From Atractiella rhizophila (taxonomy: Eukaryota), in assembly GCA_021432655.1 (NCBI GenBank), contig MU271559.1:1-44605 (forward strand): DNA of 44,605 nt, in the 5' to 3' direction. Made by a program: the position numbers and the translations under genes. The first letter of the stretch is position 1. Every line of letters begins with the position of its first letter. Below are positions 1-44,605 of the stretch, one piece after another. The notes beneath the pieces were generated by a model. It was not told where the DNA came from. It did no database searches and worked only from the letters and a program-made list of their open reading frames with translations.

Positions 1-484
1 CGTCTCTTGGTCCACCACGAACATACCATGAGCTTCACTTCTTCTGTGCCAACTGCGGTGACCCCTTCATTGATCCAAAATCACTCTTGGAAAAGTCTCG
101 GATTTCCCAGATCCCTGGCGTTCGTGAGGAAAATGGAGGAGAAAGAAAAGTGGAGGCAAAACCGTTCGTTGTTCGTAAAGGCCATCCTTACTGTCAGAGG
201 TGCAACGTGAACCTCTACCGACCTAAATGTGGAGGATGTGGAAAGGGTATTGAGGAAGACACAGTTGTGAAGGCTTTAGATAAGAGCTGGCATGAGGATT
301 GTTTTGTTTGTCATGTAGGTCTCTCGCAAACCTTTTACATCACAGTAAGCTGATTAGAGGGTAGATGTGCCGGAAACCGTTCCCAACATCGTCTTTCTTT
401 ACGCGGGATGATGGCCCAAAGAACGGTGGCAAGAAGGCTTACCACGAGGACTGTTATAAGATCAGGCTGAGGAGTGAAATGTGA
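1..484 (+). CDS. LIM-domain protein (paxillin/Pxl1-like), 3' part; 5' end lies outside the window
   Basis: Frame reads YHELHFFCANCGDPF...PYCQRC, then CGGCGKGI...KSWHEDCFVCH. After a GT-AG intron (315-364) it continues MCRKPF...AYHEDCY and stops at 482-484. These are tandem LIM zinc-binding patterns. Confidence 0.85.
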
Positions 485-764
485 ACACTACAATGTTGCG
501 CAAGATTTCTGTTGGTGTATTCGTCTGTGCATCAGTGTAGTGAAGTAAAGCAGGACGTTGCAATGTCTATGTTTGTACAACTTGTTCTTCAAACTAAAAA
601 CTGAATTGTCCTTGGTCTACAGTACACTCGTTGGTTAGATATTGAAAGAATGACGTCTGAGAAAACCGATTCACGAAACAGCTAACTTTTGAGAACTACT
701 GTTACTTGATATTCCAAGAAAAACTGTTAAGTCCATAGTTAAACTGCAAAGAAAGCCTTCAGGT

Positions 765-2134
765 TTAGACTCGGTCTAATGGAAGTGTTTCCTCTAGGGC
801 AGATTTATCTTCACGGACCGATTTATCATTGGGGATATATCTGAGTATCCGTCCTTCATCAGTTTGCAGGAAGAGGTGACAGATTGAAAACACATACCGT
901 GATGGATGGAAGTATCCGATGTACAGGACAGAAATGACCACTGGAGTGGTCTCGAACACCCATACTGTCACCAATGAACGATCAGGTTTCTTCGCCCCAA
1001 AAGCCTGGCCAGAAAACTTACAGAACCATTCGTGGTCGAGAATGTACCCGTTCCCTTCCTTATTGGCAGTGGCGAATTCGATGAGACGGAACACTGTCCG
1101 TAGCTGCAGTGCATCTATGAGTTCCACCTCGGCCAAGAAACCCGTACAGAAACACGAACCAAGATAGGGATTGAAGTCCACCAGAGCACGGGAACGAGTT
1201 TGAGAGCATTCGATTGAGGATTAACTGCCCTTGCGCGTCCAAGAAAGACTCGAGAAATGAGCAGAAAGCTTGAAAACGCGACGATCTGCGAGGTGATGAG
1301 CAAAAGAAACAAGATGAAAGTGCGAACATACCTGAATCACAAAGCCGCTAACGATGATTGCTTTCGCAATATTTGCTTTTGTCTCAGTGATATTGTCACC
1401 AGAATACAGAGATCCTCCTGAAGGGTGAATATAATCGCGGTCAGCACTCTCCACTTAGAATGGAGCATCGAAGAACGTACCGGCTGCTTGAATGAGAAAT
1501 GAAAAAACATCAAACGTGACAAATGTCCGCGTGACCCATTTTGGTCGCATTGGAGAAAAGCGAGCTTCCACGTAAAGGGTCAAGCGGCCATAGCTCATGT
1601 ATAGACTTGCAGCGAGAAGGGCGGGTCTAACGAATTTCAAGCATAAGTCATTCCGTGTGCCTTTGTGAAACAGATAATGAAAGACTGACGCGATAATGAT
1701 AAACACTTGTTGGAGTATAAAAAACGTTTGGTTGCTAATAAAGATGGTCAGTTATCGTTGGAATAAATGAGCAAGTGCAGGGCTGCTTACACGTCCGTTC
1801 TCTTCGCTGTGAGTTTGCGAAAGACATATCCCCCTATTTCTAAACCCACTCCAATAAGGAACGGCCACTGCAGAAAACATATTGGCATGATAGGCATTTA
1901 TTAGGAGGACACAAACCCAATAGTTATATGACCTCGAACGGATGGATTGCCATGAGTGGTAGAGGAAGCAGAAACCGAAAATCGCGGCTCCAACGATTGG
2001 TAGCACATGATTAGGGCTGGAAAATGTGAATTATTAGCAAAAGCACGCTTTCATTGAGAACATAGAGTAATTACTCACTTATAGTTGTAAAAGTCGTCGT
2101 TCTGGTTGGTATTATTATCGTTTGCGTTCGACAT
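765..2134 (-). CDS. RTA1-like 7-TM protein (Rta1/Rsb1 family), copy 1, multi-exon
   Basis: Start MSNAND...FYNY. Motifs PALLAASLYMSYGRL, SPMRPKWVTRTFVTFDVFSFLIQAAG, LRTVFRLIEF, ETTPV...FHPSRY. GT-AG introns. Confidence 0.9.
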
Positions 2135-2271
2135 TTTCAAGTTCAGATCCTGCTGGAAGTCGTAGAGCGTGTGAAATATTATATGGTAGATCGCTTCGTA
2201 AGAAGGAGGAGTGTTGGGGGTCCATAGCTGCTCCCAAGTACCCTTTTAAAGCTTTGGCCTTCAGGTTGCTC

Positions 2272-3191
2272 NNNNNNNNNNNNNNNNNNNNNNNNNNNNN
2301 NNNNNNNNNNNNNNNNNNNNNNNNNNNNNNNNNNNNNNNNNNNNNNNNNNNNNNNNNNNNNNNNNNNNNNNNNNNNNNNNNNNNNNNNNNNNNNNNNNNN
2401 NNNNNNNNNNNNNNNNNNNNNNNNNNNNNNNNNNNNNNNNNNNNNNNNNNNNNNNNNNNNNNNNNNNNNNNNNNNNNNNNNNNNNNNNNNNNNNNNNNNN
2501 NNNNNNNNNNNNNNNNNNNNNNNNNNNNNNNNNNNNNNNNNNNNNNNNNNNNNNNNNNNNNNNNNNNNNNNNNNNNNNNNNNNNNNNNNNNNNNNNNNNN
2601 NNNNNNNNNNNNNNNNNNNNNNNNNNNNNNNNNNNNNNNNNNNNNNNNNNNNNNNNNNNNNNNNNNNNNNNNNNNNNNNNNNNNNNNNNNNNNNNNNNNN
2701 NNNNNNNNNNNNNNNNNNNNNNNNNNNNNNNNNNNNNNNNNNNNNNNNNNNNNNNNNNNNNNNNNNNNNNNNNNNNNNNNNNNNNNNNNNNNNNNNNNNN
2801 NNNNNNNNNNNNNNNNNNNNNNNNNNNNNNNNNNNNNNNNNNNNNNNNNNNNNNNNNNNNNNNNNNNNNNNNNNNNNNNNNNNNNNNNNNNNNNNNNNNN
2901 NNNNNNNNNNNNNNNNNNNNNNNNNNNNNNNNNNNNNNNNNNNNNNNNNNNNNNNNNNNNNNNNNNNNNNNNNNNNNNNNNNNNNNNNNNNNNNNNNNNN
3001 NNNNNNNNNNNNNNNNNNNNNNNNNNNNNNNNNNNNNNNNNNNNNNNNNNNNNNNNNNNNNNNNNNNNNNNNNNNNNNNNNNNNNNNNNNNNNNNNNNNN
3101 NNNNNNNNNNNNNNNNNNNNNNNNNNNNNNNNNNNNNNNNNNNNNNNNNNNNNNNNNNNNNNNNNNNNNNNNNNNNNNNNNNNNNNNNNNN
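2272..3191. other. Assembly gap (N run)
   Basis: Run of N between the two RTA1 copies. Confidence 1.
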
Positions 3192-3238
3192 TATCCCTTT
3201 TGAGTCTTTCTACATAGAATCAACCAAATGCCTCTGAT

Positions 3239-4553
3239 TTAAACCTGTTGCATGGTTAAAGGATCCTCAATATGCTTCTCCCGAAGGGCCTTATCGTTCG
3301 GGATGTATCTATGTCCAGTTATTAGTCAAGCTTTTTGCACGATGGGCGAGAAAGAGCACCTTGAGGGGTGGAACCACCCAAGGTAGAAGACAGAGATAAG
3401 GATGGGGATGGTTTCGAGTACCCAAACTACAAGTACGATTCAGTTAACCATTCTCCAAATTAACATAAAAGTCGTACGAAAAACTTCGTGATCGAGAAGG
3501 TACCCTTCTCCGTTATCATTTGACGAGGCAAACTCGGCTAGACGGAAGATGGTCCTCACGAGAATGGGAATGGAGGTGAGCCAGAGGACGGGGACGAGTC
3601 TGATGGCGTGCGAATCAGGGATTCCGGCTTTTGCTCGTCGGTAGAAGATCAGGGAGATGACGAGAAAACAAGAGAAGGCTACGATCTGCAAGGAATGGAC
3701 GTGTGAGGAAAGCAGTTTCAATAAAGTCGGGAAATTTGCGAACCTGGATGATGAATCCCACCGTAATGATGGCCTTCGCGGTGTTTGCCTTGCTAGCGCT
3801 GATGTTATCACCGGCGTATAAAGATCCACCTGTACTCGACCATCGTCATGAGCTCCATGCACTTCCTTAACTGAAATAGAAGCTTAAGACGGACCAGCTC
3901 CTTGGATGAGGAAGGAAAACACATCAGCGGTGACGAAGGTGCGTGTGACCCATCTCGGACGGAGGGGAGAGAAGCGCTCTTCGACGAAGAGAGTCAAACG
4001 CCCATAGCTCATGTACAAGCTGGCGGCGAGGAGAGCAGGTCTGCAGAATCCTTCAGTCACTTGCTCAATCGAACAGGAGGAAAGGGTGCGAACGCAATGA
4101 CAACAAAGAGCTGTTGGATAATGAAATATCCCAATTTTCTGAATACTCGTCAGCACCATGTGTTGGAACGGGAATGGAAAGACACACTCATCGTCGTCCC
4201 GTGAGATTCTGCGAAAGATGTAGCCTACTACTTCGAGGATCAATCCGCCAATAAACGGCCACTGAAATACCTTTTTTCAGCGACGAAAGGTTGGGTCAGC
4301 AAGGAAAGACACTTACCATGTAATTGAAGGACTTCGAGCGCAATGCTTGCCAAAGATGGATGGCTAACGCCACCGCAAAAACGACAGCTGCAACAATGGG
4401 AAGGACTCCATTGACGCTGCACCGAGCCAGAGTTATCAGCTTCAGGGTTCGAAAGTGACGGAGGGAGTCATTGAAAACTCACTTGTAGTTGTACAAGCTG
4501 TCGTTCAAGTCGTCAGGAAGGCTCGTGGGTTGGGGAGTGCCAGTGCTCGACAT
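3239..4553 (-). CDS. RTA1-like 7-TM protein, copy 2 (tandem paralog)
   Basis: Start MSSTGTPQ...LYNY. Motifs PALLAASLYMSYGRL, SPLRPRWVTRTFVTADVFSFLIQGAG, LVRTIFRLAEF. Ends RYIPNDKALREKHIEDPLTMQQV*. Confidence 0.9.
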
Positions 4554-5267
4554 GCTGGAACTATCTGAAGTCGTAAATGAGAAGGAGGTGTTGAAGTCGT
4601 AGAAGGATTGACGAAAGTTGGGCACAAATGAGCTCTCCTTATAAATACCTGGTTCTCGCGAAAGGACACAATCCTGCGGTGAGCAAAGATCAACAAGCCG
4701 TTCCACCGGAACCACGCCAAGATTTACTGCGAAAGACAGTGGCACCAAACAATTGCTGAACAATCCTGATGTGAGATTTGGGAATATGATTCATGTTCCT
4801 GCTGGCGCAAATGCGCATTTAGGGTGCTCGTGGGTGGCTGTGGCACAAGAAATTGCAGGAGGGCTCGCGAGAAGTGGTGATGACATCACAACTAGTGTGG
4901 GTGGAAAGCACGGAGCTGTGGATCCTGGGAGGGTGCACCTTGCTGGCTCCAATCTGACCACAGCCAACAACGGTCCTTGGAGCAGAGGATGTACGATTGT
5001 TTGGATGCGTAGTGTCAACGGTGTCAAAACCGTGGTGTGGTTGGCTCTAGGTCTGTCCCCTTGCCGTGAGAGTTATCCGCAGAATGCCTCTCTTCCGTGC
5101 ACGTTCACACCTCTAAAGCCTCACAAGCCTCGCGGGTCTCACCAGTCTGGCAGGTTGCATTGGAGCTCAGCCAAGTGCGAGAAAATACATGGCGCCCAGA
5201 AGATACGCTGCAAAGGGACCGGCTATTTCGAAAGTTGAAAGAACGTCGGGAGTGGTCGAGCAAGATC

Positions 5268-5292
5268 NNNNNNNNNNNNNNNNNNNNNNNNN
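5268..5292. other. Assembly gap (25 N, true size probably larger)
   Basis: N run. The 5' exons of the downstream GH45-like gene are missing here. Confidence 0.95.
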
Positions 5293-5361
5293 TCCCCCAT
5301 TCATGTGTGCTTTTGTCTTGTCGTCTATCCCTCAGGCTCTCTAACTTTCGCTGTGGTACAG

Positions 5362-6104
5362 ACTTCCTGAAAGCTCTCGTCCTTCTGCAGTGTTCAAGAT
5401 CGTTGATGGTATCCTTGCATCTCTATCTTGGAACAACAAGCTAACAGACCTCCCCAGCTTGCCCTTCTCCGGATCTGTGCTTGGCGACCGAGAAGAAGCA
5501 AAACTCAGTACGCTGTTTCGTCTTTCTTGTCCCTTATTTCGAGCGCTGACTGCTGATTAAAACTACTACCGCTCTTTAGGTAGGAGAGACGACGCATTTC
5601 GACATCTTTTCTCCATCGCCAGCGATTCCCATCACTTGGTTTCCTTCTGACGAAGCAACATACCATTACACTGATTTTGGGACATGTTCGTTAATCCCTC
5701 TTCTCCCCGAGGAGTCAGCGCTAATATTCCACTTGAAGGGTATGCCGACTATGAATCTGTTTCTTGTACCGCATGGGGTGGTTATACCGACCCGGCAGCT
5801 CAAGGAACGTCGTCGACATTCCTCGACCCAAGCATAGGATGTTGCCCAGCCGATCCACTCACAGTACGCTCTCTCTACCTTCACATCCGAATCAGCATTG
5901 CTGACGTTCGGACAGGACAACCAAATTTGTCCTGTCCAAGCAACTTCTGAAGGAACGAGCGGAACCTCAGCCAACTTCCAGTTTACAGCGACATATTGGC
6001 TTCACGGGAATCTCAGTTCTCATGGCCTTCTGTTTCCTTGCGCAAGATTGGATTTAAATTATCTTTATTGTAATATTCGATACATTTTCGCAAGGAAGCT
6101 GTGA
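5362..6104 (+). CDS. GH45 (endoglucanase V-like) / double-psi beta-barrel protein, 5'-partial
   Basis: Exons 5362-5408, 5458-5507, 5580-5685, 5739-5863 and 5916 onward splice in frame to SAVFKIVDACPSPDLCLATEKKQNSVGETTHFDIFSPSPAIPITWFPSDEATYHYTDFGTWYADYESVSCTAWGG...GCCPADPLTDNQICP. The KIVDxCP and HFD motifs match basidiomycete GH45/EG45-like proteins. The C-terminal end is uncertain. Confidence 0.75.
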
Positions 6105-6476
6105 CCAGTTGATCCTCCAAGCTCCTCTGATAGCCATTGTACTTGAATCCCTCTTTTGGATACTGGTTGTTATCGCGCTTATCCACAAGGCGGTTCAGAC
6201 CTGACCCTACTGAGCAGTCTCATTCCTGGTTTGAAGTTCACAACATCTATTCTCAACCCATGCTAGCATACATGTTCAGGATGCCAATGCTTCCATTGTC
6301 ATCAAAGTTTGCCTTGGTCACCTTCCTGTCCTATTGTGGAAGTTGGGAGAAGCGACGAGACTTCATTTTAAACACACATGTTACAACCATTATGAAAACG
6401 AAGCTATCAAAGGAATGGAACACCCAAAAACGAAACAGACAAAGCAATTTACACCGCAGTAAACTCGACCAACTTA

Positions 6477-8206
6477 TTATTTCTTTTCATCTTTCGCATC
6501 TTCCTTTTGAACCTCTGCTTTCCTTTCGTTCCACTCCTTTTCCACCTCTTCCGCCCACTTCATACTCTCTTCCTCCGAAAAGGCCGCCTTCGACCCCTTA
6601 ATGTGGCCATCTGGCTCCTTCATTGCAAAGGGATTGAAAGTCGTTTGCCTTTTCAGATTAGCAAGAGTGTGGTTGACAAACTGAAACCGCGGCCGCATTC
6701 AGAATATCAAGCTGGGAAAGGTCAAAGTGAAATGCTCACGCGATGAGTTGCTTCATCTGCTCGAATGACATAAAGCACATCGACCATTTTGGCGTCTGGT
6801 CCTAGCCTCCAATAGTCTTTCGCAATGTTCGGAGCATCAAGGTTGGTCCATTCGGGCACTCTTCCAGCTTCCAGCTCCTGTCAACCATCGTAACCGTAAG
6901 TTTCAACGCTGAACGCCAAGAATTGCCCACATACCTCAATGGCGCATGAGTACGTGAAAACGGCTTCTTCTTCAAGTTTTCCCTATCATTCACATCAGCT
7001 TCAAAACGAAAGCAAAAAGCAAGTTGGAGTGACTCACCACAAAGCGATGGGCGATTCGTGGGGACAACATATAGGAGAGAAAGAACAAGTTGAAAAATAC
7101 GCTTAGTCGATCGATTCATGAGTTCCCCTATCTCTTAAAACAAAAGAGGAGCAGACCCTTGGGCTCCAAGCACAACGAGACGCTGTTTCAGGTCGTTAAG
7201 CTTCGTTCCGGCACGGAGGAGCAAAGATGCGTACAAAGAACCAACCGGGCTCTGAGATCTTCATGAATGTCATCAAGTGCATTCTTTCATTTTCAGCCTC
7301 CTCAAGCAATTCTACACTCCCGGTCAGTTCCGTTCCTCTGGCATTTTCAACAGGAAACTCACTATGGATCCATCCTCCATCCCGACGCATCAGTCTCAGC
7401 GAGCGCAAGTGTCTCAACATTGCTGCTACGAATCCTGGGACGCCAGCGATGGACTCCAAGAATAGGAAACGCATCATCCATTGATCTGTGACCATGTCAA
7501 CTTCATCCTACATGTTGCGTCAAGGCTGCTCACCAGGAGTCATGATGATGCCTCTCTTTCGTAATTCCTCTACTGACATGTTCTTCCCTGCTTCCCCAAG
7601 CTGCGCCACAGCCTCTGCTGGATTGGCGTGCTGAGACAGACCGGGATTTCTTGAGTTCATTCTCGAGCTCAAAGGAAAAGAGAGTATACCTTGTAACCAG
7701 TGACAATGTCGAAACCCTTTCGAAGGAGTTTGACGAGGTTGTGAGCTACCTTGTCGCCCATCTTCTCCGAGTCCCAACGAGCGACTTTGACAGCTTTGAC
7801 CTCCGCTTCTGAGTAGACGGGATGAAACATAACCTATTATCACCTCACTTCAGGAGTGTCCGTTCTGAGCATCGAGGAATGTACCCAATCTTCATGAGGA
7901 CGGGTGTGCGAGCTGGATTCGTCCCAAACATGTCGAGCCGGTTTGCCAGTTTTTTCGTCCTTCAGGGTATCTTGCGGTGTTGTATCTACGAAGTGACATT
8001 GAGACCCTTCGCTGCCATAAATCACGTCCCGGTTGCTTACCTTTGAAATGACGAGGCGTGTGAACGAGTTCTTCTTCCTTTTTCGTGCTGTAACATCTCT
8101 TTTGAGGAGGAACAATGTGTCTCGTTACAAGACCAGTCCTCAAGTGGAGGTTGGCAGCTCGAGGAAGTGCCTTAGACAGGCACGACGTTCGATATACCAG
8201 ACTCAT
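6477..8206 (-). CDS. AOX1: Mitochondrial alternative oxidase
   Basis: Arg-rich presequence ([17 protein letters not shown]...). Motifs [41 protein letters not shown] and [13 protein letters not shown] supply the di-iron ligands. Confidence 0.97.
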
Positions 8207-9222
8207 TCCTTCGAAGTTTTGATTGTTGATGAATGTATTCGCGTGTGATTGGATGGGCACTTCACTCTGATTACCAGCTTTTTATACCCCTCTCTCTGAC
8301 GAGTTTGCAGTTGTAGGGCACGGCTACCTGGGCGGACTAGGCAGGAGAAGCTGGTCGTAGTCGGAAGAAGTAGGACCTCGCTCTTAGCGATCCGCAGCGC
8401 GGGGAAGACGCAGGTCCGATGTCGAGAATTCACACCTTCAAGGTGCCAGTGGATGAAAAACGACGAATGTGGGAGGCTCTCCTTTTGTTTCTGGGGTTGA
8501 ACTGGCCCACACTGTTCTTCAAGAGGGTCATCGGTTGGACGAAGGGGACACCGACAAATTTCCTGCATCACGTGATCACCGTTTTTCGTTCTCCCTTGTT
8601 TCTGTGCGATGATCATCTGTCGCTCGAAATCCACACAGCTCCAGGCCGCCCAGGACCTCTCGGTCGGTCATATCATCTCAGCCGAGTCCTGACGCGTTGA
8701 CGAGCCTTTGCGGCTGCTTCGCGGTAGGTGCAGGATCTTGGATTATGAATAGGCAATCAGTTGTTGTATGGCATGTCCTTTATGTAAGCATTCTTCATCA
8801 AGCTCGAAACAGCTTGGAACCGCACGAGTTCCATTCAAATTGGGTTTCCACCTTAAAGCCTACACATTGTGTTGAGCATCAGTCAAAGAGGTGGAATAGA
8901 GTAGAGGAAGGAGTGTGTACACCATTGCAGCAATTATTTCCACACCTAATTGGCACAATGGCACAACAGCAACTGGGTAACCGAAACAAAAAGGAATCTC
9001 GAAACGAGGGACTGGGTATCTACTATCAATAACAAGAGTCCTTTGAGGTGGACGCACCGAATACGGCGCTGAACACGACGAATAGCCTAAACTAGGCGCA
9101 TTACATTTTGAATAAAAGGGTAACGAATTGGCAGGCAGGGTATCAGGGTACGACTGGGGTATCCATACTTCAGATCATAACAAAGCAAGAAACTCTCTCT
9201 CGACCTCTCATTGTTATCGTTC

Positions 9223-11998
9223 CTAGCCCTCACTCGGAGCGTGGTCAGGTCTAGAAGTAGTTCTTTGCCTCCTCAAACCAGAGGGAGGCAAGGTAGGAAG
9301 AGTTTTCGTCCTCGCGGGAATGGAACCGTGTCCCGAATCTGAAGCCGCACTTCTATTCGGAGAACCAAAGGGCGAATCGAGACTTCCGGAACCTCCGATC
9401 CTTCTCTCATCGTCGCTGAATCCCATCGCTTGCCTGTATTGCCACTCGTCCACTCCAAGAACTGTGTTCCTATGATTGTTCTCAGGACGTGGAGGGCCAA
9501 GGCGGCGGGAGAAGTAGTTAGTGCCGCTGTTGGGTTTGGCATTTGGAGGATAGTTCTGGTGGGTTGAATTGACCGTATTGATGGTTCGAGTTGAGTTGGA
9601 AGGAGAAGACGGAGGGGATGACGGAGTCGGAGTTGGGGCTGCGGAGGGGAGTTTTCGATAAGAGGATTGTTGATCGACCAACGTTTCTTGATACGATTTT
9701 CCTTCTTCTCGATAACTGCTGGGGCTGTGAGACGATTGAAGAAATGTCATAACGTTGACATGGACATTTCGAGGTTGATTGAGGAGGGATGACACGGGCA
9801 CAAACATAGAAGAGCACCAATCAGTCGATTTCCCCACGTCTGATAAGAAATGATCTCTGACAAGAGTCAACAACCCAAGACACCGCGAAGAAGAATCGAA
9901 AGAAGAAGGCCGACATGATGAGGTGAATGAAATTGGCAAAGTGAAATAAGAGAGGACGAGGGAAGAAAGGAGAAATAAGGGTACAGGTAGCTACGTAGCT
10001 AGAATATGAACGGATCCACTCCCTCCAACGAGACTGGGGTAGCATAAATTAAACAGGATGTTTTGGTATTCGTGTCGTTCGAGGGAGGAAGGGAAAAGTC
10101 GAATGCAACGGGACGAGGAAGAAGAAAAATGAAAGGGCTCGTCAAGGTTCTAATATATCCCAACAAGACGCTGAGGTTTTCTCTCTGGAACCCGCGCTTT
10201 GAGCCAATCCAGCAGCCATAAAAGCAAGAACGAACGAGACCGTTGATCGCAAGTGAACTCACCCTCGGGATTGAGGTGAGGGACTCCTTTCTGTTGATTG
10301 CACCTTCGAAGCCATCTCCGCCATCTGGATGGCGATACTTCGTCAGCAATGGTGACAGGATAATTCAGAGGGTAAGGACTAACTGGCTGATCCTCCAGCG
10401 GGACTAAAGAGTTAGAAGTTGCCGTCGACGTCGTCTGGAGCTCGTTTGTGTATTTGCTCGAAGACTGGGCGTCCAGATTGAACCACGACTTGCGTTGCAT
10501 CTTTGTGAAGTCGTAAAGATGGAAGCTGCAATTCAACAATTCATTAATGTCAGGAAACGAAAAAGACGCGGCACGGACTTTTGCTCCATTGATCGATAGT
10601 CAGCTGACAACTGATTGATGTCGAGGTTCGGGTTGCGCTTCTTCGCTTTGAGGGGATTATCTTCGAGCAAGAGTTCCTCAAGTTCGTGTGTTGCGTCAAA
10701 GTTAGCTTTCTTGGACTGTTGAATGGAAAAATCCGACCAAGTCCACCCGCTTAGCTACTCCGTTAAACGGCTATAGAAGAGGAGATACGTACATCAGGTT
10801 CGAAAGGGGGAACTATCTCCTTTCGTTCTAATGCGACCCAGTCGACTCCCTTGAACCATGGATGGCGTTTGAGGTTTGCCAGTCCGCCAGTTTGCCTCGT
10901 CCCCAGTCGCTTGTTGATGTCCCGCTCCAGGAACTGGGCGCAAACCCACACCGCTCGGTCAACCGTCTCAACACATCGAGATGTAAAATGAGAAACGTAC
11001 ACCTCGAATACATGATGCAGATTCCGGTGTGATCATCTCTCCGCCCGCCCCATCCCTTCCTACATCCTGTACATCTGCCATCTTCACTGACTCTTTAAGG
11101 ATCGAATGCGTCAGACTGCTGTTCGTCTTCCCTTGAATGGTCGTTTGCCGTACATGAGCTCGTATGCGAGGACACCGAGAGACCACCAATCAATGGTAGA
11201 AAAGTATCCACGCTTCGCGAGAATCTCGGGAGCTAAGTTCGCAAACCGCCTCGGTTGTCAGAATTTTGATGCTCAAGGGGAGGGTGAAGTGAAGGGAGGA
11301 CTGACCCATGTATGCCATACTTCCTGCAATAGATGTAAGCGGTTTTCGTTCGTTAAAATGAACAGCGATGTTGAAATCGGTCAAGTGGGCATGACCCCGT
11401 TCGTCAAGAAGAATGTTGTCCGGTTTGATATCCCTACACATTTCCCGTCAATTCTGGGTCTACAGCAGTAAAGGCGGTGCAGGGTGGGAGTGAACGAACC
11501 GGTGGACGATTCCCCGCTCGTGCAGGTAGTCCAAAGCCACGGCCAACTCCATGACATAGAACCTCACACGCTCCTGACTGAAGAGGCCCATCCTATCCAG
11601 ATGAAACCTCAAATCTCCTCCCAACATTAAATCCAAAACCATGAATAAATTCTCATCATCTTGAAAGGCATAACGCAAGTTGCAGACGAAAGGACAATCG
11701 ATCTCTTCTAACAGTCGGCGTTCTTGAATGATATTTTGAACTGCGTGTTGCTTCGCTATTCGAGCTTTATTGATGTACTTGAGAGCGTAGAGCTGTTTTG
11801 TCTGTTTGTGCTGAACCACTCGAACCTAGCGATCCATCCGGTACCCGTCACTCCACCGATCCCTTGGCTCCAAAAGCAAAAGAAGTGACATACCTTTCCG
11901 AAAGCACCTTTTCCTACTGACCGTAAGAGATAAAAGTGCCAAAGGTCGACGGGAGCGTCGAAATCGATTTCCTCCGGTCTACAACAGAGAGCACCCAT
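9223..11998 (-). CDS. AGC/YANK (STK32-like) Ser/Thr protein kinase
   Basis: MGALCC N-terminus (myristoylation/palmitoylation-like). Motifs [39 protein letters not shown] (YANK-type DFN), [24 protein letters not shown]. Low-complexity tail. Confidence 0.93.
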
Positions 11999-13729
11999 TC
12001 TTGATGAAGATTATCGGTATGCCTGGAGTGTGGGTATTGGGGTTGTTGGTGTCTCAAGGAAAAATAAAAAATAACGAAGAAGTGTAGATTACTGAAACTG
12101 GAAGGTAATAATGTAATAAGGAGGGAGGACTACTTAGACGTTGGCGACGCTGCGTCGTGGTGGAAGAGCGAAGAAGTTCGGTTCGGAGGAGCGTTGCGGG
12201 AAATCAACGTCGCTGTCTTCCAGAACAGGCAACTCTGCTCAACTTCAGAGTTTGATCGACTGAGATGAACCCAGATCGACGTCTGTCCTTTGTCTTTATC
12301 GTCGGCTCTGTCGTCGGCTTTTATCCTTTGAACCACTTTCTTTGTCGCCCTTTGTCTTTGGTCTCTCTGCTCCCCTTTTGTCGAGATATTTGGGGAGCTC
12401 AGTGCATCGGAATGATCGTCCTACTTCTGCGCCACATGCTTCTTCAATCAGCTTCAATTCAAGTTGCAAGTTGGGTTCTGGCAAGTGGAAGAAGTCCGCC
12501 TTCCAAATGCGACGTGATAGTGGCTGTGCCACTATTCTCGACTATGAAGCCTTGAGAAGCAGTTGAGAAGGGCGGAAATCATTGAGAGTATATAGAAGCT
12601 TGATCAGGGACCGTAACTAGAGCGGCGACTTATCAAATCCTCTCCCTCCGCTGTGTTCCCTTCCCATATCAAGTTGTTCTTCACACAGCTCCTCGACATT
12701 TGGAGGGTGGGTTAGACTATTTTCTGTCAGATTTCGGTGGTGATCAAGGCGGGCCGTATCTCCCTCTGGTCGATCATGCATCAGTTGCACCTTCAAAAGA
12801 GAGTGGTTCTCGTGCTAGGCTCGATAGCTGACTAAGGAGCGATAGTTTGTGACCTTGTTCATCTTGAGGAAGTCACCGAGGAGCGATAGGTAACTCCTTG
12901 AGGGGACGTCGTTTTATTCTCAGTCAAAGAAGGTGCTTGTTCTGAAGCAGTACGACGTATGACAGACCCCTTCAGGTCATCACCAAAAATTTTCTCTCAC
13001 AATTATCTCAGACCCATCTGAGCTGTGAATTCCTGAAGAGTACAAGATCGAACTTACACTGCGCCGCGTGCAAACCAGAAAACCTGCCAGAAGGAAGTGA
13101 AAAAGGTCGAAAGTTCTGGCTACATCATGAACACGAACGGGCTCCAAACTCAATGTTGAGCGAAAAGGACGTGAGAGAATCCTGGTAAGTTACTGTACAA
13201 CCTTCTTTGATGAAAAGGATGAAGGACACGTTGTATCTCACCAAGAGGGGATCGTTCCATTCGAGGGATTGGTTGCGAATAAAAATTGGCTCCCCGACAG
13301 AAGAAGCTATCAGGATTGTGACTGCTCAGTTTCTCAACTGGGATGGCGAGTCAGCATATCAGCATATTTCATTTTACCAGCTACTAGCTATTCCTGCAAT
13401 TCATTATCACAAAATGAGACGGTTAAGTATGATAGAAGAAGACCAGCATTAAAGAAAGAGAAAACACGTGAAGGTAAAACACGTAAAACCGAAGCACAAT
13501 TTGCAATCCACCTTTGATCCTTTCAAACCTTTGTGAACTTAATCAATTTTCTGACACGACTGACTTGGTTCATCGTAATCAAAAAAGAAGAGGCGAAAGA
13601 AATAAGTTATGGATTGCAATGCCACATTTTGACGCTTTTCCTTCAACAAACAGGTAACCATTACAGAAATCGACAAACAAATAAGTGGAGACACACGAAG
13701 GAACTAAAGAGATTAGGGCGACGGTGTGA

Positions 13730-16706
13730 TCAGATTTCCAGTTCCGTTTTGATGTCGCCATTACTCGGATTGGGAGGATGAGGGAAAGTGGCAGGGAGGA
13801 AAGCAGCAATTTCATCTTCTATTCTTGAAGGTCCAGAATGTCCGTTCGTCGAGGGGAGGAATACAGCAATGTCTGTCGAATTCTGATTCTGTTGGGCTGG
13901 CTGAGAGCTGGTTGATTGGGCATGGAGATCGGTATGATATCCGTTTTGAGGAGCTGTAGGCTTGATGTCAACATCCATACCGTTCCGCCAAACTGTCTTC
14001 TCAACAGTTACCATTACCGTCCTCTTCTCCAGCACCGTATTCCCTTCTTCGTCTAGCCCGAACCTCTTCGTAACCGTGTTATTTGTGATGTTCGTTGTGA
14101 CGGTTGCTTCTCTTGCACCAAGATCTTGCCTTCCTGGATCTACCCTCATCTCTACCCTCTCGGTATGTTGTACCGGTAAAGTCTCCCTCGATATTATCTC
14201 CCCTTCATGTGACGCTTTCTTTCCCTTTAGGGCCTTCTTCTTCGCTCTCCCTCCTTCCGCCGAATCTTCTATCACACTCAGGCGTCTCTTTTTCGACAGC
14301 GCTTCAGACACCACCGACCCTTGACGCTTCTGAGCGGAAACTGTAGAGGCGGAGCGACGCCGTTTATCAACTTCGAGATCATCTCCATCATCATCATCTC
14401 CCAACGCGTCCACGACAAGATCCTTGAAATGTTGGACGAAATCCGCGGGGCTCATCGTCTCCTCCTCCAGCTTATCGTGAGGCACAGACTCCCTCGCAAT
14501 CCTTCTCTCGTTCGCACTCACGTCCGTCGCTTTCTTGCCATCCAGACGTCGGACCTGTTCGAAGAGGAAACGAGCAAGGTGCTTCAGACCTTTGAGCACT
14601 CGAACGTTGATGTCGGCTGGGAGAGGGGCGGGAGGATCGGTCTCTTTGCGTTTGCGGAGGCGTGCGGCGTACGACAGCGCTACATACCAACAAAGGCGTT
14701 CGTATTGAGGGAAACGGAATTTCTTGGGCACCTTCGTGACCACCTCAATATCGTAGACTCGCATCTGCGTTCCGATGTTGAGACTAGCATAATTATCAGT
14801 GGCTGAGTTGTAGAGACAGCTTAGAAGTTACCTGTGAAGGAAGTTCCCACCAATGACGAGAGAATCGGTGGGCGTATACTATGAAGATCATGAGCGATTG
14901 GTTCCAAATTAATTTGACTGAAGACAGACGACTGCATGAATCCATCCTGTAGGAATGATAGCTGTTGATCCTTGAGGCAGATCTAATCTGTAGACTTTGT
15001 CGACCTCACCACCTAGCCAGCTATTCTCTTGTTGTTCGGTGCTGGAGCTCCACTTCTCGTACTTCTTCAAATTTTCTGGAGTCGGTCGGATGAAATAAAA
15101 CACTTTTGACCCTCGAAGAATATGGTAGAACACCTGAATAAAGGTCAACGCGTATCATGCAAGTAGATGAGCAGAATCGTACTGAGGATCCGGCAAAGTC
15201 AATGTGCCAATCCTGCGGAAGTGTCAGAATGGACTCAGCAGAGCCGAAGATAACTCACTGTCCAGCAGTGGCTGACGCTCATAAGGCAATATTTTTGAAC
15301 CTTCGGGTACTGTCCTGGGCCACGTCGGTCTTCAGGCCAGAAGTTCGTGACCCAGTCCAATTTCCTAACTAGGGTTCAGTATGGTGTCCTACTGCATTCA
15401 AGGACGAACGAACCTGACGGGTTCCGGCATTTCAATTTTCTCTCCTAGCTTTGACTCACTAACCTCTAGACTGATTACATTTCGGATTTTGTCTCGAGGT
15501 CGCGAATCGTTGTAGTATTGTGCCCAGCGTCCAACCGTCCAGTCTTTCAGCCCAGTCTGGCTTGCAACATCAATGACCTAAAAGCAATTAAATAATTTCT
15601 AGCATCAAGCAATGATAATTACCTCTACCGGAGTGTCAGGGCCTGCGGTGAACCAGTCATTGACAAATAAATGTGCCAGATAAAAGCATACCAACAATCT
15701 CAGCAACCTCTCGCACTGTCAAGTTCTGCGGCAACTCCATCCCGACTCCCTTCATTCCTTGTCTGATAACGATTGGGTGGCTCATCCCACTTTCATCCTC
15801 ATCAAAGTCATCTTTTCCATCCTCGCTCTCGGTCTCGCTTCCTTCCTTCTTGTCCACCTTTTTTGTATCACCGTTGGCGTTTCCCCTGAATCCTCGTCCC
15901 CAAATCCAATCCTCCAGCCCTTCTCCATCCTCCCACTTCCAACTCTGAGGCAGCTGATCTGTGGTAACAACGTTTCTGCGTCCGTTCGTTGAGTTCTCCA
16001 ACAGCTTGACCCAGCGACCTGGGTCGGACTCAATTCCTTGATTCAAGTTGGAATAGTTGATCTGAGGCATTCCCGCATTTCGTGCTGACTTTCGTGGTGG
16101 TGCTCGAAAGGTAATTTTGAGGTCTGGGATGGAGTCCAAGCAGGGCGAGCAGTACCACTGTCCCATTGTTGGTTAATATCCAGTATGACTTCAGAAGAGA
16201 CTTTCGCACCTTATCGACGGTATCAAGGGAGTCTTTAGGATTCTCATTGACACACGACCAATGATACCACGTTGTGCAGCTGCCACAAAATCAAAAAGAT
16301 TAGGATACATTTTGAATTCACCATGAATGCCAACCAGGTTAAAGAAAACGTGCAGGCTACCCGATAACAAAATGAACGATGCAGATAGCATAAAAGTAAC
16401 AGGATAAATCAGATGTGTGACTTTCACATCTTTCTAAGCCGCTGCAAGCTCTTTAATTTGGAGGAGGTCATCCCATACCCTTGAACCATTAGACGACCAA
16501 CCATACCCCCCAAAACCTAAAGAGACGGACCTTTCACACTCAACCCAAACATCCTTCCCAGTCTGAACAGCATCCTTCTTGGCCTGAGCTTTAGCGGCTC
16601 GCGTCTTTGACCTGCCTTTCGAGATTGAGCCTACGGATGCTTCTTCCGTGATACACTTCGGACAAGCCTCTGGTAGCTCTTGGTGGGGAGTGGCGGTTTT
16701 GGGCAT
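13730..16706 (-). CDS. JHD1: PHD + JmjC histone demethylase (JHD1/KDM2-like, probably H3K36)
   Basis: PHD finger CPKC...WVECESCTTWYHWSC...WYCSPC. JmjC motifs WHIDFAGSSVFYHILRGSKVFYFI and [23 protein letters not shown]. Then KVPKKFRFPQYERLCWY. Confidence 0.92.
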
Positions 16707-16882
16707 GCCTAAATGTTCGAAGGCTGTCTTCCACAGATATAACCAAGTTTCCTACGTTCCTTGTTTGCCGGGAAGTTTCCGAGATGACTTGTGGATTACA
16801 TCGGCAATTTCCCTTTTTGGAGTTTGCAAGGAGGACGCATCACGTGCACTCTTATCCTTTGTCGCGTTCGTGTAAAACGGCC
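16707..16882. promoter_or_regulatory. Putative compact bidirectional promoter between the JHD1-like and HOS3-like genes
   Basis: Only 176 bp separate the divergent ATGs at 16706 (-) and 16883 (+). Confidence 0.6.
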
Positions 16883-19127
16883 ATGTCGTCCCCAGATTCA
16901 ACTCCAACTTCTGCTGAGAAGGATCTATTAGTCGCCCAAAGTGAAGATACATCTTTCAGTTCACTCTCAAACGCCTTTACCGCATTGCACCTCAAGTCTC
17001 CATCACCCCAAGACCAAAAGAGAGAAGATCCCACCATTGGATACAAGGAGCTTGGAGACAGAGAAACGGCATCTGAGTCTTTAACACTCTCAAGCTTTGA
17101 TCATGGCACGATTTTTAATGCAAACACAAGGGACGATGCAGCCGCACTTACCCTACCCACAAGCCCACGCACCGCCGTGATCTTCCAGCCTTCTTGTCTC
17201 CTTCACAAGTTCTTGCGTTCTTCAGATCCCGGAGACGTGTCTATGTTTCCAGAAAGACCTGAGCGTTTACGAGCGATCAAGGTTGGAACAGCGGCGATTG
17301 TAGGACGATTGCTTGCTTCAGCTTCAGCCGTAGATTTTCAAGGTACCAAATGGTCGGAACACCAGGCAGGTGACACCATAGACAGCCTTTCTGCAGGATT
17401 GAAAAACCTTGACGTCGCTGAAGGAGCAAGCAAAAGCCGAAAACGGAAGTTTCTAGACATGATCGGAGTTCAACAACCGTTCGACATCCTTTCGTCTCCT
17501 CGCCTCACCTCTTTCCGCGATCCCGCTCTTCTCTACGTCCACCAAGGCCTAAGTACCGACATCGATACTACAACTTCAAAGGAACACACGTCTTATCCAT
17601 CTCAACTTGAATCCTGGTGCCTCAAAGCACCAGCCTCCGCCCCAACCTCCTCAACACCTCACGAGCTCGAAATTCCACCTTATCTCCCTTCCGGAGATTT
17701 ATATCTGGCTAGATCCTCCTCCCTTGCCATTCGCGGTTCGTTGGGGGCGATGGCAGACGCAAATGATTTGGTTTTCTCACCTGAGTCCACGCATGATAAG
17801 AGCTTCGTTGCGGTAAGACCCCCAGGCCATCATTGTGGGGAGAGCAATCCCCAGGGATTCTGTTGGGTGAACACTGTCGCTTTTGGCATTGTGGATGCTT
17901 ATATGCGACATGGAGTCAACAAAGCCATTATTTTTGATATTGACTTACACCGCGAGTCTTTTTTTCGGACAGAGCTAAGCAAACACGCTCATTTCATGAT
18001 TATTTAGATGGAAATGGAACGCAAGAGGTTGCTTGGGAAATAAATCGACGATATACTCAAGCTGTTTCGACTGCAAAGAAAGGAACACCAAAGAAAGGGA
18101 AGGAAGACACTCCCAAAAGTGTTCTGCAGGTCTTTTACGGCAGCTTACATGACATCAATTCTTACCGTGAGTCTATTAGCGCTGCTCAATATCCTCCGTT
18201 AACAACGTTTATAGCGTGTGAAGCTGGGCTGGACGAATTTGTCATCCCTGCATCCACAAACATTTCTGGAGGGCCAACAAACCAGTACATATCCAACGTT
18301 CACCTTGAGCCGTACAAGGATGCGAACGATTTCTACGAGCGTCTTTATCCTACGTATTGGGCAGGTTTGGGCGGGAAAGCTTTGGAATTCTTACGGAAAA
18401 CAAACACAACAGAGTTGGACAAAGTTGGAATTTGGATAAGCGCTGGTGCATTATCTCCTTATTTCACTTTTATGATTGCTGACACTGATGTGTAGGCTTT
18501 GATGCTTCCGAATTTGAGATGGACACAATGTCTCGCCACAAAGTAAAGGTACCCACCTCTTTCTACTCCAGGATCGCTAGAGATACGGTTATTCTTTCGC
18601 ACACCATACCTACCATTTTCTCCTCTGCTGCGAACTTTAGCCAGGCATCTCTCAAGCGCAGCGCACGACGGACCGCACCACCCTCTCAAGAAACAAAACC
18701 TTTTCGTCGTCCCTCAATCATATCTGTGCTAGAAGGTGGCTATTCTGATAGAGCGCTTACTAGCGGGGTTGCAAGCCTATTGCAGGGATTAGTCTGGGAG
18801 GAGGTTGGAGGGTCGATGGATGAAGAAAAGGAAGAATGGTGGGCTGCGAAAGAATGGCTGAAGCTCGAGAAGGCTTGTGCTCCTGCCCATGAGGAGAATG
18901 GAGACACGCCGAAGAGGAAAGCGAGGCAGGTGAAGAGGGATGATTGGGTTGAGTATGCGAAAGCTATCTTCGCGGAATTGGAGAAGGAGGTTAGCGAGAC
19001 GACGGGAATGATGAAGGATGAGCTTGAGAAGGAACGGCCAATACAAACACCTCAGACCGATAAACCAGTTGCGTTCCCCGTCAAGAAGATTCGATTGGTT
19101 CGAAAGCAAGACCAATCACAGTCATAG
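16883..19127 (+). CDS. HOS3: Histone deacetylase, HOS3-like
   Basis: Motifs FPERPERLRAI, VRPPGHHC, GFCWVN, DIDLH|HGNGTQ (across a GC-AG intron at 17952-18007), LQVFYGSLHDINSYPCE, ISAGFDASEFE, ISVLEGGYSDRAL. Confidence 0.88.
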
Positions 19128-19497
19128 ATTTGATGTGATTCAGTCTACCTTTCTTGTGTTTACCGTTGCCTTGTATATTTCACAGTCTGTTTTGAAATGA
19201 CGTTCAACTTTGTATATTCGTTGGCACCGTAGTCGTGAACCTGGGTGAGACCTACTTTCAGCCAGTGTCCAAGAGTTTGTCGTTCTAATACTGCATTCCT
19301 CCTGCTGTAATTTCGCAGCGGATCTTCGATGAGATGCCCTGGAGATGCAGCGGACGGACCATCTATCCCCTACCAAGTCACCTTTTCTGCGGACGGCCAC
19401 CTTCACAGCCTTGCGTGTCACGAAGGTGGAGGTATAAGAACTACCGAATCTCTACAGAAGGAATTGCATCAACGCAAGTAAACCTGAGGTGGTGAAG

Positions 19498-20438
19498 ATG
19501 AGCATTCCAACGCCAAATCGAGCTAGCTATCTCCTTGTAAGCGCCCTTTAGACTCGGAGCTGAGGGAACTGATGAGAACGATACCTATGTACGTAGACTC
19601 CGGAATCACCACAAATTTTGTCTGCAGATGTTTTGAGGCCTAACGCAATCTTGCTCGTTCGAGACTTTGATGGAACGAAGGGACGTTCCTCATTTGAAGT
19701 CACGGCAGTCTGTGCCCGGATCTACATTTGTACGTTTCTACCACGAACTCGTGAGAGCTCGAGAGCAGCTTATTCACCACTACCTTAGATAAAGCAAGCA
19801 ACTTGACACTGAACTTCAAACCCAACTTCCGGCTGCTCGCTTCCACGCTCGAGCTCCATGAATCCCACAATGTTTCTCTCAACTTCTCTCCACTGTTCAC
19901 CGAACCTCCCATATCGCTCTTCTCCTTCGATCATCCAGCTCATTCCATCAACGTTCACTTTGGCAAGAAGGAACTTCTGAAGGACGTCAGCATCGTTGTT
20001 TGTTTAAAGAAAGGATATGTCGAGAAGATGCAGGCTGGCCAAGGAGCAGAAGATGATGGATCAGGCTTCAAAGACTTCATGGTGTCTTATGATCCATCAG
20101 AAGCAGCTCCGTCGCCTTCAGTCAACGAACCGTGGCACTCGCCCTCGCTGAAACTCACTTCTCCGGATGGCATGCTAACCGATGACGTGCTTCGGATCGT
20201 TTCCTATCCCTCAGTGCAACAGATGGGTGAAGGACAATATTCGCTGCGTTTGTTGGAAGAAAAGAGGTGGGAGTTTCGTTGGCTCAAAAGGGACAAGATG
20301 GAGTATTTTGAACTGCACCCCGAACAAAGAAAGGGTCTATTGAACGACAAAGTCAAGGACAGGATTGATAAGGGTGTTCAGCAGTATTCAGAGGGAAAGT
20401 CCTTTGAGGAAATTGCGAAAGACATGAAAAAGGAGTGA
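19498..20438 (+). CDS. Hypothetical protein (3 exons)
   Basis: ATG at 19498 (MSIPTPNRASYLL). Introns starting gtaagc and gtacgt join in frame to the long ORF ending ...SFEEIAKDMKKE*. No family recognised. Confidence 0.7.
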
Positions 20439-20761
20439 GTGTATGGCGATTCGTAGTGCAAGGGAGTTTTGGTGTGTTGAATCTCTGCTTGTATCATTGT
20501 CAATCCAAATTGTCATTGTTTTGCTGCAATCATTCTGACTGGATTACAACATGCCAAACATGCCCGCTCCAGATGCAGGATATGAAAAGGATGGTGAAGT
20601 ATGGTGACCCTCGTAATGATAAATTTATAGGAACAATATCTGCTTTCGCAGCCAACCAGAGCTCCCTCAATCGCCCTCAAGTCAGTTCACACTGGGTTCA
20701 GCAAAGTCTTCAGCGAAGAAACCCAGAAGTTTGAAGCCAGAAATGCCGGTTCCTGACAGAC

Positions 20762-20807
20762 TGACGTCGCGATATATGACGTCATTTTTTGCCTGCCTGA
20801 TATAAAA
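20762..20807 (+). promoter_or_regulatory. CRE/ATF-like sites plus TATA box upstream of the OM14-like gene
   Basis: TGACGTCG at 20762-20769, perfect TGACGTCA at 20777-20784, TATAAAA at 20801-20807, about 100 bp before the ATG. Confidence 0.5.
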
Positions 20808-20906
20808 GGGCACAACTTCCTCAGCTCACTCAACGACCAGCAACGATCAACTGAACAACCAAAGCAACTTGTACAAGTCCTCTCGCTTATTTACAATCAT
20901 CACACC

Positions 20907-21511
20907 ATGTCCTACGCAGACGCCGCATCCAAAAATACTGGGGGAGACCACGGCGTCCAGCCCGTAAGTAACCTGTTTCCTTCCCTCCCACGTCTCAGAG
21001 CTCATGCAGACTGTAACAATCCAGGACCCTGTGTTCCTGGACGATAAAGACACGGATGCCCTTCGTCGAAAAGCTCAAGACCTGAAGGCGGAAGGGAAGG
21101 CAGAGCTGGATGCAGCAGAAGCAAAAGCGGAGAAGGAGCGGAAAGAATTTTTGAAGCGAGAGAAGGAGCTGGAAAAGAAAGCGAGGGCCGAATATGAGAA
21201 GGGGAAGGCTAAGGCTAAGGAGTATGGAAGGGAGGGAAGGGATGAGTTCAATAGGCATCCTGCTGTCTACACCACAGCTCTTAGCGCTCGTGAGTTCCTC
21301 TTCCTTGTCTATCAGCAAGGACTGGTTTTGATTGGCTGAATGTGACGTAGTGAACGTTGCGATCGTTGGCGGCGTTGCATATTGGAGCTATCAAAATTGG
21401 GACAGGACATGGGACAGGAAACTCGTTACGGCGAGCGCGATTGGTTTAGGAGCATGGTTTAGTCTTCAAGGCTGGCTGGTTGAGAAGCTGGGCATCGAGC
21501 AGAGGCAGTAA
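20907..21511 (+). CDS. Mitochondrial outer-membrane OM14-like protein
   Basis: MSYADAASKN start and a charged helical middle. C-terminus ALNVAIVGGVAYWSYQNWDRTWDRKLVTASAIGLGAWFSLQGWL has two hydrophobic segments. Two GT-AG introns. Confidence 0.7.
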
Positions 21512-21824
21512 ATCAATGGACCAAATTCGAGTTTTATTTGACGCATCAGTGTAAAGTTATAAACGTTTTTTGTAATCGATCTGCTCTCTCCATCCTCACC
21601 TTTCTCCCGACTCAGTTTTTTGAACGACAGCACAGTGAGTGTAATGGTGATGACGAGCAAAGATACAGAAAGAGAGAGTTTTGATTGTCCGCGTATGTTA
21701 AACGAGTTCAAAAATAGGTTCAGGGTTCAACGAAGAACATCTCACCCTTCGTTGAACCCTCACGAAATCCAAAGGGCACGAATTTTCCATGCAACAAGCA
21801 CAGCTCTGTCCATCATCAAAGCAT

Positions 21825-24127
21825 TCAAAGCATCAAAGCAGCTGCAACAACCACGCCTACGGCCCCAACGAGGCTCACTCCGACACGTCCAGCCGCAGCC
21901 TTCTCGTTGTCCGATGTTGAGTTACCCTTCTTCGGCGACGAATTGCCGGTGGTGGTCGCATTGGTAGCTGTCGAAGCAGACGAAGAGGTGGTGGAAGTGG
22001 TGGAAGAGGAATCCGTGTCAGCTGTGTCGACAGCAGTGGCGGTGATGGCGAGGTTGAGTTTGGCGGCTGAGATCTTTGGGTTCTGCAAGACTCCTCCGGT
22101 CAATTTGCCCGCCGTGTACTCTTGGAAGGTCGGGTAGGAGAGAGAGACGTCCCGGTAGACCTGAGTGTTGTTGGTGCACGTAGCAATTGGGACGATGTGC
22201 TTGAAGTTCTTTTGGATGCTGGGATACCTGTGTTCGATTGTTAGATGCTTTGTGTACTCTTTGCATACTTGGGGAGGATGGAAATAAAGACGCACTCGCC
22301 AATCCAAGTAGGCATATCTTCAGCTGGCATTTCGTGATCGAGAACGATGGTACCCGTTGTATCAAAGTTCTTTGCGAAGATCCTAACATCTCGATATCAG
22401 CATTGATGCACAATGAGTCGAAGAAAACTGCGAAACAACGAACCCGTCAAAGTTCTTCTTAATCTCAGGAATGATCTTTGCGCCACCATCCTGAATCTTC
22501 CAATCGAAGGTATCTGCCACACCTTGATCAGCTACTTCCTCCTTGCTAAACCAACGGCAAGCGTACCATTGTCCCAAAGATTGGTGCTCAAACCCAACGC
22601 TTCCGCAATGGCGCGCACTCGGTTGTCCACATCTCCGAAAGGAGGTCGCCTGTGAAAATGAGAGTCTTAGCTCTTCGGCGTTTCCGAAGTGAGGGAATAG
22701 CATACCAGCTGTCGCAGAAAGATTCCCGTCAGCCATGGATCAGTGAAATGAGGAGGTGGATATGACGAACCAGGTCACTGTAACACCGACGACTTGCTTG
22801 ATGGCTTTTATGGGATAGTAAAGTTCAGCAAAGAGCTGGTCATTGCTCAACGATGTCATGTACTGGATCGGTAGGTCTCAGTACCAATGCAGCCACAGAG
22901 GAGGAAAGGGGTGACAGACGTTGTGACTACATGACATTACTGGTTTTAGTGATTGCGGATGGGAGAAGAAGAACAACGAACCTCCAGGTGTGGTGGCAGA
23001 TCTCGTGTCCATCAGTTGCTGCCCTTTGAGCTTGTTTGGGCAAGGTAAGAACATTCCCACCTAAACCATTCGATTCGGCTCAGCACTTCTGCAGAGTGTT
23101 CGAAAGTAGTACTAACCAATGAAGAACATGGTAGCAAGCTGTTTATTATCTGCCAAAAAGTCGTACAGCTTGTCGTGGGAGCAAGATGGTCCCTAGATAC
23201 CGCATCCCAAAGTCCGTACAGTCAACTATGAATAGACAATGACATCGACGGAGAAGGTAGACGAACATCATCAAAGGACAATCCCTGTTACGGCGCAGTC
23301 GTCAGAATATCTATAAAAGGGCAAGGGAAGTGGAAAAGGGAGACATACCCAAGTTGAAGGCTCGGAACAGGTGTACACATCTGGACGGATATATTTCTCC
23401 TTGGGCACCTTGCACGTCGTATCTTTTCAAATCAACATAGAATAGACAGTCCATCAGCGACCAGCTGGCCTCACAGGGGAAATTGAAGAAGAGGACGCAC
23501 ATGTCCACCAACAATCTGGATCCTTAGTTCCGTCGTATTTGACCTTGGAGAAGTCACCGTAGAGCTCAGGACTGCCCTTCGGCTTGATAGCAAGCGCATC
23601 CTATCGTTCCATTCTTTCGTCAGAACAAGCTGCAGGATGAAACTTACTAAGGAAAGATGTTACAAACCTTGTATGTCTCGTTGGCTTGAATTGCAGCCCA
23701 GACTTTGGCAGCTTCTGTGTCGCCCTTGGGGATGGTCGCGATTTGGAACGCTTTCTATATCCACAACTGCCATCAGCAATCTGGTTACGAGATGACAAAG
23801 AAGGGAAGGAGATAAAAATAGAGAGAGAGAGAGAAGGGATACAAAGTGATAGAATAGGAAAAGAAGAAAAAGAAGGAAAGAAAGGGGAAGACGTACAGGA
23901 AATCCGCCCACGATATCAGTTATCAAACTCGACTGATCCTCTGTGCAGGCATTATTATCCGACGTGGCACGTTTCAACCACTCCTGATACTTTCCAGCCA
24001 AGTTGAGCGATGGGTCAGACCTTTTCAATGCGCGCTCGATACCTCCATGATGATGGCCGTGGCCGTGGGAGCCGTGAGCGTTGACAGTTGCGCTGGAGAC
24101 GGCGAAGAGAAGGAGAGGCAAGAACAT
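21825..24127 (-). CDS. Chitin deacetylase (CE4/NodB), secreted, probably GPI-anchored
   Basis: Signal peptide. Motifs [48 protein letters not shown]. Ser/Thr-rich stalk and a hydrophobic C-terminus ([14 protein letters not shown]). Confidence 0.93.
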
Positions 24128-24986
24128 GATGGTATTGGTATTCGCGAGAATTGTTATTATTGCAAAGGAGCGAAGTGATTAGTTGGTTGTAGAAAGAGCG
24201 TAGATGGCGTCTAGCTGGTGATGAGGGATACTTGTTTAAGAAAAGTGGCGGCCTTCGTTCTTATCGAGCGAGAAACGGCGTCAGATTGAACTGAGAAAGG
24301 TTCCAGAAGAGTCGTGGGAAAGGAGGTCGCTGACTCCAACTCCAATGGACGATGGACGGGACAAGTCGAAGATATTACTGTAGCGGGAGAGGTCAACTGG
24401 AAAGGAAGGCAGACGATTTATGAGAAACAGCGGAAATGAAGGGGACAACGCAGCAAAAAAAGTGGGAAAAGCGAAAAACCTTTTCGGTGAATCTAACGCT
24501 TTCGCGCGGGATCGAGTAACATTGCATAAGGCGGGCTAACCAACGCACGCTTTGCGTGACAGCGCCGTTCCTTTGTCCTGCCGTTGTCAGGCAGCTAGAG
24601 ACTGCCAAGCAGAAGAGCCAGCTTCCAGGAAAGTGCTCCTCGGGCTATATTTAGATCAGCGGGCGAGTAGTGCGTTGTGCATTGTCTGTGCGCGTTTGAC
24701 TTGACGTGACTAGCACGAACTGGAAAAACTAAGGGTCGTTCTCTCGCTTCTCCTGGCGTATATTACTAGCACTTAGCAAATGATCAATGAAGCTATTGCT
24801 GAGCGAATGCAATCCATGATAGCAGGTTCTGACCTGAGTTTGACTACGAGAAATCTGCAAGGTATTTCATTCATTCCACAGAAAGAGTAGCAACACACAC
24901 CAGATTTTTTCTCAGTCTTTCTGCACGACTTGACATACACAATCCGTTTCCCAACAGTCTAACATGTAGATAGTGACATCGATAGC

Positions 24987-27198
24987 TTAAAGGGCCAACA
25001 TCTCCGCTACCTTTTTCTGATTCGTTTTCATCTGCTCCAATTGCAGCTCTATCCTCCCAAAACGCATCAGTATCCTCTCACACAGCTGTAAGAAAACAAA
25101 GTAGATGCGAGTGAGATGATAAGGAAAGGAGACAAACCCAAGTTCCTAATGAGGTGATCCCTCTCCGCCAACTCCTCCTTCAACCTCGCATTCTCATCCT
25201 CAAGCACCATAATCTTCCTCGTCGTCTCCTCATCCCTCACGCCTTCCATCTTCATCGGTTCCTCCCTCCTCTCTTCCACAAAAGTCGATTCCTTTTTCAC
25301 TGGAGCAGGGATCGTCTGTTCACGCACGGGAGTAGGAGCGGGAGCGGCGACTGGAGCGGGTGCAGCAGCCGGCGCAGGTGCTGGTGCAGTCTGGGTTGGA
25401 GTGGGGGCGGGGATGGATTGTTGCTTGTGCTGTTGCACGGCGGGGGCGGAAGAAGCCTGTTGAGTCTCCAGGTCGAGCATGATTGGAGCGGAGGTCTTCC
25501 CGGCGAAGAATTCGGAGGAGGTGAGCGCGGGTTTGGCGGAAGGGGCAGGGGGGAAGATGTCGGATTGGAAAGTCTCCGACTGGTCGTCATCAGCATCAGC
25601 ACATCAATAATTTTCGACCTGCAAGAAGAAAGGGAGGCAGCCAGAGACTGACTTTGCGCGGTACAATGAAGGAGATCGGCTCGATCAGCGTTCCTGAGCA
25701 CTTGAAAGCTCGCGCGATCTCGCACTCTGAGACGTTGAGGCCGCGACGAGGCAGGAAAGTCATTCCTCGCTGAGGTTCTGAGGACTTATACTCCGAGCTG
25801 TCCATCGATTCCATCAGTTTGCGCGTAAGTGGATGGGAAGTCGACGACTCACAGGAAGAAGAGGTCGTCGTTCTCGTACTCGTAGTATCGGATGTTACCA
25901 TCACTAACACCATGATCAATATCTCCCCATTCCGCTGTGAGACGCGCCATACCCCTTTCCAGCCAGATAAAGGATATTGTTTCCCTCTCCCCAGAACGGC
26001 ATCAGCGTTCCCGAGCTCGTATCCACCGTGATACTCTTGATTGGCCCCCTCTCAAGATTTTTTGAGTCCCAGAGCTTAACCTCTCGATCCGACATCTTCG
26101 AGAAACCGGTGGTAGCGATCCTGTCTAAACTGCCCATCCAAGCCACGCGAGAGGCTTTGATGCCCGCGTGCCCATCAACGATCTTGACTGGAGCTGCACC
26201 TGACCGGGGATCGAACAGGCGGAATTTCTTGTCCCTACAGGTACTACATATCGGCGCAAACGTGAGAACGTCCAGTGGCAGCAGAGACAGAGAGGACCAA
26301 CGTTGAGATCAGAGAGCCGGTCCAGTCCCAAGCCATGCTCTGGACCATGTCAGGTTGACTATGCAGTTCAATAGCAGCAGAGCCCTTCTCAACATCCCAC
26401 AACTATACCAGAGCAGCAAACCAGTCCACTTCACTCATCCCTGACAGTAAAGCGAAAACGCACCTTGATCTCTGTGCTCGCGGTAGCGAGGACGTTGTTC
26501 GCCGTCGGGTGCCAGCTCACATGTCCCACCTTCCTCTGATGAGCTTGCATCTTCACAACAGGTTCCAAGTCCTTGATTTCATGCCCTTTCCCTCCTTTAG
26601 CTGTGTCAGCGTGAGATAACCAGGCTTGTTCCAGCACGTCGGGGTCGATTCGTGTGAGAGCAACGCGGCAATCTTCACCGCAAGAAGCGATAAGATAATC
26701 ATCGAAGGGAGACCAGGCAGTGTCCAGCCTGCCCATCACCAACACCAGTTAAGCCAACTCTTCCTTTAATTCCAATCAAGATGAGACTTACACTGGCGCC
26801 GTGTGACCTCTACAAAGCGGATAGATATCAGGGAGCTTCCCGGTCCTCCCTAGAGAGGTGACGAGGAATGCTCCGCCACCAGACACCTGGTAGTTCACAG
26901 CGAGGAAGAGCGGGTTGGCGGATACGAGATCGGTATCGAAAGCATTGGCGGAGACTCTAACGTTGTCGTACGTCTTCTCCCTGCATCTCCCATCTCAACC
27001 CATGTTTCCACTCCTCAAAGGGACAAAGGAGACCTTTTCGCTGGCTATTTGGACACGTTTAAAGAAATCCAAGCTGTACCTTTCAAGAAAGACTCACCGA
27101 TCCATAAACATGCCTGTAGCTGGACGATCGAACAAAACGACTATACAGAGGATGAGGGCCAGCGCCTGAGCAGAGTAGGCGGGGGCAACGCACCTCAT
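24987..27198 (-). CDS. CRN1: Coronin (actin-binding WD40 protein)
   Basis: Spliced N-terminus MSRFVRSSSYRHVYG. Motifs DTAWSPFDD, IATTGFSKMSDRE, LYLAGKGDGNIR, SSEPQRGMTFLPRR, IEPISFIVPRKSETFQSDIFP. C-terminal coiled coil. Confidence 0.95.
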
Positions 27199-28202
27199 CT
27201 TGGATCGAAAGAAGAGATTCTGAGGCTCTGGCTGAGGAGACACGCGACAAGGATGGTGAACTTAAACAACCTGACTATGAAACGACATAGCAAACCAACT
27301 AAGGGGGGAGGCGACCATTCTGCGAGGATTCCCCCTTGAATTGATAGTCTACCTGAGTGTCTAGGTCCGACAGTGCATAGAACGGATCATGAAAGATCTA
27401 ACCGGCCCAAAAAGTCAGCTAGAACCTCAAGAACAATCAGCTAGCTAGATAAAGTCGCAAAGTCACATTACCAGCCTTTGGGACTTTCTTGTCTCTTGAA
27501 CTTTCAAGTTTCTTCAGTTAATTCTCAATAATATTTCTTAAGCTTAAAGATAGAAGCTGAAAAGCTTAATTACAGCGATTAACAGCATACTGTCCGGTGC
27601 TTCTGATTAGTCCTCGAATGATCGCTATGCATTACTCTCAGGCTCCTGCTTCCTGCAGTCAGAACCATAAACCAATAAGGGTTTCCAGTTGTTTCTTTGA
27701 TAATAGAGAAGACGCCATATTGGTGCATTGTCCCTACTTTGGTGATCCGAAGGAGCACAACTGGGAGTACGCAGCTGTCACAATGGGCTTTACCCCCGCG
27801 ACCTCCAGATTTCGAGTTTGAGGCCCTTCGGAGCCCCGATGACAACTTGATACACAAATCCTATGATGGAAAGGAACAGCTGACAATGCCAAATAATCTT
27901 CCACGTGACCGTTATGTATAGTGCTTATCTTGAAATTATCGCAATAAACGGCCTGTCATCGATGCCATTGATCTCTTTTGCCTACTTACATTCATTTCGT
28001 CGGGATATTTTGAGAGAGGTGTTGCCAGCGACCACACCTAGAGATGTATCTTTGTTTGCTTCAGTAGAAACATCGACAGAAGTTGTAGGATTGATGCTTG
28101 ACAGAGAAGGATCAGATGTGTCGCTCGCGTCGCGGGGACGTCACCCATGCAGTTGAGGAATACTTAAAGGGCTTGTATTCCTGAGGTGCACTAAGACCCG
28201 TC

Positions 28203-30524
28203 ATGGATGGACTACCGTGCCCAATCAAAGCAAAAACTGGGGTTTGCCCAGACGGAACAAGCTGTCCCAGAGCGAAATCACATGAATGGGATCAATCCGT
28301 CCTCATCCAAGCTAGCATTTGCAAATTTTCTACATGGCCTGGTGCCAAGTGCAAGCCACGGTGCCCATATCTTCACCAGGGAGATTATACAGTGGCAAAT
28401 GGTGCGACCGGTACCCCTCCTCCAGCTGCAATCCTGTAAGCTGATATATGACTCTTCTTTACAACCCTATGACCTATCTCATGCTTCTCAGGTCACAGCA
28501 ACCCTCTACTTCGACTGTTTCAACTAAACTAGGGTATGTTTTTTTACACATTTTAGCGTGACCACTCTGCTGCTAGTAGTGATATGTGTTCGACACGGGC
28601 TGCCCCGCATGTGCCTTCCTAACTTCTCTACTTGATCGGTGCCTCGATATTATACTGAAATATTGGACGGTAGAGATCTAGAAAACAAGGCTCGACAGCC
28701 AGTCCCTGGTAGCGGAAAGAACGCAAACTCACTTCCGACTCCCAGGAAAACTCCTGATAACTCAAGGTATGGCATTAGGAAAAGTTTTCTACAACATATA
28801 CGTATGCTTTACTTAGGAACACGGATCAATTACCGCAATTTCCAGGGTCCGTGCACAACACCACCCAATTTTCTGCCTTGCCCGTATCACCTCTGGTCAA
28901 TAGGTAAGTTACCTGACAAATAACTTTTAACTTCATATTCCTGAAGGGCTTTTGCGGAATAGTTCTCCGGTACTAAACACCAACGTTGGTCCCATATCAC
29001 GCCAGGCATCCAGGTGAGACTGAGTCTTGGAACGTCGACATTTACCGATAATTGGGTGACTTCCGTAAACTGTAAGAGGGGAGAATGCAAAGGCGGACGA
29101 AGAAGGGCAAGTCATCTCACCATCAAAGTCGTTGCGTTTTCTCCATACCTCTCATTCGAATTGGATCCTCAGCACTGATGTTTAAAAAGGATGCTGGAAC
29201 AGCCAGCGAGAAACAGTGGCTCAACGCAAGTCCCTGCGGGTCGACAGGATGTTATTCGAGGGCAGGAGTCAGTACATGGATGTATGGAACAAGTCCGCGT
29301 TCTTATACACCTTACGTCCCAAAAGTATTGAATATCACTTCGTCGTTAAAGGGAGGCGACGTTAGGGAAGTTAGTGATCAACTGCAGGATGCGATAGAGG
29401 ACAAGATTCAGACAATGGTTTGGAACTTCAAGACGAACCCTCTGTCCTGACGCGACTGGATTAGGCGAGCGAGCTTCAGAATTTGCGTCACCAAGTTTCG
29501 ATTCTGAACGAAGAAATAGAGTCATCAAAGAAGAAAGCTCGCTCAGCGGTATAAATATCTAATATGGAGTAGGAATTTACTGATGCCTTTTTAGGAGTCG
29601 AAACTACGGAGGCAAGAACACGAGACATTGATGTATAGGAGAAGAGCCGAAGATGCTGAGACGGTCACTGTAAGGGTCTCGTGGGTTGCTTCTACGCTTC
29701 TGTAATCCCTTAGACAGGGGATCAACCATCTCAAGTGGAAGAACGAGCTGCTTCAAGAGCGTGAGCGCGTTTCAAGATTGAATGCCAAACTGGCGGCGGC
29801 TAGGAGGGAGCAATGGGATGCGACGAGAAAGGCATACGATGAAAAAGAAGCGGAGATCACAGAACACAAGAAATTATTAGCGGCGAGCGAAACTCGAGAG
29901 GTAGTAAGCCCCATCTGTCTGTTTATCTCATCACGACTGACTTGTGACTGGCAAGGCACTCTCGCGAGAATTAAGTCGAATAGCCCAGGATGACAAGCTC
30001 CAGACTTCTACCTCAGTGAGAGCTCAGGAGGTCAGGCGGTTACAGAAGATAGACACCTTAAGCTATCTCATCATATACCTGAGATCGTTAACCTATTACC
30101 GTCGCCAGGCTCGTACCTTTGTCCCTAGCTTTTGGTTTCCTCAAACCTTGCGCTCCGTGATAGCAACTCGGTATTGACAGATCTACCACACGAGAACAAA
30201 TTAGGACTACCTTTGGAAGCAACAGTTTGAAGTGTAGGCTGTCTGCCTCCAACATCTTCGCACTGACTGTCGTGGATTCTTCAGTCAACTGTGACATCTC
30301 AAAAAGTGGCGGCCGTGAGTTGCTTACCATCTTGTTTTATATGGCAATGAAGGACAGTTATTGTACGGCACCAGGCAGACCAATGCACGAGTTGGTAAGT
30401 GTCCCATTGTTGGTAGGAATCAGCCAGGGAGAAAACATGTTGTCCGTGACAGATCAACAAAGCCAAGGATATCGTTTTGTGGGGGCGCAAGTCTGACCGC
30501 CACTTTTGTGGACGCCGCAGGTAA
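28203..30524 (+). CDS. CCCH zinc-finger pair + coiled coil + degenerate J-like domain (HPD replaced by NCD), many exons
   Basis: N-terminal C-x8-C-x5-C-x5-H plus C-x9-C-x3-C-x3-H. In-frame exon chain through a coiled coil (ASELQNLRHQV..., ERERVSRLNAKL...). Terminal exons 30164-30233, 30285-30314, 30375-30394 and 30453-30524 give QLGIDRSTTREQIRTTFGSNSLKFNCDISKSGGRRPMHELINKAKDIVLW. The start codon and the donor before 30164 are uncertain. Confidence 0.72.
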
Positions 30525-30981
30525 CCATATAACAAGTCAAGAATATCGTAATGAAAATAAATGATCATTAGTTCGTTTGATGTTTTGTGGTTGGTACAAA
30601 GCACAAGTTAGCTGAGGACTAGTGCTGGAAGGAATAGTAGACGAGACTGAAAACTGAAGCCAGATGATCAAGGACGAGAGAGCACACAATTAAGTAATAG
30701 AAACTAGGAAGAGCTGATAATACAATGTCCATCCTCATCGCCTGAGCACTAATCCTGAAGTGACCAAAATTGAGGGAGAGGGGGAAGGACCGGAACAACC
30801 ACAAATTGATAGATGGATAGAATGGAAGGAGACTCGGTATGTTAACGACAATGTGGTTGATGAACTTATAAGTTGAGGGATTACAAATCAAGATAGAAGA
30901 GAGGAAAATCGAAAACTGAATGCTGCAAACCTGATACCTCCAATGCAAACTCCGTTTCCCTATCCCATGTGATGCCTTGGT

Positions 30982-33283
30982 TTACCAACCGGAGGTATGG
31001 TAGCTTTGTCCGAACCTTTCCTGCCACGGTGTCTCCTCTTCATCGTCGCCAATCTCACTCTGGGTTTCCAGGCCATCGTCATAATCTTCTTGCCCGTTCT
31101 GCCTCCTGTCATTCCGTCTCAAATACTTGTTGGCCATCTCCCTCCTCTGATTCTTATCCGCGGCAACGCTTTTATCCTTCAGAATCTTGGTGAACTTCTT
31201 CAACCTCTCTTCGACAGGAACGATCTTTCTCCTGCGTCCATTGACCATGATGGTGCCCGGTTCAGGCGTGACCTCCGGCGCAGGACCCAATCGATCTTCA
31301 ATATCTCTGATGTCCTTGCCAGGAGGGAGGCTGACTGAAGTTCCCAAAACCTGGGTTTTGCTCACATCTCCCACAGTTGCACCACTCTTCAATGCCATTG
31401 CTGGCGGTTTCGGGGTATCGTTCGGGTTCCCCCAAATGGGACCCTTAATGACCTTTGCCCAGTTCCCAGAGCCATAGCCCTGTCCCATTCCCTCTCCTGG
31501 CATGCCTCTCTCTGATGAGATTCTGCCAAAGACCCTCGCTAAATTCCCCTGCCAACATATTGCGTTTCGTTGTCCTCGGTGACAAAGGAGGAGCCATCAA
31601 GCCCTCGAGACGCTCCCTGTCTCTCCGATCAATTTTGACCTGATAACGCTGCTTCTGCTCTTTTGCCTCAGCATCTTCCTCCTCTTCATCCTCATCGTCA
31701 CTCTCCAACTCGATACCCGCTGGTTTCCCGCCTAGTCGACTGGGGCCAGGTATCGGTCGAGGTTGTGGAGGACCAGCAGTGGCAGGGGTGACAGCAGTCA
31801 TTGGACGAAGAGCGGAGAGGCCGCCTCTAGCACCGAGGGGCAGGGAACCTTTGGCTTTGCTGAGCTCTCCGTTCCCTTTAACTTCGAGAGCGGTCGTGCT
31901 CTTGCTGGCCTGAAGACCGGTGAGGAGATCGCGCTCGCTCTTATTCCGATGAAAGACGGCTTTGATGCGCACGTCTTCGTCGACTTGGGAGGGATGGAAG
32001 ATGGCGGTGAGCGCAGATGGACGGGTGGTGACATCGACCATCGAGACTGGACGCTTGACGAACCAAGTCTCTTTATCCCTGTTATGCTCATCCCATTCCT
32101 TTTGTAATGCCGTCTGCCGCTCATCCTCCGAGTTCAACTCCTCCTCCTCCCCTTCCGATGACCACAACGAATCCAAATCATCCTCCTCCGCATCAGTTGT
32201 CTCCAGCTCATCAGATCCACTAGACACTAGCACAGGGGCAGCTTTCAAGGGAGGCGGTAACGCTTTCTTCTTTGTCTCTGCACATGCAAGAGGGGCGGCC
32301 GAAGAAGCTGAAGTCGAAGTTGTTGACGGTTGAGAATGAATAGGCTGCAATGGCTGCAAAGCCTTAACGATGGGCTGCATCGGTTTGAGTCCTGAAGCGC
32401 CTAAACTCGCCGTCCTCCTCTGTGGGACCAACTCCTTCTCCTTTCCCTTAACCTTGGATCCGTTCGCCATAGGTTGTAGAAGTGGGAGACTCGTCGAAGG
32501 GGTCTCATCCTCGCTAGGAACGATTTCGAATCCCTTTACCACCTTCAAAGGATCGCCTTTGATTGGCGGAGGGATGTTGAGGATCTTCCTCCTCGCCGTC
32601 TCTCCCCAGATCTGCTGGCTCCGTCTCTCAGGTTCCGCCGGTGGGGGGTTAAGCGGGGGAAGAGGTCTGAGCGGATTGACGTATCCGGGGTAAGGGAGGT
32701 CAACGAGGGGTTGCGGTGCAGTGGAACGACGCGAGAGCGATGGCTTCGGCGCACCTTTCTGGACTGGAGGGTGGTCGTGAGACATCCGACGAGCGGGTTT
32801 CGAGCCGATGGGAGGTGATGGCCCAACAGCTCCTCCAACTCGACGGGGAGAGATCGGAGATACATTCTTCTTCGCTCGATGCGTGGTAGATTGTGAATGA
32901 GAGTGTGATCGCTTCGTCACTACCGGTGAGAGCTGTCGACGAGCCACGACGGGAGAAATTGCACGGCGAGCACCTGTGGTGGTTGAGGTGTTGGAAGGTG
33001 TCGGAGAAGACACGATGCGTTTGTTAAGCACGCCATTGCTGGGCTGGATGGGTTGGGATCGATGAACAGGCATACTCCTTTTCGTCTTCCCCGATGATGC
33101 TGTCGGAGTTGGAGGTTTGGAGTGGGTTGTTGGAATCGGAGTCGCACTTGCCACAGAAGTTTGGAGTTTAGCGAGTGGACAAGCGATGGGTGATAGTGGT
33201 TTGAACACTAGGCTACCGGTCCCTCCGTCCCTTTCCCTGCCTAAATCCAGTCTCGCACCTTCCAACACCTTAGCCAGCTCCGG
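30982..33283 (-). CDS. DUF3295-type low-complexity protein, 5' end in gap; frame break near 31400-31515
   Basis: PPLSPRTTKRNMLAGEFSEGLWQNLIRER and terminal YHTSGW* resemble DUF3295 motifs. Long Pro/Ser-rich ORF. Confidence 0.8.
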
Positions 33284-33937
33284 NNNNNNNNNNNNNNNNN
33301 NNNNNNNNNNNNNNNNNNNNNNNNNNNNNNNNNNNNNNNNNNNNNNNNNNNNNNNNNNNNNNNNNNNNNNNNNNNNNNNNNNNNNNNNNNNNNNNNNNNN
33401 NNNNNNNNNNNNNNNNNNNNNNNNNNNNNNNNNNNNNNNNNNNNNNNNNNNNNNNNNNNNNNNNNNNNNNNNNNNNNNNNNNNNNNNNNNNNNNNNNNNN
33501 NNNNNNNNNNNNNNNNNNNNNNNNNNNNNNNNNNNNNNNNNNNNNNNNNNNNNNNNNNNNNNNNNNNNNNNNNNNNNNNNNNNNNNNNNNNNNNNNNNNN
33601 NNNNNNNNNNNNNNNNNNNNNNNNNNNNNNNNNNNNNNNNNNNNNNNNNNNNNNNNNNNNNNNNNNNNNNNNNNNNNNNNNNNNNNNNNNNNNNNNNNNN
33701 NNNNNNNNNNNNNNNNNNNNNNNNNNNNNNNNNNNNNNNNNNNNNNNNNNNNNNNNNNNNNNNNNNNNNNNNNNNNNNNNNNNNNNNNNNNNNNNNNNNN
33801 NNNNNNNNNNNNNNNNNNNNNNNNNNNNNNNNNNNNNNNNNNNNNNNNNNNNNNNNNNNNNNNNNNNNNNNNNNNNNNNNNNNNNNNNNNNNNNNNNNNN
33901 NNNNNNNNNNNNNNNNNNNNNNNNNNNNNNNNNNNNG
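33284..33937. other. Assembly gap (N run)
   Basis: N run. Confidence 1.
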
Positions 33938-34439
33938 GGAAGAAGCGATGGTGGTTGGGGAAATAAGTGTTCTTCTTGTGACGGGTGTCCGCAATCCGAT
34001 AGTTCGGATCTCGGGGCGCGGTTAAATATTCAAGGTCTCGGAGAAGTGGGGTATATCCGATCACACGGTTCATGCCACCGACTCAGACCATCTCACATCT
34101 GATTGAGGATGCCAAAATCTCTGCTTATACCATGTGCAGCTTCAAGCCATGGCGCATCGAATTTGGTTAGGAATGTCGAGTTCCCTTCTAGACGATAATT
34201 TGGATGGATCAGGATGGGATCATGCCAAAGTGCTGCTGCGATATCGATGCAGATCGATTGATTGGCCTTCCGACGCACTAAGCGACTCACGAGCTCTCCT
34301 GCATGCTTTCCTTGTTCAATACTTTGGATTTTCCAGACCTCTTTTTCTTGAACTCGTCCGCCTTCCTGCCCGTTTCATGTTCTGTTCGTGTTCTGCAAGT
34401 GGGGGTCGAGTGTCCGACGTCCCGCTTGCCACAAGTTCA

Positions 34440-35379
34440 NNNNNNNNNNNNNNNNNNNNNNNNNNNNNNNNNNNNNNNNNNNNNNNNNNNNNNNNNNNNN
34501 NNNNNNNNNNNNNNNNNNNNNNNNNNNNNNNNNNNNNNNNNNNNNNNNNNNNNNNNNNNNNNNNNNNNNNNNNNNNNNNNNNNNNNNNNNNNNNNNNNNN
34601 NNNNNNNNNNNNNNNNNNNNNNNNNNNNNNNNNNNNNNNNNNNNNNNNNNNNNNNNNNNNNNNNNNNNNNNNNNNNNNNNNNNNNNNNNNNNNNNNNNNN
34701 NNNNNNNNNNNNNNNNNNNNNNNNNNNNNNNNNNNNNNNNNNNNNNNNNNNNNNNNNNNNNNNNNNNNNNNNNNNNNNNNNNNNNNNNNNNNNNNNNNNN
34801 NNNNNNNNNNNNNNNNNNNNNNNNNNNNNNNNNNNNNNNNNNNNNNNNNNNNNNNNNNNNNNNNNNNNNNNNNNNNNNNNNNNNNNNNNNNNNNNNNNNN
34901 NNNNNNNNNNNNNNNNNNNNNNNNNNNNNNNNNNNNNNNNNNNNNNNNNNNNNNNNNNNNNNNNNNNNNNNNNNNNNNNNNNNNNNNNNNNNNNNNNNNN
35001 NNNNNNNNNNNNNNNNNNNNNNNNNNNNNNNNNNNNNNNNNNNNNNNNNNNNNNNNNNNNNNNNNNNNNNNNNNNNNNNNNNNNNNNNNNNNNNNNNNNN
35101 NNNNNNNNNNNNNNNNNNNNNNNNNNNNNNNNNNNNNNNNNNNNNNNNNNNNNNNNNNNNNNNNNNNNNNNNNNNNNNNNNNNNNNNNNNNNNNNNNNNN
35201 NNNNNNNNNNNNNNNNNNNNNNNNNNNNNNNNNNNNNNNNNNNNNNNNNNNNNNNNNNNNNNNNNNNNNNNNNNNNNNNNNNNNNNNNNNNNNNNNNNNN
35301 NNNNNNNNNNNNNNNNNNNNNNNNNNNNNNNNNNNNNNNNNNNNNNNNNNNNNNNNNNNNNNNNNNNNNNNNNNNNNNN
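34440..35379. other. Assembly gap (N run)
   Basis: N run. Confidence 1.
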
Positions 35380-36049
35380 TGCTGCATGGTCTTGGACAAG
35401 AAACATTTTGCCTCCTTCAAATTTCTATCCACTTCTGCCAGCAGAGCTAGCAGGAAGGATGGGTGGCGACGAAATTGCGTGCCACGCTCCAAGTTCAAGC
35501 AAGCAACCTCTGAATGTTATCCGCCTACTTCCCGAGGGAGGAGTAGGCTCCAAGTTCGACATCGGAATGCTCCACTTCTTTGCCAATCTCGTGCTTCTAA
35601 GGTTACTCCCTGACAATGCTGATGGCCAAAGCTGCGCGAGGACACTCCGACTGCTCCGATTGTAACAGAGCTCGACCGTTATCGCCTAGTTGGAAGCTTT
35701 AAGCGACCACTGCGAAGGGGTGATGGGAGCGTCCGGTTCCTTTGTTCTGTGTCCTCGCGATTTCTTCCAGAGCTGACAGTGGCGAATGCTTTTGTACCAG
35801 TAGCCGACATGTCGTTGCGAGTGTTCTCAAAGCGGAACGTAAATCCAGCCGTTTCTCCAGCCAGCAGCCAGAACAGATCGAGCATTGGAAGAAGGCTCGG
35901 TCGATGGTTGACGGTGTGGTGGTGTCTTCGATGTCGATGGTTATAAAAGTCACCCCAGGCTGGGATTTGGATTTCTCCAGCTTGGCAATCTCCATCAGAT
36001 TCAGCTCTCTTTTTTATTCGTTCTCTTCATCATTCCTTCACACCTCAAG

Positions 36050-37791
36050 ATGCGCGCTTCTCTCCTTTGGTCGTCATTCCTTTCTATTGTCGCGGTATCT
36101 GCCCAAAACTTGGTGCAGGATCCTAGTTTCAATATTGCTAGCTCGGGAGGGTGAGTCTCGCAGTCAGTTGTAATCGGAGTTGCACCTGATTGAAGATGAT
36201 AGAGGATGGTCGATCTGTTAGCATACCACAGTCTTTCGAGCCTGCAACGCTGACTACTCGTTCCAGATGGTTCGTCTTACGCTCGATATTATCCTGGAGA
36301 AGGAATAGACGGTTCATCGTATGTGCACACATCTTCACTTCAAGTTGAAAACTGATGTCAACTGTCAACGATCAGCTGCTTCGGCATTGCTTCCACGTAC
36401 GAACCTCTCGTTAGCTAGCGCAGTAAGCCCCTTGATGGACAAAAGAGCAGCTCCGAACAGTTCGATGTGGCGAGTCAACCTGTCAGCGGTCTCACCGTTG
36501 GAGGGACGTATACGCTCTCCTTCTGGCTACGCTACCGATCAACGGCACCAACGTCTGTTTATGTCACTGTCGGCGACTTCTTCTCGGGTTCGTCTACCTA
36601 TTCCCACAACTTCCACTTCTCCTTCTGGCTTGTTGATTCGCGGCGCTTTCCCAGGCGAAGTACCATCTAATCAAATTACCGGCTCTTGGGTGCAACACAC
36701 TTTCACTTTCACGTCCACAGCAAGAACCGCTTCTCTCACCATTTATGGAGTGAACTTACCGGACTGGACTTACGTTGATAATGTTTTCTTGGGTCTCTCG
36801 GGTAGCAGTTATAACCTCGTTCATGGTCAGTGCTCTTTTTCTGAGAAATAGGAAATGATCAAATTGAGATGCACAGACCCTGGCTTTGAGCAATCGAATC
36901 CTACTTCGCCTTGGGGACTATGTTCGTGTTTCCCTCCCTTTCGTGACTTTTTCTGAGACACCCACAGCTGGAGGTTCCACTGCTGCCATCGAAGCAGGCT
37001 CATATGACACATCGGCGACCGTACGTTTTCAGTTCGTCACCATCACGTTCTGACGCTGTCTTGCAGAGCTCCAGCACTCCCGATGTCGTCAGTCAACTGA
37101 TCCGTCCCCTGGATACGTCCAAATCGTATACTTTGTCCTTTTCCGCGAAAGTCGATGGGAGCTGTGTATGCTTCTCGTCCAACTGACTCTTCATCCTCCA
37201 ATGACGATTTTAGAGCTCTGCACGTCTTACGGCCGCATTTGGAATGTTCTCCAAAACCCTCACTTGCTCTGCCCTGTCTAATGGATGGTCGACATTCTCC
37301 TACGAGGTTAGACCCACAACGGACTCAATTACCATTTCTTTCTCTGCCTACAGCAATGGCAACACCATCTATGTGGACGACGTTTCGATCACGGCGGACT
37401 CCGAGCTAGCTCCCAGTGCAATCCCAGCCAGAAGGAAGCGAGAGGCAATGAAAAGAAGGCACCAACAATTGCTACATGATCATCCCTTCTGCCCCATCAA
37501 CATGTCCGCCTGTCCCGTCTTTCTTGCAAACGGCAAGAAACGTGACGGCGCTTTCGAGGTCTGCTTTCTCTTTTCCTCCTTCCATTGTTTTTTGAAGCGT
37601 CTGATTGTGCGATGCTCTAGTGCCTCGACCCAGCCACGGAGCTCAATTCCTGCGGTGGTTGCATCGGGCAAGGAGGTGTCGATTGCGAAGCCCTCCCAGG
37701 TGTCGCCTCCGTGTCTTGCCAGCAGTCTCAATGCGTCGTCTCCCGATGCAAATCTGGTTTCTCGCTCTTTGACAATGCTTGTATTGCTTGA
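36050..37791 (+). CDS. Secreted protein: two CBM4/9-like (galactose-binding fold) repeats + C-terminal CPL1/PriA-like Cys-rich domain
   Basis: Signal peptide MRASLLWSSFLSIVAVSA. Repeat 1: NLVQDPSF...TYTLSFW...WVQHTFTF...YVDNV. Repeat 2: NLVHDPGFE...SYTLSFSAK...WSTFSYEV...YVDDVSI. Then RRKR and CPINMSACP...FECLDPATELNSCGGC...GVDCEALPGVASVSC...C...C...C. Confidence 0.8.
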
Positions 37792-38479
37792 CCGCCGCTC
37801 CATTCAGTTCACCCTGTCTACCTTTCGTCGAATTAGCATAGTCGAATTAGCATAATTTTCTTCGTTTTCGGTGCTATTTCTCGTTGTCCTCTTGTTGTGT
37901 ATAGTACACAGGATTAAGAGTAGAAGTTTCCTTTCAAGTCACCTTCTTCTATTAGAGCCCACCGTCTGTCATGATAAGATTCAACCGCTTGCGCCTCCAT
38001 AGCCAAGGCCACTAGGCTGCTGATCATCGTCCTTCAAATCTGCATCTTGTTCTGGCGTTGTCGGAGTCGTTGTAATGTGAGCACTTCAAAAGACTCCATC
38101 CTTTCCTTTTTACATCCCAGCGGTATGCATCAAAATGGTACGAAGACGAGCGCAATGCATTGATGCATCCGTTCTGAATGTTCACTGAAGGAGACGCCAC
38201 CAGCTCGTTCAAGGTTTTGGGTCAGTGACGGGTTCAATCATCAATTGATTAATTAATGTTTATTGATTCCACGAAGACAGGCTATTGAATTCATTGCATT
38301 TATTCTCCATTTCAGAATGGAATTAGAGTGCGTGAAAGCTAACCATCTGAAGGTTCTGAACCATCTGAACTTTGACGGATTGTTTGGCTGCCCTTAAAGA
38401 GATAAAAAGCACCCCTAATCGATGCCTTCGTATTTCCCTTCAAATCCTCTCTGTAGTGGGAGATTGGTGAGCTATTAGT

Positions 38480-40078
38480 ATGTCGAAGCCCTGCCTGGCG
38501 CTAGCCAAGCACGGTAATTGTGTAAAAGGCGATAATTGCATCTATGGTTATTCGCACTCATGGCCAGTGGAGAGGTTGAAAGGTGCTAGTATGTGCAAAT
38601 TTCAGGATGGGAAGTGTAAGGACAAAGACACGAAGAAAGGATGCCCGTTTCTCCATCCAGAGGACTTTGAGAAGGAACACGCTGCACACAGGGACCAGTC
38701 TGTCTCCTTCCTCTCCCCACCGTCCTCTTAGCGGCTGACGATACTTACAGTGAACCTGACGACTTTGTAACGCGCCTTCAAAAGGCGACCGAGAAACGGA
38801 ACTCCACAAGAGGAGTTGAACCTCCCTTTGTACAACCGCAAACTAGCAAAGGCTCCATCGAAGGACCTACTTCAAAACCTTTTGTCCGAAAAGACCATCC
38901 ATGCATCATTAAGGCGACCTTAGGTTTCTGCAATCGAGGAAACGACTGTCCATATGCCCCATCTCATAGCTGGCCGAGGGATAAATTGGAGAAGGCCAGT
39001 CAGTGTACTTGGGAGAAGGCAAGAGGAGAATGTAAGAGACCGTGGTGTAAGTTTGTGCACCTTGGTCAAGAGAGGGAGAGGGATTTGATGGACTTCAGCA
39101 TCGACGAGTCACCACCGTTAGTCCTCATGATTCTCCACAACTTCCGCTCACAGATGGCGCAGGGGTGATACAGAGGGAGACGTCGAGTCGTTGGGTGTTC
39201 GCGACCGTCTTTCTCCAACCCAATCACACAAAGAAGCTGGTCTGACATATCCGAATAACACCTTGGATGAGCTATTAGCTGAGGGACGCCTTGAGGATGC
39301 GAAGCGACGAATCAAAGAAGCGGAGATGAAGCAGAAAATGTCTAGAGGTTCACCGAGAGATGTCGCCAAATCTAGAGCCACTGGAGCTACCTTCGATAAC
39401 ACGAGAAGCACCATACTTTCTCAAGGTGCATCCGCCAACTCTTTCACAAGCGAAACGCCGAGTACATATCAAACTTCTCCAAGTGCTTCCGGAACCAGAG
39501 AAAGGACAAAGCTAGATGCGACACAGAGGAGGGAGGTAGAACTGCTCAAAGAAGCGCTAAAGGAGAAAGAAGAGACGTTGAGCGCTCTGCAGCATGCTTT
39601 CGAAGAATTGAAGACGGAGAAGGTCGTTCATTATCAGGATGATCCTCTTTTACTCAAAGCACTCTCAAGATTGACATATTATGAGGTGTGTGTCTCGTAA
39701 AACTGAAAAAAAAGGTGAATAAGGGCCCCGTGAACCAACCTCCTAAAGGGAACAAAAAACCCAAAACTGCCCAAAACAAGAAAACAATTCCTGAAACCAA
39801 GCCGAAAGGGTCCGGGCCAACCTTTTTGCTCAATGTTCACTACCCTGCTGACAATCTTTCGCAATGCAGATCATCCGGATCTTGGAACTGTTTGTCTACC
39901 GCTCCGTGTCTACGTTTTGAACTGACAGGACCAACAGGGAAAGGCAATTTATGATCTGGTGCAAAACTCTCTTCTTCTTGCTGTTGATTTTGCTGACAGC
40001 GCGTAGATTGATCATGCGAGAAGTGTACTCGCGGATCCTGTTGAAAAGAAGAAGTATGATAAGTCTTTGGGCTGGTAA
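38480..40078 (+). CDS. Two CCCH zinc-finger pairs + coiled coil + C-terminal J-domain with HPD
   Basis: Two copies of C-x8-C-x5-C-x5-H-x-W-x7-AS-x-C..C..C-x3-H. Coiled coil EVELLKEALKEKEE. J-domain reads LTYYE | (39740-39809 exon, suspect sequence) | HPDLGT | GKAIYDL | IDHARSVLADPVEKKKYDKSLGW*. Confidence 0.78.
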
Positions 40079-40244
40079 GGTAGACGCAGGAGCAGCGTAG
40101 TAGTCGCGGCTCAGCAATGTCCAAAGCCAGTTCTGCAGTTCTGCGTAAGAATGGTGTATGTCGTAAAATACGCTACAGAAGAACGTTTCCTTACTGAAAT
40201 GTATGTATGTACAGACAACAAACACTCTGACAATAAGCAACTCG

Positions 40245-40730
40245 TCAGTTACCACCTCTCGTTCTCGCACTCCTTCGAGTGCCAGTTTGCGTTGGAGTAT
40301 TTGTGCCTGATGCAGCCACACTTGTTGAGGGCTGTTTTGCGAGAAGAGTTGGTGTAGGTGGCACAAGCTGCTGTTGGGCAGGTTCACTCTCAGGTCTACG
40401 GGTTGATTCGTCAGGCGAAAGAACTTGAATGTACGCCACATACACGTATGGGTTCACCCTCTCCACTCCTTTGTAGTATTCTTTGGATTCTTTCGGCACC
40501 ATATATCTTGCCAACGCGAGAATCAGATGCTTCTGTGGACTCAATATTATGGTGGGAACTCACATAGCGGTGCCGTAGTCAAACTGAGGACCTCTGTCCC
40601 TGCGAGCCCAATTCGTCAGTTTGTTCCACTCCGACGTCGACTTGGAACCGCGAGTGTAAGGGTCGTTAGACAACTCTTCAACAGTAGTGGACACAACTAC
40701 GTCCGTCTTATGCTGCTTCATCAAGCCCAT
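40245..40730 (-). CDS. Small hypothetical protein (2 exons)
   Basis: MGLMKQHKTD...FDYGTA joins in frame, through a gtgagt...caag intron, to YMVPKESKEYY...RTRGGN*. No family recognised. Confidence 0.45.
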
Positions 40731-41117
40731 CGTATGTTAACGTTATAACTGTTCTGATTGAGAGTGGAAGGTTATATTTGAAATCGGTAAAACTTGCTTC
40801 TCCGGGGTCGGAACCTACATCAATCCCATTCATTAAAGGACGGCTTTTCACCTTTCTCAGGATCGCAAACTGCTGCCCTACTGTTCTCTTTTAAATATTC
40901 CGTGCTTTAGCAGTTTTTTCTTCTCGTGTAGTTTCCCAACGGTATAAAAATATGCTACGAAATTGAAGTACAAAACAGCAGTCAAAATGAAATCGAATGG
41001 ATAGAGACGATAACGTAGGGAAGAATCGAAAGGTGGAATACTGAATTTCGTTAAATTGCAAAATGCACCAGAAACAAGACTGACGAACGGACAAAACGCG
41101 AGAAATATAACGAAATT

Positions 41118-44100
41118 TCATCCCTCGATTGCGCGCAGGACAGGTCTTCGTGGGAGGTCGAATTCGACGTAACGAGGTTCATCGTCACAGATCGCAAAAT
41201 CCCCATCCAGCAGACTGGGTTGGACGTACACGCCGCCGGTTACCACGAAAGTCAGGATCATCCGTCGTGCTTGTAAGCCGACGCATCTTCCTGCATAATT
41301 TTTCAGATTATTGAATGGAAGAAAATGCTTGGCGCACCTCGCCGTCCAGGAGCGAACTCTACCAAAGCCTCTGGAGACATCAATTCGTCCTCTATTTTGA
41401 AGAATGAGGTGCGAAGGTTACTGTAAGGTAAGGGAATGACGCACCTAATGGAGTCAGCGTTTCTCTCTTCTGCCTGATGCGCTCTGCTTTCATCTCTTCT
41501 TGGCTGAGATGTTCGATTTCTGACGAGTCGCATGAGTAATGGAATCCGTGTCCTGCACATAGACCGTGAGGTGACTCTCGATAATTATCCACTGTGAATC
41601 CTTGATTCACTACGATATGATGAAGATATCTAGTGTCCTTTCCGTACTGCCGCAACTTAGGTTCCTGCGACCCATATGGCTCAGAGATCTCTACAACTGT
41701 TCACAATATGGAACCCACCAAAGACCCTAACCTGTCTTTCGGAAGTTCGAAGAAGAATCGCCCCACGTCAGGCATGAGCCAACACCTGGTTGAATCAGTG
41801 AGTGGGAGAGGGAATCAATGACGTTACGGACCTGACGAATACTCCGGGAAAAGAGACCTTCAAAAATGTCATAACGCGATCTTCTCCTGCATCAAAAAAT
41901 ATACCCGAATCCGTCATCCTCATCCACGGCTGCCATTTCTCCAACATCTCATACGTGGTATGCGGCCGCATGCTCCAAACAGGACAATCAGCTTCATATC
42001 GCGGATGATGGTCCCTTTCCGCTCTCTCTCTTGCATTGCGCACATTCTCGTCTTTCAGAGCTTTCTCTCGAGCCTCTGCTTGACCAATCTCAACTTGGAG
42101 CTTTCGATAAAGCCCTGGAAGTTGGTAATGGTACGCGTCCTTCATAATATTTCGTATGGCTTGAGTTTCGGTTTGCATGAAAGCATCGTGGGTCCACGCC
42201 AAACTGATGGGAAGAATATCATATCCGATCAAATAAGCCTGCACCGCCACATGGGCTTCAGCGTAAAAACTCCGGAACGAGAGGAAAAGCGTACATGGAT
42301 AATCTTCCAGATAGAAGGAGAGCGGCTGATAACCATGTGAGAATCATGCCCAGGCAGATGTCGATTGTGAATGAACCAATCCGTGAAAGCATTTCGCATA
42401 ATACCAGTCGATGGATCCCAGTCTCCGTCTCCGAGCATTTCCTCCAACGTGATCCGAACGAGGCTGTCCGACATTGTAAGGGTGAAGACAGTGTCGATTG
42501 GCACTCCTTGATAGCTCCTCGTTTTTCTAGCGACCACGGTTGCAGGACTTGTTCGAGGAAGTATCGGGCGTTGTTGCTGAGAAGCAGGATTGAATGGAGC
42601 TGCTGGTGGCGTGACGGCCACACTGGTTGCGGTTGGAGGTAGAGGAGCGGGAGGCGGAGCGGCTCCTTCAAAGGATCGTTCCCGAGAGATTGTAATGTTG
42701 CCATAACGGTTAAGCCTGAAAGCATGACCGTCTTGCTCGAACCTCGGTGTCTGATCTGGCACCGGAGATCTTTGAGGAGAATCAGAGACAACTTCCCTCC
42801 CTTTCCCTTTGTCTCTCCTGGCCGTATGTGGTGATGATGTTTCTTCCACTTCTCCCTCTCCACTGTTTCCTGGTTGGATCTGCGAATTTTCCTTGGGCAG
42901 CTTGCCAGCTTGAGCAAGGAGCGTCCGCTGCTTATCCTTCTTCCGCAAATCCTCGATATGCTTCCTGGAGGTGGCAACGACATGGTGTTCCGGTACCCGA
43001 GGTCCAAAGTTGAACTCTCCACTTTGGTTTGGGAGTGTTCTCTCTTCCGTCCAGCTGACCTGTTGAGGGATAGGTAGAGCAGGAGGAATGTCGTTGGGAA
43101 TGGTTGAAGTTTCAGATACCCTATCCTCGTCCTCATCCACTCTCATTTCCTGCTCATAATCAAATCCTCTGACAGATTCGACCGGATTCCTCAGATCCGT
43201 ATCAAACCAACGGTCCACCTTCTTCCTTCCTTTTCCCATATACTCCTTCACGCCAGCTTTCTCACGTTGAATTATCCCTTCCTCATGCGTCATATTCCTC
43301 GCCTGTTGACTTAAGTGAGAGACAGCTACACCCTTCCCGAGATTTAGTTGCTGTCGACTCGTGAACAGGGGATTGATTTCGTCGACCGTTCCGAGATTGG
43401 GGCAGTTGAGCTGATGGTGCAATTCCGGATTAGACGTCTGCACCGCGTCGTTGTATCGACCAGGAAGCCCTTCGTCTGTTTGCGTGATAGCAGGTCGCTG
43501 AATAGACAATCCAGAGGGACCAGGAGTTGCGTTCCTAACCACCTCCTTGGGAGAGCGCGACCTTGCCCGTGAAGATGCCGGAAGACCTTCCTTGCCCTTC
43601 TTCAAAGAAGGAGGATTAGCTGCGGGAGGCTCGTCGAGGAAGAAGGGCGACGGAGAGTGAGATGGAAGCCCGGAAAGGAAAGCAACATTTGACGGGTCAA
43701 CCCATTCAGCCAGTCCAAGGTCGAGCATCATGGACAGAGCGTCTTTACTTACACTGCCCAATCCTCCTGCTGTCGCATTTGCGGGCAAACTAGGTGTAGC
43801 AGCAGTTTGCATAGAGACCTTCCGTCGTTTGTTCGCTCCATCAACGGTGGGGACGTTGTACGAGGTGAAGTCGGTTCCAGGAACTGGCGTGGCATTGGCG
43901 CGAATGAAGGGAAGAGGATCGGCGTGTGTTTGAGGGAGCTGAGATTCGGCACCTCTTTTTCTGCTTTCTAACGATACGGGGCTCGTCGGCATATTGGAAT
44001 TCGGATTTCCTTTGGTGGCGTGGACAGAGTGGATGGACGCTGCAGGGGCGGAGGTTTCGCGATGTGATGCACGAATTGGAGAATCTGTTATATTCATTTG

Positions 44101-44605
44101 TCAGTTACCATGATGAGAAGGAAGGGAAGTGGAACGCGCCAAGGTTGAGACTGGCAATGCTGACATCGAGCGAAGACCGCCTCTGACCAGGAGGCAGCCT
44201 TGCCGGACTTTCGGGAAGGAGAGGACCTTTGGGGAAACTGAATCGTTTGTCGAATGGAGCATTCTTTTTGAGAGGATCTCTTGACGTCTCTACATGACAA
44301 AAGCAGAAGGAGAGTATAAGAAAACAACATTCACCACACCGATCCTGAACACAAGGACAGGACAGAGTTAGAAACACGCACTGTCTCTAGCACTCTGCCT
44401 TTTGGACGGTCCAGGAGCGACACCAGATGGATCATCGCTCCTTCTCCTGTTACGAACATGGTATGGCGCGACATCTGGCGCCGGTGTACGTCCTTTTGTC
44501 TTCCTTAGCAGCCTTCCGCCTCCATCAACAATCCCTTCCACAGGCTCCTTCTGTTCGTTGTCTACAAGAAGTTGAGCTGCAGGAGCCATTTTCGCTCTTC
44601 AGGCT
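41118..44605 (-). CDS. Large hypothetical protein, 5'-partial; disordered N-terminal part and ordered C-terminal region
   Basis: A 622-codon ORF splices in frame through five GT-AG introns: ...IIH|AYLIGYDILP...FVR|CWLMPDVGRFFF...GSL|EPKLRQYGK...|...|GRCVGLQ...RAIEG*, with the stop at 41118-41120. Confidence 0.75.

Follow-up and report, generated by a model that had tools for sequence, protein, structure and literature searches.

CCCH-type finger J-proteins and an HPD-less paralog in Atractiella rhizophila

Introduction

Two neighbouring genes of the fungus Atractiella rhizophila raise the question whether a J domain joined to CCCH-type fingers could carry Hsp70 to a ribonucleoprotein (RNP), and what a paralog that has lost the HPD motif would do beside it. 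The genes lie on one contig, and the whole stretch of 44,605 nucleotides analysed here is called the window. Gene A is the deposited model P0002, opened by the ATG at 28203, and gene B is the deposited model P0003, opened by the ATG at 38480. A preliminary description of this DNA saw in them a pair of paralogs with a finger module, a coiled coil and a C-terminal J domain split over small exons, and suggested that the family may be lineage-specific, with the HPD-less copy as a regulator or partner. The coordinates and content of that observation agree on re-check. Table 1 lists the features.

Table 1. Positions of the features of genes A and B in the window
Feature	Position	Strand	Evidence
Gene A (hypothetical protein, P0002), 14 exons as revised	28203..30524	+	P0002 mapping, RNA-derived spliced pieces, J-like splice analysis
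Gene A revised exons 1-7	28203-28435, 28492-28533, 28674-28766, 28817-28903, 28963-29013, 29190-29271, 29352-29417	+	
Gene A revised exons 8-14	29595-29669, 29718-29903, 29956-30108, 30164-30233, 30285-30314, 30375-30394, 30453-30524	+	
Gene A single tandem CCCH-like module, finger 1 C-x8-C-x5-C-x5-H-x-W, finger 2 C-x9-C-x3-C-x3-H	28215..28379	+	BLASTP, alignment, regex
Gene A charged helical middle, possible coiled coil	29352..30108	+	heptad score borderline
Gene A phase-0 intron before J-like helix exon, GC..AG	30109..30163	+	X2 joint, splice dinucleotides
Gene A J-like exon 1, 70 nt, phase-1 end, QLGIDRSTTREQIRTTFGSNSLK	30164..30233	+	splice-path analysis, HMM, hhalign
Gene A loop exon, 30 nt, NCD at 30287-30295	30285..30314	+	HMM and hhalign put NCD on HPD
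Gene A micro-exon, 20 nt, RRPMHEL	30375..30394	+	splice-path analysis
Gene A last exon, 72 nt with stop, INKAKDIVLWGRKSDRHFCGRRR*, helix III-like, without helix IV motif	30453..30524	+	splice analysis, HMM
Gene B (P0003, 426 aa)	38480..40078	+	script translation equals P0003; RNA joints in X10, X2, X3
Gene B exons	38480-38697, 38751-39116, 39163-39685, 39740 (or 39749)-39809, 39870-39889, 39938-39958, 40007-40078	+	
Gene B tandem CCCH-like module 1	38489..38656	+	Pfam sub-threshold, BLASTP, alignment
Gene B tandem CCCH-like module 2	38899..39066	+	Pfam sub-threshold, BLASTP, alignment
Gene B low-complexity and helical region, ends LSRLTYYE	39163..39685	+	AlphaFold2, heptad signal
Aberrant A/C-rich stretch: gene B helix I-II exon (39740-39809) and two flanking introns	39686..39869	+	composition, transcripts
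Gene B loop exon, 20 nt, HPD at 39872-39880	39870..39889	+	joints 39685>39870, 39889>39938
Gene B micro-exon, 21 nt, GKAIYDL	39938..39958	+	joints 39889>39938, 39957>40006 (cut +1) in X10, X2; first also in X3
Gene B last exon, 72 nt with stop, IDHARSVLADPVEKKKYDKSLGW*	40007..40078	+	sequence, RNA-derived contigs, splice model

Results

Genes A and B belong to one small family

Sequence comparison supports the view that genes A and B are paralogs within one small family whose proteins run from a CCCH-type finger module through a helical middle to a J domain at the C-terminus. Pairwise BLASTP of the modules of P0001 with P0002 gives E values of 4e-11 and 8e-10, in line with the common finger module first described. 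P0001 is encoded on another contig and shares 95% identity with the gene B product. Between gene A and gene B, identity is about 40% in the best-conserved part. The small-exon layout of the J region corresponds as had been noted, with exons of 70/30/20/72 nt in gene A and 70/20/21/72 nt in gene B, so that the 70-nt helix exon and the 72-nt last exon are common to both. Immediately 5' of the helix exon, both genes carry a phase-0 intron a few residues past a common TYY; the middle part of gene A ends in LRSLTYYRRQ, which corresponds to LSRLTYYE of gene B.

The term pair turned out to be too narrow. At least three paralog groups are present in Atractiella, the third being represented by P0153 and P0007, and one Cantharellus protein, P0025, also belongs to the family. 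The third group and P0025 both carry HPD. No A-type relative elsewhere was found in the searches made. As far as these searches reach, they support a lineage-restricted family, as had been supposed.

The finger modules resemble tandem CCCH fingers with variant spacing

In the alignment, the module reads P-C-x8-C-x5-C-x5-H-x-W, followed by C..C..C-x3-H, and is present once in gene A and twice in gene B, the copy numbers originally counted. It comprises two tandem fingers with three Cys and one His each. C5, C14, C20, H26, C39, C55 and H59 are invariant across six modules, and the gene A module keeps eight of eight zinc ligands. A regular expression for this module type is matched by P0001, P0002, P0003, P0007, P0025 and P0153 (6 of the 158 proteins compared). 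The spacing of finger 1 is C-x5-H and not C-x3-H, with an invariant SH-x-W, and thus departs from the canonical C-x7-8-C-x4-5-C-x3-H.

Against Pfam zf-CCCH (PF00642, cutoff 20.5 bits), all Atractiella modules stay below threshold, with 17.7 bits for the best finger and 15 bits for gene A, whereas Cantharellus P0025 exceeds it with 39.9 bits. At the level of Pfam, the CCCH assignment thus holds for the Cantharellus member and not for the Atractiella ones. Comparison of the module profile with solved proteins points to RNA-binding tandem CCCH fingers: CPSF30 fingers 2-3 match with E 1e-6, both fingers of the TTP-like tandem-finger chain 9y10_A with 7e-6, TIS11d with 1e-4 and TTP with 2e-3.

B-type proteins carry a canonical J domain

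Pfam DnaJ (PF00226, cutoff 27.8 bits) recognizes P0001 with 47.6 bits and P0153 with 55.5 bits. Gene B as assembled scores only 14.1 bits, and the deposited P0002 has no Pfam match, so that the proposed J domain is confirmed by Pfam for the type and not for the two deposited models in the window. The HPD of gene B is encoded by CAT CCG GAT, and HPD is also found in P0001, P0153, P0007 and P0025. For P0001, AlphaFold2 predicts a four-helix J fold (helices 354-358, 366-380, 388-402 and 404-414; mean pLDDT of 10-residue blocks 69-89), as expected from the initial reading. Among the Foldseek matches listed against the PDB, all are J-domains or J-containing chains, with an rmsd of 1.4-4.1 A over 59-71 alignment columns; the E value, for a query of 416 residues, is no better than about 0.015.

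The low score of P0003 is caused by its exon 39740-39809, which is aberrant in the assembly. No other 80 nt of the contig are as rich in A+C as 39728-39807 (0.787 compared with a mean of 0.50, sd 0.074), the exon is preceded by AC and not AG, and its donor reads GTCCGG. X10 and X2 contigs run from 39685 to 39870 with letters in between that differ from the window, and the loose ends of X3 at 39685/39870 read LLNVTKDATL and RKAFLEASLK, as in P0001. All gene B transcripts carry the canonical P0001-type helix exon.

RNA-derived contigs from up to three runs contain every predicted junction of gene B in spliced form, including those of the 20- and 21-nt micro-exons. The GT..AG joints are 38697>38751, 39116>39163, 39685>[70 other letters]>39870, 39889>39938 and 39957>40006. 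Upstream of the J exons, an X10 contig spans 39229-39685 with 2 letters different. The P0001 model has a long helix (301-335, pLDDT 70-76), and a crude heptad score for P0003 exceeds the 95th percentile of shuffle maxima at window starts 314-321. The coiled coil first proposed for both proteins is partly supported, by these signals in gene B; for gene A, the same kind of score equals the 95th percentile and is borderline.

Gene A is transcribed and is predicted to end in a J-like region

Gene A is transcribed and spliced. X1 contigs join 28204-28435 to 28492-28532 and 29718-29903 to 29956-30090, an X2 contig covers 29954-30099, and X3 covers 29718-29870 with a loose end at the exon boundary. 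The donor at 30031 in the deposited P0002 is read through by the X1 contigs (to 30090) and the X2 contigs (to 30099), and the deposited model misses the J-like C-terminus. The joint of the X2 contig, from 30099 (+6 letters) to 30162, corresponds to about 30108>30164, and among the matches listed, this first J-like junction is the only one seen in RNA.

The remaining junctions are predicted from splice paths. The spliced C-terminus reaches 16.1 bits on a custom J-domain HMM for which 36 short hits were used; the best of 2000 shuffles scores 9.1, and B-type proteins score 73-80 bits. J matches occur in 8 of 1429 enumerated splice paths. All eight use exon 30164-30233 with a loop start at 30285, and seven retain the last exon 30453-30524. 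With the alternative donor 30306, the loop exon shortens to 21 nt and the path scores 19.5 bits. Identity is 33% to the P0001 J domain (58 aa, E 4.6e-6) and 31-33% across the paralogs. In hhalign, the J-like part matches the J-domain profile with a probability of 86% and E 5e-6. The J-like domain that had been claimed for gene A is therefore recognizable in profile, with its first junction observed.

Both the HMM and hhalign place the NCD of gene A (AAC TGT GAC) on the HPD, which agrees with the homology of the two motifs stated at the outset. In addition, helix II has acquired Gly, Ser and Asn, and helix IV is gone. A recognizable J domain with a non-conservatively replaced HPD would assign gene A to the type IV (pseudo) J-proteins, with recognizability moderate at 16 bits.

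Discussion

We propose, with a probability of roughly 0.55, that genes A and B encode lineage-restricted class C J-proteins, in which the B type carries Hsp70 to an RNP and gene A is an HPD-less pseudo-J paralog. In each protein, one or two tandem CCCH-type modules at the N-terminus would be followed by a charged, helical middle part, and four small exons would supply the J domain at the C-terminus. The J domain appears to be canonical, with HPD, in P0003 and P0001 of the B type as well as in P0153 and P0007, the third paralog. RNA or an RNP may be the client bound by the fingers, on which the J domain may trigger ATP hydrolysis by a cytosolic or nuclear Hsp70; in this way, a particular ribonucleoprotein would receive Hsp70. 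Gene A is probably an old, diverged paralog that retained the finger module and a recognizable J-like domain. Having lost HPD and helix IV, it should be unable to activate Hsp70, and its most likely mode of action is through the fingers, with no activation of Hsp70, or by competition with HPD-bearing paralogs for targets.

Gene A could instead be a decaying duplicate, with J-like exons that are a functionless relic and a protein that may be heading for loss as a whole. This reading is unlikely, though it has several observations on its side. Besides the altered HPD and helices and the gap between 16.1 and 73-80 bits, the intron ahead of the J-like exons has a GC donor instead of GT, A-type relatives were not found elsewhere, and, at 30100, the X2 contig lacks one letter relative to the window, which, if real, would shift the frame of the J-like exons in the organism concerned. 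Against decay, the frame is open across all 14 exons of the window, including 64 J-like codons, and its integrity despite about 40% identity to gene B suggests selection on the protein. The complete set of zinc ligands and the spliced transcripts argue in the same direction, and the persisting J-like identity would be unexpected after long neutral drift. A different doubt concerns the modules of the whole family, which might make protein or other contacts and bring Hsp70 to a client other than RNA. Their sub-threshold Pfam scores, the unusual finger 1 and the structural comparison (no Foldseek match for the module model, and a Z of only 2.7 against the CPSF30 structure) would fit such a role, yet the profile matches are to RNA-binding fingers and P0025 passes zf-CCCH, and we regard non-RNA modules as very unlikely.

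The role of a dedicated partner or regulator for gene A, acting on the HPD-bearing paralogs in the manner of Pam18/Pam16, either by contact of a J with a J-like domain or by a heteromeric coiled coil, so as to gate Hsp70 recruitment to RNPs, is improbable. It would suit the distance of about 10 kb, the common architecture and the helical middle in both proteins, and the available excerpt of PMC13254874 describes HPD-less Pam16 in a stable complex with the Pam18 J domain. However, proximity is expected of tandem duplicates regardless of function, and with at least three paralog groups, simple one-to-one pairing is not implied. A full J/J-like regulatory system on RNPs, with gene A on the same RNAs as the HPD-bearing paralogs or in a heterodimer with them to gate the firing of Hsp70, is a long shot. 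If true, a pair in the style of Pam18/Pam16 would exist outside mitochondria and be tied to RNA, and the loss of HPD would have been selected for and not accidental.

Comparison with known systems

The proposed class C (type III) J-proteins share with known members that the B type passes the DnaJ cutoff, that its predicted fold superposes on solved J-domains and that the J domain is joined to an unrelated client-binding part. They differ in the extreme C-terminal position of the J domain, with exons of 70, 20, 21 and 72 nt, and in a variant tandem CCCH module as partner domain. This module is like the tandem fingers of CPSF30/Yth1 and TTP/TIS11 in its profile matches (E 1e-6 to 2e-3) and unlike them in the C-x5-H and SH-x-W of finger 1, the variable spacing of finger 2 and the sub-threshold Pfam scores.

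According to the same excerpt of PMC13254874, HPD replacements abolish stimulation of the Hsp70 ATPase, and J-proteins that lack HPD are recognized as a class, type IV, with Pam16 (DKE) and DNAJB13 (HPL) as precedents. Gene A resembles Pam18/Pam16 and DNAJB13 in that a J-like domain with non-conservatively replaced HPD exists beside HPD-bearing paralogs. Unlike for Pam18/Pam16, nothing in its sequence points to a role in mitochondrial import. Gene A arose by duplication within its own family and not from Pam16, and a J:J-like contact is here a hypothesis.

The preliminary description had not recognized the architecture. For fungi this stands, since the literature search, going by the papers as listed, found no fungal description of a CCCH module combined with a J domain. 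The combination itself is known from TcZC3HTTP of Trypanosoma cruzi, a characterized C3H zinc finger and DNAJ RNA-binding protein. In the accessible part of PMC10913370, an association with mRNAs and an influence on proliferation are reported for this protein, which is called Trypanosoma-specific; the combination of domains is also listed in an excerpt of PMC2873481. Compared by description and not by sequence, both have the two domain types (C3H and DNAJ) in one protein. Of the two, as far as the excerpts go, only the fungal family shows this number of fingers, the SH-x-W variant, a helical middle and an HPD-less paralog, and an independent origin is likely. What is new here are fungal C3H-finger J-proteins with a pseudo-J paralog. 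Given the precedent of TcZC3HTTP, we regard the Atractiella family as a fungal variant of class C J-proteins that includes such a paralog.

Family of proteins related to genes A and B

The zinc-finger module is best described from an alignment of six modules (A1), comprising both of gene B (B1, B2), that of gene A, two of a third Atractiella paralog and one from Cantharellus. The invariant pattern is P-C-x8-C-x5-C-x5-(S)H-x-W, followed by L, S, C, C and C-x3-H. Gene A contains one module and gene B two, and over the modules the gene A protein P0002 and the gene B-type protein P0001 match with BLASTP E values of 4e-11 and 8e-10. Paralogy of the shared module, as proposed in the preliminary description, is therefore supported, but as CCCH fingers the modules of the window stay below the Pfam threshold (best 17.7 bits, cutoff 20.5). 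The six-module profile matches solved tandem CCCH fingers, namely CPSF30 fingers 2-3 (E 1e-6), both fingers of the TTP-like chain 9y10_A (E 7e-6), TIS11d (E 1e-4) and TTP (E 2e-3). The AlphaFold2 model of the module has a mean pLDDT of 74.6. With this 72-residue model, Foldseek returned no match in the PDB at E <= 10, and a wide VIA-align comparison gave Z of only 2.7 (CPSF30), 2.3 and 2.0. In our interpretation, the module is a divergent form of the tandem CCCH domain, with two extra residues ahead of the histidine in finger 1.

Protein look-up with gene A exon 1 retrieved P0002 (420 aa, 'hypothetical protein'), and gene B exon 2 retrieved a cluster of two proteins with 95% identity, P0001 and P0003. 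P0003 (426 aa, 'hypothetical protein') is encoded in the window and is identical to the translated gene B exon list; P0001, annotated 'DnaJ-domain-containing protein', is encoded on another contig of 28897 nt. A HMMER search of 1.84 billion representatives with P0001 gave 1116 matches at E <= 0.001, nearly all of them confined to the J domain. Within the best 150 of these 1116 matches, the finger region was matched solely by P0007, P0025 and the generic CCCH protein P0114. The partial protein P0007 has a full-length cluster mate, P0153 (535 aa), which is the third Atractiella paralog and consists of two modules, a helical middle and a J domain with HPD. P0025 from Cantharellus anzutake has a further CCCH finger besides the module, matches TPR weakly and carries a J domain that is truncated in its model just past HPD. 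The family is thus larger than the pair of genes first described: A and B are indeed paralogs, but Atractiella has at least three paralog groups, and Cantharellus adds a relative.

A profile search with the module returned, from 1790 candidates, just the four clusters already known. The SH-x-W finger is present in 6 of the 158 proteins examined, and gene A alone among these six lacks HPD. Scans of metagenome contigs gave 109 pattern matches for gene A exon 1 and 44 for P0001, none of which was confirmed. Atlas look-alikes were generic CCCH clusters alone for P0001 residues 1-190 (scores <= 0.82); for P0153 there was no usable feature match, with structure rows at TM <= 0.36.

P0001 and P0007 are encoded on one contig, the 28897-nt one, ten protein accession numbers apart, and the near-identical pairs P0001/P0003 and P0007/P0153 are each split over different contigs. 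Our data suggest that these pairs are haplotigs or recent segmental duplicates and that the gene family is clustered.

Splicing and J domain of gene B

Contigs from four sequencing runs (X1, X2, X3 and X10) were matched to the window. The run type of X10 is unrecorded, but its contigs carry GT..AG joints and are therefore RNA-derived. The joints of gene B in such contigs establish that the HPD exon (20 nt), the micro-exon (21 nt) and the last exon are real and used as predicted. A second X10 contig has 39114>39163 with two other letters between, alongside the GT..AG joint at this position; it may represent an allele or contig difference at that junction.

Corresponding C-terminal exons of genes A and B, splice joints of gene B and transcript pieces of gene A
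Feature	Gene A	Gene B	Runs
Intron ahead of helix exon	phase 0, after TYYRRQ	phase 0, after TYYE	
Helix exon	70 nt, phase-1 end	70 nt, phase-1 end	
Loop exon	30 nt	20 nt	
Micro-exon	20 nt	21 nt	
Last exon	72 nt	72 nt	
Splice joint		38697>38751	X10
Splice joint		39116>39163	X10
Splice joint, other letters between		39685>39870	X10, X2
Splice joint		39889>39938	X10, X2, X3
Splice joint (cut +1)		39957>40006	X10, X2
Transcript pieces	28204-28435 joined to 28492-28532; 29718-29903 joined to 29956-30090		X1
Transcript piece	29954-30099		X2
Transcript piece	29718-29870		X3

P0001 reaches 47.6 bits against Pfam DnaJ, above the cutoff of 27.8. In its AlphaFold2 model, the J region has pLDDT values of 69-89 (10-residue block means), and every PDB match listed by Foldseek is a J-domain or J-containing chain (rmsd 1.4-4.1 A, 59-71 alignment columns). 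The E value of only ~0.015 is due to the use of the whole 416-residue model as query. The J domain proposed for gene B is thus recovered in P0001, but the window copy P0003 scores just 14.1 bits, as a consequence of an aberrant exon at 39740-39809.

At this helix exon, the window itself reads GTKNPKLPKTRKQFLKPSRKD. Among the matches listed, no contig matches 39685-39870 at 90% likeness. The loose ends of X3 at 39685 and 39870 translate by eye to LLNVTKDATL and RKAFLEASLK, which are P0001 residues. Comparing the 60 loose-end letters with the window, we counted 22 differences of diverse type (among them G to A or C; T to C, G or A; C to G or A). This diversity led us to reject RIP-like mutation as the origin of the aberrant exon. 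Ahead of 39740 the window lacks an AG, and GTCCGG stands as donor of the exon. No other 80-nt interval of the contig is as rich in A+C as 39728-39807 (0.787, compared to a mean of 0.50 with sd 0.074). Over 39229-39685 an X10 contig follows the window without a gap and differs in 2 letters; it therefore includes a 13-residue segment that is present in P0003 and absent from P0001. On this ground we lean towards an assembly or base-calling artefact at 39686-39869 rather than a damaged allele. This A/C-rich stretch stands where all transcripts seen have a canonical coding exon. Similar errors may occur elsewhere on the contig.

Four runs of N, representing gaps or withheld sequence, lie at 2272-3191, 5268-5292, 33284-33936 and 34440-35379; two of them are located between genes A and B, and one breaks a long minus-strand open frame. 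A long Ser/Pro-rich open frame at 31445-34021 (-) has a DUF3295 match of 27.3 bits (cutoff 25.8), and X10 contigs with high word depth extend across it. At 36150-37913, one X10 contig with at least eight joints delineates a many-intron gene, in which the joint 36919>36968 is listed as AT..AG with two letters between; Pfam gave no match for its two longest open frames, and its C-terminal part is cysteine-rich.

J-like domain of gene A

Spliced at canonical sites, the C-terminus of gene A reads ...LRSLTYYRRQ / QLGIDRSTTREQIRTTFGSNSLK / F NCD ISKSGG / RRPMHEL / INKAKDIVLWGRKSDRHFCGRRR, followed by the stop. We built a J-domain HMM from 36 short matches of the P0001 HMMER scan, excluding family members. 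Against this HMM the spliced C-terminus reaches 16.1 bits, its NCD falling on HPD in the alignment, and 0 of 2000 shuffled controls exceeded 9.1 bits; an alternative donor at 30306 raises the score to 19.5 bits. The enumeration of splice paths allowed up to four introns of 45-70 nt, with YAG acceptors and with one GC donor in addition to GT donors. The J match appears in 8 of 1429 paths, all with the same core exons. The J-like part shares 33% identity over 58 aa with the P0001 J domain (BLASTP E 4.6e-6) and 31% over 59 aa with P0153 (E 8.7e-6), and hhalign aligns gene A to the J alignment with 86% probability (E 5e-6, 50 columns). HMM and hhalign agree with the placement of NCD on HPD, and the exon layouts of the two genes correspond as previously noted. 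In the deposited model P0002, for which Pfam gave no match, the intron 30234-30284 is not spliced out and the joins beyond it differ.

At the deposited donor, 30031, two contigs continue unspliced, and the exon of gene A therefore extends to ~30108, adding 26 codons including LRSLTYY, which corresponds to LSRLTYY in gene B. The loose end of X3 at 29670 continues into the adjoining exon. The X2 joint to 30162/30164 supports the predicted start of the helix exon, and 30109-30163 would accordingly be a GC..AG intron. Of the predicted J-like junctions, this first one (~30108>30164) is the only one among the best-supported joints listed, and its contig is one letter short at 30100, with six letters compared to the window's seven at 30100-30106. 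As an observation, the preliminary description holds, with the aberrant exon of gene B and the visible junctions of gene A as caveats; its interpretation is supported in part.

Discussion

We conclude that genes A and B most likely belong to a small fungal family of RNA-directed class C J-proteins, in which gene A represents a pseudo-J paralog. The family and its HPD-less member are supported by the profile matches. Replacement of HPD abolishes Hsp70 stimulation, according to a review that covers HPD-less 'type IV' J-proteins as well as the Pam18/Pam16 pair and calls the meaning of HPD losses 'enigmatic' (PMC13254874). Gene A could be a decaying duplicate: the letter missing in X2, if real, would disrupt the reading frame of the J-like exons in that organism. 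The transcription and splicing of gene A and the similarity of its J-like part to the paralogs stand on the other side, and we regard decay as less likely. Even less probable is a role as Pam16-like partner of the HPD-bearing paralogs; gene A does have the HPD-less J-like domain of such a partner. Complex prediction for the middle regions (P0003 205-362 with P0002 197-330), with a score of 0.09 in each of two runs where the mark is 0.34, speaks neither for nor against this role.

For gene A as a pseudo-J paralog, the intact paralogs beside it provide a natural test case of whether HPD loss is accidental or selected for, which the same review describes as an open question of the field (PMC13254874). 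Micro-exons of 20-21 nt defeat gene callers, and the deposited model of gene A is left without its J-like domain; the stop of the P0025 model after HPD is perhaps due to micro-exons likewise. In the window, one aberrant exon is the reason why gene B is labelled hypothetical. Given these annotation failures, the real range of the family may be underestimated.

J-domain proteins set the site of Hsp70 action. A fusion of tandem CCCH fingers to a J domain would direct Hsp70 to specific RNAs or RNPs. The papers listed for J-domain/DnaJ combined with CCCH yielded no fungal protein of such architecture, but the domain pair itself is not unprecedented. In the reports on TcZC3HTTP from Trypanosoma cruzi, a C3H finger and a DNAJ domain reside in one protein (PMC10913370; PMC2873481), which associates with mRNAs and affects proliferation (PMC10913370). 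TcZC3HTTP thus resembles the Atractiella family in joining a zinc finger of C3H type to a DnaJ domain, and the occurrence of this combination in a basidiomycete and in T. cruzi suggests that the solution arose more than once.
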